The translations under genes and the position numbers were made by a program. The notes beneath the pieces are model-generated. The model was not told where the DNA came from. It worked only from the letters and a program-made list of their open reading frames with translations, and did not search any database. This document shows positions 1 to 64,000 of a stretch of 64,000 bases of DNA, in pieces; positions within the stretch are counted from its first letter, which is position 1; every line of letters starts with the position of its first letter. The stretch comes from an uncultured Bacteroidales bacterium (GTDB lineage: Bacteria > Bacteroidota > Bacteroidia > Bacteroidales > WCHB1-69), in NCBI GenBank assembly GCA_947169105.1, contig CAMVOL010000007.1:6005-70004 (forward strand), in the 5' to 3' direction.

Positions 1-362
1 AGTGCGGCCTGCCAGGTCCACAGCCACACGACGGCGCCGGCGAGGTAGGTGAGCGTACCGGTGAGCATGGGGTTGCGGTTGAGGCGGTAGGGACCGTCGG
101 TCATCAGGTGCTGCGTGCGGGGCGCCACCTCGTGCCCGAAAGCGTCCATCGGGTTGCCCTTGCCCCGCCGCTTCATATAGACGATGGTCCACACACTCAG
201 CGACAGTCCGCCCAGCATCAGCACACCGGTGATGGAGGCCCTCACGGCACCGATGTGCTCCAGCTCCGGCATTCCGGAGGCCAGCCACATCACGGTCGGC
301 ATCAAGGCCACAAAGAGCACGCCGCCCAATACATAACCGATGATTTCACGCAATAGTTTCAT
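1..362 (-). CDS. Isoprenylcysteine carboxylmethyltransferase (ICMT/PEMT)-family membrane protein, runs off the window edge
   Basis: Manual translation from ATG at 362: MKLLREIIGYVLGGVLFVALMP...GKGNPMDAFGHEVAPRTQHLMTDGPYRLNRNPM; the L-x-T-x-GPY-x-x-x-RNPM motif and TM helices fit this family. Confidence 0.75.
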   Translation of the reverse strand, partial: MKLLREIIGYVLGGVLFVALMPTVMWLASGMPELEHIGAVRASITGVLMLGGLSLSVWTIVYMKRRGKGNPMDAFGHEVAPRTQHLMTDGPYRLNRNPMLTGTLTYLAGAVVWLWTWQAA

Positions 363-509
363 GGTTCCAAAAAAAATAATTTAGTCCCGCGACTGCGCTG
401 ACTTCTGCAGACCATTCTCTGCGCGTATCAGCGAGATCTGCGGGAAAACATTCAAGCCGCAAAAATAGGGAAAAATGTCGTACTTTTGCGGAGTTAATCA
501 AACCACATT

Positions 510-1256
510 ATGTCAATAGCAAGATATTTCAAATTGGTCATGATTCTGATGGCCTCCGTCATGATGACCTCCTGCATCGCCTACCGTCCGCAGGTGGCGG
601 AGATGCCGCTCATTCACGAAAAGGGAGAACTTCAGCTGAACGGAAGCGTCGGGCTCTCAGCACCCCTCGGTGATGCGTATATCGGTACGACAACTTCCTA
701 CGGTGCCACCGACTGGCTGGCGGTGCAGGCCCACGTCAACTGGAACGGCTACAAAGGCGGTTACGGACACGCGGCGGTCGGTGCGTTCAAGGCATGGAAC
801 CATGCTGTTTTGGAAGGATACATCGGTTACGGCTTCGGCGGCAACAAATGGAAAAACGAAAACACGGGACGCGAATTCACCTCCCGCTACCATCTGCCGT
901 TCGCACAGCTCGAATTCGGCTGGGCTGGCATCGCAAACGGCCATATCGACATCGGCTTGGGCGTGAAAGGCGGTTGCCTGTTCCCGAACCTCGTTGACCG
1001 TAAGCCCGCCACCGAAAACCATCCCGAGAGCATCGTGCGCTCCACTGTCCCCGTGGCCCTGCTGGAGCCGCAGCTCTTTTTCCGTGCCGGCGGCAAGCAC
1101 CTGAAGTGGACTTTCAATCTCGGCTACAGCCAGCTGTGGGGCACCGGACCCGACCGGGAAGCCTTTGCCGGCACCAACGCCATCTATATGCCCTTCACCA
1201 TCAACATGGGCATCACTTACGACTTCAACGTTTTCACCAAGAAAGGGGAGAGGTAG
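510..1256 (+). CDS. Hypothetical lipoprotein / outer-membrane protein
   Basis: 248-aa ORF with lipobox-like MMTSC, alternating beta-strand pattern and aromatic C-terminal strand; -7 promoter at 481. Confidence 0.7.
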   Translation: MSIARYFKLVMILMASVMMTSCIAYRPQVAEMPLIHEKGELQLNGSVGLSAPLGDAYIGTTTSYGATDWLAVQAHVNWNGYKGGYGHAAVGAFKAWNHAVLEGYIGYGFGGNKWKNENTGREFTSRYHLPFAQLEFGWAGIANGHIDIGLGVKGGCLFPNLVDRKPATENHPESIVRSTVPVALLEPQLFFRAGGKHLKWTFNLGYSQLWGTGPDREAFAGTNAIYMPFTINMGITYDFNVFTKKGER

Positions 1257-1337
1257 CATCTGTCCCGCTGCCACCGCCGAATTCCGCAGACTTTTTCTGC
1301 GAGTTTCTGCGAGATCTGCGGGAAAACATCCGCGGGA

Positions 1338-1721
1338 TTACAGTTTCGCCATGAACTTCGCGCTCTCCACCACGAACCGCTCGTGGATGCCCTCGCCGAT
1401 GAGGGTGTCGCCCTCGAAGCACTTCACGGCGAACACCAGACGGCGGCGGTCCACCTCCACCAGTTCGGCCTCGCACCGGATGGTGGCGCCCACGGGACTG
1501 GCTTTCAAGTGCTTGATATTGACGGCGATGCCGACGGTGGTGTTGCCCTCACCGACCTTATCGCAAACGGCCATCAGGCAGGTTTTCTCCATCAGGGCAA
1601 TCATGGCGGGGGTGGCAAACACCTCCAATGCGCCGGAGCCATAGACCGCGGCGGTGTCCTTGTGCTCCACCACCAGCTGCTCGCTGTGGCGGAGGCCTTT
1701 CAAAATGTTGTATTCTGTCAT
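1338..1721 (-). CDS. Hotdog-fold thioesterase, FlK (fluoroacetyl-CoA thioesterase) family
   Basis: Motifs GSGALEVFATPAMIALME, TVG...HLKASPVG, GEGIHERF; start trimmed to MTEYNIL at 1721. Confidence 0.9.
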   Translation of the reverse strand: MTEYNILKGLRHSEQLVVEHKDTAAVYGSGALEVFATPAMIALMEKTCLMAVCDKVGEGNTTVGIAVNIKHLKASPVGATIRCEAELVEVDRRRLVFAVKCFEGDTLIGEGIHERFVVESAKFMAKL

Positions 1722-2013
1722 AATAATTGATGTGAGGTTATAAAAATAGATTGCAATTTTGTCGGAGCCAATGCGGGAAGACAGGATCGGAAAAATAGAT
1801 TTTTTTGCAGCAAATCCTGCTTGGCATTGGCAAAAATACAAAATTATCTTGTAACAAAGAAATTAGTAATAAATTTATTAGTAATCATTTTATTACAAGA
1901 TTGGCGAGATATTGCATTTAATGTCATTTTATTGATTATCAATATTATAGGTAGATAAAAATCGTCGCTAATTCCGATTTCTACCCCAAATTCGCCACCC
2001 TGAAATTTCAAAA

Positions 2014-2238
2014 TTATTCCTCAGATTTATCCTCTTTGTTCGATTTCTTAATCTGTTCAAACCCTTGGTCAAAGAACCAAAATATAACCGTAAATAACAC
2101 ACCGCTCACCAGTCCGCCAATGATGGAGCGGCGCAAACTGAGGCCCGAGCACAGCCAATCCACCAGAAAGAAGGCAATCGTAACAGCGATAAATTCGATG
2201 AGATAAAACGTCCAATTTCTTTTCTTGAAAATATTCAT
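2014..2238 (-). CDS. Small two-TM hypothetical protein
   Basis: 74-aa ORF with two hydrophobic segments; -7 promoter TACTTTTG at 2262-2269 on the minus strand. Confidence 0.65.
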   Translation of the reverse strand: MNIFKKRNWTFYLIEFIAVTIAFFLVDWLCSGLSLRRSIIGGLVSGVLFTVIFWFFDQGFEQIKKSNKEDKSEE

Positions 2239-2298
2239 ATTCGCTGTTTTTTTGGGGTTGGCAAAAGTACTATGATTCTGGGTTTTGAATTACATTAA

Positions 2299-3057
2299 CT
2301 ATCGACGTGGGCCGACCGTTGAGCCGCCGGTGCAGCGACAATTGATAACAGGATGACAATCGTCAGAAACAGTCCCGTACGTGAGTGTGCTGCCTCCACT
2401 GAGTTCCACTTCCAAACTGGAACAGCAGGTAACATCGGCAAAGCTGCCGCCACTCATGCCGCCAAATATCATCGGAGCGTTAAGGTCGACGGCATTCAGA
2501 TGGCTGGCACCGCTAAGGTCAATCTCCATAAAAGTGTGACCGATACCATTCGTTGTGATGGTGGAAGCCCCAGAAAGATTGGTGAAAATCTTATAAGCAT
2601 CCATTGATCCTGTGTATGTGGATGCACCGGAAAGATTAAGATGAACTTTTTCGGCGGAGATATTGCCGCTGTAGATAGAGGCTCCAGAAAGGTTAATGTC
2701 AAGTTGATCACCCTCGAGATTCCCGGTGAACGAAGACGCTCCACTTAGATTGAGTTCTAAAATCGTATTTGCAGGGATGACGGCCGTTGCTGGATCATCG
2801 TATCTCGTGTTCGGTTTGAATCCGATGTGCAGCTTGCCGTTCTTCACCTCCACCAAAACTCTTTCGTGGGCACGTTCGTTCACCGTAACAACCACATTAT
2901 TCACTTGGTCGCTCATTGTCACTTGGAAAGCGTCGCTGACATCAAGGCCGTTGTATATGCCGTCGATGGGATAGTCGCGGGTCGTAGGGCGCCCCCAGTC
3001 TTTCGTGCATCCAACGAATAAAATGCATATAAATAGCATGATAAATACTCGTTTCAT
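2299..3057 (-). CDS. DUF2807 / GIN-domain beta-helix lipoprotein (putative adhesin-like)
   Basis: Lipobox LFVGC; repeated (I/L)NLSGAS units typical of DUF2807. Confidence 0.85.
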   Translation of the reverse strand: MKRVFIMLFICILFVGCTKDWGRPTTRDYPIDGIYNGLDVSDAFQVTMSDQVNNVVVTVNERAHERVLVEVKNGKLHIGFKPNTRYDDPATAVIPANTILELNLSGASSFTGNLEGDQLDINLSGASIYSGNISAEKVHLNLSGASTYTGSMDAYKIFTNLSGASTITTNGIGHTFMEIDLSGASHLNAVDLNAPMIFGGMSGGSFADVTCCSSLEVELSGGSTLTYGTVSDDCHPVINCRCTGGSTVGPRR

Positions 3058-3203
3058 ATCTGTGTCGTCTTTTTTTTTTCGACTGCAAAAGTACTAAAAA
3101 ATCATATATAAAATTATGATTTATAGTTATTTATAAAAATAACTTTTTAAAAAAGTTTAACAAGGTTTAACAAAAAAAGTTTGGTGAGTCCATTCTTTCC
3201 TTT

Positions 3204-3211
3204 TACCTTTG
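3204..3211 (+). promoter_or_regulatory. Bacteroidetes -7 promoter element for the glycosylase-like/deiminase operon
   Basis: TACCTTTG about 50 nt upstream of ATG 3263; preceded by tandem GTTTAACAA at 3155 and 3165. Confidence 0.7.
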
Positions 3212-3262
3212 CATTCGAAAGTTATTAAAAATCAAACTATTAAACTATTAAAAATTAAAGTT

Positions 3263-3931
3263 ATGGAAAAAAAAGAAATCGAAGATTTACTACAAGTGCC
3301 ATTAAAAAGTTTAAAACCGCTGACGCCTGTGGAAACATTTAAAACGATTGCTGAAAAGTTGATAAACAATTATTGTATCAAATGCGGGAATAATGAATAC
3401 TACTTGGCTGAAATAGAATTCTATTACTATAGAGAAAAAGACAAGGATTGTTTTGAAGAAGGAAAGAAGAATTGGGAAGAAATCACTTATCCTCGAAAGA
3501 CTAATGCAGGGGATTTATTTTTTCATTTAAGTGGTATAGACATCTGTTTTAAAAGTGATTTGAAAAAAGATAAAAGAGGACTGGTTGGCTATGGTGGTGG
3601 AATATTGATTCGAGCTATCGTAGATGCAAACAACCCCAAAAAACTCATTGTTGGGCCTTTGACATGCAAAGACGTGATTTTAAATTCTTGTGAAGGAAAA
3701 GAAATGCCAAGCCTTGAGCCTGCATCACGACAACGCAACATCACACCTTCTAATGCATATCGTTATTTAGGAAAAACAGATTTTGATTCTATAGCAGAAC
3801 AGAAGAACAGAGATGGTACCCTTGAATTGGCTTTCTATGATTCTAATATACAGGAAAAAGAATGGAATTATGCGAGATCTTCGTATTATTCAAGTAGATT
3901 AAAACCTGATTTTGCAAAAGAAAGAAATTAG
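3263..3931 (+). CDS. Hypothetical protein with divergent 3-methyladenine DNA glycosylase (AAG/MPG)-like motifs
   Basis: IAEKLI...LAEIEFYY, GDLFFHLSGIDICF, GGGILIRAI and VGPLTC parallel AAG motifs VARDLLG...IVETEAY, G.LYVY..YG..C, AVLIRA and GPGKLC; AT-rich; own -7 promoter at 3204. Confidence 0.6.
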   Translation: MEKKEIEDLLQVPLKSLKPLTPVETFKTIAEKLINNYCIKCGNNEYYLAEIEFYYYREKDKDCFEEGKKNWEEITYPRKTNAGDLFFHLSGIDICFKSDLKKDKRGLVGYGGGILIRAIVDANNPKKLIVGPLTCKDVILNSCEGKEMPSLEPASRQRNITPSNAYRYLGKTDFDSIAEQKNRDGTLELAFYDSNIQEKEWNYARSSYYSSRLKPDFAKERN

Positions 3932-3935
3932 AAAT

Positions 3936-4766
3936 ATGCTAACCGACCACCTTACCAACACCGTTTTCCTCTCCGATTGGCTTTCAAAGGAGTGTTCTAT
4001 ACTGTATCAGAGTCTTACGAAGACACTTCGGGACAATGCCGTGGATTTTCGGATTTTGGGCAACACCAACGACATCTGGTGCCGCGACTACATGCCCATA
4101 CAAACGGATGAAAAGCGTTTTGTGTCTTACAAATACTATCCCAACTATCTGGTGGATAAACATCAAGAGCAATATATCACAAATGTCAGGGATGTGGGAA
4201 ACGTGTATTTTCTTCATCGGACTGAAGTGGTGCCTTTGGACTTGGTGCTCGACGGCGGCAACGTGGTGAAATGCGGCAACAAAGTGGTGATGACGGAAAA
4301 GGTGTTTGTGGAAAACAACGACCGGTCGCGCAACGAGGTGCAACGGCTTTTGGAAGATGCCTTTCGGTGCGACATCGTTTTCTTGCCGTGGGACGAGAAC
4401 GAGAAGTGCGGTCACAGCGACGGCATCATCCACTATGTGGGCGGCAACCGCGTGCTGCTGACCAACTACGACGATTTCGATAAAAGTTTTGCACAAGATT
4501 TTCTCCGGATTTTGGAGAAGCATTTCGATGTTAAAACACTGAAATACAACGTGGAGAAAACAGACAAAAACAGTTGGGCCTACATCAACTTTTTACAAGT
4601 AGGCAATCTGGTGCTCGTCCCGCAACTGGGCATCCCGGAGGATGATCAAGCCCTTCAACAGATTGCGGAAGCAATGCCGCAGTGCAAAGTCGTTGGTGTA
4701 CCGGCAGGGGAAGCCGTACGCAAAGGCGGCGCATTGAATTGCATATCATGGAATATTAAATTGTAG
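3936..4766 (+). CDS. Agmatine deiminase / peptidylarginine deiminase family protein (pentein fold), cytoplasmic
   Basis: Catalytic motifs WCRDYMP, DGGNV, GHSDG and GGALNCISW intact; starts 4 nt after the upstream stop; no signal peptide. Confidence 0.9.
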   Translation: MLTDHLTNTVFLSDWLSKECSILYQSLTKTLRDNAVDFRILGNTNDIWCRDYMPIQTDEKRFVSYKYYPNYLVDKHQEQYITNVRDVGNVYFLHRTEVVPLDLVLDGGNVVKCGNKVVMTEKVFVENNDRSRNEVQRLLEDAFRCDIVFLPWDENEKCGHSDGIIHYVGGNRVLLTNYDDFDKSFAQDFLRILEKHFDVKTLKYNVEKTDKNSWAYINFLQVGNLVLVPQLGIPEDDQALQQIAEAMPQCKVVGVPAGEAVRKGGALNCISWNIKL

Positions 4767-4814
4767 AAGGATGGAAAGGCTGCTGTCTGGAACGCGAACA
4801 GGATGCTTTATTCC

Positions 4815-5939
4815 TTATGCCTCTTTGACTTCGCACAGAAGCAGGTCGCCGCAGTTCGCATGGACCTCTTCGAAGATTTCCCTGCATCGTTGCGCGCTCA
4901 TCCTGTTTTTCGTTCCCACTTCCATCATGTCTTTCAAGGTAGGGTGGCCTGTGCCGTTGACGGAAGTGGCGTGTTCGCCATTATAACCCTCCGTGCAGAG
5001 CGTCAAGTCGTATGCGGGAGCAAGATGCCAAGTGTATTGTCCTTTTCTGACTTCCGAAACCATGAAACTGAAATTCTTGCAGTGGTCGTCCTTGTTGTCA
5101 GTCAGATAGTTAAAAACCATTCGACGGTACATCTCCTCCACCTCTTTGGCATTTTGGGTGAGGAAGCCTGTCAGCGCAAGAAGGTTGTTGTAGTCGAGAA
5201 ACGGTGTGTTTAACGACAGACACAGCAATCCGCCTGCCGTGGCGGTATGGATGCGATCGCCGTTGGGCGCAATGTCGAAACGACGTGTCGTAAAATAGCG
5301 TCCGTTGGTCAGTTTGCAATCGGGGACATCAATACCGCATTGTTTGGCCACCTCGTTATAGTGTAGCTCCTGCTGCCCGATGTCCACAGGATCATAATAG
5401 TGACGGAACTTGATAAGCCAATGTCCCTCACTATCGCTGAAAACGGCCTTGGGACGTGCCCCGCCGCTATTTCCACTTTTGTAAAGAAGCAATCCGGCAT
5501 CGGTGTCTTGTTGTTCTTTCAACACCTCTAGAGCTTTCTGTTGAAGCAAGTCAAAATCAGTTATGTTATTCTCTTTAACAACCACTGTTTCAGGATGATA
5601 GATTAAAGCACCCATACCCCCATCGCCCACGATGCTCAATCTGTCAATGGCAGAAAGGTCGGCATCATTGATGCCTTCTCGCAGCAAGGCCTTGTGAAGC
5701 AGGTAGCGGCCATAGCCATCGGGAAGACTGTCTTCAAAGATGCCAAAATTACCATGAAAAGGCTGGGGCTTGGCAATAAACAAGCCCGTTTTTAATGGGA
5801 GCTCCAAGGGCGAAATGCTGAACCCGTCAGCCAGCCATGTGCGGTCATACTCAAAGGCACAGAGGCGGTCGTCGGGGGTGAGGGAAAGCATCCCGACAAT
5901 ATTATCGTGATATTTGATGGTTAATTTGTCTATGTTCAT
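4815..5939 (-). CDS. hipA: HipA-family Ser/Thr kinase toxin with N-terminal couple_hipA domain
   Basis: Motifs SGNSGGARPKA, NYLTDNKDDHCKNFSF, LAPAYDL; N-terminal CAFEYD...FSISPLELPL. Confidence 0.9.
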   Translation of the reverse strand: MNIDKLTIKYHDNIVGMLSLTPDDRLCAFEYDRTWLADGFSISPLELPLKTGLFIAKPQPFHGNFGIFEDSLPDGYGRYLLHKALLREGINDADLSAIDRLSIVGDGGMGALIYHPETVVVKENNITDFDLLQQKALEVLKEQQDTDAGLLLYKSGNSGGARPKAVFSDSEGHWLIKFRHYYDPVDIGQQELHYNEVAKQCGIDVPDCKLTNGRYFTTRRFDIAPNGDRIHTATAGGLLCLSLNTPFLDYNNLLALTGFLTQNAKEVEEMYRRMVFNYLTDNKDDHCKNFSFMVSEVRKGQYTWHLAPAYDLTLCTEGYNGEHATSVNGTGHPTLKDMMEVGTKNRMSAQRCREIFEEVHANCGDLLLCEVKEA

Positions 5940-6280
5940 TTCCTATACGCTTTTGTCTTGCCGGAATTATGGCGTATTTGCGTCAGTTCTTCCATAGTTG
6001 AGTATTTTGGGGTGGCGAAAACGCTTTTGATTTCAGCGGTGTAGCCCAATGCCATTGCCAGCATGATCAGGTTTTTCAGTGAGATGAGACCTTTTTGTTC
6101 GAACCGTGCCACGTTGCTTACGGCGACACTGGCTTGCTCGGCCACTTGCTCGCGTGTCAAACCCTTCTCCACCCTGCGGTGGCGGAAATCAGCCGCTATC
6201 TGCATGCTGATGGCATCGGCATTATCGTGCAAATAGCCCTCAAGAACTGACAATATATTGTCTGTATTGTTTGTATTCAT
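5936..6280 (-). CDS. XRE-family HTH antitoxin (HipB-like)
   Basis: RRVEKGLTREQVAEQASVAVSNVARFEQKG helix-turn-helix; 4-bp overlap with the hipA start. Confidence 0.85.
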   Translation of the reverse strand: MNTNNTDNILSVLEGYLHDNADAISMQIAADFRHRRVEKGLTREQVAEQASVAVSNVARFEQKGLISLKNLIMLAMALGYTAEIKSVFATPKYSTMEELTQIRHNSGKTKAYRK

Positions 6281-6375
6281 ATAGAAACAACTAAAATATT
6301 AGCAGTTGCAAAAATACATTTTTTTGGGATAATATCAATATGAAAAGAGAAAAAATGTTTTCCGGCAGTTGTTTT

Positions 6376-6825
6376 CTATAGATAATTCACCACCCCGAAC
6401 ACACAGTGGCACACCGTGAAGCCGACGGCTGATACTACGGCCGGCAGGTTCTTGCGGTCGATGGCAAAAAGGATGAATGCCAAACAGGGCGGGAGGGTCA
6501 GCAGAAGAATCACCCACGGAGCGGTGATGCCGGCATAGTACAACAGCCATCCGATGTAATACGCTGCTAAACAGGCGATAGTTGCAACCACCAACGGGGA
6601 GAAACGGAACTCGCTCCGTTCTTTGTGGATGACAAAGCAGAGGCTCGCCACGGTCAGCACCTGAAAAACCGAGCCGATGATGTCCACCACCGGTGTGACG
6701 GACTCCGTACGCAGGATGTCATCCGGCGCGGGAACGGCAAACCAGATGAAGTTCGGGAGCATCACCAACAGGAAAAGGAGAAGCCCCCAAAAGTCGAAGC
6801 CGAAACGGTAATTTTGCAGCTTCAT
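6376..6825 (-). CDS. Hypothetical multi-pass membrane protein
   Basis: From MKLQNYRF, about five hydrophobic helices; the ORF caller extends it upstream through the catA-like remnant. Confidence 0.7.
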   Translation of the reverse strand: MKLQNYRFGFDFWGLLLFLLVMLPNFIWFAVPAPDDILRTESVTPVVDIIGSVFQVLTVASLCFVIHKERSEFRFSPLVVATIACLAAYYIGWLLYYAGITAPWVILLLTLPPCLAFILFAIDRKNLPAVVSAVGFTVCHCVFGVVNYL

Positions 6826-6826
6826 T

Positions 6827-7076
6827 TCAGCATTCCGCTTTGGTGATTGTTCTCTGTAACCGCTCCAAAACCGGGCTGCATCGCCGCCGTCCATCTGCAC
6901 GTGGTGGAATTGGAACGACACGGGCAACGTGGCCTTGAACCAGCGCTTGCGGTACTTGCCCCACATCACCATCGGGTTGAGGAACTTGTCGGTGTATTGG
7001 TTCACTACGCAGTCGAGTTCGGTCTGGATCATGGCGGAGGTGCCGACAATCATATAGCCGTCAAGGAAACGGCTCT
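6827..7076 (-). pseudogene. Truncated 3' duplicate of the CatA-like acetyltransferase, with a 1-nt frameshift
   Basis: Highly similar to about 7850-8090; A4 at 6867-6870 versus A5 at 7880-7884; the 5' two-thirds is missing. Confidence 0.85.
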
Positions 7077-7113
7077 ATAGAATAACAGTGGCAGTACACT
7101 TCATCAAACAATA

Positions 7114-7834
7114 TTATTGATGAAGTTCATCTTCAAAGGTACAATTCTTCCAAAACCACCAAATTCCCAAGCCCAGCGACAAGAGGCTGGCAAGAAGGAT
7201 AAGCAGGCAAATGACATTGGTTTGACCACTTAAATCAATGAAAGAGAGGGAATTGTTGACAATATGAATAATAATGCAAGGGATGATGCTTTGGGTGCGC
7301 CAATAGAGCCAGCCAAGGATTATGCCGAATGTCATGGCCCCGAAAAAACCTATAAATCCATGAAACAAACCAAAAACAAAAGCAGAAATGAGAATGCTCA
7401 ACCACAGGCGGCAGCGTGCATTTAGCAGGCCGCCAAGCAATACACCACGAAAACCTATCTCTTCCGCTATGGGACCGAAAATACTGCCATAAAGTATGGC
7501 GGCTATTCCAGAAAAAATCTCTTGACTGCGCTCTTTCATTTGTTCAGTTGCCTCCGAGAAAAGCAGGTCATAATTAATCAATTCGAAAAACGACATTAAG
7601 GCAAGCAGGTTGGCTACGGAAATCAGGACAGATATTCCCAACACTAACCAAATCATACGCCTATAAAACGGTGACAATAAGCAAACTTCCCATCAGACTC
7701 GACCAACCCATAATGTCATAATCTAAATGGTCTGAAAAAATATCACATAGAATACCGCCCATTATGATTGGCGCAAGAAACAATAGACACCAAAACAGAA
7801 AATGTTTGATTGTTCTTCCTATATCTTCATTCAT
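7114..7834 (-). pseudogene. CPBP (CAAX/Abi) intramembrane metalloprotease split into a 57-aa N-terminal ORF (7661-7834) and a C-terminal ORF (7114-7677)
   Basis: The C-terminal part has PIAEEIGFRG, FGLFH and IIIHIVNNS motifs; the hydrophobic N-terminal part overlaps it in another frame at 7661-7677. Confidence 0.65.
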
Positions 7835-7845
7835 AGTACTGCTTT

Positions 7846-8463
7846 TTATAGGGTCACTATCGTTTGCTGCAGCCGTTCCAAAAACCGAGCCGCGTCGCCG
7901 CCGTCCATCTGCACGTGGTGGAACTGGAACGACACGGGCAGCGTGGCCTTGAACCAGCTCTTGTGGTACTTGCCCCACATTACCATCGGGTTGAGGAACT
8001 TGTCGGTATATTGATTCACCACGCAGTCGAGCTCGGTCTGGATCATGGCGGAGGTGCCGACAATCATGTATCCTTCGAGGAAGCTGCTTTGGCACTCCTC
8101 CGCCACCCGGGTGGTCAGTTCCAGATAGTCGCGGTTGAATTGCTGGAGGTCGGCGGAATAGGGGATGTCGCACGAGTTGATGCCGCCTTTGCGGTTGCGC
8201 ACCACCACGTTGATGGCCATCTGGTCGTAACGGAACAGCTTGCCGCCCTCTGGCAGCAGGTAGAGCTCTTCGGTTTCGTTGGCCGCCTTGCCGATGCACC
8301 AGCACATCAGCGTGTTGAATTTGATGTGTTGCCTTTTGCTGAGCTTCAGCAAGTGGCTGACATTCATCGTTTTCACCAATGTCACCATCGGCATCGGCGC
8401 GTTCAGCCACATCTCGAAGGCGAACGCTCGGTTGGTCTCTTGTGGGTTGATTTCGTGTTTCAT
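7846..8463 (-). CDS. CatA-like (chloramphenicol acetyltransferase family) O-acetyltransferase
   Basis: C-terminal LPVSFQFHHVQMDG matches the CAT catalytic HH..DG motif; 205 aa. Confidence 0.85.
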   Translation of the reverse strand: MKHEINPQETNRAFAFEMWLNAPMPMVTLVKTMNVSHLLKLSKRQHIKFNTLMCWCIGKAANETEELYLLPEGGKLFRYDQMAINVVVRNRKGGINSCDIPYSADLQQFNRDYLELTTRVAEECQSSFLEGYMIVGTSAMIQTELDCVVNQYTDKFLNPMVMWGKYHKSWFKATLPVSFQFHHVQMDGGDAARFLERLQQTIVTL

Positions 8464-8580
8464 ATTTTTTTTGCAAAAATCGCAATTTATCCTTTATGGA
8501 AGAGGGGTTGGGGAAAATATTTTCTACAGACACCACTAATGAGGAGTATTTTCTAAAAGATTGATGCTTTTTGAGAGCGC

Positions 8581-8663
8581 GTGCCTCTGGCACGCCATTG
8601 TCTGTACGCCCTGCTTCCACCCCACATTGCATGTGGGGTTATTGAAAATGGCTCCCTTTGGGA
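8581..8663. repeat. Composite REP-like triple-hairpin element
   Basis: GTGCC-tct-GGCAC (8581-8593), CCCCACAT-tgc-ATGTGGGG (8620-8638), TCCC-ttt-GGGA (about 8653-8663). Confidence 0.55.
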
Positions 8664-8666
8664 ACG

Positions 8667-8912
8667 TTATTCATGAGACATATTTCCTAAGTCACGCTTT
8701 GATCTTATCAATAGAATAAACAAAAGCACCATAACCAAATTGCTGATCAAAAGGCAGATGGCGAGACTGTTGACGTGCAGGTAATAATTGGATTCTGTCA
8801 TACAATATTTGCCATCAAGCATTGCGTTGGTGTACATCAGAATTTCTGCAACCACTATGACAATGAAGGCGATAGTGGCGAGTATGGCGAATGTTTTTCT
8901 TGTTATTCTCAT
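8667..8912 (-). CDS. Small two-TM hypothetical protein
   Basis: 81-aa ORF with two hydrophobic helices. Confidence 0.65.
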   Translation of the reverse strand: MRITRKTFAILATIAFIVIVVAEILMYTNAMLDGKYCMTESNYYLHVNSLAICLLISNLVMVLLFILLIRSKRDLGNMSHE

Positions 8913-8962
8913 AATTTATTGTTTTTGGGTTTCTCTCAGACAGCGCAGAAACTCGTTGAGCG

Positions 8963-10177
8963 TTAATCTACAGATAGTCCTTCCCGTAGGAAACGTCTCA
9001 AACTGAGGTGCGTGATGCCGTCCGAGTCCTGCCGGCTGACCAACGGAGTCATAGAGATGACGTACTTCGGGTAGTTGTCCTTAATGGTTTGCAAGTTTCC
9101 GAACTCGCGCTCTCGCGTACTCTCATCAGCGATGATATACGAAGCCTGCACATATACTCGATGGCCTTCTGGCTTGGTGCATACAAAATCAATCTCACCA
9201 GCATGTAGTTGTCCCACAGTTACTTTGTATCCTAATCGGACAAGATGGTTGTAAACGATATTCTCAATCACCTTCTCAATGTCGCCCTCGCGCGAACCGC
9301 CAGCCAATGAATTGCGCAAGCCGTTGTCTTCGAAATAGAATTTGTCATTGTTTTCGAATAGTTTCTTGCCGTGAATGTCGTAACGGTTCACCCGATGAAT
9401 CAGGTATGCATCACAAAGTGCCTTCGTGTAGTTGATGATGGCCGTAGAGGTGATGCTTTCGCCTTGCGATTTCATATATTTGGCGATGCTGTTTGCCGAA
9501 ATGATTTTCCCGGCATTATCGGCCAAAAAGCGCACGAGGTTTTCAATGAACGGCACATTGCGAATCTGATTTCTCATGATTACATCTTTCAGCAACACAG
9601 TGTGATAAACGTCCATCTGATATTCACGCGAATCCTGCTCGTCAAGTCCCATTTTCAACAAGCCCGGCAGTCCGCCAAACTGGATATATTGCGATAAGGT
9701 GTCATCGGAATCTGGCAACTGATGGAACAGCATGAACTCTTCGTAGCTCAACGCTTGCACGTAAATCTCCTTGTATCGGCCGCCAATCAGGGTGCTCAAG
9801 TCGCTGCTGAGCATTTTCGAATTTGAACCTGTGACGATGATTTCAATGTCAGGTTCTTCGTAATAGCTGCGCACGCTCTTTTCGAACTCCTTAATATCTT
9901 GAATCTCATCTATGAGGATGAAATTCAGCTTGCTCCTGTTCCTCTTTGCATCAATGAAGTTGTTTAAGTCTCTGTATGTGACAATGTTGTCAAATTCTTT
10001 TTTTTCTTTATCAATGAAAATAATATTGGCGTTTTCGTCTTCGCTTATTTTATCCCGAAACATCCGCAAAATATAGCTTTTGCCAATTCTGCGCTGCCCC
10101 GCCAGAATAATGATGGTATCCTTGCCAAGATACCGCTCTATTTTATCAATATAGCTTTGCCGAACAATTGTTTTCAT
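8963..10177 (-). CDS. AAA_14 ATPase with DUF4143 C-terminal domain
   Basis: Walker A GQRRIGKS, Walker B LIDEIQ, IVTGSNS, C-terminal EIDFV...YVQ; start trimmed to MKTIVRQ. Confidence 0.9.
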   Translation of the reverse strand: MKTIVRQSYIDKIERYLGKDTIIILAGQRRIGKSYILRMFRDKISEDENANIIFIDKEKKEFDNIVTYRDLNNFIDAKRNRSKLNFILIDEIQDIKEFEKSVRSYYEEPDIEIIVTGSNSKMLSSDLSTLIGGRYKEIYVQALSYEEFMLFHQLPDSDDTLSQYIQFGGLPGLLKMGLDEQDSREYQMDVYHTVLLKDVIMRNQIRNVPFIENLVRFLADNAGKIISANSIAKYMKSQGESITSTAIINYTKALCDAYLIHRVNRYDIHGKKLFENNDKFYFEDNGLRNSLAGGSREGDIEKVIENIVYNHLVRLGYKVTVGQLHAGEIDFVCTKPEGHRVYVQASYIIADESTREREFGNLQTIKDNYPKYVISMTPLVSRQDSDGITHLSLRRFLREGLSVD

Positions 10178-10248
10178 ATTTTTATCTTTTACAAAAGAAA
10201 TTTTCTGCAAAAATACAAATTTTATCTTTTATGGAAGATAAAACTAAT

Positions 10249-10318
10249 TTTTCCCGCAGACTGCACATAAACACGCAGGTCTTTTTCTGCGAGAATCAGC
10301 AATTTCTGCGGGAAAACA
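10249..10318. repeat. TCTGCGGGAAAACA hairpin repeat family (other copies about 391-450 and 1281-1337, partial 8931-8960)
   Basis: 12-bp inverted repeat TTTTCCCGCAGA / TCTGCGGGAAAA; identical 14-mer at 437, 1315 and 10305. Confidence 0.7.
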
Positions 10319-10335
10319 ACTGGCGGGAGAATACG

Positions 10336-10887
10336 TTACCCCAGATATTTCACGAAGGCATCGGCTTGCTCTTTCAGGGCGGCGCGCTGGTCGTCGGTGA
10401 GGATCATCCGGCCCTCCGTCCAAGCCTCCGCGTTGAGGATGACGCCCGTCTGCGGGGCGGCCATCACGTCGGCTTTGATGAAGGTGAGCAGTTCAGTGAG
10501 CTTCTCGCGGCACTTGCCCGTCGCCATCTGGCCGCCCGCGCCGCTCAACGCCACCTTTTTGCTGTTGATGACCGTCGGTGTGGCGAAGTCGTAGGCCACC
10601 ACCGGGCGCGAAAGCCAGTCCAGCACGTTCTTCAGATGCCCCGGATAGCTGAAGTTGTACTCGGGCGTGAAAATCCAGAGGCCGTCGGCCTTGGCCACCG
10701 TCTCACGCAGTTGGACCACCGCCGCAGGTGCGGGATACTCGATGTCCTGGTTGAGCAACGGCACGTCCGTGTAGTCAAGATAGGTGATTTCGGCTTTGCC
10801 AGCCAAATACTTTTCCGCCTCCTTGGCAAGCAGACGGTTGAATGAATCTTTTCTCAAAGAACCCACAATAAAAAGGATGTTTTTCAT
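10336..10887 (-). CDS. NADPH-dependent FMN reductase
   Basis: GSLRKDSFN, FTPEYNFSYPGHLKNVLDWLSR. Confidence 0.92.
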   Translation of the reverse strand: MKNILFIVGSLRKDSFNRLLAKEAEKYLAGKAEITYLDYTDVPLLNQDIEYPAPAAVVQLRETVAKADGLWIFTPEYNFSYPGHLKNVLDWLSRPVVAYDFATPTVINSKKVALSGAGGQMATGKCREKLTELLTFIKADVMAAPQTGVILNAEAWTEGRMILTDDQRAALKEQADAFVKYLG

Positions 10888-10949
10888 AATAATCTGATTT
10901 ATAATTTATTGATTTGTAACTCTCAACTTTCCATTTTCCATTTTCCATT

Positions 10950-12206
10950 TTAATTGTATCTTCCCACGAACTCCCGAACTATCCGGAATATCGGCTCGTA
11001 CGTGTCGAACAAGGCGTTTTCGTAGGTGTCGTGAACCGTGTGGTAGTACTTGAAGGCGTCGCCTTCCTCATTCTCAAAGAAGATGCACGGCACGTGCCGG
11101 ACGGCGAACGGATAATGGTCGCTGTTGCCGGCCAACTCGCCACGGTTCAGTGACTTGAAATGGTGCTGTTCGTCATTGATTTTTTCAAATAGGGCAAAAC
11201 CGCTCATCCCCTCATCGCTCACTTCGCAGTATTGCACGGGATTGTTATCGCCGATCATGTCAATATTGAACAGATACTTGATTTGCGCCAGCGGCACGAT
11301 GGGGTGTTCGGCGTACCACTCCGAGCCGCGCAGGTTGGCATCCTCGCCCGAGAAAGCGATGAAGTACATGTCGTATTCGGGACGGTTTTGGACATAATAG
11401 GCGGCCAAGGTCACAATCGCCGCCGTGCCGGAGGCATTGTCGTTGGCTCCGGCATAAAACACATCTTTGCCGAGATTGCCGAGGTGGTCGTAGTGCGCCG
11501 TGAAAACGTAGCAGCTGTCGTGTCGGCGGCCTTGCACCTTGGCGATGACGTTGAAACACTCGTAGTCTTTCAAGAACTTGTTGTCGATATTGACCGTGAT
11601 GGTTTTGGCATCCTTCGGGAAATCGGAGGTGGCCCAGATGACGGGCTTGCCCATCACCCGCTCGCCGTAAGCCTTGTAGAACTTCAGCAGCGGCGGCCAC
11701 GTCTGTATCATCCCGGCATTGTTACAGCTTGTCCCGCCCCATATTTTCTGAAAATCCTCATAGTGCTTGTACGAGAACCAAAAGTCGCACACCACGAAGC
11801 AGTCCTTGTACTCGGGTTTGGCGAGATCGCTGAACATCTTGGCAGCATCGTAATGGTTGGTATCTACGTAATAAAGTTTGTAGGTGCCGTGCACGCCCGG
11901 CGAATACTCGCGCATGGAGAAATCCACCCCCGGAGTCAATGTACGGCCGTCCACCGACATCTCCATTTTCTTCGGAAAAGTGTTGATGTTCAGTTTGAAG
12001 GGCTGACATATCACCTCATCGGCACCGGTCTTCTCAAACTCCTTTTTCAGATATTTACCAGCTTTGTTGGCTCCACCATACGCATAGCCGCGTCCTTGGT
12101 ATTTTGCGGAACTCAACTCCTTGACAATCTGTTTGTAATGGTTCAAATCCTGTGCGTACAGCTGCACGGAGGCGAAGGCAAGGAGGAAAATCAATATCTT
12201 TTTCAT
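10950..12206 (-). CDS. M28-family aminopeptidase, secreted
   Basis: Signal peptide; AHYDHLG, GANDNASG, SGEDANLRGS, SDH and YHTVHD zinc-binding motifs. Confidence 0.92.
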   Translation of the reverse strand: MKKILIFLLAFASVQLYAQDLNHYKQIVKELSSAKYQGRGYAYGGANKAGKYLKKEFEKTGADEVICQPFKLNINTFPKKMEMSVDGRTLTPGVDFSMREYSPGVHGTYKLYYVDTNHYDAAKMFSDLAKPEYKDCFVVCDFWFSYKHYEDFQKIWGGTSCNNAGMIQTWPPLLKFYKAYGERVMGKPVIWATSDFPKDAKTITVNIDNKFLKDYECFNVIAKVQGRRHDSCYVFTAHYDHLGNLGKDVFYAGANDNASGTAAIVTLAAYYVQNRPEYDMYFIAFSGEDANLRGSEWYAEHPIVPLAQIKYLFNIDMIGDNNPVQYCEVSDEGMSGFALFEKINDEQHHFKSLNRGELAGNSDHYPFAVRHVPCIFFENEEGDAFKYYHTVHDTYENALFDTYEPIFRIVREFVGRYN

Positions 12207-12283
12207 AACCGAGGGTATTTAAATGTTCAAGAAATGAATTTTCCCATTAGACGGGCGGCGGAGGGAAAAACTACAGGGTCAGT

Positions 12284-15200
12284 CTAATTCCCTTCTAATG
12301 TCAGCTTGCAGGGGAGGTGCTTCGGGAAAAGTTCTACGAACGATTCGGCGTCCACCCGCATCTGGTAGTCATAGAGGTCCATCGTGAACTCCTGTCCGTC
12401 GGCGACGACCGTGAAGACGATGGGGGTGCGTCCTGTACCGCGCTGCGCCTTCTTGCCGGCGGCGTGTGACTTCTCCACCGTCTCTTTGATGATGTTGGCG
12501 AGATTTTCGGAAACGTCCTTGATGCCGATGCTGACCCGCACACGATTGCATATTTTGGTGAATGCGTCACTCAGATAGATGATGTTCAACGGCTTGAGTC
12601 CATACTGCTTTTCCATGCCTTCTTTGGTGAAACGCTCCACCACCTGCGCCGTCACCAACAGGAACTGTCCCGGCTTGAAGAGGTGGTCGTACCGAGAAAA
12701 GTCCTCGCTGAACAGCATCCACTCGAAGGAGGTGTCGTAGTCTTCCAACGTGATGATGCCGTAAGGTTTGTTGGTTTTGGTGATCTTGTCCTGCCGTTTG
12801 GTGACGAGGGCGGCGAAGGAGAGTTTTTTGTTAGCGTACTTGCCCCATTCGCTGCGGTTCTCGATGGTGGTCAGGGTGGTGTTGGTGAAGCTCTTGATGA
12901 TGAGGCGGAACTGGTCGAGCGGGTGGCCGGAGATGTAGAAGCCGGCGATTTCGCGCTCGCGCTGGAGCTGCTCGTAGGCCGTCCACCGTTCACATTCGGG
13001 AGCGGTGGGGGAGGCGCCTGGGTCGGCTTCTCCCGCCGGCATGTCGTCGAAGATGGAGAACTGCACCTGCTCGCCTTGGTTCTGCATCTTGTTGCCGTAG
13101 GCAATCAGTTTTTCGGTGAAGGTCTTGCCGTCTTTGTCGGCGGCAAAGAACTGGGCGCGGTGCAGACCACTGAAGCTGTCGAACGCGCCGACGGCGGCCA
13201 TGCTTTCAATCATCCTCCGGTTACAGGAACGGAGGTTTATCCTTTCCACGAAGTTGAACACGCTGGTGAAGTTGCCATTGCGGTTGCGTTCTTCTATGAT
13301 TTCGCTCACGGCGGATGCTCCGACGCCCTTGAGCGCGGCCAGCCCGAAACGGATGGCACCTTCCTTGTTTACCGTGAATTCCAGCTCCGATTCGTTGATA
13401 TCAGGCGGTAGGACGGCGATGCCTTGCGCCGCGGCCTCCTCTATCAGTTCGGTGACCTTCTTCAGGTCGTTGATTTCAGTGGTCATGTTGGCGGCGAGGA
13501 ATTCAGCCATATAGTTGGCTTTCAGCCATGCCGTCTGGTATGAGACAAAAGCGTAGCAGGTGGCGTGCGACTTGTTGAAGGCGTAGGAGGCGAACTTCTT
13601 CCACTCCTCCCAAATCTGGTCCAAGTCTTCCTTGCGGTAGTCTTTCTGCGTGCCGCCGTAGATGAACTTGGTCTGCAACTCCTCCATCAGTTTCAACTTC
13701 TTTTTACCCATGGCTTTACGCAACGTATCGGCCTGACCGCGGGTGAAGTCGGCGAGGAGGCGCGACAGCAGCATCACCTGCTCCTGATAGACGGTGATGC
13801 CGTAGGTCTCGTCAAGGATTTTGCCCATTTCGGGGATGGGGTACTTGATCTTTTCGCGACCGTGCTTTCGGGCGATGAAGGAGGGAATGTTGTCCATCGG
13901 GCCGGGACGGTAGAGCGCTACCATAGCGATGATGTCCTCGAAACGGGTGGGCTTCAGCTCGCGGAGGTATTTGCGCATTCCGGCACTTTCAAACTGGAAG
14001 ATGGCGGTGGTGTCGCCGTTCTGGAAAAGCTTGTAGGTGGGCTCGTCTTCGAGCGAAATCCCGTCGATGTCGATGTCGATGCCGTGCCGCTTCTTGATGT
14101 TGTTGAGGGTGGCGGTGATGATGTCGAGGGTCTTGAGCCCGAGGAAGTCCATCTTCAGGAGGCCGGCCTCCTCCACGAGGGAGCCTTCGTACTGCACCAC
14201 CATCGTGTCGGAGTTCTTGGAGGTGGCGAGGGGGATGCAGTCGAAGAGGTTGTCGCGACCGATGATGACGCCGCAGGCGTGGACGCCGGTACCGCGCAGG
14301 GTGCCGTCGAGCTTGCGGGCGAACTGCAGCGTGAGGCGCGTTTTTTCGTCGCCGTGCTCGAGGTAGTTCTTCATTTCGGGGATGGTCTTGATGGCCTCCT
14401 CGATATCGACTTTTCCGCCTTCGGGAATCAGTTTGGCGAGGGTGTCGCTTTGGTTGAGGGGCAGGTCGAGGGCGCGGGCGCAGTCGCGGATGGCCGTCTT
14501 GCCCTTCATCTCCATCAGGGTCACGATGACCGCCACCTTCTCCTTGCCGTACTTCTGGCTGACGTACTCGATGGTCTTTTCGCGGCCGCTGCCGTCCATG
14601 TCGATATCCATATCAGGCAGGGAGATACGGTCGGGGTTAAGGAAGCGCTCGAACAGAAGGTCGTACTTGATGGGGTCTATGTTGGTGATGTTCAGGCAGT
14701 AGGCGATGGCGGAACCGGCGGCGCTGCCACGTCCCGGCCCGAAACGGATGCCGTTTTTGCGGCCCGCTTCAATGAAGTCCAGCACAATCAGGAAGTAGCC
14801 GGGGTATCCCATCTTGCCGACAGTCTCCAGCTCGAACAGGAGCCGTTCCTTGATTTCGGGGCTGTAGTCGTTGCCCCACCGTTTGCGTGCGCCCACCCAT
14901 GTGAGGTAGCCGAGGTAGTCGAACTCGTCGGTGAACTGCAACTCCTTGATCTGCCGCAAGGGTGCGGCGAAATCCTCGGAGTAGGGGGCGTAGTCGGGCT
15001 CGTCACGGAAGCTGGCGGGCACTTCGAAGCGGGGCAGGGTGGGGTCGTGCTTCAATGAGATGACGCTGATCTTGTCCACGATATGCTGGGTGTTTGCCAG
15101 CACTTCGGGATGGTCGGAGAACAGCTCCTCCATTTCGGCGCGGGTGCGGAAGTACTCCTCTCCGGAGTAGGCCATCCCGTTGTCTGCCTCCTCGTCAGTG

Positions 15201-15970
15201 GCAATGGCCCCCGTGACGTACTTTTTTCCTGTATTGATGCAGATGAGCATCTTGTGGGCTTCAAAATCCTCTTTATCCACAAAATGCACATCATTGGTGG
15301 CAATGCAGCGGACGTTGTGTTTTTCAGCTAGTTGCAAAAGGGCCTCGTTTACTAACAGCTGCTCCTTGTGCCCGTTGCGTTGCAGCTCAATGTAGTAATC
15401 GCTGCCATAGATGTCCTTGAATTCCTCCACGATACGGTCGGCCTCCTTGAGGTCGAAATTGACGGGCACGGTGCCGTCGTGCAGCGACGGGTTGGCCCGC
15501 ATGATGGCTTGGGGCAGTTCGCCGCCGAGGCAGGCGGAGCAGGCGATGATGCCTTTGGAGTACTGCCGCATAATCTCCTTATCGACACGGGGTTTGTAGT
15601 ACTCGCCTTCAATCCAGCCGAGGGAGACGAGGTGACTGAGGTTGCGGTAGCCCTCCATGTCTTTGGCCAAAAGAATGAGGTGGTCACCGCTGCGGTCACT
15701 TTTCACATCCTTGCGTTTCAGCAGGCGGCTTTCGCGGGCCACATACACCTCGCACCCGATGATGGCCTTGAACGGGTCTTCCTTGTGTTCCTTGTTGAAC
15801 TTCTCCACCTCGCTCACGAAGGCGTAGATGCCGTACATGTTGCCGTGGTCGGTGACGGCCATGGCGCGCTGTCCGTCGGCGTAGGCTTTCTTGATGAGTT
15901 CGGGTATGGTGGCCAATCCGTCAAGGATGGAGTACTGCGTGTGAACGTGCAGGTGGGAAAAGTTACTCAT
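12284..15970 (-). CDS. dnaE: DNA polymerase III subunit alpha
   Basis: PHP motif HLHVHTQYSILDG, GRGSAAGS, PDMDID, YAFNKSHA; start trimmed to MSNFSH. Confidence 0.98.
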   Translation of the reverse strand: MSNFSHLHVHTQYSILDGLATIPELIKKAYADGQRAMAVTDHGNMYGIYAFVSEVEKFNKEHKEDPFKAIIGCEVYVARESRLLKRKDVKSDRSGDHLILLAKDMEGYRNLSHLVSLGWIEGEYYKPRVDKEIMRQYSKGIIACSACLGGELPQAIMRANPSLHDGTVPVNFDLKEADRIVEEFKDIYGSDYYIELQRNGHKEQLLVNEALLQLAEKHNVRCIATNDVHFVDKEDFEAHKMLICINTGKKYVTGAIATDEEADNGMAYSGEEYFRTRAEMEELFSDHPEVLANTQHIVDKISVISLKHDPTLPRFEVPASFRDEPDYAPYSEDFAAPLRQIKELQFTDEFDYLGYLTWVGARKRWGNDYSPEIKERLLFELETVGKMGYPGYFLIVLDFIEAGRKNGIRFGPGRGSAAGSAIAYCLNITNIDPIKYDLLFERFLNPDRISLPDMDIDMDGSGREKTIEYVSQKYGKEKVAVIVTLMEMKGKTAIRDCARALDLPLNQSDTLAKLIPEGGKVDIEEAIKTIPEMKNYLEHGDEKTRLTLQFARKLDGTLRGTGVHACGVIIGRDNLFDCIPLATSKNSDTMVVQYEGSLVEEAGLLKMDFLGLKTLDIITATLNNIKKRHGIDIDIDGISLEDEPTYKLFQNGDTTAIFQFESAGMRKYLRELKPTRFEDIIAMVALYRPGPMDNIPSFIARKHGREKIKYPIPEMGKILDETYGITVYQEQVMLLSRLLADFTRGQADTLRKAMGKKKLKLMEELQTKFIYGGTQKDYRKEDLDQIWEEWKKFASYAFNKSHATCYAFVSYQTAWLKANYMAEFLAANMTTEINDLKKVTELIEEAAAQGIAVLPPDINESELEFTVNKEGAIRFGLAALKGVGASAVSEIIEERNRNGNFTSVFNFVERINLRSCNRRMIESMAAVGAFDSFSGLHRAQFFAADKDGKTFTEKLIAYGNKMQNQGEQVQFSIFDDMPAGEADPGASPTAPECERWTAYEQLQREREIAGFYISGHPLDQFRLIIKSFTNTTLTTIENRSEWGKYANKKLSFAALVTKRQDKITKTNKPYGIITLEDYDTSFEWMLFSEDFSRYDHLFKPGQFLLVTAQVVERFTKEGMEKQYGLKPLNIIYLSDAFTKICNRVRVSIGIKDVSENLANIIKETVEKSHAAGKKAQRGTGRTPIVFTVVADGQEFTMDLYDYQMRVDAESFVELFPKHLPCKLTLEGN

Positions 15971-16015
15971 AATAAAATGGTTAAATGGGGGGTGGTGTGC
16001 GTATGAACAACGCCG

Positions 16016-16056
16016 CAAAGGTACAATTATTTATTGAAAAATAAGTCGTACCTTTG
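16016..16056. promoter_or_regulatory. Back-to-back Bacteroidetes -7 promoters for dnaE (minus) and cysS (plus)
   Basis: TACCTTTG on the minus strand at 16016-16023 and on the plus strand at 16049-16056. Confidence 0.75.
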
Positions 16057-16076
16057 CACCCCAAATTTAAAAATAT

Positions 16077-17558
16077 ATGAAGGAATTTGACAACCAGTCC
16101 AAACTTGAGATTTTCAATACGTTAACGAAGCAGAAGGAACATTTTGTTCCGCTGAATCCCGGCCATGTCGGCCTCTATGTATGCGGACCGACCGTCTATG
16201 GCGAGCCGCACCTCGGCCACGCACGCCCCGCCGTCACCTTCGACCTTGTCTTCCGCTACCTCCAGCATATCGGTTATAAAGTGCGCTACGTCCGCAACAT
16301 CACTGATGTAGGCCATCTGGAGCACGATGCCGACTCCGGTGAGGACAAGATCGCCAAAAAGGCCCGCCTCGAACAGCTGGAGCCGATGGAAGTGGCGCAG
16401 TTCTACATCGACAGCTACCACCGCGCGATGGACGCACTCAACGTGAAACGCCCCTCCATCGAACCCCGCGCCTCTGGCCATATTATGGAACAGATTGACA
16501 TGGTGCAGCGCATCCTCGACGCCGGCTTCGCCTATATTTCGGAGGGCTCCGTCTATTTCGACGTGGCCAAGTTCGACAAGGAGTTCGGCTACGGGAAGTT
16601 GTCGGGCCGCAAACTCGACGAACTTTTGGCCAACACCCGCACCCTCGACGGGCAGGAGGAAAAACACAACCCCGCCGACTTCGCCTTGTGGAAGAAGGCC
16701 GCCCCCGAACACATCATGCGTTGGAGATCCCCGTGGAGCGACGGCTTCCCAGGCTGGCATATCGAATGTACCGCAATGAGCACCAAGTACTTGGGTGAAC
16801 AGTTTGACATCCACGGCGGCGGAATGGACCTCCTTTTCCCGCACCACGAGTCGGAAGTGTGCCAAAGCACCGTCGCTAACGGCGTGGCCTCCGTCAAGTA
16901 CTGGATGCACAACAATATGATTACCATCAACGGGCAGAAGATGGGTAAATCGTTGGGTAACTTCATTACCCTCAATGAGTTCTTCACTGGAAAACACCAG
17001 CTACTGGAGCAGGCATACTCGCCGATGACCATCCGCTTCTTCGTCCTGCAGGCGCATTATCGCGGCACCCTCGACTTCTCGAACGAGGCGTTACAGGCCG
17101 CCGAAAAGGGTATGGCGAAGCTCTACGCCGCCGCCGCACTCCTGCCGAAACTCAAGGCCTCCGACCACTCCGATGAGGACATCACCGCGTGGGTGGGCCG
17201 CTGCTACGATACGATGAACGATGACCTCAACACGCCGCGTCTCATCGCCGAGCTGTTTGAGGCCGCCCGCATCATCAACTCCGTGAAAGACGGCCGCATT
17301 GCCCTTACGCAGGAGGATTTGGACGACCTGACGAAGTACTTCGGCATCTTCTTCTATGACATTTTGGGAATGAAAGCGGAGGAAGGCCGCGGCAACTCCG
17401 AATACACCGACAAACTGATGGACCTCATCATCGACATCCGCAAAGACGCCAAGGCCAACAAGAACTGGACGGTCGCCGACCTCATCCGCGACAAGCTGAC
17501 GGAGATGGGCATCACCTTGAAGGACACGAAAGAGGGCACGACCTACGAACTCAACTAA
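16077..17558 (+). CDS. cysS: Cysteine--tRNA ligase
   Basis: CGPTVY...HLGH, PGWHIEC, KMGKS. Confidence 0.98.
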
Positions 17559-17561
17559 GCC

Positions 17562-18839
17562 ATGCCTGACCGCTCGCAGCAGCCGCCCGTACAGCAACTG
17601 GAGGGTTTCACCCCGCAGCCTCCGCGCCGCATCTCCCTCACCAACGGCGTGGTTCTCAGCTTCTTCGAGAACCGCTGCCTCGACCTGATACATCTGGTGG
17701 TAAGAATCAAAGCGGGAATCCTTTACGAGCCGCAGAAGCGCGTCGCCGCCTTCACCTACGAACTCCTCAAGGAGAGCCATCCCACGATGACTTCCGCTGA
17801 AATCGACGATTTTTTCGACTACTACGGCGCGACCGTCACCACGGTGTGCAACTTCGAGTATATGAGCCTCAACGTCCAGGTTCCGAAAAAGAATCTGGAC
17901 AAGATTCTCCCCGTGCTGGCCGATTTGCTGCGCACTCCCCGTTTCCAGTCCGACAATCTGGAACGTTACCGGGGAAAGAGCATCCAAGATTTTGAGTATT
18001 ACGCCCAAAAGACCGATTATCGGGCTTCCCAGCGGATGCTGAATGCCTATTTCGGCCAAGATTTTCCGTATGGAAAGATTTTGGAACGTTCTGATATTGA
18101 GGCGGTCACGTTGGAGCAGATGGTAGCGTACCACAAAAGCACATGCCACGCTGGAAACATCCGTCTGTTTGTAACGGGCAACCTTGCGGACGACGAGCTT
18201 TCGATGGTGGCGAAGAATTTTGAGACGCTGCCGGCAGGGGAGAAGGCGCCGTCACTGCCCGACGCAGGCGTGCACTTCGAGCCGTGCCGCATTGCCGAAA
18301 CGTGGGAGAACGCCCTGCAAACGTCGATGGTGCTGTGCCGCCCGTCGCTGCCGTATCTTGACGAAGACACGCACAAATACCGTTTTCTGACTACCCTTTT
18401 CTGCAACTACTTCGGCTCCAGATTGATGCAGAACCTCCGTGAAACCAACGGCTGCACCTATGGGGTGTCGGGTTCCACCCTCTATTATTCCGCCGGCTCT
18501 CTCTTTTCCATCGAAAGCGAAGTAAACAACGACAAGGTGGGGGTGGCGCTGGACGAGTGTTTCAAGGAGATGCGGCGCATTTGTGACGAGCAGGTGGGCG
18601 ACGAAGAGCTGGCGCTGGTACGGAACTATCTGGTGGGCAATTCCTTGCGGTCCATCGACGGCACCGTGGCCTACATGCAGACCTATATGCCGTGGGACGA
18701 CTTCGGCTGCGACAGCACCCGTTTTAGCGATTTTCTGCAGGAAATCCGGCAGATTACAGCCACCGACGTGCAAAACTTGGCGCAGCGGCTGTTCCGACCG
18801 GAGGATTATACGGTGATAACAGTCGGAAATGTTCAATAA
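17562..18839 (+). CDS. M16 (insulinase) family peptidase, non-catalytic-type subunit
   Basis: FGSRLMQNLRETNGCTYGV M16 C-terminal motif; no HxxEH zinc motif in the N-terminal half. Confidence 0.8.
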   Translation: MPDRSQQPPVQQLEGFTPQPPRRISLTNGVVLSFFENRCLDLIHLVVRIKAGILYEPQKRVAAFTYELLKESHPTMTSAEIDDFFDYYGATVTTVCNFEYMSLNVQVPKKNLDKILPVLADLLRTPRFQSDNLERYRGKSIQDFEYYAQKTDYRASQRMLNAYFGQDFPYGKILERSDIEAVTLEQMVAYHKSTCHAGNIRLFVTGNLADDELSMVAKNFETLPAGEKAPSLPDAGVHFEPCRIAETWENALQTSMVLCRPSLPYLDEDTHKYRFLTTLFCNYFGSRLMQNLRETNGCTYGVSGSTLYYSAGSLFSIESEVNNDKVGVALDECFKEMRRICDEQVGDEELALVRNYLVGNSLRSIDGTVAYMQTYMPWDDFGCDSTRFSDFLQEIRQITATDVQNLAQRLFRPEDYTVITVGNVQ

Positions 18840-20093
18840 ATGAATCAGGAATCTTCTTCTTCTGGGGCTATCAACTCGTCGTTTGAGAACATCTCTGACG
18901 TCTTCACTTCCTATTCGGAGATTCCTTCAGAGGGATTCAACTGCTTGTACAAGGCGCAACGATATGGCAAGTGGTTCGTTTTGAAGGGATTGAAGCCCGA
19001 ATACCGTAACCAGACTTTCTATTTGGAATTGCTGACCAAGGAGTTTGAGTTGGGGGTGAAGATGGAACATCCCCATATAGCCCATACTTTCAGCAAGGAG
19101 AACGACCCAGTGGCAGGTCCCTGCATCGTGATGGAGTATGTGGACGGGATGACGCTCCGTGAGTTCTTGGCAGAGAAACCGGATGCCAGAACCCGTCTGA
19201 AGATTGTGCGGGAGCTGCTGTCGGCGATGGTGTACTACCACAGTTTGCAGATCATTCACCGCGACCTCAAGCCCGACAACATCCTGATTACGCGCAACGG
19301 GCACAACGTCAAGCTCATTGACTTCGGATTGGCCGACAGCGACTATCACGGCATTTTGAAGCAGCCGGCGGGAAGCAACCGTTATGCCGCGCCGGAGCAA
19401 GTGGCCGGCGATGTTCCCATCGACCTGCGTGCCGACCTGTATGCCTTCGGGGTCATCCTGCCGCAAATCTTCCCGCACCGTTACAGAGCCATTGCCCGCA
19501 AATGCACCCGCTCCGACCGCGAACAACGTTTCCGTAATGCGGGTGAGATTTTGCAGCGCCTGCAACGGCGGCGCGTCCTTGTTCCAGGCATTACTGCTGC
19601 GGTAGGGATAGTGGCTGTTGTCGGTATAATGGCTTTCCTTGTTCCGCATATTCAGAGTGTCAGCAAAAATGAGACGCAGTCTGAGACTGCCGACTCAGTG
19701 GCGCAAAAACCGCTGCAGCCTGTCAATGTCAAGGATACGGTTGTTGCTGTTGTATCAGACATACCTGAAGATGCTATGAGGCTCATAGATACGAAGTTGG
19801 ATTCGGTTTACAGTCCTGCTTGGAAGTGGTTCCGCGCCGTCACCGCTGATGATTCAGGGATTGATTCGGCAAAAGCGTACGCCATTCTCCGTGAGTCGCT
19901 GGACAGAACGCCCCCGTATAGTCGTGAAAGGCACACAAAAATCGTGAATGAAGTAGTGAAACAATACCCTGCTTGTGAGTCTCAGCGCTGGAAACTGGAG
20001 CAGTATGTAGAACAGAGCAACCTGAATCACCATACGGACTTTAGTGGTGCCGTATTGGAGTTTTGGGAGGAAAAAAAGAAAGCGGTATATTAG
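18840..20093 (+). CDS. Hanks-type Ser/Thr protein kinase with TM helix and extracytoplasmic tail
   Basis: VLKGLK, HRDLKPDNILI, DFGLA, YAAPEQ; TM segment PGITAAVGIVAVVGIMAFLV. Confidence 0.9.
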   Translation: MNQESSSSGAINSSFENISDVFTSYSEIPSEGFNCLYKAQRYGKWFVLKGLKPEYRNQTFYLELLTKEFELGVKMEHPHIAHTFSKENDPVAGPCIVMEYVDGMTLREFLAEKPDARTRLKIVRELLSAMVYYHSLQIIHRDLKPDNILITRNGHNVKLIDFGLADSDYHGILKQPAGSNRYAAPEQVAGDVPIDLRADLYAFGVILPQIFPHRYRAIARKCTRSDREQRFRNAGEILQRLQRRRVLVPGITAAVGIVAVVGIMAFLVPHIQSVSKNETQSETADSVAQKPLQPVNVKDTVVAVVSDIPEDAMRLIDTKLDSVYSPAWKWFRAVTADDSGIDSAKAYAILRESLDRTPPYSRERHTKIVNEVVKQYPACESQRWKLEQYVEQSNLNHHTDFSGAVLEFWEEKKKAVY

Positions 20094-20380
20094 CCAAAAG
20101 TAGTTGGCGAAATCTTTGTAATATTTTGTTTTTCAATAAAATATAGTAGCTTTGATGAAACCAGTTTTATCAAAATTATTTTGCATTAAAAGGTGGTAGA
20201 AGAAGTTCTTTCTTTTTTGCTAAAATATCCCAAATAATTCTATATTTCAAATTTTAATTTTATGGAAAATTTAATAACTATTTTATTTTCAACAGGAAAA
20301 TATTTTTCCAAATACATTGAAAAATAGAAATATCTGCTTTATCTTTGCAGCCGTATAAATGAAATTTAAAACGTTAAATT

Positions 20381-20782
20381 ATGGAGAAGAAGAATCCAAT
20401 TGAAGAGGCACGCCGATATGTGGCCAATGCGGAAGCAATTATCGAGAATGCCTGTTATGATCCTGAGTTGAAAATCTATACGGATGGAAAATATATAAAG
20501 ATAGCAGGGAACACTTTGTGGAATGGCTGCCTTGTCGCACTGGACGCGGTTTTGAACATACGCAAAGGCAAAGGCCGCCCGTCCATCGACAAATATAAGG
20601 CGGCTGCAGGAGAGCGTGACAAAAAGCTGCTGGCCGCCATCGTGGCCGGCTACAATACGATGCACTTGTATATGGGTTACGATGGAGCGAAAGGCAAAAA
20701 ATTATGTGATGAAGGTTTCGAGTACGCCAACGCCATCATCGACCGTTGCGCGCTGTTGTACCCGGGAAAAAAGTGCGCGTGA
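20381..20782 (+). CDS. DUF5618-like helical hypothetical protein
   Basis: EARRYVANA...KYIKIAGNTLWNGCLVALD...YNTMHLYMGYDG pattern; -7 promoter TATCTTTG at 20340. Confidence 0.7.
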   Translation: MEKKNPIEEARRYVANAEAIIENACYDPELKIYTDGKYIKIAGNTLWNGCLVALDAVLNIRKGKGRPSIDKYKAAAGERDKKLLAAIVAGYNTMHLYMGYDGAKGKKLCDEGFEYANAIIDRCALLYPGKKCA

Positions 20783-20886
20783 CGGACAAAGTTAAAAGTT
20801 GAGAGTTGTAGAGGCGTGGCATGCCGCGCCTCAGTGTACCGCGCCTCGGGATTAGAAGTTGGAAAGCAGGGTGGGGGAGTTGCCGG

Positions 20887-23727
20887 TTACGGGCGGGGTT
20901 TTGTCATTTCCTCATATAGACTGAACAGCCGCTCCACGATTTCCGATTCCTGCAAATCTTTTGGCCAGCCGTAGGCGGCGAGCACGGCCTCGTCGTTGGC
21001 GCGGTGGGCGCGGCGTAATTCAATTGGCATCAGCGTGGCGTCGTAAAGGTCGGCGAGACTGCTGTCGGGGTACAGCGCGCGGGCATCGAGAATGGCTTGC
21101 GCGGTTTGCTCGATTTTCTTGCGTTGCTCATCGGTCGGACTGCACCACGGGAAATTGTTGTAAACGTTTGTTACAGTAATGCGGTAATCGCTTTTCAATC
21201 GACCACAAACGGCTCTCATCCACGACATAAAAATGGTCGAAGTTAGGACACCGAAATCGTACAATGATGCATTGGGTATCATTTGCACAGAATTGTTAGC
21301 AATCACTGTATATGGCAGATAATCAATAGGAACGTATTCGCGACTTTCTCCTGACGTTAATGGAAGAAGCAGGTATTTGCCACTTTCTGGTTGTCGGTTT
21401 TCTGTGAAAAGATATGGATAAGCAGCCCATTTTCTTGTGGCCGCTTTAGGGCTTGCCAATCGAAATTGTTTCACTTGTTCTACACGGCGTGCAAGTTCTG
21501 GTATTTTCCGTAGTTCTGTAGGATTCAAGTCAGCACACCAAAGACAATAACGTTTTATGCCATGTAAAAAGGTCTGACCATTTGCTGTCTCACGTAAGAA
21601 TTTTGCGGCATCTGGGGTTTTCTTCACAATGCTATTATACTCTTCTTCAGTAAAATAGAAAGCACCATCATCTGTGCCTTGACTTCCTTTGTTCATTATG
21701 GAAACGCCCGTACATAAAGGTTCTTTCCTATTCTCTATAAACACCGTCGGCGCATCGAGCAAATACGGATTTATATTGCGAGCAACGTGTTTTTCGCCGT
21801 TTTCATCGAAAATGATTTTGTCTTTTTGTAGGTTGTTTTTATCGCTGAAACCCACAATCACGCAATGCACATGCGCCTTTTGGTTCGATTCGCTGTCCCA
21901 CCTGAACGTGCGCCACGCAAAATCAATCTGCAAATTGCATTTTTCAAACAACGGTTTCCACAATGCGGCGACCTGCTCGCCTTGCGTTATCGAGTTGGTA
22001 GAAACAAGGGCGCAGCGTGTATTTGTGCCGTTTATCAATTCCGCGGCCTTTTTGTACCACGCCCCAACATAATCAATATTGCTACCAAAATCAGGCATAA
22101 TCAATTGTAAATCATCTTTTTGTTCTTTCGTTTGGAAAGAATACCCCACAAACGGCGGGTTGCCAATGATATAGTCGTAATGGTGCGCTTCACCGTCGGT
22201 TTCGGTAGTGAAGCCGCTGAACAGTCCGCTTGTGGGCGCGGCGCCGTCGCCAAGGGGTTTCAAAGTTGCCCAGTCCATCCGCAGGGCGTTGCCCTCAACA
22301 ATGAAAGCGTTGGTGGTTAGCGGAAGGAAATCAATATTTTGGCTCAGAATGGCTTCGGTTTCGCGAATCATCTGGCTTTCGGCAATCCACAGCGCGGTTT
22401 TGGCCACGGTCACGGCAAAATCGTTGATCTCGATGCCATAGAACTGGCTGATTTTCACGTGGATGAAATCGTCGAACCCCAACAGGCGCTCGCCTCGGTT
22501 CAAGGCCGAAATCACACGGTTTTCCAACCGCCGCAGCGACAAATAGGTCTCTGTCAGGAAGTTGCCGCTGCCACAGGCAGGGTCAAGAAACCGCAATGCA
22601 CCCAATTTTTGTTGGAAATCGAACAATTTTTGGTTGCGTTCGCGTAGAGACGCACGGCCGTGCGTCTCTACAATAGATTGAAATTCAGCAGTCAACCCAT
22701 CCATAAACAGCGGGTCAATCACCTTGTGTATGTTCTGCACGCTCGTGTAGTGCATTCCTCCCTTGCGGCGTGTTTCCGGATTCAGTGTGCTCTCAAACAC
22801 CGCGCCGAAAATGGTGGGCGAGATCTCTGACCAGTTGAACGGGGCGCAATGGTCGCAAAGAACATCCACAATCTCGTCGGTAAAATTCGGTATTTCAATA
22901 TTTTCCGCCGCAAAGAGTCCGCCGTTCACGTAGGGGAACGGTTGCAGTTTCAGGTCGTAGCGGTCGCGATTCTCAATTTTGGTATCTAATGCCTTGAATA
23001 ACTTTATAATTGCATCGCGCGTGTTTTCAATGGAGAAAGAACGGATGTAGTCCTCGAAAGCCGTGCGTGTGGCAAAAAGCCCCGCATCTTCGGCATAAAG
23101 GCAGAACACCAGCCGCACGCACAGAATGTTGAGCGAGCGAAGGCTCTGCTCGTCGTTAGGGTTGATGTACTGCTTGATAAGCGCGTCGTAGAGTTTGCCA
23201 ACCAGCACGCCCGCATGCAACGAGAGTTCCTCCTCGCGGCGCAGATAGTCGTGGCGCGCATCGGCCAGGAATTGCAGCCGATAATGCTCTTTCCGGAGGT
23301 CTTTCAGGAAGATTTGTTCTGGCGCGCTGCCCGGTTTTTCAAGGTCGTAAACCAGAAATTCTTGGAAGTTGCAGACCACAATCCAGCGTGGCCGCAGCGA
23401 GTTCGGCATCTCATCGGCATAGCGTTTGGCCTGCTCGTAGGGCGTGAGCACGCTGCCGTCGCTCTGCTCGTAGGCGCGGTGCAGGTCAACCTTTGCACCT
23501 TTCTGTTCAATAAGAACCTTTGTATCAGGAATATACGCATCGATAAACGACGTGTGCGAGAGCTTCACGCGTTTTTCAAATTCAATGTATTTGGCAGGAT
23601 CGTCGATGCCTAAAACATTTTGTAGCAAGTCAATCCAGAAACGTGAGGTCTCCTGTTTCTCATCGCCTTTACCCGCCCAAAATTCGGTAAATGCAGCGGC
23701 GGCTTTTGTCTGTTCGGTTGGTGTCAT
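20887..23727 (-). CDS. MmeI-like type IIL restriction-modification enzyme (endonuclease + m6A methyltransferase + TRD)
   Basis: N-terminal IDAYIP...LIEQK nuclease motif, motif I LDPACGSGNFL, motif IV IGNPPF, MmeI-type C-terminus LADLYD...LRRAHRANDEAVLAAYG; start trimmed to MTPTEQ. Confidence 0.92.
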   Translation of the reverse strand: MTPTEQTKAAAAFTEFWAGKGDEKQETSRFWIDLLQNVLGIDDPAKYIEFEKRVKLSHTSFIDAYIPDTKVLIEQKGAKVDLHRAYEQSDGSVLTPYEQAKRYADEMPNSLRPRWIVVCNFQEFLVYDLEKPGSAPEQIFLKDLRKEHYRLQFLADARHDYLRREEELSLHAGVLVGKLYDALIKQYINPNDEQSLRSLNILCVRLVFCLYAEDAGLFATRTAFEDYIRSFSIENTRDAIIKLFKALDTKIENRDRYDLKLQPFPYVNGGLFAAENIEIPNFTDEIVDVLCDHCAPFNWSEISPTIFGAVFESTLNPETRRKGGMHYTSVQNIHKVIDPLFMDGLTAEFQSIVETHGRASLRERNQKLFDFQQKLGALRFLDPACGSGNFLTETYLSLRRLENRVISALNRGERLLGFDDFIHVKISQFYGIEINDFAVTVAKTALWIAESQMIRETEAILSQNIDFLPLTTNAFIVEGNALRMDWATLKPLGDGAAPTSGLFSGFTTETDGEAHHYDYIIGNPPFVGYSFQTKEQKDDLQLIMPDFGSNIDYVGAWYKKAAELINGTNTRCALVSTNSITQGEQVAALWKPLFEKCNLQIDFAWRTFRWDSESNQKAHVHCVIVGFSDKNNLQKDKIIFDENGEKHVARNINPYLLDAPTVFIENRKEPLCTGVSIMNKGSQGTDDGAFYFTEEEYNSIVKKTPDAAKFLRETANGQTFLHGIKRYCLWCADLNPTELRKIPELARRVEQVKQFRLASPKAATRKWAAYPYLFTENRQPESGKYLLLPLTSGESREYVPIDYLPYTVIANNSVQMIPNASLYDFGVLTSTIFMSWMRAVCGRLKSDYRITVTNVYNNFPWCSPTDEQRKKIEQTAQAILDARALYPDSSLADLYDATLMPIELRRAHRANDEAVLAAYGWPKDLQESEIVERLFSLYEEMTKPRP
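22644..22671. repeat. Perfect 28-bp REP-like palindrome GTAGAGACGCACGGCCGTGCGTCTCTAC, inside the MmeI CDS
   Basis: Self-complementary; identical copy at 53941-53968, variants at 27766-27792 and 20808-20833. Confidence 0.9.
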
Positions 23728-23762
23728 TATGCCTGAAGAGATGCTTTTTCTGAAACTCTGAA

Positions 23763-24677
23763 CTACTTGTCCGTCCCGATACGGGACTCGATAATCTTTG
23801 ACCAGAGTTTTGAAACATTGGTGCTGGCTTCGGCGTGGTTGAGGAAGCACTCCATCGTGTTCTTCAGCAGCATTGCGATGGTCAGCGGACCTACGCCGCC
23901 CGGAACCGGCGTGATGTATCCCGCCACTTCGCAGGCCGCATCGAAATCTACGTCGCCCACCAGCTTGCCCTCAGCATTACGGGTGATGCCCACATCAATG
24001 ACCACCGCCCCCGGCTTGATCATATCGGCCGTAATCAGTTTCTCTTTTCCGACGGCAACTACTAGAATATCAGCCAGTAACGTCATCGCCTTCAAGTCCT
24101 TTGTATGGGTGTGCGTCATAATGACGGTGGCGTTCTCGTCCAACAGAATCTTGGCCACCGGCTTGCCGACGATGTTGCTGCGCCCGACCACTACAGCGGT
24201 CTTACCGTCAATCGTAACGCCCGTACTCATAATGAGTTGCACGATGCCTTTAGGCGTGCAGGGCACAATGCCGTGCATTCCCTGCCACAGTTCACCTACA
24301 TTCAGCGGGTGGAACCCATCCACATCCTTGCCTTTGTCAATGGCTTGGATGATGTGGTACTCGTTAAGGTGCTTTGGGATAGGAAGTTGTACCAAAATGC
24401 CGTCCACGAGCGGGTCTTCGTTCAGCACGTGAATCAGGTCCAAAAGTTCCTTCTCCGTGATGGTCGGCTCCAACGCGATGAGACGGGAGTCCATCCCGAC
24501 GGAGGCAGCGGCGGCCAGTTTGTGCTTCACGTAACGTTGGCTGCCCTCATCATTACCGACCAGAATAATGTAAAGGGAGGGACGACGCCCGTACTTGGCT
24601 TCCAAGTTGGGCATCTGGGTACTCATTTTCTCCTTAATACGAGTGGCAAGTGCTTTTCCATCAATGATTTGAGCCAT
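23763..24677 (-). CDS. folD: Methylenetetrahydrofolate dehydrogenase/cyclohydrolase
   Basis: KDVDGFHP, PCTPKG, GRSNIVGKP, TPVPGGVGPLT. Confidence 0.97.
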   Translation of the reverse strand: MAQIIDGKALATRIKEKMSTQMPNLEAKYGRRPSLYIILVGNDEGSQRYVKHKLAAAASVGMDSRLIALEPTITEKELLDLIHVLNEDPLVDGILVQLPIPKHLNEYHIIQAIDKGKDVDGFHPLNVGELWQGMHGIVPCTPKGIVQLIMSTGVTIDGKTAVVVGRSNIVGKPVAKILLDENATVIMTHTHTKDLKAMTLLADILVVAVGKEKLITADMIKPGAVVIDVGITRNAEGKLVGDVDFDAACEVAGYITPVPGGVGPLTIAMLLKNTMECFLNHAEASTNVSKLWSKIIESRIGTDK

Positions 24678-24687
24678 AATTATTTGG

Positions 24688-24762
24688 GATTTGAGAGATT
24701 CAAAAGATTTGAGAGATTTGAGAGATTTGAGAGATTTGAGAGATTTGAGAGATTTGAAGATT
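24688..24762. repeat. Tandem GATTTGAGA nonamer array (about 8 units) filling the purD-folD spacer
   Basis: Directly visible tandem repeat. Confidence 0.9.
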
Positions 24763-26013
24763 CTATAATGCCCAGTGGGCGATGTCGTTCCGGTGGAAGA
24801 GATTGTCGCAGTGGATTTTGTCGATTTCCGAATAGACGCGGGCTTTTGCTTCCGTGTGGTTCGCGCCTTTGCTCACCACCATCAGCACGCGGCCGCCATT
24901 GGTCATCAGCGTACCCTCCTTACGGACGGTGCCCATGTGGAAAACGGTGTCTTCGACGTTCTCCAATCCGCTGATTACGTGACCTTTCTCGTAGCTTCCC
25001 GGGTAACCTTTCGAGGCGAGCACCACACCCATCGTCACTTCGTCCGACCATTTCGGCGTCTGCGACGGTGTCGTCCCCGTGGCCACTGCCATAAAGATAT
25101 CGTAAATGTCGCTTTCCAACAAAGGAAGTACCACCTCGGTTTCGGGATCGCCAAAGCGGGCGTTGAACTCGATGACCTTGATGCCCGTGGGGGTCTTCAT
25201 CAGTCCGCCGTACAGCACACCCGATAGGGGAGTACCCTCTTCATTCATTGCTTTAGCAGTCTTGCACAAAATATTGTCGTATGCGAATTTACGGTCTTCT
25301 TCTGTAATGAACGGCAGAGAGGTGTAGGCACCCATCCCGCCCGTGTTCGGACCCTTGTCACCGTCGAAGGCACGTTTGTGGTCTTGCGCCAGCGGCATCG
25401 GATAGACGTTGTCCCTGTCCACAAAACACATGAACGAAAATTCGGGACCGGTGAGGAAATCTTCGACAATCACCTTGCCTTTGCCATAGGTCGTATCCAA
25501 CAGCATGGATTTCAGTGCGTCGCGGGCTTCGTCCAACGTTTCGGCTATCACCACCCCTTTTCCAGCGGCAAGTCCGTCGTACTTGAGGACGGCGGGGAAC
25601 GGACGGGTACTCACGTAGGCCAATGCGGCGTCGTAGTCCTCGAAGCTCTCGTACGCTGCCGACGGAATCCCATATTTCAGCATCAGCTTCTTGGCAAACT
25701 CTTTGCTGCTTTCGATCTGCGTGGCCGCTTGGGTGTGACCGAAAATTTTCAGCCCTTCGGCACGGAACGCATCAACGATGCCGACAGCGAGGGCGGCTTC
25801 CGGACCCACTACGGTCAAGTCAACCTTCTGATCTTTTGCAAATTGCAGAAGACCAGCGACATCCGTATCCTTAATAGCTACATTCGTGGCGATAGCAGCG
25901 GTGCCTGCATTTCCAGGGGCACAGAAAATTTCCGTCACCTGCGGCGAACGGTGGAGGGCATCCGCAATGGCATGCTCGCGTCCGCCGGAACCAATGACCA
26001 ATACTTTATTCAT
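24763..26013 (-). CDS. purD: Phosphoribosylamine--glycine ligase
   Basis: GSGGREHA, APGNAG, DGLAAGKGV, GPNTGGMG, EFNARFGDPE. Confidence 0.98.
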   Translation of the reverse strand: MNKVLVIGSGGREHAIADALHRSPQVTEIFCAPGNAGTAAIATNVAIKDTDVAGLLQFAKDQKVDLTVVGPEAALAVGIVDAFRAEGLKIFGHTQAATQIESSKEFAKKLMLKYGIPSAAYESFEDYDAALAYVSTRPFPAVLKYDGLAAGKGVVIAETLDEARDALKSMLLDTTYGKGKVIVEDFLTGPEFSFMCFVDRDNVYPMPLAQDHKRAFDGDKGPNTGGMGAYTSLPFITEEDRKFAYDNILCKTAKAMNEEGTPLSGVLYGGLMKTPTGIKVIEFNARFGDPETEVVLPLLESDIYDIFMAVATGTTPSQTPKWSDEVTMGVVLASKGYPGSYEKGHVISGLENVEDTVFHMGTVRKEGTLMTNGGRVLMVVSKGANHTEAKARVYSEIDKIHCDNLFHRNDIAHWAL

Positions 26014-26016
26014 AGG

Positions 26017-26197
26017 GATTTGAGAGATTTGATGATTTGAAAGATTTGAGAGATTTGAGAGATTTGATGATTTGAAAGATTTGAAAGATTTGAAGATTTG
26101 AGAGATTTGAAAGATTTGATGATTTGAAGATTTGAGAGATTTGTGAATGCGCGAATCTTTGAATTTTTTGAATTTTTTAAATCTTTTGAATCTTTTT
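26017..26197. repeat. GATTTGA(GA/AA/T/A) array (about 15 units) plus core and T-rich inverse arm, filling the purH-purD spacer
   Basis: Directly visible 8-9-nt units at 26017-26143, then AATCTTT/GAATTTTTT units. Confidence 0.9.
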
Positions 26198-27725
26198 AAT
26201 GTTTGAAGTGACGAACGCCGGTGAACAGCATTGTGATGCCGAGTTCATTGGCTTTCTTGATGGCGTCTTCGTCGCGGATGCTGCCGCCGGGCTGCACAAT
26301 GGCTGTCACGCCATACTGGTGGGCAAGCACGACGGTGTCGTCGAAGGGGAGGAAGCCGTCGGAAGCCAGCACCAGACCTTCGGTGTAGCCAGCGGCGTGT
26401 GCCTGTTTCAGAGCGATTTCTGCGGAGCCGACACGGTTGGTCTGGCCGGCACCGATACCGAGCGTGTGGTTGTCTTTCACCACCGCAATGGCATTGGATT
26501 TCACGTGTTTGACGATTCTCCAGCCGAAGGCCATATCCGCCATCTGCTTGTCGTTCGGTTTCACGTCGGTGACACACATATCGGTAGTGACGTTTTCAAT
26601 CTGTGTGTCAAGTTGTTGCGCCAGAAGTCCGCCAACTACGCCGACATATTGCGGCACGGGGGCGTTGGTTTTGGTCATATCGACTTCCATCACGCGGAGG
26701 TTCTTCTTGGTGCTGAGGATTTCCATTGCTTCCGGGGTGAACGACGGCGCGATGACGATTTCGAGGAAGATCGGTTTCATCCCTTCTGCAATCGTCTTGG
26801 TCAGCGGGCGGTTCATGGCGACGATACCGCCGTAAATGCTTACCTTGTCGGCTTCGTACGCGGCCTGCCATGCCTCTTCGATGGTGGGGGCCACGGCCGC
26901 ACCGCACGGGTTCATGTGCTTGAGAGCCACGCAGAACGGTTCGTCAAAATCGCGGACCACGTTCAAAGCGGCGTTAGCGTCCTGGATATTGTTGTAGGAT
27001 AACTCCTTGCCTTGCAGTTGCTTGCCGAAAGCGAGGGAGTAGGGGACGGGCGTAGCGGCAGCGTAGAAGTTGGCCGTCTGGTGCGGGTTCTCGCCGTAGC
27101 GCAGGGGCTGTTTGAGATCGTATTCCAAGAAAAGCTTCTCGTTCAAACCGGCCTGTTTGCGCATATATGTGGCGATGCAGCAGTCGTATTCGGCGGTGTG
27201 CGTGTAGGCTTTGGCCGACAGTTTGAGGCGGGTTTCGCGGGAAGTGTTTCCGTTGGCGCGGATTTCGGCAATCACGGTGTCGTAGTCGGCGGGGTCGCAG
27301 ACGATGGTGACATCGTGCCAGTTTTTGGCAGCACTGCGCACCATGGACGGTCCGCCGATGTCGATTTTTTCGATGGCTTCCTCTAAGGTAACGCCTTCTT
27401 TTGCAATGGTTTGCTTAAAAGGATACAGGTTCACGCAAACGAGATCAATAGTCTCGATTTGCTGCTCTTTCAAAATTTGCATGTGTTCAGGCACATCGCG
27501 GCGGGCGAGGATACCGCCGTGAACGTTCGGATGGAGGGTCTTTACGCGCCCGTCCAGGATCTCCGGAAATCCGGTCACGTCGCTGATGTTGATGGTGCGT
27601 ACACCGTTATCTTCCAGAAGGGTCTGCGTGCCACCGGTGGCAATGATTTCCCAGCCCAGTTCCTGCAGCTGCTGCACAAAAGGAACCAGATTCGTTTTGT
27701 CGCTTACGCTTACTAATGCTCTCAT
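26196..27725 (-). CDS. purH: Bifunctional AICAR transformylase / IMP cyclohydrolase
   Basis: ALVSVSDK, GRVKTLHP, IDIGGP, LRYGENPHQ, KHVKSNAI. Confidence 0.98.
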   Translation of the reverse strand: MRALVSVSDKTNLVPFVQQLQELGWEIIATGGTQTLLEDNGVRTINISDVTGFPEILDGRVKTLHPNVHGGILARRDVPEHMQILKEQQIETIDLVCVNLYPFKQTIAKEGVTLEEAIEKIDIGGPSMVRSAAKNWHDVTIVCDPADYDTVIAEIRANGNTSRETRLKLSAKAYTHTAEYDCCIATYMRKQAGLNEKLFLEYDLKQPLRYGENPHQTANFYAAATPVPYSLAFGKQLQGKELSYNNIQDANAALNVVRDFDEPFCVALKHMNPCGAAVAPTIEEAWQAAYEADKVSIYGGIVAMNRPLTKTIAEGMKPIFLEIVIAPSFTPEAMEILSTKKNLRVMEVDMTKTNAPVPQYVGVVGGLLAQQLDTQIENVTTDMCVTDVKPNDKQMADMAFGWRIVKHVKSNAIAVVKDNHTLGIGAGQTNRVGSAEIALKQAHAAGYTEGLVLASDGFLPFDDTVVLAHQYGVTAIVQPGGSIRDEDAIKKANELGITMLFTGVRHFKH

Positions 27726-27876
27726 TTTTTGTTTAAAGTTTATAAAGTTACAAGTTTTTCAGGTTGTAGAGACGCACAGCCGTGCGTCTGACTGTCATTT
27801 TCGGTATGAGGTGATAGGTAGGAAGTGAAAGTTCCCCTTCTATATAGAAGGGGTGGCCGAAGGCCGGGGTAGTAGA

Positions 27877-28446
27877 TCAAATCAGCAGTTCCCTTATCGT
27901 ATCCACATAAATCTCGTGTTCGATTTTCTGACCGAGGCGGTGGACTTCGGCGGGGTCGTTGCCCTCGTAGGGGAAGGCGCGTTGGGCGATGATCTTGCCG
28001 CCGTCCAGTGTCTCATCCACGAAATGGACGGTGATGCCATAGACCTTAACGCCGTAGGCGACAGCGTCTTCCACAGCGTGCGCCCCTTTGAAGGCGGGCA
28101 GCAGCGACGGGTGGATGTTGATGATTTTCCCACGGTAGGCGTTCAGCAGCACGCCTGACACGATGCGCATATAGCCGGCGAGGCAGACGAGGTCCACCTG
28201 GCGGGCTTGCAGCATTTCCACGATTTCCTTTTCGTAGTCGGCTTTACTGGCGTAGGATTTCGGGCTGAACACAAAGCTCTCTATTCCAAACCGTTGTGCA
28301 CGTTCGATGACGAGGGCGCCAGGCTTGTCGCACACCATCAGCACCACTTCGGCATCCAATCGGCCGTCGGCACAAGCCGCGGCAATCGCCTCAAAATTGG
28401 TGCCAGAACCGCTGGCAAAAACTGCAAGTTTCTTCTTTTGAGTCAT
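27877..28446 (-). CDS. purN: Phosphoribosylglycinamide formyltransferase
   Basis: FASGSGTNF, LAGYMRI, NIHPSLLP. Confidence 0.97.
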   Translation of the reverse strand: MTQKKKLAVFASGSGTNFEAIAAACADGRLDAEVVLMVCDKPGALVIERAQRFGIESFVFSPKSYASKADYEKEIVEMLQARQVDLVCLAGYMRIVSGVLLNAYRGKIINIHPSLLPAFKGAHAVEDAVAYGVKVYGITVHFVDETLDGGKIIAQRAFPYEGNDPAEVHRLGQKIEHEIYVDTIRELLI

Positions 28447-28597
28447 TTATTTGTTTGTCGTGTTTGGTAAAAGGTGACAGGTGACAGGTAGGAAGTGTAA
28501 AGAGGGGTGGTGCGTGGGTAACCTCCTACTTAATACCTATTACTTATTACATTATAGTTTTCAGTTTTCAATTTTCAGTTTTCCGTTTTCCGTTTGT

Positions 28598-29665
28598 TTA
28601 GTCACACAGGATATTCACGCCCAGCACGTCGGTGACACGCCCGATGACTGTGGCCTTCTCGCCGTTGGCGTACAGGATGTCGATGGCTTTCTTGGCCTCC
28701 TCTGCACTCATCACGGCAATCATTCCGATACCCATATTGAAGATGTTAAACATTTCTCTGTGAGGAACTTTGCCCCATTTTTCCAGCATCTTGAAGACGG
28801 GCAGGATCTCCCACGTTCCCTCGTGGATTTCCAAACCTTGTCCCTCGTGCAGCACGCGCGGGATGTTCTCGTCGAAGCCGCCGCCGGTGATGTGGCAGAT
28901 GCCGTGGACATCGCACTGGCGGATCACCTCCAGCATCTGCTTGACATAGATGCGGGTAGGGGTGAGGAGCACCTCTCCGAGCTTGCGGTTGCGGTAACTT
29001 TCGGGAAGCTGCGCAGCCAGTTCTCCATCACACTCTGCAATGGTGGAATGGTAGCTGAAACCGTTGTCTTCAACGATTTTACGCACCAAGCTGAAACCGT
29101 TGGAGTGGACACCCGTGGAGGGAACACCCACAAGGACGTCGCCGACAGCGACCTTGCTGCCGTCAATCAGCTTCGACTTTTCGACCACGCCCGTGGTGAA
29201 TCCGGCAATGTCGTACTCGCCGTCGGAATACATGCCGGGCATTTCGGCCGTTTCGCCGCCCACCAAAGCACAGCCGGCCTGACGGCAACCGTCGGCCACG
29301 CCCGCCACGATGGCTTCCACCTTTTCGGGGATGTTATGGCCAAGTGCCACATAATCAAGGAAGAAGAGCGGTTCCGCACCCTGCGCCAAGACATCGTTCA
29401 CGCACATCGCCACGGCATCAATGCCGATAGTGTCGTGCTTGTCCATCGCGAAGGCAATCTTCAGTTTGGTGCCCACGCCGTCGGTGCCACTGACCAGAAT
29501 AGGCTCCTTGATATTCAGGCTGTTAAGGTCGAACATACCACCAAAAGAGCCGATGTTACCCATCGACCCTTTGCGGTTTGTTGAAGAAACGTGTTGTTTG
29601 ATTCGGCGTACCACTTCGTAGCCAGCTTCGAGGTTTACGCCTGCGTTTTCGTAGGTTTTTGCCAT
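28598..29665 (-). CDS. purM: Phosphoribosylformylglycinamidine cyclo-ligase (AIR synthase)
   Basis: [37 protein letters not shown]. Confidence 0.98.
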
Positions 29666-29698
29666 TACTTTCTATGTAAAATATTGGTTAGTAATCAT

Positions 29699-31048
<1,350 letters not shown>

Positions 31049-31068
31049 GGTTAATTAATTGATTTTTA

Positions 31069-34000
31069 TTATTTTGTGAAATAACGTACTGCGTTATCAA
31101 AAATTGGTTGCCAACGGTTTCCGTCAATGTTCTTGAAGAGGTTCTCCTCGTAACGCTCGCTGTGGCCCATCTTGCCGAGGATGTGCCCGTCGGGGCTGAC
31201 GATGCCTTCAATATCATAATAGGAGCCGTTGGGGTTGTCGGTGTAGCGGAAAGCCACCTGGCCCGCCTCAAACAGCTTCCGGGCCAGCTGCGGATTGACC
31301 ACGAATTTACCCTCGCCGTGGCTCAGTGCGATGGAGTGACGTTCGCCCGTCTTGAAGCTGGACAGCCACGGGGAGTGCGTCGAAACCACCTCGGTTACTG
31401 ATATTTGTGAGATATGGCGGTTGATGTCGTTGCGGAACAAGGTCGGGGAGTCGGTGGTCACGCTGCCGATTTTCCCGTAGGGGAGAAGGCCACTCTTGAC
31501 CAACGCCTGGAAGCCGTTGCAGATGCCCAAAATCAGGCCGCCACGCTCTTGGAGGCCACCGATCGACTTGGCAATCTTCTCGTTGCAGATGACACTGGCA
31601 ATGAACTTGCCGCTACCGTCGGGCTCGTCACCGCAGGAGAAACCGCCGCAGAATGCCAGAATGTGACATTCGTCGATGCGGGCGGCCAGCTCGTCAATGG
31701 AACGGTTGACATCTTCCTCCGTCAAATTTCTGAAAATGAACTTCTTGACCTGTGCACCCGCCCTGCGGAACGCCTTCTCGGTATCGTAGTCGCAGTTGGA
31801 ACCGGGGAAGACTGGCAGACAGACGACCGGGCCATTTTCTGGCACAGTGCCTTTATATTTCAATTCGCTGTCATTCAGTGTATCAGACTGTTTTTGGCAA
31901 ACCTCTTCGTGATATTCCGGCTGGGCTTTTGTGGGGTAAATTTTCTCGTAGCGACCGCTGTTGGCCTCTTCCAATTCGGAAAGGGCTATCACCGTTCCGT
32001 TGATTTCGACGGAAGGTTCGGAAATTACCTTGCCCAAAAGAACGGCGTTTTCGTAATGAAGTTCGCAGTCGCTTTCTACGATAATGGAGCCGTAATTAAG
32101 GTCGAAAAGCTGGTTTTCATCATAGTTTACCTTAGCACCTAATGCATTGCCGAAACACATCTTGCAGATGCCTTCCGCCACGCCGCCGAACGCGACCGAC
32201 CAGCCCGAAACGATGTGGCTCGCCTCGATATTTTGGCGGACAAAATTCCAGTTCCGTTTCAGTAAGTCCGTGTCAGGGAAGAAGTTAGCGTGCGGTGTGT
32301 GTTGGATGAGATAGATGCGGTTGCCCGCTTTCTTGAACTCGGGGGAAATCACCGTCTTGGCATCCACCGTGGTGATACCGAAAGCGACGAGGGTAGGGGG
32401 CACCTTCAGATCTTCGAAGGAACCGCTCATGGAGTCCTTGCCGCCAATAGAGGGAAGCCCCAGTTCGGCCTGCATCCGCAATGTGCCGAGCAAAGCGGAG
32501 AAAGGCTTGCCCCATGTGTGCGGATCGTGCGTCATCTTTTCAAAATACTCCTGATAGGAAAAACGCATTTTGGCGTAGTCGCCGCCGGCGGAAACCACTT
32601 TGTTACAGGCTTCTACGACAGAATAGGCGGCTCCGTGGTACGGACTCCAGCTGGTTAGGTCGGGATTGTAGCCGAAAGCCATAATGCTGGCCGTGTCGGT
32701 ATAGCCGTCCACGGGCAGTTTCTGCACTGACACCTGCGTCTCGGTGGCTTGGCGACGTCCGCCGTAAGGCATCAGTACGGTGGAACGACCGATGGTGGAG
32801 TCAAACATTTCGACCATCCCTTTCTGCGAAGCGACGTTCTCATCGGCCATCACAGACATCATCTTCTCCTTTAACGAACCTTTGTAATTGTTTGTATGGA
32901 AGGGATTTGAATTATCTACTGGAGATACTTTGACGGTGGTGTAGTGCTTGGCGCCGGCACTGTCAATAAACTCGCGTTCCAAGTCGCAGACGACCTTTTT
33001 GCCGTTGAAGATACGCATTCTGCCGGTGTCGGTCACATCGGCGACGTAGGTCACTTCGATGTTGTCGCGGCTGCAGTATTTCTCAAATTCGGCACGGTCG
33101 GAAGCTTGGATGACCACCGCCATACGCTCCTGCGACTCGCTGATGGAGAGCTCGGTGGCGTTGAGGCCGGCGTACTTGACGGGCACGCGGTCGATGTAGA
33201 TGTCGAGCCCGTCGGCCAGCTCGCCGATGGCGACGCTCACGCCGCCCGCGCCGAAGTCGTTGGATTTCTTGATCAGGCGCGTCACTTCCGGACGGCGGAA
33301 AAGACGCTGCAGCTTGCGCTCTTCGGGCGCGTTGCCTTTCTGCACCTCGCTCCCGCAGGTCTCGAGGGAGCTTTCGGTGTGTTTCTTGGAGGAACCGGTG
33401 GCACCGCCGACACCGTCGCGACCGGTGCGGCCGCCGAGCAGCAGGATGACATCACCGGCGGCAGGGCTCTCACGACGCACGTTCTCGGCCTTCACAGCAC
33501 CGACCACTGCGCCGATTTCCATGCGCTTGGCCGTGTAACCGGGGGCGTAGATCTCGCGGACGAGGGCGATCTGGTTGCCGTAGCTGGAGTAACCGGCGGC
33601 GGCTTTGCGGCTGATGACGCGCTGCGGCAGCTTGCCGGGCATCGTCTCCGCGACGGGCTTGCAGATGTCGCCCGCGCCCGTCACACGCATCGCCTGATAG
33701 ACATAGGAACGTCCGGAGAGCGGGTCACGGATGGCGCCGCCGAGGCAGGTGGCTGCACCGCCAAACGGCTCTATTTCAGTGGGATGGTTGTGTGTTTCGT
33801 TTTTGAATTGCAGAAGCCATTTTTCGGTTTTTCCGTCCACAGCCACATCCACGAAGATGCTGCACGCGTTGTTCTCTTCGCTGCGTTCCATATCGTCGAG
33901 AAGACCTTTGGCGCGGAGGTAGCGGGCGCCGATGGTGGCCAATTCCATCATGCAGAGGCTCTTGTTGTCGCGGCCGAGTTCCTTGCGGATGGCGTAGAAG

Positions 34001-34746
34001 TCCTGCAATGATTTCTCTATATCATTTTTGATAAAAGAATCTTCAATTTCAATGTCCGTCAGCTCGGTGGTGAAGGTGGTGTGACGGCAGTGGTCGCTCC
34101 AGTAGGTGTCGAGGATGCGAAGCTCGGTTTCGAGCGGGTCGCGGCCCTGCTTGCGGAAATAGAGCACCACCTCGTTCAGATCGTCCTCGTTCATGGCGAG
34201 GCCGTGCGAGCGGCAGAATCCGGCATAGTCGGACGGGGTCATTTTGGTGAAGCCGGAAAGGTCTTCAAGGGGTTTCACTTCGGCGCTGTCGTTCAGGGCC
34301 AGAATGTCCATGTTTTTGGCGCGGCATTCCACCGGATTGATAATATAGTGGCGGATACGGCCAAGATCCGTTTCGGAGAGGCTTTCGTCAAATATTAACA
34401 GACGGGAGCTGCGGATTTGGATTTGCGCGGCGGGGTCGATAAGATGGGCGCAATCGACGGCGGAGGCGGCCCGCTGATCAAACTGTCCCGGAATGAACTC
34501 CACGGCGAGGAATTTCTGCCCGTGGAGCGGGTTCTCCTCCGAAACGTTATCTGTAACGGTCTCACCGAAAACGCGGTAGCGGCACTTCTCGACCAACTCG
34601 TCATCGAAGCCGAAAAGGTCATAGACGTTGATGAGCCGTAGTTCTTTCAAGTTAAGGGAAAGGTTCTCGTTGAGTTCGGCGAGGAGGCTTTGGGCTTCCA
34701 CGCGGAACTGTTCCTTCTTTTCAACAAAAATTCGTCTGGCTTTCAT
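31069..34746 (-). CDS. purL: Phosphoribosylformylglycinamidine synthase, single-chain PurL-PurQ fusion
   Basis: WSDHCRH, KNETHNHPTE, DFGAGG, glutaminase motifs GICNGFQ and GHSER; start trimmed to MKARRIF. Confidence 0.96.
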   Translation of the reverse strand: MKARRIFVEKKEQFRVEAQSLLAELNENLSLNLKELRLINVYDLFGFDDELVEKCRYRVFGETVTDNVSEENPLHGQKFLAVEFIPGQFDQRAASAVDCAHLIDPAAQIQIRSSRLLIFDESLSETDLGRIRHYIINPVECRAKNMDILALNDSAEVKPLEDLSGFTKMTPSDYAGFCRSHGLAMNEDDLNEVVLYFRKQGRDPLETELRILDTYWSDHCRHTTFTTELTDIEIEDSFIKNDIEKSLQDFYAIRKELGRDNKSLCMMELATIGARYLRAKGLLDDMERSEENNACSIFVDVAVDGKTEKWLLQFKNETHNHPTEIEPFGGAATCLGGAIRDPLSGRSYVYQAMRVTGAGDICKPVAETMPGKLPQRVISRKAAAGYSSYGNQIALVREIYAPGYTAKRMEIGAVVGAVKAENVRRESPAAGDVILLLGGRTGRDGVGGATGSSKKHTESSLETCGSEVQKGNAPEERKLQRLFRRPEVTRLIKKSNDFGAGGVSVAIGELADGLDIYIDRVPVKYAGLNATELSISESQERMAVVIQASDRAEFEKYCSRDNIEVTYVADVTDTGRMRIFNGKKVVCDLEREFIDSAGAKHYTTVKVSPVDNSNPFHTNNYKGSLKEKMMSVMADENVASQKGMVEMFDSTIGRSTVLMPYGGRRQATETQVSVQKLPVDGYTDTASIMAFGYNPDLTSWSPYHGAAYSVVEACNKVVSAGGDYAKMRFSYQEYFEKMTHDPHTWGKPFSALLGTLRMQAELGLPSIGGKDSMSGSFEDLKVPPTLVAFGITTVDAKTVISPEFKKAGNRIYLIQHTPHANFFPDTDLLKRNWNFVRQNIEASHIVSGWSVAFGGVAEGICKMCFGNALGAKVNYDENQLFDLNYGSIIVESDCELHYENAVLLGKVISEPSVEINGTVIALSELEEANSGRYEKIYPTKAQPEYHEEVCQKQSDTLNDSELKYKGTVPENGPVVCLPVFPGSNCDYDTEKAFRRAGAQVKKFIFRNLTEEDVNRSIDELAARIDECHILAFCGGFSCGDEPDGSGKFIASVICNEKIAKSIGGLQERGGLILGICNGFQALVKSGLLPYGKIGSVTTDSPTLFRNDINRHISQISVTEVVSTHSPWLSSFKTGERHSIALSHGEGKFVVNPQLARKLFEAGQVAFRYTDNPNGSYYDIEGIVSPDGHILGKMGHSERYEENLFKNIDGNRWQPIFDNAVRYFTK

Positions 34747-34763
34747 AATGAGGTGGTTTAAAA

Positions 34764-34800
34764 GTTTGATGCCCACTTGGTTGTGAAGTGGGCATCAAAC
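34764..34800. terminator. Perfect 15-bp stem-loop between purE and purL (weak terminator or RNA-stability hairpin)
   Basis: GTTTGATGCCCACTT-ggttgtg-AAGTGGGCATCAAAC, followed by TTTT on the minus strand. Confidence 0.55.
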
Positions 34801-34806
34801 TACGGT

Positions 34807-35274
34807 TTATATGGTTGTATTGAGGATTTTTTCGCTTTGCTTTCTGCGGAACTCCTCGATACGTTCCGTAAGTGTGGGGTTGCCGAGGGCGAGGATGGTG
34901 ACGGCCATTAGGGCCGCGTTCTTGGCCCCGTCGATGGCCATGGTGGCCACGGGGATTCCTGACGGCATCTGCACGATGGAGAGGAGGGAGTCGAGGCCGT
35001 TGAGTGCCTTCGACTTCACTGGCACGCCGATGACGGGAAGGGTGGTGTAGGCGGCGATGACACCCGGCAGGTGGGCGGCTCCGCCGGCTCCTGCGATGAT
35101 GATGTCAAAACCGTTGTCGCGGGCGGCACGCACGTAGTCGGCCAAGGGGCCGGGGTTGCGGTGCGCGCTCAGCACCTTCTTTTCATACGGGATTCCGAAT
35201 TCCTCGAGCGTCTCCCATGCAGGGGCCATGACATCCTTGTCACTGGCACTTCCCATAATGATGGCTACTTTCAT
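34807..35274 (-). CDS. purE: N5-CAIR mutase
   Basis: [34 protein letters not shown]. Confidence 0.98.
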
Positions 35275-35295
35275 ACGAAACTTTGAATAAGTGGT

Positions 35296-35982
35296 TTATT
35301 CAAAAAAGAGTTTGGACAGGGTCATCGGTTCGATGTACTTGCCGTCCTTGTAAACGCGCATGTTGCCGGAGGCGATTTCGTCGATCAGCATCACGCTGCC
35401 GTCCTTGTCGTAACCGAACTCGAACTTGATGTCGTAGAGGTCGAGGCCTCTGTCCTTCATGGCGTCAGCCACGATGCGGGTGACTTTGCGGGTCATCTCC
35501 TTGATGTCATCATACTGCTTTTCGCTCATGATGTTGAGAGCCACGAGGCCGTCCTTCGTTACCAGCGGATCGCCTTTGGCGTCGTTCTTGAAGGTCATCT
35601 CCACATATTCGGGGAGGTCTGCGCCTTCGGTGATGTATTCACCGTAGCGGCGGAAGAAGCTGCCGACGGCTTTGTAGCGGCAGATCACTTCCAGACCCTT
35701 GCCGAACACCTTGGCGGGGAGAACTTCCATCGTGGTGTCATCAAGGTCTGCGCTCACATAGTGGGTGCGGATACCTGCGGCATTTATCTTCTCAAAAAAA
35801 TAGACGGACATCTTGAGGTTCACCCTACCGACTCCGTCTATTGTAAGTCCAACTGAATTTTCGCCGGGATCGAAAACACCATCTTTCCCGGTGCAGTCAT
35901 CTTTGAATTTGAGCAAATAATTGCCATTCTCGAGCTCGAAGACATTTTTTGTCTTGCCCGTGTAAACTTGTTTTTTAATCAT
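35296..35982 (-). CDS. purC: SAICAR synthetase
   Basis: [22 protein letters not shown]; first gene of the pur operon, -7 promoter at 36005-36012. Confidence 0.93.
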
Positions 35983-36004
35983 AAGGCTTTGAATTTTGAT
36001 GCGG

Positions 36005-36012
36005 CAAAATTA
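36005..36012 (-). promoter_or_regulatory. -7 promoter element for the pur operon
   Basis: TAATTTTG on the minus strand about 22 nt upstream of purC. Confidence 0.7.
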
Positions 36013-36119
36013 CACTTTTTTTGATTTTGAAAAAAAGGTGAAATCTACTTTTTTTCGTTTTTTTTCAACTTTTCAACAGAGTACCCCAAAGGGATTTCCA
36101 TACAATAATATAATATATG

Positions 36120-36857
36120 CTATCCTTTCCGGAGTTCGAAATTTTTCCCGAGATAGACGGTCTTGACATAGTCGTCGGCGGCGAGCTCCTCGGCCGTGCC
36201 GGTACGCAGTACGGTGCCTTCGTGCAGAATGTAGGCGCGGTCGGTGATGGCTAAAGTTTCGTGTACGTTGTGGTCGGTGATAAGGATACCAATGTTGCGG
36301 TTCTTCAGTTTGGCCACAATCCCTTGGATGTCCTCCACGGCAATCGGATCGACGCCTGCGAAGGGCTCGTCGAGCAGGATGAATTTCGGGTCGGAAGCGA
36401 GGCAGCGGGCAATTTCGGTACGGCGACGTTCCCCGCCGGAAAGGTTCTTCCCCTTGTTCTTGCGCACCTTGTGGAGGTTGAATTCGTCAATCAGTTCCTC
36501 CAATTTCTCCTTCTGTTCGGCGCGACTATGGTAATTGAACTGCAAAATGGCCAGAATGTTATCCTCGACACTCATGTCGCGGAAAACGGAGGCCTCCTGC
36601 GGCAGGTAAGAGATACCCATCTGCGCCCGTTTGTACATCGGGAATTCGGTGATGTTCTCATCGTCAAGGTAGATGCTGCCCGATACGGGGCGGATGAGTC
36701 CTACAATCATATAGAACGAGGTGGTTTTGCCCGCCCCGTTCGGTCCTAGTAATCCCACAATCTCGCCCTGATGCACCTCAAGGGAGGCCTTGTTGACCAC
36801 GGTCCTCGATTTGTAAATCTTGACCAATTCCTCTGTTCGGATGATATGTGATTCCAT
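36120..36857 (-). CDS. lptB: LPS export ABC transporter ATP-binding protein
   Basis: [37 protein letters not shown]. Confidence 0.96.
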
Positions 36858-36863
36858 AATAAA

Positions 36864-37271
36864 TTATTGTCTTTCAGCTAATTCTTTTATTTTCGTTGCC
36901 ATTACGTCCGCCACCTTCTGCAAAGGTTCTTTTACCATACCTTGCAGAAAGAAAGGAACATCGGCTTCAATACCCACATCCACTGCGGAGTTTGCCGCCC
37001 CGTTTCCGGAAATGTCAATCTGGAACCGCACTGGCAGATTCTTGTCGTTTTTGATTTCATAAACGACCTTGCTGAATTCCACCTTTTCGACAATCTCCAC
37101 CCGTGCCTTGACCATTCCCGCTACACTGAATTCGCAGAAATTCTCCTCCGCATTCCAGTCCTGCACCTGCGGTGGCAGAAACTCCCCGAACTTTTTTAAA
37201 TCGGTCACCATCACAAAAATCTTTGCGTCAGGGGCTTGTATTATATCGCTTTTGCTGTTGATCTTCATCAT
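36864..37271 (-). CDS. SRPBCC/CoxG-like domain protein
   Basis: 135 aa, START-like pattern (IFVMVTDLKKFGEFLP...C-terminal helix). Confidence 0.6.
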   Translation of the reverse strand: MMKINSKSDIIQAPDAKIFVMVTDLKKFGEFLPPQVQDWNAEENFCEFSVAGMVKARVEIVEKVEFSKVVYEIKNDKNLPVRFQIDISGNGAANSAVDVGIEADVPFFLQGMVKEPLQKVADVMATKIKELAERQ

Positions 37272-37360
37272 TTTAGTTAAAAGTTAAAAGTTAAAAGGTA
37301 ATAGGTATGAAGAGGGTTGTGCGTTGGCAACCTTTTACTTTTTACCTACTACTTATTACT

Positions 37361-37708
37361 TCATAATTTTTCCGTTTTCGGTTTCCTAACATAGTGCGGC
37401 ATTTCAAAAGGAATTTCCATCGACAGTTCAATGTAACCGCCGAATTCGCCGTTGTTGTACCACGGCATCTGGTAAATCAGCTTCTTGATGCCGTTTTTTT
37501 CGATGGTGTAGGCGTTGACATTGTGGTTTTGAAGCAAGCCCAGCAGTTTGGTGCGGGCCGGCTCGGGATGGCAGTCCAACAGCGACTGTCCCGCCATCGA
37601 CTTCCCATCCTTTGTGAATGTGCTGATGGATTTGTCATTCATGTCCAAAATAGTGCCGTCTTTGTCACAAACGGTAATCGAAATCGGAGTTTCCTTAAAA
37701 TATTCCAT
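37361..37708 (-). CDS. Stand-alone PAS-domain protein
   Basis: ITVCDKDGTILDMN...GQSLLDCHP...GEFGGYIE; start trimmed to MEYFKET. Confidence 0.8.
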   Translation of the reverse strand: MEYFKETPISITVCDKDGTILDMNDKSISTFTKDGKSMAGQSLLDCHPEPARTKLLGLLQNHNVNAYTIEKNGIKKLIYQMPWYNNGEFGGYIELSMEIPFEMPHYVRKPKTEKL

Positions 37709-37748
37709 AATTTTCAATTTTCAGTTTTCAATTCTCAATTTTCAATTT

Positions 37749-38897
37749 TCAATTTGATTCGTCCTGCTGTTCCGGTTCTGCTGTCACTTGACTTTCCTCC
37801 ACAGGTTCTTTCGCCTCTTCTGTAGGAACAAAGTATTGGGCGAAGAACTCGCGGGCCACGATGCGGAGGACGGTATAAGCGGGGACACCGAACAGCATGC
37901 CCCACACGCCCCCAACCTTGCCGGCAACCAGGATCACGATGAAGATTTCCAGCGGGTGCGCATTGACACTTTTGCCATAAATGTTGGGCTGCAGCACGAA
38001 GTCGTCAATCAGCTTCACAGCCCCGAAAGCAGCGACAATCTTGATGATGACGGGTGTCACCGCCGCATCGCCCGTAGTGAGGGTGGCATATACGCCGATA
38101 CCGACGGAAGTGATGCACGCGAGGAGCGGGCCAACGTAGGGGATGATGTTCAATAAGCCGCCGATGACACCGATGAGCAGCGCGTTGGGGATTCCCAATG
38201 CCCAGCAGATGAGGCCGTCAAGAACGCCGACGAAAATCATCTCTATGAGAACCCCTAAAAAGTAGCGGCGGAGCTGTTTCTTGGTTTCCGAAAGGATGTT
38301 GTCGAAGTTGTCGCGGAGCGAGGTCGGAATGTACTTCTTGATCATCGTCCAGAAGACAGTGTCGTCCTTCAAGGCGAAAAAGGTCATGAACAGGACGGAG
38401 AAGATGCAGATGAAGATGGAGCCGACCACACCGATGACATCCCCGAAAATGGAGGAGATGTGGAGGGAACCGACGAACTCACTTGCACGGTTGGTGAGCA
38501 GCTTGGCAAGATTGAAATTGCGGCTGACGAGGTGCTTGTGGCGCAGCCAGTGGTCCGCCTGTCGGCTGGCTTTTTCGAGATTGTCGAGCATCGCCGTCAG
38601 GTCAATGTTCTGTAACTGTTTGATTTCGTATGAGATGAGAGGAATAATCATATTGACGAGTGTCCCTAATACGGCCACAATGGCGACGAGCGTGATGCCG
38701 GCGGCCACAGAGTCGGGGAGATGGTGAGTGCCAATACGTACCTTTTGCAACAGTCGTACCAACGGACTGCCGATAATCGACAGGATCAGCGCAATGAACA
38801 TATAGACGAAAATGTCCGTGAAATACCAGAGTGCGGCACAGAACGCCACCAGTACGGCAACGATAAGGATAATTCTTCGGATGCTGCTATTTTCCAT
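37749..38897 (-). CDS. AI-2E family transporter
   Basis: Multi-TM; NIIPYVGP, IDDFVLQPNIYG, HPLEIF, GMLFGVP; start trimmed to MENSS. Confidence 0.92.
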   Translation of the reverse strand: MENSSIRRIILIVAVLVAFCAALWYFTDIFVYMFIALILSIIGSPLVRLLQKVRIGTHHLPDSVAAGITLVAIVAVLGTLVNMIIPLISYEIKQLQNIDLTAMLDNLEKASRQADHWLRHKHLVSRNFNLAKLLTNRASEFVGSLHISSIFGDVIGVVGSIFICIFSVLFMTFFALKDDTVFWTMIKKYIPTSLRDNFDNILSETKKQLRRYFLGVLIEMIFVGVLDGLICWALGIPNALLIGVIGGLLNIIPYVGPLLACITSVGIGVYATLTTGDAAVTPVIIKIVAAFGAVKLIDDFVLQPNIYGKSVNAHPLEIFIVILVAGKVGGVWGMLFGVPAYTVLRIVAREFFAQYFVPTEEAKEPVEESQVTAEPEQQDESN

Positions 38898-41800
38898 TGG
38901 CTTTTTGCTTTTTTTCTTTCTTTTTGTCCTGTTTTTTCTCTTTGTTGTTATCCTGCTTTTTCTCCAACTTTTTCTCTTTGTTCCGTTTGAACGAGTCCGC
39001 CAGATCCTGACGGTTGTTGAAATCCTGCTTGTAGATGACGGCCACACCCTGTGCGTAAGGGTTGTTGTGTGTGGCGTTACGTAACTCGTCCTGATTGGTG
39101 ACATTGAACACCTTCACCCGCCAGTTGCCCTGCTCGTTCAGCTTCTGCTCGATGCTGAAGTCTCCGATGAACTGAGGACTGGTACTGGCCATATTCTTGT
39201 CATCCACATAGCCGAAATAACCTTCGATGACGGTGCGGTCGTTGAAGAGGGAGGTGGAGGCGGAAACGCTGTATTGCGCCGCCTGCACTTCGCTGGCATT
39301 CTGGTATTTGAAATTCAAATCAACATACTTGAGCTGTCGGGAGATAAAATTGCTCAAGGTGTTGGTTAGCAGATTGATACCTGTATTTTCAAGGGAAATA
39401 CTACTGGCATTTTCTGTTGTCATACTGGAGGAAAATTTGCCAAGCATCACCAATGAGAAAAATTGTTCCGTCCGATTTTGAATGTTGTTGGTGTCGATGG
39501 CACTATAGAAGAGCGTTCTCATGTCGGAAGTGGCATTGGGAAGGTCAAAGGAGAAGTCGATGGCGGCGGGGTCATTCAGAGTGCCGTTGAAGTTCAGGTA
39601 AGCTTTGACGGGCATACGGCGTAGCGTCGTGTTTTCCGCAGTGAAAAGGTCTGAGAGAGAGGCCGTAGTGGAGTATGCCGCCTTGACATCAATACGGATG
39701 TCGTCAATGGGTCCGGGGAAGGTGACGGTGCCGCCTTCCACCAGCTCGAACTTTTTGGATACCAGCCCCATGAAGTTCATCATGAAAGTGCCGGAATGCA
39801 GACGTACATCGCCCGTGAGGTTGATGTCAGATTTGGTGTTGTAGGTGAAATGAAGTTTGCCGTCACCGGAGGTCTTGATGGAGCCGCCGAATGCCGACAG
39901 GTCGAGGTCCAGCAGGATGTCTGCCACGGGTGTCACGTCCAAAATGAAGTTGAAGTCCATCTCCATTTTCGACTTGGGTGCCACCTCTTCCTCTTCGTCG
40001 TCGAGGCCAGTCCGTTCCGCAGTTTTGAAGGTGATGACGTCAGAATCCGATACCTTGTCGGCAAAGCTGATGGGCAGCCCGAACCGGGTGCCTCGCTCCG
40101 TTCGCAGGTTGTTGCCAGCGAAATAGAGTTTGTCCATATTGCCAAAAATGGCCACGTCGCCCGACACGTAGGCATCGCCGTAGAAGGGGCTGTCAGTCTT
40201 CTGGACGGTGTTCAGCACCAACAGCCGCCCCGTCTTGATAGCGAGATTCAGATCGAAATTGTTGAATTTCTCATGGTGGATATAGCCCTTCAGCGTGCCA
40301 GCGTTCCCGAATTTGTCTTTCATCACCACATCGTTGAATTCAAAGCCCTCCCGCGTGAAGTTGATGGTTTGCCCCTCAAGGGTATAGACTGTATTAAGCG
40401 GCTTGATGCCCAATTTTGCCTGCCGCACGAAGGCCTTGCCGTCGAAATAGAGGGAGTCGGGGTTCATCACAAAGTCGATTCTGCCGGAGGCGTCACCTTC
40501 CATCACATGGCTGAACGAGCTGAGGAAGGGGGCAAGGAAGCCAAGCTTCAGCGTGTCGATGTCGGCAGTGACACGCAGCTCCTTCTCTTTGATCCCGTAG
40601 TTCCCGTTCAGGTGGATATGTACATTCTCCTGCTTCTGGAAGTCGCGGAACGTATAGTTGTGGATGGTGGCTCCTTCCGGAAAATATTCGGGATTTACAA
40701 AGCCGCCTTGGAAAAGGACGTTATCGCCCGTCGGGACGGCAGCGGAGGCGAACAGGTCGCCGAATTGCTCCTCGTTGAACGTAAAGTCATGGATCAGGGT
40801 GGCACCGAATATGACGCGGTTGCCGCGGATGGTGCGCATCTGCACATTGGCCGACAAGTCGCCGAGCAGTGTCATCTTTTGGGATTTCAACAGTTGGTTC
40901 ACCACATCCAGATCGACGTTCTCGGCAATGCAGACGAGGCTGTCATCGCCCTCTTGGATCCGCCCGTTGATGGCAATGCTCCGCTCATTATCACCGAGGA
41001 CAAGATTGTCAAAGGAGACTTTGTTCCCTGCAATTTCAATGAAGTTCTGGTCGTTGAAATGGAACAGGTAGTCTTTGAAGTAGATGTCGGAGGTTTTGAC
41101 CTGTACGGTGATGTGCTGGCGCGACGGGAAATCCACGATGCCGCCGATTTGTGACCGCTGGTTGGAGATTCCCTGCGGGTTCTGCCACGACAGCTGCGCT
41201 CCCAGTTCGTTATTGCCCACTAGTGAGTTTAAGGAGATGTCGGTGATGCTCAGCTCGTCCTCCTTGCCGACGGCAACGCGCTCCACACTCGCCATCACCT
41301 GCATGATACCGGAATCCTGCTGCTCGCCGTCCACCATAATCTGGTCAATCATCACTTTGTCTTTCACCGAAAGATGCGGGATGCGGAGATCAATCTTGTC
41401 GTTATCATGGACCGAGGTGGTGGAAATCTTGGCGGTGGTTCCGTCCGAAATGTGGATGGCGGGGACAAAAATCTGCAAAATGGGCTGTAACTCATTGACC
41501 GACAGGTCAAGGTCAAGGTACTTCATCTGGTCTGGGTCTCTGGCACGTTCGGATTTCTCCTTCCGGTCGGGGAGGAGGTTGCCGCAATAGTTGTAAGCGA
41601 TGTCGATGAGCGCGTCTGGAATCTCCGAAGCATCGTAGTTGGTGGCGATGCCCGCGTTCAGCAGGTCGGAGGTGAAACGGTAAATCTGCGAACTGCCGTC
41701 GTTCAGCACCACCAAACGCACGCGGTCCGCCGCCAAAGTATAATCGTCCTGACTATAGGAAAGCTTATCAATGAACACGTTGCCAGAAAGTTCTTTCAGA

Positions 41801-43545
41801 CTATTGCCGTACAGGTCGCAGCCGATGGAGTCGGCACGGACGGCCATTTCCGGGTGCTGCTGCACGTAATAGACGAACTTGTCAAGCCCTTTCGCCGTTG
41901 CGCTGTCCACAGTGGCGAGATTCCCGAAAATGCGGGTGGCGGAAAGGCTGTCGATACGTGCCGACAGCCAGTACTCCGGCATGGAATGGGACAAATTCAT
42001 CCTCGCTTTTGCCTGCATACGGCAAGCAGGGTCTTTCACCGAAATGCTACCGTTAATGCGTTGGGCGGAATAATCTCCATTAATATGGATGTTTCGTAAT
42101 GGATATCGTTTGAAATCAATACGTTGGATGTCAGCGTTTACCTTCGCATTCAAAGTTTTCTTGAAATTGGCCATATCCACGGAACCATCGGCAGTGGAAT
42201 TCATCACTACTTGCCCGAATAAGTCCCGTTGGTTGATGAGCTGTCCGAGATTGATTCCGGAAGAGGCAATTTTTGCCGAATAGCCGAGCCTTCCGGAGGC
42301 CTCGTTCATCTGGGTGACTAACCGCGCCGCCACATTTTCTTTTCCGCTTTTCAGGGTGATGTTCGCGTCAAATCCGTCTTTTACGAAACCGTCAAAGTCA
42401 ATATCCACGACGGCCGTTTCCATTTTCTGTAATACAGCGGGTATGGGGATGGTTTTCCCTTTAGGAAGCCGAAATTCGGCCAGCTCTTTCATATCAACCT
42501 GATTTTCAGGAAGGTGCATGTGGATTTCTGCATTGAAGAAATCGGGGATATTTTTAAAGGAAACATCCCCGGCAAGCAGTGTATTTTCCTTGAAATTGGC
42601 TTTTAAATCCGTGATGTGCAGGTCGTTGACGGGACCGTTCACTTTGCAGCTCACCACGAGGGTGTCGTCCATCCCACGGGTGGCGCTGGCAAAATACTGT
42701 ATCGTCCCTAAGTCGAAAGTGGAAGGACGGAGGTCGGCGCGGAAACGGATGCTGTCCAAGAATTCGCCGTAGTCCTTCCATTCCTCATAGTCAAAGGCAA
42801 GGTCGAGAAAGAGGTGCGACGACGGCGTGACGATGACCGCATCCTTCAGTTCCATACCCTGCGCCCCGATTTTGAAGTCGCCCGTCAGGTTCAGCAGTTG
42901 GAAACCGGTGTATTGGTTGTACGACATGCGGTCGAAATGCGCCGAAATGTCGCTGCCGTTCAGCAGAAAATCATCCAAGTGCCAACTGATGTCCTTAAAC
43001 TCAAAGAAAGCGTAGTCAATATCGGTCTTATTGTTGGGAATCCTTTTTTTGTCGTCAATAAGGACAAAATAGGTGTCAGTTAAATCTATAGACTTGATTT
43101 TCAAGATGAAAGGTTTCTTCTCCTTTTTGTCTTTTTTCAGTTTCTGTGCCCACATGGAAATGTTGATGGCGGCATCGCCGAAATATTTGTGCAGAATCAC
43201 TTGCACCTTTTCTCCTTTGGTGTCATCGAGCGATACGGTCATCGGTTTGGTTTTCAGACCAATAAGTCTCGACTGTAGTTTTCCGGCGGCAATCATCGGT
43301 TCATCGCGGTGGTCGTAGATGGTGAAGCCTTCCGCATGGAGCTTGAGGGTGGGGGAGAGGTAAATCTTGTCCACGCTGATGCGGCTCTGGAGCTTGTCCG
43401 ACAGCTTTTCGGTGACAATATCGACGACTTTCTGCTGGATGGGCGGCACGAAGATGAGCGCAACCACCAAAAGGTCAAGGGCGATGAGGGCGCCGATGAC
43501 AATCAGGGCGATTCGTAATATTTTTTTCGTAATTTTGCGGCTCAA
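38887..43545 (-). CDS. tamB: Translocation/assembly module TamB-domain protein (DUF490)
   Basis: 1552 aa, N-terminal TM anchor, beta-rich body, C-terminal YxQGVAVIYKQDF strand; TTG start. Confidence 0.8.
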   Translation of the reverse strand: MSRKITKKILRIALIVIGALIALDLLVVALIFVPPIQQKVVDIVTEKLSDKLQSRISVDKIYLSPTLKLHAEGFTIYDHRDEPMIAAGKLQSRLIGLKTKPMTVSLDDTKGEKVQVILHKYFGDAAINISMWAQKLKKDKKEKKPFILKIKSIDLTDTYFVLIDDKKRIPNNKTDIDYAFFEFKDISWHLDDFLLNGSDISAHFDRMSYNQYTGFQLLNLTGDFKIGAQGMELKDAVIVTPSSHLFLDLAFDYEEWKDYGEFLDSIRFRADLRPSTFDLGTIQYFASATRGMDDTLVVSCKVNGPVNDLHITDLKANFKENTLLAGDVSFKNIPDFFNAEIHMHLPENQVDMKELAEFRLPKGKTIPIPAVLQKMETAVVDIDFDGFVKDGFDANITLKSGKENVAARLVTQMNEASGRLGYSAKIASSGINLGQLINQRDLFGQVVMNSTADGSVDMANFKKTLNAKVNADIQRIDFKRYPLRNIHINGDYSAQRINGSISVKDPACRMQAKARMNLSHSMPEYWLSARIDSLSATRIFGNLATVDSATAKGLDKFVYYVQQHPEMAVRADSIGCDLYGNSLKELSGNVFIDKLSYSQDDYTLAADRVRLVVLNDGSSQIYRFTSDLLNAGIATNYDASEIPDALIDIAYNYCGNLLPDRKEKSERARDPDQMKYLDLDLSVNELQPILQIFVPAIHISDGTTAKISTTSVHDNDKIDLRIPHLSVKDKVMIDQIMVDGEQQDSGIMQVMASVERVAVGKEDELSITDISLNSLVGNNELGAQLSWQNPQGISNQRSQIGGIVDFPSRQHITVQVKTSDIYFKDYLFHFNDQNFIEIAGNKVSFDNLVLGDNERSIAINGRIQEGDDSLVCIAENVDLDVVNQLLKSQKMTLLGDLSANVQMRTIRGNRVIFGATLIHDFTFNEEQFGDLFASAAVPTGDNVLFQGGFVNPEYFPEGATIHNYTFRDFQKQENVHIHLNGNYGIKEKELRVTADIDTLKLGFLAPFLSSFSHVMEGDASGRIDFVMNPDSLYFDGKAFVRQAKLGIKPLNTVYTLEGQTINFTREGFEFNDVVMKDKFGNAGTLKGYIHHEKFNNFDLNLAIKTGRLLVLNTVQKTDSPFYGDAYVSGDVAIFGNMDKLYFAGNNLRTERGTRFGLPISFADKVSDSDVITFKTAERTGLDDEEEEVAPKSKMEMDFNFILDVTPVADILLDLDLSAFGGSIKTSGDGKLHFTYNTKSDINLTGDVRLHSGTFMMNFMGLVSKKFELVEGGTVTFPGPIDDIRIDVKAAYSTTASLSDLFTAENTTLRRMPVKAYLNFNGTLNDPAAIDFSFDLPNATSDMRTLFYSAIDTNNIQNRTEQFFSLVMLGKFSSSMTTENASSISLENTGINLLTNTLSNFISRQLKYVDLNFKYQNASEVQAAQYSVSASTSLFNDRTVIEGYFGYVDDKNMASTSPQFIGDFSIEQKLNEQGNWRVKVFNVTNQDELRNATHNNPYAQGVAVIYKQDFNNRQDLADSFKRNKEKKLEKKQDNNKEKKQDKKKEKKQKANGK

Positions 43546-43557
43546 AATTCTTCGATT

Positions 43558-44577
43558 ATGTCAGTCTATATTCTTGGTGTAGAGTCCTCCTGCGATGATA
43601 CCTCCGCGTCGGTCATCGAAGACACGACGATTCTCTCCAATGTCATTGCCTCTCAGAAAGTTCACGCCGAATATGGGGGCGTGGTTCCGGAGCTGGCATC
43701 CCGTGCTCACCAGCAGAATATCATCCCGGTTATCGACACTGCACTAAAGCGTGCAAAAATACATAAAAATCAGTTATCTGCAATCGCTTATACAAACGGC
43801 CCCGGATTGTTGGGCTCTTTGTTGGTAGGGAGTTCATTTGCAAAGGCTATGGCCTTCAGTTTGGACCTTCCGCTCATTGAAGTTGACCACCTACAGGCAC
43901 ACGTCTTGGCCAATTTTTTGCAGAAACAGGAAGAAAAAAAGGAAGTTCCGGACTTTCCGTTCCTCTGTCTGACGGTCTCCGGAGGCCACACGTTGCTACT
44001 GAAAGTCAACGACTATTTCGATATGCAGATCCTCGGACGCACCATCGATGATGCCGCCGGGGAAGCCTTCGACAAAACCGCAAAGATTCTCGGACTTCCG
44101 TACCCCGGCGGTCCCGTCATTGACAAACTGGCCAAGGAGGGCGACCCGAAGCGTTTCGCGTTCTCCATCGCCCACATTCCCGGGCTCGACTACAGCTTCA
44201 GTGGCCTGAAAACGTCGTTTCTCTATTTTGTGCGTGACCAGCTCAAAACCAACGAGAATTTCATTGAGGAGAACAAGGCCGACCTTGCCGCCTCCATGCA
44301 GTACGCTATCATCAAGTCGCTGTCTGTCAAGGTGGAACGGGCGATGAAGGAGTGCGACTGCAAGGACTTTGTGATTGCGGGCGGCGTTTCTGCCAACAGC
44401 GGCCTGCGGGCCGAGGCGCAACGGCTTGCATCCAAGTACCACCGCCGCCTGTTCGTCCCCACTATCGACCTGACCACCGACAACGCCGCCATGATTGCCG
44501 TCTGCGGTTACTTCAAGTACCGGCAGGGCGACTTCTCCACCATCCATGCAGCCCCGTATTCTGCTGCAAGAAATTGA
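43558..44577 (+). CDS. tsaD: tRNA N6-adenosine threonylcarbamoyltransferase
   Basis: GVESSCDDT, GGVVPELASRAH, HLQAH, DNAAMIA. Confidence 0.98.
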   Translation: MSVYILGVESSCDDTSASVIEDTTILSNVIASQKVHAEYGGVVPELASRAHQQNIIPVIDTALKRAKIHKNQLSAIAYTNGPGLLGSLLVGSSFAKAMAFSLDLPLIEVDHLQAHVLANFLQKQEEKKEVPDFPFLCLTVSGGHTLLLKVNDYFDMQILGRTIDDAAGEAFDKTAKILGLPYPGGPVIDKLAKEGDPKRFAFSIAHIPGLDYSFSGLKTSFLYFVRDQLKTNENFIEENKADLAASMQYAIIKSLSVKVERAMKECDCKDFVIAGGVSANSGLRAEAQRLASKYHRRLFVPTIDLTTDNAAMIAVCGYFKYRQGDFSTIHAAPYSAARN

Positions 44578-44598
44578 TAATCTGAAATTTAAAGAAAG

Positions 44599-45597
44599 AT
44601 GAAGACCTATAAGGAAGTGATGACCCAGTTGCAGAAGCGGAACTTCGACCCCGTCTATCTGCTTTGTGGCGAAGAACCGCTCTATATCGACCGTATTGCC
44701 GACTACATCGAGGAAAATGTGATGGACGAGGCCGACCGCGATTTCAATCAGGTAATGTATTATGCAAAGGACACGCAGCCGGCGGATGTGGTCGCCAGTG
44801 CGCGGCAGTATCCGTTTGGCGTGGACTACCGCGTGGTGATCGTCAAGGAGGCGCAGGACTGGCCTTCGCTCGAAGCTTTCCGCAGCTACGTCGAAGCCCC
44901 GTCACCCGCCACCATCCTGGTGATTTGCTACAAGTACGGCAAGCTGAAAGCCGCCGACAGCAAGGTTTTCGACAAGTACGCCACCGTGATGGAGTCCAAG
45001 AAAGTGCCCGACTACAAACTGTCGGAGTGGGTCACGACCTGTGCTGCTGAACATGGCTTCTCCATCGACCCGCGTGGCGCCGCCCTCATCTCCGAACACA
45101 TCGGCAACGACCTCTCCCGCATCGACAACGAGTTCCTGAAAATGAAGCTGGTGTTGCCCGAAGGCAGTGCCGTTACACCAGAAATCATCGAAAAATACAT
45201 CGGTATCAGCAAGCAGTACAATGTTTACGAGCTCCGCGACGCTCTCGTCAACCGTGACGAGGCAAAGGCATACCGCATCGTCAACGCCTTCTGCCAGAAC
45301 CTGAAAACCAACCCGCTGTTAGTGACGGTGGCGAACCTTTTTTACTATTATAACAGCTTGTTACTCTTTTTGTTGTCACCCGATAAATCCACGATGACGC
45401 AAAAGGCCATCTTCGGGTACAACAAGTCGGAGGCGCAGCTGCGGCGCGAGGCCGGTATCGCCTCCGGTTTCAGTCAGACATCGCTTATCAAAATCATCTC
45501 AGTACTACGGGAGTTCGATGCCCGATCCAAGGGTATTGACAACGAAGCATCCGAAGAAGATTTGTACAAAGAAATGGTTTACAGGATTTTGCATTAA
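44599..45597 (+). CDS. holA: DNA polymerase III subunit delta
   Basis: YLLCGEEPLYID, RVVIVKEAQ, IGISKQYNVYEL. Confidence 0.93.
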   Translation: MKTYKEVMTQLQKRNFDPVYLLCGEEPLYIDRIADYIEENVMDEADRDFNQVMYYAKDTQPADVVASARQYPFGVDYRVVIVKEAQDWPSLEAFRSYVEAPSPATILVICYKYGKLKAADSKVFDKYATVMESKKVPDYKLSEWVTTCAAEHGFSIDPRGAALISEHIGNDLSRIDNEFLKMKLVLPEGSAVTPEIIEKYIGISKQYNVYELRDALVNRDEAKAYRIVNAFCQNLKTNPLLVTVANLFYYYNSLLLFLLSPDKSTMTQKAIFGYNKSEAQLRREAGIASGFSQTSLIKIISVLREFDARSKGIDNEASEEDLYKEMVYRILH

Positions 45598-46529
45598 TCC
45601 TCCCGTTTCTGTAGCAGGTTAATCCGCCTCTCCTCCATCCGTATCCGATAGTTGCCGGTGGCGAGCATTTCGCCCTCGACTTCGCCTAACAGGGGCTGTT
45701 CGGAAGCGAGCTCCACGAAGGGTGTGCGGGTCACTTTCACCTCCGGCATGGCGATGTGCTTTCCGGAGAACAAGTTCTTGACATTGGCTACCACTTTCAG
45801 CCGACTGAGGTTGCGGATGGTGACGAGGTCGAGCATCCCGTCGTGCGGGTCGGCCATCGGCACCTGACGCATCCCGTTGCCGTTGTATTGCGCGTTGCCG
45901 CACGCGATGGTGAAGATGTCGTCGCTGTAGCTGCCCTCCGCCGTGGTGACGTTCACGCGGGTGGCCTTGTAGCTGAACAGCACTTTCACTAATTTCAGGA
46001 GATAGACCGCATCGGGGAACAGCTTCGGCTTGCCATGGACGGTCTCGTTGATGACCGCCGCGTCGAAGGCGAAGCCGGCGATGTTGATGAACCGGCGCTG
46101 TGCCGTCACCGCGCCATTGACGATGGTCTCCACGAGACCTACGTCCGTCGGACGGAACTCGCCGTTTTGCAGGAAGTCGGGGAACGCTTCTGCTTTCGGG
46201 TAGCCGAGCGTGCGGCAGAAGTCGTTGCCGGTGCCGAGCGGGATGATGGCGAGGTTGACCTCCTCCGTATCCACTCCCGACTGGTAAATCCCGTTGATGA
46301 CGTTGTTGATGCTTCCGTCGCCGCCGACCAGCATCAGGTGGCGCTGTCCCTCTCGGCAGAGCCGTTCGGCCGTCTGCCCGCTCCATTCGCCGCCATCAGC
46401 GGCGTGCAGTGTGTGGCGGATGTTCCTGTTTCCCAGCTCAGTAAGGATGGCCTTTGCCGTTTCGGCACGGTGTCCGTTCAGTAGGGTCGGGTTGGCGATG
46501 ATGTGCCATTCGTGGGCGGTGATGTACAT
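45594..46529 (-). CDS. Diacylglycerol kinase family lipid kinase (YegS/BmrU)
   Basis: IIANP, GGDGSIN, PLGTGNDF, YNGNGM. Confidence 0.92.
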   Translation of the reverse strand: MYITAHEWHIIANPTLLNGHRAETAKAILTELGNRNIRHTLHAADGGEWSGQTAERLCREGQRHLMLVGGDGSINNVINGIYQSGVDTEEVNLAIIPLGTGNDFCRTLGYPKAEAFPDFLQNGEFRPTDVGLVETIVNGAVTAQRRFINIAGFAFDAAVINETVHGKPKLFPDAVYLLKLVKVLFSYKATRVNVTTAEGSYSDDIFTIACGNAQYNGNGMRQVPMADPHDGMLDLVTIRNLSRLKVVANVKNLFSGKHIAMPEVKVTRTPFVELASEQPLLGEVEGEMLATGNYRIRMEERRINLLQKRED

Positions 46530-46587
46530 AGGGTAACATTTAGTCCATAAAAAGAAAAAGAGCCACCGTAAGGCCGCTCTCTCTTCG

Positions 46588-46661
<74 letters not shown>

Positions 46662-46672
46662 GTTTGCTTGTG

Positions 46673-46745
46673 TCGGGATAGCCAGACTCGAACTGACGAC
46701 CTCTTGCTCCCAAAGCAAGCATACTACCAACTGTACTATATCCCG
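46673..46745 (-). tRNA. tRNA-Pro(TGG)
   Basis: CGGGATATAGTACAGTTGGTAGTATGCTTGCTT-TGG-GAGCAAGAGGTCGTCAGTTCGAGTCTGGCTATCCCGA folds as a cloverleaf; -7 promoter at 46760-46767. Confidence 0.95.
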
Positions 46746-46882
46746 TTTTTTTCGGGCTGCAAAAATACAATTTTTTTCTTTATGCCCGATTTGCGCAGGA
46801 TAACTTTTTTCTTGTTCGATTTTTATAGGAAAAGAAAAAAAGAAGTAGCTTGTTATCAGATGTTTAACAAGCTACTGCGTGG

Positions 46883-48280
46883 TTAGAATTCAGCGTTGAG
46901 CGGAGTGCGCGGGAACGGGATGACGTCGCGGATGTTGGTCATTCCGGTGACGAAAAGCAGCAGACGCTCGAAGCCGAGACCGAAACCGGAGTGCGGCGCG
47001 GTGCCGAACTTGCGGGTCTCCAAGTACCACCACACATCCTTTTCGGGAATGTGCAGCTCCTGCACTCGTTGCATCAGCTTGTCGTAGTTCTCCTCACGCT
47101 CCGAACCGCCGATGATCTCACCGATTTTCGGGAAAAGCACGTCCATGGCACGGACCGTCTTGCCGTCGTCGTTCTGCTTCATGTAGAACGCCTTGATCTC
47201 CTTCGGATAGTCGGTCAGGATGACGGGCTTCTTGAAATGGTTCTCCACAAGATAACGCTCGTGTTCCGACTGGAGGTCAATGCCCCACTTCACGGGGAAG
47301 TCGAACTTCTTGCCCGATTTTTCCAAGATTTCGATGGCCTCGGTGTAGCCCAGACGCACGAAGTCGTGGCTGATGACGAACTTCATCCGTTCAATCAGTT
47401 CCTTGTCAAACATGTCGTTGAGGAACTGGAGGTCATCCATGTTGTGGTCGAGGGCGTACTGCACGAGGTACTTGATGAAGTCCTCGGCGAGGTCCATGTT
47501 GTCGGTGATGTCATTGAAGGCGACTTCGGGCTCGATCATCCAGAACTCCGCGAGATGGCGCGGGGTGTTGCTGTTCTCGGCGCGGAAAGTGGGACCGAAG
47601 GTGTAGATGTTGCCCAACGACAAAGCACCGAGCTCGCCCTCCAGCTGGCCGGAGACGGTGAGACTGACGTGCTTGCCGAAGAAGTCTTTGCTGTAATCGA
47701 CCTTCCCTTCGGGCGTTTTCGGCAGGTTGTTGGGATCAAGGGTCGATACCGTGAACATCTCGCCGGCGCCCTCCGCATCCGATGCGGTGATCAACGGCGT
47801 GTGGAAATAGAAGAACCCTCTGTCGTTGAAATACTTGTGGATGGCATAGGCCATCGCGTGACGCAGACGGAGCACGCAACCAAAGTAGTTGGTTCTCGGA
47901 CGGAGGTGACCGATTTCACGGAGGAACTCCATGCTGTGGCCTTTCTTCTGCAACGGGTAGCTTTCGGGGTCGGCGGTGCCGTAAACCTCAATCTCTTTGG
48001 CCTGGACTTCCACCACCTGGCCTTTTCCCTGTGACTCGACGAGCGTACCCACCACGCGCAGGCATGATCCCGTGGTGATTTTCTTCATCATTTCGTCGTC
48101 AAAATTGGCGAGGTCGGCCACAATCTGCAAATTATGGACGATGGAACCGTCGTTCAACGCAATGAACGCCACGGCGTTGTTACCGCGCTTCGTGCGTACC
48201 CATCCCTTGACACAAATGTCTGTGCCAATGCCAATTTCATTGTAATGCTTGATTGCATCAATAATTCGTGTTCTTTTCAT
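46883..48280 (-). CDS. asnS: Asparagine--tRNA ligase
   Basis: [37 protein letters not shown]; start trimmed to MKRTRI. Confidence 0.98.
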
Positions 48281-48312
48281 TTTTTTAATTTTCAATTTTC
48301 ATTTTTCCGTTT

Positions 48313-49089
48313 TCAGTTTTCTTTTGTTGTGGTTTCGGCGGCTTCGATGATGGTGATGAAATCGCCGCTTTTGAGGGAGGCACCGCCGATGAGGCCGCCG
48401 TCGATGTCCTCGTTGGCGAACAGGTCGATGGCGTTCTTGGCGTTGCAGCTGCCACCATATAAGATGTAGGTGTTGTAGGCGATTTCGGTGCCGTACTTCT
48501 TTTCGACGAGGCTGCGGATGAACTTGTGCATCTCCACGGCTTGGGCGGGCGTGGCGGTTTCGCCGGTGCCGATGGCCCAGACGGGCTCGTAGGCGATGAC
48601 CACATGCTCGAAATCCTCCTTTTTCAGATGGAACAATGTCTCTTTTATCTGTTTTTCAACCACTTCAAAATGTTTGTCGGCTTTGCGTTCCTCCAGCGTC
48701 TCGCCGCAGCACACCACGGGAATCAGCTGCTGCTCCATCAGACGGTCCACCTTCTGGGCAATGACCTCGTTGCTCTCGTTAAAATATTTGCGGCGTTCGG
48801 AATGCCCGACGATGCAGAACTCCACACCAAGTGCGGACAGCATCGGTGCGGACACTTCACCCGTATAGGCCCCGTTGTTGAACTGGCTGCAATTCTGCGC
48901 TCCGGCATAAAAATTCGACTCTTCAGCAAGGTCCGTGGCCAGTTCCAGATAAGGGTAGGGGGGGCAAACGACCACCTCCGTCTGAAGGTTGTAGTCGGCA
49001 AGACCCTCTTGGAGGGCATTCAACAAATCGTCAGCCTCCTCAAATGTGAGGTTCATCTTCCAGTTTCCGATAACTAATTTTGATTTCAT
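48313..49089 (-). CDS. tpiA: Triosephosphate isomerase
   Basis: GNWKMN, GHSERR, AYEPVWAIGTG, GGASLK. Confidence 0.98.
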   Translation of the reverse strand: MKSKLVIGNWKMNLTFEEADDLLNALQEGLADYNLQTEVVVCPPYPYLELATDLAEESNFYAGAQNCSQFNNGAYTGEVSAPMLSALGVEFCIVGHSERRKYFNESNEVIAQKVDRLMEQQLIPVVCCGETLEERKADKHFEVVEKQIKETLFHLKKEDFEHVVIAYEPVWAIGTGETATPAQAVEMHKFIRSLVEKKYGTEIAYNTYILYGGSCNAKNAIDLFANEDIDGGLIGGASLKSGDFITIIEAAETTTKEN

Positions 49090-49091
49090 AT

Positions 49092-49610
49092 CTATAGATT
49101 TTGTTTTTTTGTGGGAATGAAAATATATTCAAGACAAAGTATTAATAGTGTGGTAAACAGCGTGTTGGCAAAAATAACAAGGAGGGTATGATGGAATTGG
49201 CGGAAAGAGAAAACTTCCAGCATGGTCATGATTATCTGGTGGGAAAGACTCATCAGTAGGGTGTAAACCAGCATCCAGCGGAAATCCTTTTTACCGGGGA
49301 TGGGCACCTCCGTATCATTCTTTTTCTTGTTGACATTCAAGGCATACATCAGATAGGGACGGAGCAGGATGAAAACCATGCAGGCGGAGGCGTGGATTCC
49401 GTATGTGAGTTGAAAGATATCCACTACGAGACCGGTGGCGAAGGCGATGGCGTATTCTGCCGATCGGGGGATGTCGAGTGGCAACAAGAATAGCGCCAGC
49501 AGATATACGTTTGGGTTAATGAACCCAAAAAGGTGTATATGGTTGAAGATGAGCACCTGTAGTGCCAGCAGAACAAAAAAGCGAACAATATTTACAGTGG
49601 CCCTATTCAT
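49092..49610 (-). CDS. mreD: Rod shape-determining protein MreD
   Basis: Multi-TM, overlaps the mreC stop; GLVVDIF...GIHASA. Confidence 0.88.
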   Translation of the reverse strand: MNRATVNIVRFFVLLALQVLIFNHIHLFGFINPNVYLLALFLLPLDIPRSAEYAIAFATGLVVDIFQLTYGIHASACMVFILLRPYLMYALNVNKKKNDTEVPIPGKKDFRWMLVYTLLMSLSHQIIMTMLEVFSFRQFHHTLLVIFANTLFTTLLILCLEYIFIPTKKQNL

Positions 49611-50460
49611 CTTCTTTCATGTTTGATTTCAGGGTCTCCAACTCCTCGCGGTAGAGGTTTCGGACCACATATACGGTGTTGATATGGTTAAAGTCGGTGG
49701 CAAGTTTAACCTTCAGGGTCAGGAAGCTGGCGGTGGGCTTTTTGCTCTTTTCAGAAATGGTGCCGACAAGGATGCCGCTGGGAAAAATGTTGGAGTAGCC
49801 ACTGGTGAGTACCGAGTCGCCTTCGTTGATATTGAGGTGTTCGGGAATATCTTCCAGATAGACCGACGCCGGGTCACCGTACCTCCATGATATTGTCCCC
49901 AACTGATTGGCAGGTTGTACTTTCGCACTGATCTGGCAGTCGGGATGGAGCAGGGAAATCACAGTGGAGAAGTGCTTCGACACGTCGCTGACAACGCCCA
50001 CAACCCCTTCCGCAGACAGCACCGACATATCGGGTTCAATGCCGTCTTCGGAGCCTTTGTCAATCATCAGGTAGTTATTTTTCTTGTGGATGGTGTTGTA
50101 GATGACGTTGGCGGAGGTGTACTCGTAAAGCCGCACCCGCTTGGTACGCCCGAGGGAATCGGTATAGTTTCCCTCCACGCCCATAACCGAGTCATTGCTG
50201 ATGAGGAAGTTTCCCTCTTGCGCATTCAGCAGCTCCAAGTTCTGTTGCGTGAGGTACTGGTTCTCCTTGCTGTAGTTGAAATGGCGGATGATGCTGTAAC
50301 ACATCCGATTGACAGGCGAAGTGAGCACTTTCGTGGCACGCGCAATGGCAAAACCGGAGTAATTCATTGTATGCGAAATCATCACCATGCACAATATCTG
50401 TAGCCCGATGAATGTCAGGACGTGAAAATACCGTTTCAGAAATGCCAGCAGATTGCTCAT
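49603..50460 (-). CDS. mreC: Rod shape-determining protein MreC
   Basis: IDKGSEDGI, GVVGVV, GDSVLTSGYSNIFPSGI. Confidence 0.93.
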   Translation of the reverse strand: MSNLLAFLKRYFHVLTFIGLQILCMVMISHTMNYSGFAIARATKVLTSPVNRMCYSIIRHFNYSKENQYLTQQNLELLNAQEGNFLISNDSVMGVEGNYTDSLGRTKRVRLYEYTSANVIYNTIHKKNNYLMIDKGSEDGIEPDMSVLSAEGVVGVVSDVSKHFSTVISLLHPDCQISAKVQPANQLGTISWRYGDPASVYLEDIPEHLNINEGDSVLTSGYSNIFPSGILVGTISEKSKKPTASFLTLKVKLATDFNHINTVYVVRNLYREELETLKSNMKEDE

Positions 50461-50704
50461 CCCTGCGCTGTCTTACCCTTTTGTAAATTATTATAAACGA
50501 ATGATATAGCGATAATATAATGCGCTGAATCAAGTTTGCAAAAGTACAGTTTTTTTTCGGATTGGAAACGGCTTTCTGAAAAAATGGCACGTCCTATCCT
50601 ATCCACACTTTATGAACTTTCCCCACCTGATAAACTTTATGAGCTTTATGAACTATCCAACTGAATTTGGCCGTAAATTTGCAAACGTTTTAAAATTTTG
50701 TGCA

Positions 50705-51685
50705 ATGAAAAAGATAGCCTTGATGACCGGCGGCAATTCCGGCGAATACGAAATCTCCCTGCTGAGTGCCCAGAACATTTTCAACCGCCTCGACAAGTCC
50801 AAGTACGAACCCTATATGATTCTGTTAAAGGGCAATAACTGGACCTATACCGATGAGACCGGCCATTCAACTGAGGTCGATCGCAACGATTTTTCCCTCA
50901 CGTTGAATGGAAAGAAAATTTTATTTGATGCGGTGTTCATCGCCATCCACGGGAATCCGGGCGAAAACGGTCGTCTCCAAAGCTATTTTGATATGGTCGG
51001 CATCCCCTATACGGGATGTGATATGCTTTCATCCGCATTGACATTCAACAAGTTCTATTGCAATATCGTGGTGAAGGCGCTGGGGGTGCCCGTCTCGCCG
51101 TCGCTGCACTTTTTCAAGGGCGACAAGATTGATTTCCCAAAGGTAGGAGAAGTCTGCGGTTACCCCTGCTTCGTCAAGTCCTGCAACTCCGGCTCCAGCG
51201 TCGGGGTGACGAAAGTGCACGGTGAGAACGAACTAGCCGCTGCCATTGATGAAGCCTTCAAGTATGACGACCAGATTCTGATAGAAAAGATGATCCACGG
51301 ACGTGAAATCGCCTGTGGTGTGGTGCGTCTCCAAGGGGAAATCAAGCCCCTTGCCATCACCGAAATCGTCACGAAGACAGAATTTTACGACTACACCTGC
51401 AAGTATAGCGACGGTCTGCACGATCTGATCACGCCCGCCGACTTCCCCGCCGATGTCACCGAGCGGATCAACCAATATGCGGTGAAGGTGTTCCGTGAAC
51501 TCGGCTGCGGCGGCATCGTCCGTGTCGATTTCATCGTCACTGCCGACGGAATCCCGTACTTCCTTGAAGTCAATACGATACCGGGGCAAACGTCCATGAG
51601 TATCGTCCCCAGCCAGGTCGAAACCCTCGGCCTGAACCTCACCGAGGTTTATTCACAGCTGATAGAGGAGGCTCTGGCGAAATAG
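50705..51685 (+). CDS. ddl: D-alanine--D-alanine ligase
   Basis: GGNSGEYEISL, HGNPGENG, GSSVGV, FYDYTCKY, EVNTIPGQT; start trimmed to MKKIAL. Confidence 0.96.
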   Translation: MKKIALMTGGNSGEYEISLLSAQNIFNRLDKSKYEPYMILLKGNNWTYTDETGHSTEVDRNDFSLTLNGKKILFDAVFIAIHGNPGENGRLQSYFDMVGIPYTGCDMLSSALTFNKFYCNIVVKALGVPVSPSLHFFKGDKIDFPKVGEVCGYPCFVKSCNSGSSVGVTKVHGENELAAAIDEAFKYDDQILIEKMIHGREIACGVVRLQGEIKPLAITEIVTKTEFYDYTCKYSDGLHDLITPADFPADVTERINQYAVKVFRELGCGGIVRVDFIVTADGIPYFLEVNTIPGQTSMSIVPSQVETLGLNLTEVYSQLIEEALAK

Positions 51686-51734
51686 GGAATAGGGTACAGG
51701 GTTCAGGTTTTGTTATTGAATCTGTAAATTTTCA

Positions 51735-51885
51735 AATGCGAACGCAGTGAGTCCAAATCTGTGAATGCGAACGCAGTGAGCGTCAAATCTGCGAATGCGA
51801 ACGCAGTGAACGTCAAATCTGCGAATGCGAACGCAGTGAACGTCAAATCTGCGAATGCGAACGCAGTGAGCATCAAATGTGAGCG
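51735..51885. repeat. Tandem 30-bp repeat (about 5 copies) AATGCGAACGCAGTGA(A/G)CGTCAAATCTGCG between convergent ddl and uvrB
   Basis: Head-to-tail units at 51735, 51764, 51794, 51824 and 51854 with no spacers. Confidence 0.92.
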
Positions 51886-51892
51886 TAGCGAA

Positions 51893-53911
51893 TCATAATT
51901 CTTTTAGCATCTTTTCGGCGGCCAAGATCTGGTCGCGGATTTCGGCCGCTTTCAGGAATTCCGTCTCTTTGACGGCCGTTTCCATCTGCTTGCGCAGCTG
52001 CTTGATGCGGTTCTGTAATTGCTCTTTGTTCAGGTACTTGATGTCACATGCTTCGGCCGCAATCGCCTCCGCTTCCTTGCGTTGGACGAAATCACCGCGG
52101 TAGCTGATATACTGGTCGGGACGGATGTCGGTGACGCCGGCTTTCTTGACGCTGCGGGGTGTAATACCGTGCTTCTCGTTGTACGCCAGCTGTTTGGCAC
52201 GGCGGCGCGCCGTCTCGTCCATCGTGGCCTGCATCGACTGGGTGATAGTATTGGCGTAGAAGATGACGTGCCCGTTGACGTGGCGCGCCGCCCGCCCCGC
52301 CGTCTGCGTCAGCGACCGCTCGCACCGCAGGAACCCCTCCTTGTCGGCATCAAGGATGGCCACCAACGACACCTCCGGAAGGTCCAGCCCCTCACGCAGC
52401 AGGTTGACACCCACCAGCACGTCAATTGCGCCCGCCCGCAGGTTCTGCAAAATCTCCACACGCTCCATCGTATCCACATCCGAGTGGATGTACTGCGTGC
52501 TGATGCCGATGTTGATGAGATAGGCCGTCAGCTCCTCCGCCATCCGCTTTGTCAGCGTGGTGACGAGGACGCGCTCGTGCTTGCCCACCGTATTTTCGAT
52601 CTCCTCCAGAAGATCATCTACCTGATTATCCGCCGGACGCACCTCAATCACAGGGTCAAGCAGGCCAGTGGGACGCACCACCTGCTCCACGATCACGCCC
52701 TCCGAACGCTCCAGCTCGTAGTGGGCTGGCGTGGCGCTCATGTAAATCGTCTGGCCCGTCAGCGCCTCGAACTCGTTGAAACGCAGAGGCCGGTTGTCAA
52801 GGGCGGCGGGGAGGCGGAATCCGTAATTCACCAGATTCTGCTTGCGGGAACGGTCGCCACCGAACATCGCCCCAATCTGCGGCACGGTGACATGGCTCTC
52901 GTCTATCACCAAAAGGAAATCGTCGGGGAAGAAGTCGAGGATACAGAACGGCCGTTCACCGGGCTTACGTTTGTCGAAATAGCGGGAATAATTCTCAATG
53001 CCAGAGCAATAGCCCAGCTCCTTCATCATCTCTACGTCGTAGGTGACGCGGTCTTCCAACCTTTTGGCTTCCAGATGTTTCCCGATGGACTTGAAGTAGG
53101 CGACCTGTTCGCCAAGATCCATCTGGATATGTATCAGTGCGTCGTTCATCGAATCCTGCGAAGTGACAAAGATGCTGGCGGGATAGATGGTGACGCTGTC
53201 CAATTTGCCCAATTTCCCTCCGCTAACGGGTTCTATTTCAAAGATTTCTTCAATCTCATTCTCCCAAAAAACGATACGGAAAGCGTTGTCGTTGTAGGGC
53301 GGGAAAATATCGACGGTGTCGCCCTTCACGCGGAAACGGGCCGGTTCAAGCATCGTCTCTGTGCGGTTGTATAAGCTGCCGACGAAAGCTAACAGGAGTT
53401 GGTCGCGATTGATGTTCATCCCTTTGTGGAGGTGGATGACGTTCTTTGCAAAATCATCGGGGTTGCCGATACCGTATATGCAGGAGACGGAGGCGACGAC
53501 AATCACGTCGCGGCGGCCTGACAACAGGGCGCTAGTGGTACGCAGCCGCAGTTTTTCGATCTCGTCATTGATGGAAAGGTCCTTTTCAATATAGGTGTTG
53601 CTGGCGGGCAGATACGCCTCCGGCTGGTAGTAGTCGTAGTAGGAGACGTAGTATTCCACCGCATTATCGGGGAAAAACTGCTTGAATTCGGTATAGAGCT
53701 GGGCGGCGAGGGTCTTGTTGTGGCTCAGCACCAGTGTCGGACGGCTGACTTGGCTCACCACATTGGCGATGGTGAAGGTCTTGCCCGAGCCGGTCACGCC
53801 GAGCAGTACCTGCGCCTGGTCGCCGCGGTTCAGCCCCTCCACCAGCTGTGCAATTGCGGTCGGTTGGTCACCCGAGGGGGCAAAGTCAGAATGTAGATTG
53901 AATTGGTTCAT
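51893..53911 (-). CDS. uvrB: Excinuclease ABC subunit B
   Basis: GVTGSGKTFT, YYDYYQPEAY, DESHVT, LLREGLDLPEV, C-terminal UVR helix; start trimmed to MNQFNL. Confidence 0.98.
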   Translation of the reverse strand: MNQFNLHSDFAPSGDQPTAIAQLVEGLNRGDQAQVLLGVTGSGKTFTIANVVSQVSRPTLVLSHNKTLAAQLYTEFKQFFPDNAVEYYVSYYDYYQPEAYLPASNTYIEKDLSINDEIEKLRLRTTSALLSGRRDVIVVASVSCIYGIGNPDDFAKNVIHLHKGMNINRDQLLLAFVGSLYNRTETMLEPARFRVKGDTVDIFPPYNDNAFRIVFWENEIEEIFEIEPVSGGKLGKLDSVTIYPASIFVTSQDSMNDALIHIQMDLGEQVAYFKSIGKHLEAKRLEDRVTYDVEMMKELGYCSGIENYSRYFDKRKPGERPFCILDFFPDDFLLVIDESHVTVPQIGAMFGGDRSRKQNLVNYGFRLPAALDNRPLRFNEFEALTGQTIYMSATPAHYELERSEGVIVEQVVRPTGLLDPVIEVRPADNQVDDLLEEIENTVGKHERVLVTTLTKRMAEELTAYLINIGISTQYIHSDVDTMERVEILQNLRAGAIDVLVGVNLLREGLDLPEVSLVAILDADKEGFLRCERSLTQTAGRAARHVNGHVIFYANTITQSMQATMDETARRRAKQLAYNEKHGITPRSVKKAGVTDIRPDQYISYRGDFVQRKEAEAIAAEACDIKYLNKEQLQNRIKQLRKQMETAVKETEFLKAAEIRDQILAAEKMLKEL

Positions 53912-53940
53912 TATCAGGTTACAGGGGGCAGGTTTCATAT

Positions 53941-53968
53941 GTAGAGACGCACGGCCGTGCGTCTCTAC
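53941..53968. repeat. Perfect 28-bp REP-like palindrome, intergenic copy
   Basis: Identical to 22644-22671. Confidence 0.9.
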
Positions 53969-53983
53969 CATTCGGTTCATAAA

Positions 53984-55291
53984 TTACATTTTTACTAATT
54001 TCCGAACCGTCGTATTCCCTTTCCCATCCGTGATTTTCAGCAGGTAGATGGCGGGGTTGTAGGGGAAATCGAAGGTCAGGTGTTGCGGGCTGGCGGGAAG
54101 GGTGGCGGTTTCTTGATGTAACCGCTTCCCGTCGATGGTGAGGATTTCAAACGTCAGGTGGTCGGGGGTCAGGAGGTTCGTCGTCACCTCCAGCATATTA
54201 CTGACGGGGTTGACGATGCTGACGGGCAGTTCCGCAGGTGCGTCGTGAACCGCCAGCGTCTGGCTGATGGTGTAGTCCATCACCACAGGCAGATGGTCGG
54301 ACATAGTGTAGAGCGCCTGCGCCACCTGCTCCGAAACCGCTGTATTGGCCGGTGACACAATGGACCCATTGAACCGCCGACCGTCCTGCCCGAAAGCGTG
54401 GTAGGTCTCTGGCAGGCACTTCACTTTGTCCGTGCCGTTCTTTACCTTGTTGGAGACAAGGATGAAGTCAAAGCGGTCGTCCATACCACCGTTGGAGGCA
54501 CAATCGGCTGCACCGGTGTGCGTGGACTGGGTGAAAATATCGGCAAACTGGGAATTGTTGTTCCAACTGCCGCTGCGCCCGATGGGGTCATGAAAGCGCA
54601 CGAGGTAGTTCGGGTTGTTGACGAGGTTGTCGTAGGCCTCCTCGCTGCTGGTATAGACGTTGAAGTCGCCGCTGAGGACGAAGTTGTTTGCCAGCACCGA
54701 CGGCGCCGACTCCATATAGTTGGTCAGGGTACGCGACTGTTGGGCGCGGGTCGTCTCGTTGTAATCGCTGCTTCCCGCCGCCAAATGCCAAATAATGAAC
54801 GTAATGAAGGCAGTATCGCCCTGCGCCAGACTTTGCGACTTGTAGTACATCTTGTACAGGTTGATGACAGTGCCGCCGTAGTAGGTGGTAACGTAGGCCG
54901 ACTCCTTCAGCACGAACTTGCGGGTATCGTAGAAGAGGCGGTTGCCGATGCTGCGATTCCCCGAAATGCTGTAAGCAGGAAGTGTGCCGTAATAATGGAT
55001 ACCGTCCGTGTTGAGCACGTTGTTCAAAATGCGGTTGGCATAAACGTCCGTCTTGCCGATCTCATTGACACAGAGGATGTCCGGCATGACCTCTTTCACG
55101 ATGATTTTGAAGGCCGCGTCTTTCTGGTCGAGATTGTTGTTGGCATCAGTACAGTCGTCCGGCGACTCATTCCCAGCTGTATAATATAATAAATTGTATT
55201 GCATCTGGCGGATAGTGTCGGCTGAAACTGTTGCACTAAAAAACACTATAATACTGATAATCAATAAAATAATTCGGAAAATCCTGCTCAT
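53984..55291 (-). CDS. Secreted endonuclease/exonuclease/phosphatase-family protein with T9SS-type C-terminal domain
   Basis: Signal peptide; QYNLL, CVNEI, HLAAG, GDFN, FDFI, SDHLPV motifs; C-terminal VNPV...IYLLKI...KLVK. Confidence 0.85.
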   Translation of the reverse strand: MSRIFRIILLIISIIVFFSATVSADTIRQMQYNLLYYTAGNESPDDCTDANNNLDQKDAAFKIIVKEVMPDILCVNEIGKTDVYANRILNNVLNTDGIHYYGTLPAYSISGNRSIGNRLFYDTRKFVLKESAYVTTYYGGTVINLYKMYYKSQSLAQGDTAFITFIIWHLAAGSSDYNETTRAQQSRTLTNYMESAPSVLANNFVLSGDFNVYTSSEEAYDNLVNNPNYLVRFHDPIGRSGSWNNNSQFADIFTQSTHTGAADCASNGGMDDRFDFILVSNKVKNGTDKVKCLPETYHAFGQDGRRFNGSIVSPANTAVSEQVAQALYTMSDHLPVVMDYTISQTLAVHDAPAELPVSIVNPVSNMLEVTTNLLTPDHLTFEILTIDGKRLHQETATLPASPQHLTFDFPYNPAIYLLKITDGKGNTTVRKLVKM

Positions 55292-55460
55292 TATCGGAAT
55301 GTAAATAAGGGGGCAAAATTACTTCTTTTGCTTAATCAAAAATGAAAAATTTAAAATTCGGAATAAATTTTATGAACTTGCAACTTTACAAACTTTATGA
55401 ACTTGTAACTTTACAAACTTTATAAACTAAAATTGTATCTTTGCACCCCAATTTTTAGCG

Positions 55461-56360
55461 ATGAAGAGATATTTCCTTTTATGGTTATTGTTTTTGCTTT
55501 CTTTTGTGCAACTGTCTTTTGGACAGGAATTTAGTGAAGAACAGAAAAACGAATTGAATATTGCAAATCCTGGTGTCGATTTCGTCATTGGGTGCGGAAT
55601 CTATATGGGCGGTGCCAAACCGGCGGGCTACTATGGGGGCTATCCCCAGAATGAGCTTAACCTCAACTACGTATTCCGGAACGAGTATTGGAAAAAGGAG
55701 ATTCTCAAGCTGATAACGGATCATTACAACTTTGTGTCCTCCACCGATACTACTATCGGCATCCGCGACTATCCCGACAAAGTACACTACCAGCCGGCGA
55801 TGTCGGTGTGCATCGGCGCTTCCTACCGCTTCGACGAACATTGGCGCATCAATATCTACTACACTTTCGCGAGACTGACGGTGAAGTCGATTTTCAATGT
55901 GAATTACGACAACCGTGTGCCGGGGAATGACCGTCCGGAGTTCCTTTCGTACCTTCTGGTCGGTAAGGAAAACCGCTCTTTCTTTGATCTTACAGGAAGT
56001 TACACCTTTCAATTCAATCGGATTGTCAAGCCTTTCATTGAATTTGGTGCACAATTCAACTATGTGAAAGTCAAGAGTCTGGATGCCATTATTGAAGACC
56101 GTAATTTCACGTTGATGGATCGTTATGGCGGGGCGTCATACGTGCCGGGAATGACGGAGTACAAGCCCAATTACGGAGGTCCCGGCTTTGCCGTAACAGG
56201 CGTGGTTGGGGTGAAATTCGCCTTCAGCAAAAGCGTTTCCGTAGATCCCTGCTTCTATGTAAATTTCGGTAAAGTCGGCCTTAACGATTATAAGGATTTT
56301 CATGTCAATTACGGTGCCTACATCCGTCTTGTGCTCAGCGACGCGATGTTTGCAAAGTGA
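55461..56360 (+). CDS. Hypothetical outer-membrane beta-barrel protein
   Basis: Signal peptide, alternating aromatic strands; -7 promoter at 55436. Confidence 0.65.
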   Translation: MKRYFLLWLLFLLSFVQLSFGQEFSEEQKNELNIANPGVDFVIGCGIYMGGAKPAGYYGGYPQNELNLNYVFRNEYWKKEILKLITDHYNFVSSTDTTIGIRDYPDKVHYQPAMSVCIGASYRFDEHWRINIYYTFARLTVKSIFNVNYDNRVPGNDRPEFLSYLLVGKENRSFFDLTGSYTFQFNRIVKPFIEFGAQFNYVKVKSLDAIIEDRNFTLMDRYGGASYVPGMTEYKPNYGGPGFAVTGVVGVKFAFSKSVSVDPCFYVNFGKVGLNDYKDFHVNYGAYIRLVLSDAMFAK

Positions 56361-56528
56361 TTTTTATAAAATTTGCTGAAAAGCAAAAAAAATTTTTTGC
56401 ATTTGAAAAAATAGTAGTATTTTTGCCGCCGGTTTTTTAAGGCTGCTTTTGCCGTACAGGAAACCGTTTTTTCACCCTACAGCATTTTTATCTGAAAAAC
56501 AAATTCCCCTCATTTACTTTAATTTTCT

Positions 56529-58394
56529 ATGATTAATTCTGACGAGAAGAAACCGAAAAGAAAGCGTATTCTTAGCAGCAATCATGTACCAGTTGCAACA
56601 TCCAATTCAAAGAAAGTCAGCTCGTTGGTGTCAGTCGCTGATGAAGTGGCGAAGGCGCAGGCCCAGCTGATGGAAGAGGAGCGTGCGGCTCTTGAAAGCA
56701 CAAAACAGGATTTGGAACGGCAGGTTGCCGAGATCCAGAACGCCCGTGCAGAGAAGGAGGCGGTTGCGCGCCCCGAACCTGCTTTTTCTCCGAAAAATGA
56801 GCCGGAAGTCCGTCCGGTTCCCGATATAATTTTGGACGATTCAGCCCCAAAAGGGGAGGAGACGATTGAAGAACCGATGGAAGAACTGCCGATTTCCGAC
56901 CCACAGGTGCTGCCCAAGCGTCGCGGCCGTAAGCCCAAGGCGAAACCCGCTCCCGAAACAGACCTTTTTGCCATCCCGATAGAGGTGCAGCTTGACAATC
57001 CGGAAGAGTACTTGGCCTCCAAAGTGGAGGAAGTGGTGGAGGATGAGGTGCGCCAGACGGCTGAGCCAGAGGAGCAACCTGATAAACCAGTCAAGCGCGG
57101 ACGGAAGCCTGGAAAACCGAAACAGACGGAAACGCCGGCTGAAAACCAGCCGGATGCGGAGAAATCGAGCCATCCCAAACCGCAGCAGCAACAGCAGCCC
57201 CGCCGCAATGACAACTTGCCAAAGCAGGAAAACACTGACCGAGACCCGAACTGGGACCTCGTCGCCGATGCCCGCTACGAAGGCTATGTCACTGCTGAGG
57301 GCGTGCTCGAAATCACCAACGAGTCGTGCGGCTTCCTTCGCTCGTCCGACTACAACTACCTCGCTTCCCCTGACGACATCTATGTGTCGCCCGCCCAGAT
57401 AAAGACCTACGGACTGAAAACCGGCGACACCGTCACCGGCCAGATCCGTCCGCCAAAGGAAGGGGAGAAGTATTTCCCGCTGACCCAGATTGAAAAAATC
57501 AATGGCCTGTCGCCCGAAATTATCCGCGACCGTGTCCCATTCGACTTTCTCACGCCAATGTTCCCGACGGAGAAAATCCGCCTGACGGGACACTCGCAAG
57601 AGACCATCTCCACCCGCGTCATCGACCTGTTTGCCCCCATCGGCAAAGGACAGCGTGGATTGATTGTGGCACAGCCAAAAACCGGTAAGACGGTGCTGCT
57701 GAAAGAGGTAGCCAACGCCATCTCCGAAAATCATCCCGAAATCTATTTGATAATTCTGCTCATTGACGAGCGTCCGGAAGAGGTGACGGATATGCAGCGT
57801 AGCGTGAACGCCGAGGTAATCTCTTCCACATTCGACGAGCCCGCCGAGCGCCACGTGAAAATCGCCGGAATTGTCTTGGAAAAGGCCAAACGCTTAGTGG
57901 AATGCGGCCGTGATGTCTGCATCCTGCTGGATTCCATCACCCGTCTGGCCCGCGCCTACAACACCGTCTCGCCCGCGTCGGGCAAGGTGCTGTCGGGCGG
58001 TGTCGAGGCCAACGCTTTGCAGAAGCCCAAACGGTTCTTCGGCGCGGCGCGCAGCATCGAGAACGGCGGCTCCCTTACCATCATCTCCACCGCCCTCATT
58101 GATACGGGTTCCCGTATGGATGAAGTCATCTTCGAGGAATTCAAGGGTACTGGCAACATGGAGCTGCAGCTCGACCGCAAGCTCTCCAACAAGCGCGTCT
58201 ATCCTGCTGTAGATTTGGTGGCGTCCAGCACCCGCCGTGACGACCTCCTGCAGCCGCAGGCCATCCTGCAGCGCGTGTGGGCACTTCGCAGCCACCTCGC
58301 CGATATGACCACCACCGAGGCGATGGAGTTCGTGAAGGGCCAGATGGCAATGTACAAATCGAACGAAGAATTTCTGTTGTCGATGAACGGTTAA
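56529..58394 (+). CDS. rho: Transcription termination factor Rho with long low-complexity N-terminal extension
   Basis: [36 protein letters not shown]; about 250-aa E/P/K/Q-rich N-terminus. Confidence 0.97.
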
Positions 58395-58395
58395 C

Positions 58396-58427
58396 AAAAA
58401 AGGACGCGACAAATCGCGTCCTTTTTT
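58396..58427. terminator. Bidirectional intrinsic terminator between convergent rho and the C69 peptidase
   Basis: AAAAAAGGACGCGA-caaa-TCGCGTCCTTTTTT. Confidence 0.9.
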
Positions 58428-58428
58428 G

Positions 58429-60036
58429 TTAGAATCCAGTCCAGAACCTTTCCCAGAATTGTTTCTCCATCTCGTTCCAAGTCTGGCGGGTGGAGGCGGC
58501 AAAATCAGCGCAGTATTGGTTCATCACCGTCTGCGCTTCTTTTTTCTTGTCCTCTTTCAATAAATTCTGTACTTTACTTTCGATGCCTGGAACTTCCTCG
58601 AAACCACGGTCTTCGTACCGTTTTATATTTTTGAGCATCAAATCTTTGGTGTTGCCCCACTGGATTTGCGACAGTTTGTTGGCCTTGCGGTAGTGCCAGA
58701 GGGCGGCGTTCTCGTTGTAGCCGAAATGACCGCAGATGTCGAAGCCGGCGGGCATTTTCGTCTGTCCGGCGAACACGGGGATGCGCGGGCTTTGGCCGGG
58801 GTTCTCGAAGGAGAACCAGCAGAGACCGCCCACTTCGTCGGGAAGCCATTCACGGCACTGGATGATGGTGGAGTAGGAACACCACGACATCGCCACGCCA
58901 CGGTAGAATGTCACCGCGCCAGGCTTCAGCATGTTGAACATGGCCCGTTCGGCACCGCCCATCCACGGGTTGGCGACGGGGCATACGGTGGTGTCAATCA
59001 CGATGTTGCCGTCCTTGTCACGGCGTTTGCGCTCGTACAACAGGTTCTGGATCTGGTCGAGTTCGGGCGAGCCCTCGTAGTTGGCGCGGAACAGCTCCAT
59101 CACCTTGCGCACATCCACCTTCTCGTCGGGTTTGATGGAGAAGGGGAGCTCGTCGGCATTGAGGTCGAAATGGCGGCTGGGGGCCAGCTGGCTGAAGATG
59201 TACCATTCGCGTTCCTTAAAGTTCTTGTTGCCGGAATAGCTGGAGGGGAAGGCCTTCCACCAGATGAAATCACCATTGCCGTCCCAGAGGCCGTATTTTT
59301 TTGCCACCTCCTCGATGTTGTCGGAACAGAGGAAATAGTTCTTGTTCTTGCGGTCGAGCTTGCCGATGCGGGCGACGTTGCAGCTGACGGCCACTTCGTC
59401 GTCGGGCACGCGCTGGGCGGCCCAGATGCCGCCGATTTTGTCCGGACCTTCGCCCAGAATCTCCATCTGCCACACCTCTTTCTTGTCGGCGATGGTGATG
59501 CATTCGCCGCCGTCGCCGTAACCGTACTCCTTGATCAGCTGCCCGATGAGACGGATGGCGTCGCGGGCGTTGTCACACCGTTGCAGGGCGATACGCTGCA
59601 GCTCCTCAATCAGGAACATTCCCTTTTCATTCATCAGTGTGTCGGGACCGGAGAAGGTGCTTTCGCCCATCGCCAGCTGTTTCTCGTTCATGCAGGGGTA
59701 GGCGGTGTTCATATAGGCGTAGGTATGGGGCGCTTCCGGAATCTCGCCAGCCAGTGTCACGTTTTCCATACTGTTGGGACGGGAGGTGTGCATGGTGCCC
59801 TTATATACTTTGTGCATCGTGCCTTCCTTGTGGTCGGCGGCGGGTTCCATGGTTACCCACGTGCGGTACTTGCTGTCGCAGGTGTGCGAGGTGATGACGG
59901 AGCCATCGGCAGAGGCCTTGCACCCCACCATAATAGAGGTGCAGTTCGCCCCAACGAGCTCTTCCTGTTCCTGCGCCTTCAGGTTGTAGAAGGCGAAAAT
60001 ACATAATGTGGCGAATAGTAAAGTTTTGATTTTCAT
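58429..60036 (-). CDS. C69-family dipeptidase (Ntn hydrolase)
   Basis: Signal peptide then NCTSIMVG (Cys nucleophile), MNEKQLAMGEST, IWAAQRVPDD. Confidence 0.9.
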   Translation of the reverse strand: MKIKTLLFATLCIFAFYNLKAQEQEELVGANCTSIMVGCKASADGSVITSHTCDSKYRTWVTMEPAADHKEGTMHKVYKGTMHTSRPNSMENVTLAGEIPEAPHTYAYMNTAYPCMNEKQLAMGESTFSGPDTLMNEKGMFLIEELQRIALQRCDNARDAIRLIGQLIKEYGYGDGGECITIADKKEVWQMEILGEGPDKIGGIWAAQRVPDDEVAVSCNVARIGKLDRKNKNYFLCSDNIEEVAKKYGLWDGNGDFIWWKAFPSSYSGNKNFKEREWYIFSQLAPSRHFDLNADELPFSIKPDEKVDVRKVMELFRANYEGSPELDQIQNLLYERKRRDKDGNIVIDTTVCPVANPWMGGAERAMFNMLKPGAVTFYRGVAMSWCSYSTIIQCREWLPDEVGGLCWFSFENPGQSPRIPVFAGQTKMPAGFDICGHFGYNENAALWHYRKANKLSQIQWGNTKDLMLKNIKRYEDRGFEEVPGIESKVQNLLKEDKKKEAQTVMNQYCADFAASTRQTWNEMEKQFWERFWTGF

Positions 60037-60107
60037 TGTGCTAATTTTTTCTGATGTCGTATTTTCTTTGTAAACTGTGCAGAATAGGTAGAAAAGATGT
60101 CGTTTAT

Positions 60108-61304
60108 TTATTTGATAATCAGTTGCGAAGACTGCCCAAGGGAGGTGCGTAACAGGTACATGCCGGCAGGGTAGGAGGAAATGTCAAGAATATGGCTTCC
60201 ATTGGTAATGTGCATTTCAGACAAAAGGCGTCCCATGGCATCATAGACAAAAAGCTCGGCTTCACAGGGCGATTCCACGGTGATGGTATTGTGCGCAGGG
60301 TTAGGATAGACATTAAAAGGAATTTGGGGTGTTGCAGCATTGATGCCATCCGTGTTATGGGGTTGTCTTCTGGTGAAGAAGTTATATATTTCGGTCAGGT
60401 ATTTGATGTCGTGCCCGTCTTCGTACCACTTGTGTTTGCCGCCTTCTACGCTAAGCAGTGCCACACGTGTGTCGTCGGTGCTGCTCCCGTAAGTGTGGAG
60501 CGCGAATGTCATCCCGTCGTTTACGGTGTTGGGGAAGTCGGTGGTAACGGCATCAAGGTCGCATTGGTTTACATGGCGCCAGTAGCTGATGGTGCTGTCC
60601 ACGCTGAGTCCCAGCGTCATCTGTCCCATTCCGGGGATGGGGTTTGCCGTGCCGTCGGGACAAATGAAAGTGTCGGAAGTGCCGTGGATATGCAGTACGC
60701 TGATGTGCCGCGAAGGGGTGCTTTCGGCAAAACAGACCGGAATCAGGCCACTGGCGGCCGCGACAGCGTTGATGCGGTCGGCATGCTCAATGGCCATACG
60801 ATGGGTCATGAATGCTCCCATGGAGAATCCCGTAAAGAAAAGACTGTCAGAGTCTATGTTGTAGGATGTGCCGAGTTCATCCACTAATGCCAGCAGGAAT
60901 CCCGCGTCATCCACATCGCTGTTCGGGGTGAACGCGTTGCCCATAAGGGTCATTACAATTCCCGAATTCCACGCATTTCCGACGGGAATGCTCATACCAA
61001 GTAATGAGAATTGTGCGGACAGGGCCTGCGGCAGGACAATCATCCAGTGGAACTGGTCGGCAGCCTGCTGGAAGTTGATGCTGCTGTTATAGGAGTCAAT
61101 GCCACCGTCGAAGCCGTGCAGGAACACCATTACTGGCAGCCTGTCACTGCTGTTGTAGGAGGCAGGTATATAGACATAGTATTCCCTTTCCTGCCCTTGC
61201 CATTGGAAAGTCTGTTTCGATAACTGCGCATACAATGTCGAAGTGAAGACCGTGAGTATGAGCATGATACCAAAAGTACAGAGAAGGCATTTTTTCTTTG
61301 TCAT
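60108..61304 (-). CDS. Secreted PHB-depolymerase/LpqC-like esterase with T9SS-type C-terminal domain
   Basis: REYYVYIP, VFLHG, DVDDAGFL, GFSMG nucleophile elbow, HGTSD, GGKH; C-terminal VYPNPA...YLLR...LIIK. Confidence 0.88.
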   Translation of the reverse strand: MTKKKCLLCTFGIMLILTVFTSTLYAQLSKQTFQWQGQEREYYVYIPASYNSSDRLPVMVFLHGFDGGIDSYNSSINFQQAADQFHWMIVLPQALSAQFSLLGMSIPVGNAWNSGIVMTLMGNAFTPNSDVDDAGFLLALVDELGTSYNIDSDSLFFTGFSMGAFMTHRMAIEHADRINAVAAASGLIPVCFAESTPSRHISVLHIHGTSDTFICPDGTANPIPGMGQMTLGLSVDSTISYWRHVNQCDLDAVTTDFPNTVNDGMTFALHTYGSSTDDTRVALLSVEGGKHKWYEDGHDIKYLTEIYNFFTRRQPHNTDGINAATPQIPFNVYPNPAHNTITVESPCEAELFVYDAMGRLLSEMHITNGSHILDISSYPAGMYLLRTSLGQSSQLIIK

Positions 61305-61350
61305 ATTAAATAATTAATTTAATAAATATATGTAAATATTTGGACTATAA

Positions 61351-61959
61351 TTATTTTTTCTCTACCGAAAACCCAAACTTTCCGATGATTTTTCCCAGTT
61401 GGTAGTAATGTCCGTTGGAGTAGCTCACGAGGTTGGCGCGCTCCAAGTGCATTGCGCCGCTTTTTTTGTCAAACAGGACCTCATTGGCGTGAACCGCCAC
61501 GATTTCGGCAAGGAACATGTCGTGCGAGCCAAGCGGGATGACCTGTCTCACCACACACTCCAGATTGACGGGGGCTTCATAGATCAACGGGGCTTTCACC
61601 TTGCTGCCGTGGACGGGCGTGAGGTCGGTCTCCAAAAACTTGTTGTATTTTTTCCCAGAGCGCACCCCGCACCAGTCGGTCCGTTCCGCAAGCTCCGCTG
61701 AAACAAGGTTGATGACGAACTCCTGCCGTTCTTTGATGATGGGGTAGGAGTGACGCTCAGGCCGCACAGAGATGTAGCACATCGGCGGGTCGCTGCACAC
61801 GGTGCCGCACCATGCCACGGTGATGATGTTGTACTCGTCGGGCGTTTCGCCGCAGCTCACCATCACCACGGGTGCGGGATTGAGCATATTGCCGGCCTTC
61901 AACTGACGTTTCGGCGATTTACGGATATTTGGAGTGTGGTTTTCGTTCTTCCTATTCAT
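61351..61959 (-). CDS. Flavin reductase family protein
   Basis: LNPAPVVMVS, SVRPERHS, EFVINL, LGSHDMFLAEIV; start trimmed to MNRKNE. Confidence 0.9.
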   Translation of the reverse strand: MNRKNENHTPNIRKSPKRQLKAGNMLNPAPVVMVSCGETPDEYNIITVAWCGTVCSDPPMCYISVRPERHSYPIIKERQEFVINLVSAELAERTDWCGVRSGKKYNKFLETDLTPVHGSKVKAPLIYEAPVNLECVVRQVIPLGSHDMFLAEIVAVHANEVLFDKKSGAMHLERANLVSYSNGHYYQLGKIIGKFGFSVEKK

Positions 61960-62797
61960 GGTCAAGAAAATTGCGTTTGTCGAGCCCCCACAGCAGCTTT
62001 TCACGGATGACGGAATAGAAGTCGGCGTTGGGGAGACGGATGGTTTGGATGGTGTAAGGGGCGCGGCTGACGGTGAGGGTCACCTCGTCATTTATCGTTA
62101 GCCTGTGCGAATCCACCGAAAGGATGAACCGGTGCGAACGACTTTCTACCTTGATTTTCAATTCGTTGTCAGTGGGAAGGACGATGGGACGTACGGTGAG
62201 ACTGTGGGAGGCGATGGGGGTGAGCACCATCACGTTGGCGGAGGGCACGAGGATGGGACCGCCGCAGCTGAGCGAGTAGGCGGTGGAACCGGTGGGGGTG
62301 GCCACAATCAGCCCGTCGCCCCAGTAGGTGTTCAACTTCTCACCGTTGGCCAGCACCTTCACGGCATTGATGGACTCCCCGTGCGGGTGGATGGAGATAT
62401 CGTTCAAAGCAAATGTAGCGGGAAGTAGCTCTCCGTTATCGCTGCTGATTTGCAGAAGACTTCTTTTTTCAATTTGATAATCAGAATTTTGCAAAAAGCC
62501 AAAAGCTTCTTGAAAATTGTTGCGGTTCACATTGGTGAGGAAGCCGATGCGGCCGGTGTTGATGCCCAAGATGGGGATGCCGCTGTCGCCCACAAGGTTG
62601 GCGGCATCAATGAAGGTGCCGTCGCCGCCGATGGAGAAAAGGAAGTCGGGACGGAAGGTAGAAAGCTTCTGACGATCGGTGGGGGTTCCTGTCACTTCGT
62701 GGGTGGTGACACCCTTGTCTGTCAGGAAATGGATGACCTCGGCGATGAACGCCTTCCCATCGTTGGTGGGGGACTTGCTGTAAAGCGCGATTTTCAT
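61952..62797 (-). CDS. nadK: NAD kinase
   Basis: GGDGTF, GINTGRIGFL, ALND, GDGLIVATPTGSTAYSLSCGGP. Confidence 0.97.
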   Translation of the reverse strand: MKIALYSKSPTNDGKAFIAEVIHFLTDKGVTTHEVTGTPTDRQKLSTFRPDFLFSIGGDGTFIDAANLVGDSGIPILGINTGRIGFLTNVNRNNFQEAFGFLQNSDYQIEKRSLLQISSDNGELLPATFALNDISIHPHGESINAVKVLANGEKLNTYWGDGLIVATPTGSTAYSLSCGGPILVPSANVMVLTPIASHSLTVRPIVLPTDNELKIKVESRSHRFILSVDSHRLTINDEVTLTVSRAPYTIQTIRLPNADFYSVIREKLLWGLDKRNFLDHE

Positions 62798-62873
62798 AGA
62801 TCCAGCGGTTTTATTAAAAAAAGGAGAACGGGCTTTGTCAGCACCATTCTCCCATATACAGCATTAGGTATGC

Positions 62874-63947
62874 TTATTCGTAGTTTTTCACCTCCACGCT
62901 GCCGTCGAGGATCATACGGGCGTTCATGGCCATGGAAGCCATCTCGTCCTCGCCGGGATAGACGGCGACGGGCGCGATCCATTCCACATGACGCTTGATG
63001 TGACCGACGATGGGCTTGCCGTAGGCGATGCCGCCGGTGAGCAGGATGGCATCGACTTTTCCTTCAAGGACGGCGGCGTTGCCGGCAATCTGCTTGCCGA
63101 TCTGGTAGGCCATGGCGCGTTCAATGAGGTCAGCGTACTTGTCGCCGGCGAGGGCGCGTTTCTCCACTTCGTAGGCGTCGTTGGTGCCGAGGTAGGAGAC
63201 GAGGCCGCCTTTTCCGACGATGACCTTGCGCATCTCTTCGTAGGTGTATTTGCCGCTGTAGCAAGCCTTGATGACCTGGTCCATCGGGAGAGTACCGGAA
63301 CGCTCGGGTGAGAACGGGCCTTCGCCTTCAAGGGCCTGGTTCACGTCAATGACGCGGCCTTTGCGGTGTGCGCCCACGCTGATACCGCCGCCCATGTGTG
63401 CAACAATCAGGTTTAAGTCTTCATATTTTTTGCCGATGGATTTGGCATAGATGCGGGCGATGGCTTTCTGGTTCAACGCATGGAAGATAGAGAGGCGTTC
63501 AAAGTCCTTGTGGCCGGAAATGCGGGCGATGTCCTCCATCTCATCCACGATGACGGGGTCGGCAATGTAAGCCTCCTTCAAGCCAATCATCTTAGCCACG
63601 CTGTCGGCGATGAGGCCGCCGAGGTTGCAGGCGTGTACGCCATTGTAACCTTCAAGGAGGTGCTTTTTCATCAGGTCATTGACACGATAGACACCGGAAG
63701 TGAGCGGTTTGATGAGGCCGCCGCGACCCATCACGATGGCGATTTCGTCCAAGTTGATGTTCTGGTTCTTCAATTCCTCCAGAACGAAATTTTTGCGGTA
63801 GTCGTACTGGTCGGCAAGGACGGCAAATTTCGAAAGCTCTTCAGTGGAGTGCTTGATGTTGGTGGTAAAAATGTTCTGTTCGCCTTCAAAGACGGCAATT
63901 TTCGTGGAGGTTGCCCCCGGATTGATGGCAAGAATGTACTTTCTCAT
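62874..63947 (-). CDS. buk: Butyrate / branched-chain carboxylate kinase
   Basis: INPGATSTK, GRGG, HALNQKA, AHMGGGIS, PGEDEM. Confidence 0.96.
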   Translation of the reverse strand: MRKYILAINPGATSTKIAVFEGEQNIFTTNIKHSTEELSKFAVLADQYDYRKNFVLEELKNQNINLDEIAIVMGRGGLIKPLTSGVYRVNDLMKKHLLEGYNGVHACNLGGLIADSVAKMIGLKEAYIADPVIVDEMEDIARISGHKDFERLSIFHALNQKAIARIYAKSIGKKYEDLNLIVAHMGGGISVGAHRKGRVIDVNQALEGEGPFSPERSGTLPMDQVIKACYSGKYTYEEMRKVIVGKGGLVSYLGTNDAYEVEKRALAGDKYADLIERAMAYQIGKQIAGNAAVLEGKVDAILLTGGIAYGKPIVGHIKRHVEWIAPVAVYPGEDEMASMAMNARMILDGSVEVKNYE

Positions 63948-64000
63948 AAATAAGTTATGTTAGGGTTAATGATTACTTGGCTGGATTGATATAGGTGGAA

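Follow-up and report, generated by a model that had tools for sequence, protein, structure and literature searches.

A translated double-foot GTAG REP in an MmeI-family gene of rumen Bacteroidales, with evidence pointing to replacement of its core in place

The 64,000-nucleotide window analysed here (the whole stretch of DNA under study, from a rumen Bacteroidales genome) contains a perfect 28-bp palindrome within a gene of the MmeI family, which raises the question of how such an element came to be translated in a defence enzyme, and whether it has evolved since with the gene or with a repeat family. The palindrome, GTAGAGACGCACGGCCGTGCGTCTCTAC, occupies positions 22644-22671 and has the structure GTAGAGACG-CACGGCCGTG-CGTCTCTAC, i.e. 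two arms around the core CACGGCCGTG; the number of matches to the perfect palindrome expected in shuffled sequence is 0. On the minus strand it is read as the peptide VETHGRASL plus the first base of R403. This peptide (V394-L402 in the numbering of the 987-aa ORF 20887-23850, corresponding to residues 353-361 of the 946-aa protein, in the context FQSIVETHGRASLRERNQKLFDFQQKLGALRFLDPACG) lies 19-21 residues upstream of motif I, at the N-terminal edge of the MmeI_Mtase domain, which starts at residue 403. The palindrome in a type IIL gene and its reading as VETHGRASL before motif I, both pointed out in the initial annotation, are thus seen in the sequence. A literature search with the sequence itself returned primer matches only, and we found no family for the hairpin in Rfam.

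The host gene (20887-23727, minus strand; the real start of the longer ORF is M42 at 23727) encodes an intact type IIL restriction-modification enzyme of 946 aa, with the five Pfam MmeI domains (MmeI_N, helicase spacer, Mtase, TRD and C-terminal; E-values from 2.8e-84 to 6.6e-20) in one polypeptide. Its nuclease motif D..EQK, motif I LDPACGSGNFL and motif IV NPPF are intact, and homologues with 99% and 98% identity in the searched region (residues 300-560) are also 946 aa long. Since the gene is intact, the enzyme is presumably active. The alignment of the protein to the type IIL prototype MmeI (PDB 5HR4; E = 8.1e-172) is full-length and shows the domains in the same order. The prototype differs in lacking the nine residues, the alignment gap falling exactly at VETHGRASL, in agreement with the earlier claim that the palindrome adds new peptide sequence to a defence enzyme. 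An AlphaFold model computed from 41 close homologues was poor in the middle of the protein (mean pLDDT 68 around the peptide region) and was used for local secondary structure only; at this low confidence (pLDDT about 65) the peptide is predicted to sit at a helix-break-helix tip. Accordingly, of the proposal that the insertion is tolerated in a surface loop, the tolerated spot stands, while the model suggests such a tip rather than a free loop.

Misassembly classically occurs at repeats, and the genome is a MAG (80 contigs), so that an error of assembly or binning, such as a chimeric join at the repeat, had to be considered. However, the same gene is present in two independent metagenome assemblies of other samples (L216 and L217, with 96.7% and 97.7% nucleotide identity), where the palindrome and its context are identical and in the same place although 66-92 other bases of the gene differ; moreover, the reading frame is intact, with MmeI homology on both sides. 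We therefore consider the chance of an artefact to be negligible.

The palindrome is a member of a double-foot GTAG REP family, of which a scan of the 2.54-Mb genome recovered about 100 copies (107 with a loose and 89-90 with a strict pattern; control patterns gave 0). The family has the consensus (A)TT-GTAGAGACG-N10-CGTCTCTAC-AA(T), in which the arms are constant and the 10-nt centre is variable yet self-complementary, with about 12 core types of 2-13 copies each. On both sides, positions -3 to -1 of the feet read GTA (G 78%, T 89%, A 84%), and positions -5/-4 are T-rich. As in other GTAG REPs, these are dispersed short hairpins with GT[AG]G and C[TC]AC feet, and they are mostly extragenic: by an approximate, ORF-based gene call, 66 of the 90 copies lie in intergenic DNA (roughly 8% of the genome), with 40 between tandem, 18 between convergent and 6 between divergent genes and 2 at contig ends. 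At least 17 copies are read in frame within real, Pfam-validated genes, including those for AcrB (two copies), Ogt, Por_Secre_tail (T9SS-type) domains, Fib_succ_major paralogues, GH53, an MbnP-like protein and an anti-sigma linker. The reading VET..SL is favoured 16:1 among the in-frame copies, against the 1:1 that random entry into the two open frames would give. The Ogt copy adds 10 aa relative to the profile, and at AcrB site 1 there is a gain of 18 nt, with 33 nt in place of 15. Direct repeats within 40 bp of 87 copies were no commoner than at 2000 random places, so that no target-site duplication was detected. A link between the BsmBI sites in the arms (GAGACG/CGTCTC) and restriction was also considered; since the hexamer is not avoided (1179 observed vs 998 expected) and the surplus corresponds to the REP arms, there is no sign of such a link.

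Three further copies lie in the window, at the places where the initial annotation had noted one identical copy and two variants. The identical one (53941-53968) lies upstream of uvrB, in the 72 nt that separate the uvrB start (53911) from the stop of a T9SS-tailed gene (53984). A relative (G008) lacks the 66-bp block to which this copy belongs and thus has an empty site; a 7-bp GGTTCAT repeat is peculiar to this uvrB site. A degenerate copy (27766-27793), of the same core type (CACAGCCGTG) and located between divergent genes, has one change in the centre and a broken right foot that reads CGTCTGACT. The third copy, GTAGAGGCG-TGGCATGCCG-CGCCTC (20808-20835), which L216 and L217 also have, carries variant arms (GAGGCG/CGCCTC) and lies between convergent genes, 50 nt beyond the stop codon of the MmeI-type gene. 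Copy number across the genus ranges from 0 to 126. Together with the empty site in G008 and the swapped centres described below, this range partly bears out the earlier description of an active REP family, in the form of signs of recent turnover. In G046, G048 and G049, 13-27 family copies are still present.

The copy in the MmeI-type gene is, nevertheless, not a recent insertion into the query gene. Of the 121 nearest protein clusters, counting the query's own, 42 have the element at the identical codon, and its centre encodes seven different peptides among them; the element was already in place before a Bacteroidales clade of the MmeI-type gene split. Other cores at this codon were confirmed in DNA, namely, TGCCATGGCG in L002, CGGCGCGCCA in L004 and L006, and ATGTGTACAT in L012. 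No empty-site gene was found inside the REP-bearing clade of the tree. The element is absent from the Treponema orthologues, two of whose host genomes hold 0 family copies, and from prototype MmeI. The stretch from DPLF to LDPACG measures 46 aa in 122 of 155 loci and 46, 49 (query), 51, 52 or 53 aa in the palindrome-bearing versions, a length change of 0 to +7 aa. The question of insertion or replacement, raised earlier, therefore has a mixed answer, the alignment indicating as much replacement as insertion. In L005, L008, L010 and L022 the copy has decayed with the reading frame kept, and in three of these (L005, L010 and L022) it has done so although the genome still holds the family; any homogenising process is therefore not obligatory.

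A rival reading is that the hairpin is functional and kept by selection, through slowing of translation, mRNA stability, or use as a recombination joint between nuclease-spacer and methyltransferase-specificity parts. Consistent with this, genes with only 74% identity in the flanks agree at all 22-28 bases of the element, even at synonymous positions; the palindrome as RNA forms a strong hairpin (12-bp stem, 4-nt loop, -23 kcal/mol, z = -4.2); it lies at a domain boundary; and two paralogues in one genome (L011 and L012) have different cores. On the other hand, the sequence has about 100 other occurrences, most of them intergenic, the element has decayed in four genes without loss of frame and is missing from the Treponema orthologues and the characterised MmeI, and its core is freely replaced. 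We thus regard selection for a function as very unlikely. No evidence for a function of the hairpin or peptide in the enzyme was seen, and the passenger is probably neutral for activity.

The centres and the surrounding genes tell different histories. The centres show 0/10 differences between genes with flanks 74% identical, and 6-9/10 differences between genes with flanks 88-92% identical. In each host genome checked (five with an intact copy and the query's own), the core type of the gene, or a one-base variant of it, was found elsewhere. Because centre and flank identities are mismatched in this way, and because each centre type checked is present elsewhere in its host genome, the data point to replacement of the core in place at the MmeI site. 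This shows that the embedded REP evolves with the repeat family, not with the gene. In the tree, L012 is nested, with starred support, among genes of the CGGCGCGCCA type. A comparable case is AcrB site 2, where the query genome has CACGGCCGTG and G001 has TTGCGTGCAA within identical boundaries.

The same pattern could in principle arise if each core type at the MmeI site were a separate insertion into a hotspot or the sole permissive loop, with nothing exchanged in place. At AcrB site 2 close homologues carry a different arm family, GTAGGGGCGAA, at a one-base offset, so that four close homologues between them show two arm families at this site, shifted by one base and read in different frames. 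A permissive loop can therefore indeed be entered again independently, and some of the apparent swaps could be due to this. Unrelated inserts (in L026, L032, L051, L066 and L072) and another palindrome type in the MmeI loop of other orthologues, as well as a loop length of 46-53 aa among the REP-bearing genes, are in line with separate insertions. However, the right boundary (between CTCTAC and G) and the frame are common to three of the four core types at the MmeI site, the exception being L012, whose right foot is broken (CGTCTCAGC); likewise, the two GTAGAGACG cores found at AcrB site 2 share boundary and frame. The lack of an empty-site gene within the REP-bearing clade and the frame bias noted above also argue against repeated entry, and we consider it unlikely that separate insertions account for all core types.

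The best overall explanation, which we hold to be probable, is ancestral entry of a REP, passenger status and later replacement of its core. A REP copy would have entered the helix-turn-helix tip upstream of motif I in the ancestor of the Bacteroidales gene clade, landing in one of two stop-free frames and displacing some resident codons, and would have been carried since as a tolerated passenger. In some lineages the arms and centre have stayed unchanged while the surrounding gene diverged by 26%; in at least three, including the query's, the whole 10-nt centre has been replaced by a core type present elsewhere in the host genome; and in others the copy has decayed. The data show that the copy belongs to the family, is translated in frame, is ancestral at the site and has had its core replaced, whereas the mechanism is inferred: an HUH/Y1-type enzyme acting in trans most likely cuts single-stranded DNA at the two GTAG/CTAC feet, followed by hairpin exchange or re-insertion; alternatively, short-patch conversion from other copies of the family may be responsible.

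The enzyme itself was sought among RAYT and other Y1 genes. As had been stated earlier, the window holds no RAYT gene: PF01797 has no match there, and its sole match in the genome, on another contig, is subclass-1.2-like (NHVH..YILNQEAHH) and flanked by other hairpins. A tblastn search with two subclass-2.4-type RAYTs gave no match, and no class-2 RAYT was found in the genome, where absence is uncertain at 95.9% completeness, or near the family in the genus. The 18 Y1 genes inspected in relatives are, like the query genome's own, all 1.2-like, and no true family member, with both arms and a self-complementary centre, lies within 1.5 kb of any of these 19 genes. Furthermore, REP copy number in 41 relatives does not track PF01797 hits, G023 and G026 holding 37 and 14 copies, respectively, with no hit. 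Subclass-1.2 Y1 genes are therefore not supported as the mobiliser, with neither flanking family REPs nor a copy-number correlation. A REPtron, i.e. a cognate class-2 RAYT/TnpA_REP gene flanked by REPs in the same genome, was not observed. The earlier suggestions of RAYT mobilisation and of a RAYT gene flanked by this palindrome thus found no support among the Y1 genes inspected. Separately, in relatives we observed whole Y1/RAYT genes read in frame within several restriction-modification genes, namely MmeI-type, Eco57I-type and HsdR genes, which may bear on the persistence of HUH elements in these genomes.

A more specific form of core replacement, which we put forward tentatively and consider possible rather than probable, is that the hairpin is an exchangeable cassette, the core or the whole hairpin between the feet being swapped for that of another member by an enzyme other than a resident class-2 RAYT. 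Subclass-1.2 Y1 proteins, a transiently present RAYT or an unknown system might perform the swap. If so, a four-residue patch (HGRA, CHGA, RRAT, MCTS etc.) would be rewritten with frame and flanks fixed, a previously undescribed source of local variation in loops of rumen Bacteroidales proteins, among them defence enzymes, efflux pumps and surface proteins. More generally, an enzymatic exchange of cores would imply an unrecognised activity on GTAG-footed hairpins in RAYT-less genomes, and a cheap way to diversify loop peptides. The gene family provides an unusually clean data set for such questions, with dozens of orthologues, one codon, a tree and the hosts' own repeat repertoires. Translated REPs also show how far proteins tolerate junk insertions, and they can mislead annotation and alignment.

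Among known systems, the small dispersed repeats (SDR) of Nostoc are reportedly hairpin-forming sequences of 21-27 nt that behave like mobile elements without an obvious dedicated transposase; they differ from the present family in sequence and in host phylum. Rickettsia palindromic elements (RPE), whose sequence families are to our knowledge particular to Rickettsia, resemble it in behaviour only, as in-frame palindromic repeats in protein-coding genes; the element here is 28 bp long, unrelated in sequence and hosted by Bacteroidales, whereas RPE-1 is much longer. Di Nocera, De Gregorio and Rocco (2013, BMC Genomics 14:522, PMC3733652) described intragenic GTAG/CGTC REPs that are read through in ORFs of known proteins, presumed small palindromic repeats to be neutral, being in linkers or loops, and listed GTAG REPs in Proteobacteria, Cyanobacteria, Chloroflexi and PVC, not in Bacteroidetes; they mention RPE-1 as 'longer palindromic insertions', and describe no same-site turnover between orthologues. 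Double-foot GTAG REPs associated with TnpA_REP/RAYT of subclass 2.4 were reported in Bacteroidetes and Cyanobacteria by Quentin et al. (2018, BMC Genomics 19:475, PMC6006769), who also described REP insertions preserving the reading frame. Our family shares with these the long hairpins with 5' GT[AG]G and 3' C[TC]AC, but neither the genome nor the surroundings of the family in the genus contained a subclass-2.4 gene (NH[IFV]H...YIxNNP). In our family, moreover, constant arms flank many different discrete cores, all self-complementary, and the one at an occupied codon changes between orthologues. Thus, translated REPs and double-foot REPs are already published and the kind of element is known; what goes beyond the published systems is the variation of cores at the same codon across orthologues, the mismatch between core and flanks, and the lack of a class-2 RAYT.

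The 28-bp perfect palindrome GTAGAGACGCACGGCCGTGCGTCTCTAC at 22644-22671 lies inside the ORF at 20887-23850 on the minus strand, where it is read as VETHGRASL (V394-L402) plus the first base of the following codon; dinucleotide-preserving shuffles yielded no match to it. Two homologues, 99% and 98% identical across residues 300-560 (the part used as query), have a length of 946 aa, which places the true start of the window gene at M42 (23727). The protein matched 5/5 of the Pfam MmeI domains, with MmeI_Mtase beginning at residue 403, and its motif I (LDPACGSGNFL), NPPF motif and D..EQK nuclease motif are intact. An alignment to MmeI (PDB 5HR4, E = 8e-172) spans the entire protein and has a nine-residue gap in MmeI precisely opposite the palindrome-encoded peptide. 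ORF translation, Pfam and the 5HR4 alignment thus confirm the initial annotation of a palindrome translated in frame just before motif I of an MmeI-type gene, and the interpretation attached to it is supported in part. Two independent metagenome assemblies, with 66 and 92 differences from the window gene in 2841 bases, carry the identical palindrome at the same position, which speaks against an assembly artefact. The other copies named in that annotation are also real: an identical intergenic one at 53941-53968, a variant at 27766-27793 whose centre differs at one position and whose right foot is broken, and a variant at 20808-20835 with GAGGCG/CGCCTC arms, 50 nt past the stop of the MmeI-type gene.

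The intergenic copy occupies the spacer upstream of uvrB, which is 72 nt long in the window versus only 3 nt in the relative G008. At 53905-53980 this REP lies within a 66-bp block missing from G008 and bounded by a 7-bp repeat, GGTTCAT, which corresponds to ATGAACC at the start of uvrB. Through this duplication an additional in-frame ATG arises upstream, and the alternative N-terminus, MNRMVETHGRASLHMKPAPCNLI-MNQF..., would read through the REP. Another relative, G005, has a longer insert at this site with two REPs of other types.

We scanned the rumen Bacteroidales host genome (2.54 Mb in 80 contigs, of which C7 is that of the window; 95.9% complete) for GAGACG-N8-12-CGTCTC with a self-complementary centre, and found the REP family that the initial annotation had supposed, in 107 copies, or 89-90 under the strict N10 form, while the reversed control pattern gave 0. 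The arms are constant, and the 10-nt centres, self-complementary without exception, fall into discrete types: ATGTGCACAT (13 copies), CGCCATGGCA (12), CGATGAATCG (10), CACGGCCGTG (8, the core of the window MmeI gene), TTTCATGAAA (7), CAAAATTTTG (6) and additional types in smaller numbers. Because dozens of CGCCATGGCA cores in several genomes share an identical C/A (G·T) asymmetry, the copies descend from one another and are not independently formed palindromes. The extended consensus is (A)TT-GTAG...CTAC-AA(T). In a rough gene call based on ORFs, intergenic DNA makes up about 8% of the genome and holds 66 of the 90 copies, located between tandem (40), convergent (18) or divergent (6) genes or at contig ends (2). 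No excess of flanking direct repeats was found around family copies, and no Rfam family matches the hairpin. On contig C2 (78477-79243), a trio with three cores (CGATTCATCG, TTTCATGAAA and GGGCGCGCCC), whose members are 50-60 bp apart, is present twice, 628 bp apart, as a tandemly duplicated REP cluster.

At least 17 family copies lie inside Pfam-confirmed genes of this genome. Besides the MmeI-type gene, in-frame copies occur in an AcrB-type pump (two, SRDVPWRVST and VETHGRASLQ), Ogt (VETFHETSLH, adding 10 residues relative to the Pfam profile and orthologues), two T9SS Por_Secre_tail domains, five Fib_succ_major surface-protein paralogues (one or two per gene), a GH53 protein, the signal-peptide region of an MbnP-like lipoprotein and an anti-sigma linker. 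Sixteen are read as VET....SL and one as RD....VST; the third reading frame of the element holds a TAG. Three more long ORFs spanning copies look spurious and have no family match.

Of 155 orthologous loci taken from collections of genomes and metagenomes, 122 have 46 aa between DPLF and LDPACG, these motifs included, and the palindrome-bearing loci have 46, 49 (window gene), 51, 52 or 53 aa. The proposed insertion thus holds in modified form: the element partly replaced resident codons and was not a plain gain of 28 bases, which would break the frame anyway. At AcrB site 1, comparison with close homologues shows 33 nt in place of 15 nt. Among the nearest 90%-identity protein clusters, 42 of 121 (query included) have the element at the same codon, with the core peptides RRAT (24), CHGA (8), RRAS (4), HGRA (3), RHAT, MCTS and AQAP. 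Orthologue DNA confirms same-family palindromes with different centres at this site, namely, TGCCATGGCG in locus L002, CGGCGCGCCA in L004 and L006, ATGTGTACAT in L012 and CGTCGCGCCT in L127, and decayed copies occur in L005 (AEKRRATSL), L010 and L037 (VQTRRTKSL), L008 and L022. The palindrome was not found in Treponema, Fibrobacter and other orthologues of 65-81% identity, and two Treponema host genomes contain no family copies. Orthologues of other hosts (L026, L032, L051, L066, L072, L135 and P0107) carry unrelated inserts of 26-53 residues in the loop before motif I, including a repeat-type peptide, MLNQVQHDG, in L066 and another palindrome, GGGGCGAA..TTCGCCCC, in P0107. In general, this loop is a place where insertions accumulate.

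In a maximum-likelihood tree of 777 aligned columns flanking the loop on both sides, L012 (core ATGTGTACAT) is sister to L009 within a well-supported group whose core is otherwise CG(G/A)CGCGCCA, and the window gene, L002 and L004 fall in one shallow polytomy. Centres differ at 7/10 positions between L009 and L012 (flank identity 91.6%), 6/10 between L002 and L003 (91.9%) and 7/10 between the window gene and L002 (87.7%), and at 0/10 between L004 or L006 and L009 (74%). At the 26% divergence of the last comparison, the 22 bases of arms and centre should have accumulated about 6 changes, and the probability of none is about 0.001. Point mutation as the source of seven paired centre changes is ruled out at 8% divergence. 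Every new core also occurs, exactly or with one base changed, at other places in the genome that carries it: CACGGCCGTG has 8 copies in that of the window, TGCCATGGCG predominates in the host of L002, CGGCGCGCCA is abundant in that of L004, and ATGTG(C/T)ACAT is present in that of L012. A further case, again with boundaries that are identical, is AcrB site 2, where the core is CACGGCCGTG in the window's genome and TTGCGTGCAA in G001; among the surface-protein paralogues, the Por_Secre_tail-like domains show five different cores at one codon. The main rival to core turnover at an occupied codon is that elements re-inserted independently into one permissive loop. Two other homologues carry a different double-foot family, GTAGGGGCGAA...TTCGCCCCTAC, at AcrB site 2 with a one-base shift; thus, such re-insertion occurs too. 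This second 28-bp family, GTAGGGGCGAA-N6-TTCGCCCCTAC, has about 8 copies in the genome outside the window (contigs C68:1579, C73, C77, C9 and C17) and is also found at L107 and L117; at the AcrB loop it is read in frame as CRGESSFAPT or GRGESLFAPT, and a paralogue has the GTAGAGACG-armed element there.

The sense-strand RNA of the element forms a hairpin with a stem of 12 bp and a loop of 4 nt (-23 kcal/mol, z = -4.2). In an AlphaFold model built from 41 close homologues, poor overall (mean pLDDT 68), residues 353-361 in 946-aa numbering (394-402 of the 987-aa ORF) run from the end of helix 330-357 through a break of three residues into the beginning of helix 361-376 (pLDDT about 65), just ahead of the first strand of the methyltransferase fold. 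The model and the gap in MmeI fit a peptide that would lengthen a helix-turn tip. We found no sign of function for the peptide or the hairpin, and the element is best read as a tolerated passenger.

In the search for a cognate transposase, PF01797 (Y1_Tnp) matched only once in the genome, on contig C1. This gene of about 150 aa, with the motifs NHVH, WQ and YILNQEAHH, fits subclass 1.2, described as not REP-associated (Quentin et al. 2018, PMC6006769), and is flanked not by the family but by other hairpins (TGCACACCTACGGTGTGCA) and a direct repeat of about 85 bp. At this locus (L001, about 51.7-55.0 kb), the repeat (TGCAATGACGGACGGTRCGGAAACAC...GGACTGC...GATAGCG) lies on both sides of the gene, which is preceded by three hairpins of type TGCACNCCTNNCGGNGTGCA. 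A tblastn search of the genome with two subclass-2.4-type RAYTs returned no match. Across 41 relatives, family copy number ranges from 0 to 126 and shows no correspondence with PF01797 matches: G023 and G026 have 37 and 14 copies and no match, and G029 has 12 matches and no copy. No true family member (both arms and a self-complementary centre) lies within 1.5 kb of the Y1 genes inspected, 18 from relatives and the genome's own, all (19/19) 1.2-like; the defining feature of a REPtron is therefore absent from them. Another factor may mobilise the family in trans, or the family may be the legacy of a lost RAYT.

Transposase domains themselves occur inside restriction-modification genes. A whole class-2 RAYT with the subclass-2.4 motifs NHVH(L/V)L...YI(D/A)NNP, and with REP-encoded peptide repeats on its flanks, lies in frame in three MmeI-family orthologues. 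It follows the Mtase domain in P0027, and in P0038 and P0050 it is close to the C-terminal domain. P0027 is a single 1248-aa ORF (L204:2001-5747; L205) on record in five contigs, with the DNA checked in two (L204 and L205), and its flanking hairpins, GCGGACGGCCCGTCCGC and CGCAAGCGAGCCGCTTGCG, are not of the GTAGAGACG family. In four other Bacteroidales families, Y1_Tnp lies in frame at one conserved point of type IIG Eco57I/MmeI-like enzymes; R-M ORFs with an embedded Y1/RAYT are L218 (G022:C10), L219 (G039:C8), L220 (G037:C100), L222 (G033:C316) and L221 (G036:C205). The four type IIG enzymes have DH(I/M)H..WTQKF..YI(R/Q)NNR.KH between the CGNSLI motif and GNPPYV: Pfam places MmeI_hel, MmeI_Mtase, Y1_Tnp, Eco57I and TaqI_C in L218, the insert of L220 is readable in its first half before a masked stretch, and the remaining two rest on translated motifs. 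In an HsdR gene, the C-terminal half is preceded by a fused class-2 RAYT. The presence of Y1 domains in R-M ORFs may reflect a conserved architecture and not a series of chance events.

In-frame REP insertions, and double-foot GTAG REPs of Bacteroidetes and Cyanobacteria, have been described (Quentin et al. 2018, PMC6006769), and GTAG/CGTC REPs within genes have been reported and related to Rickettsia RPEs (Di Nocera et al. 2013, PMC3733652); the kind of element is therefore already known, and the host gene is new. The evolutionary behaviour of the embedded element is of interest and merits follow-up at the population level. Compared with these two studies, what is new here is that no class-2 RAYT was found in the genome, and the evidence that the core turns over at an occupied codon.
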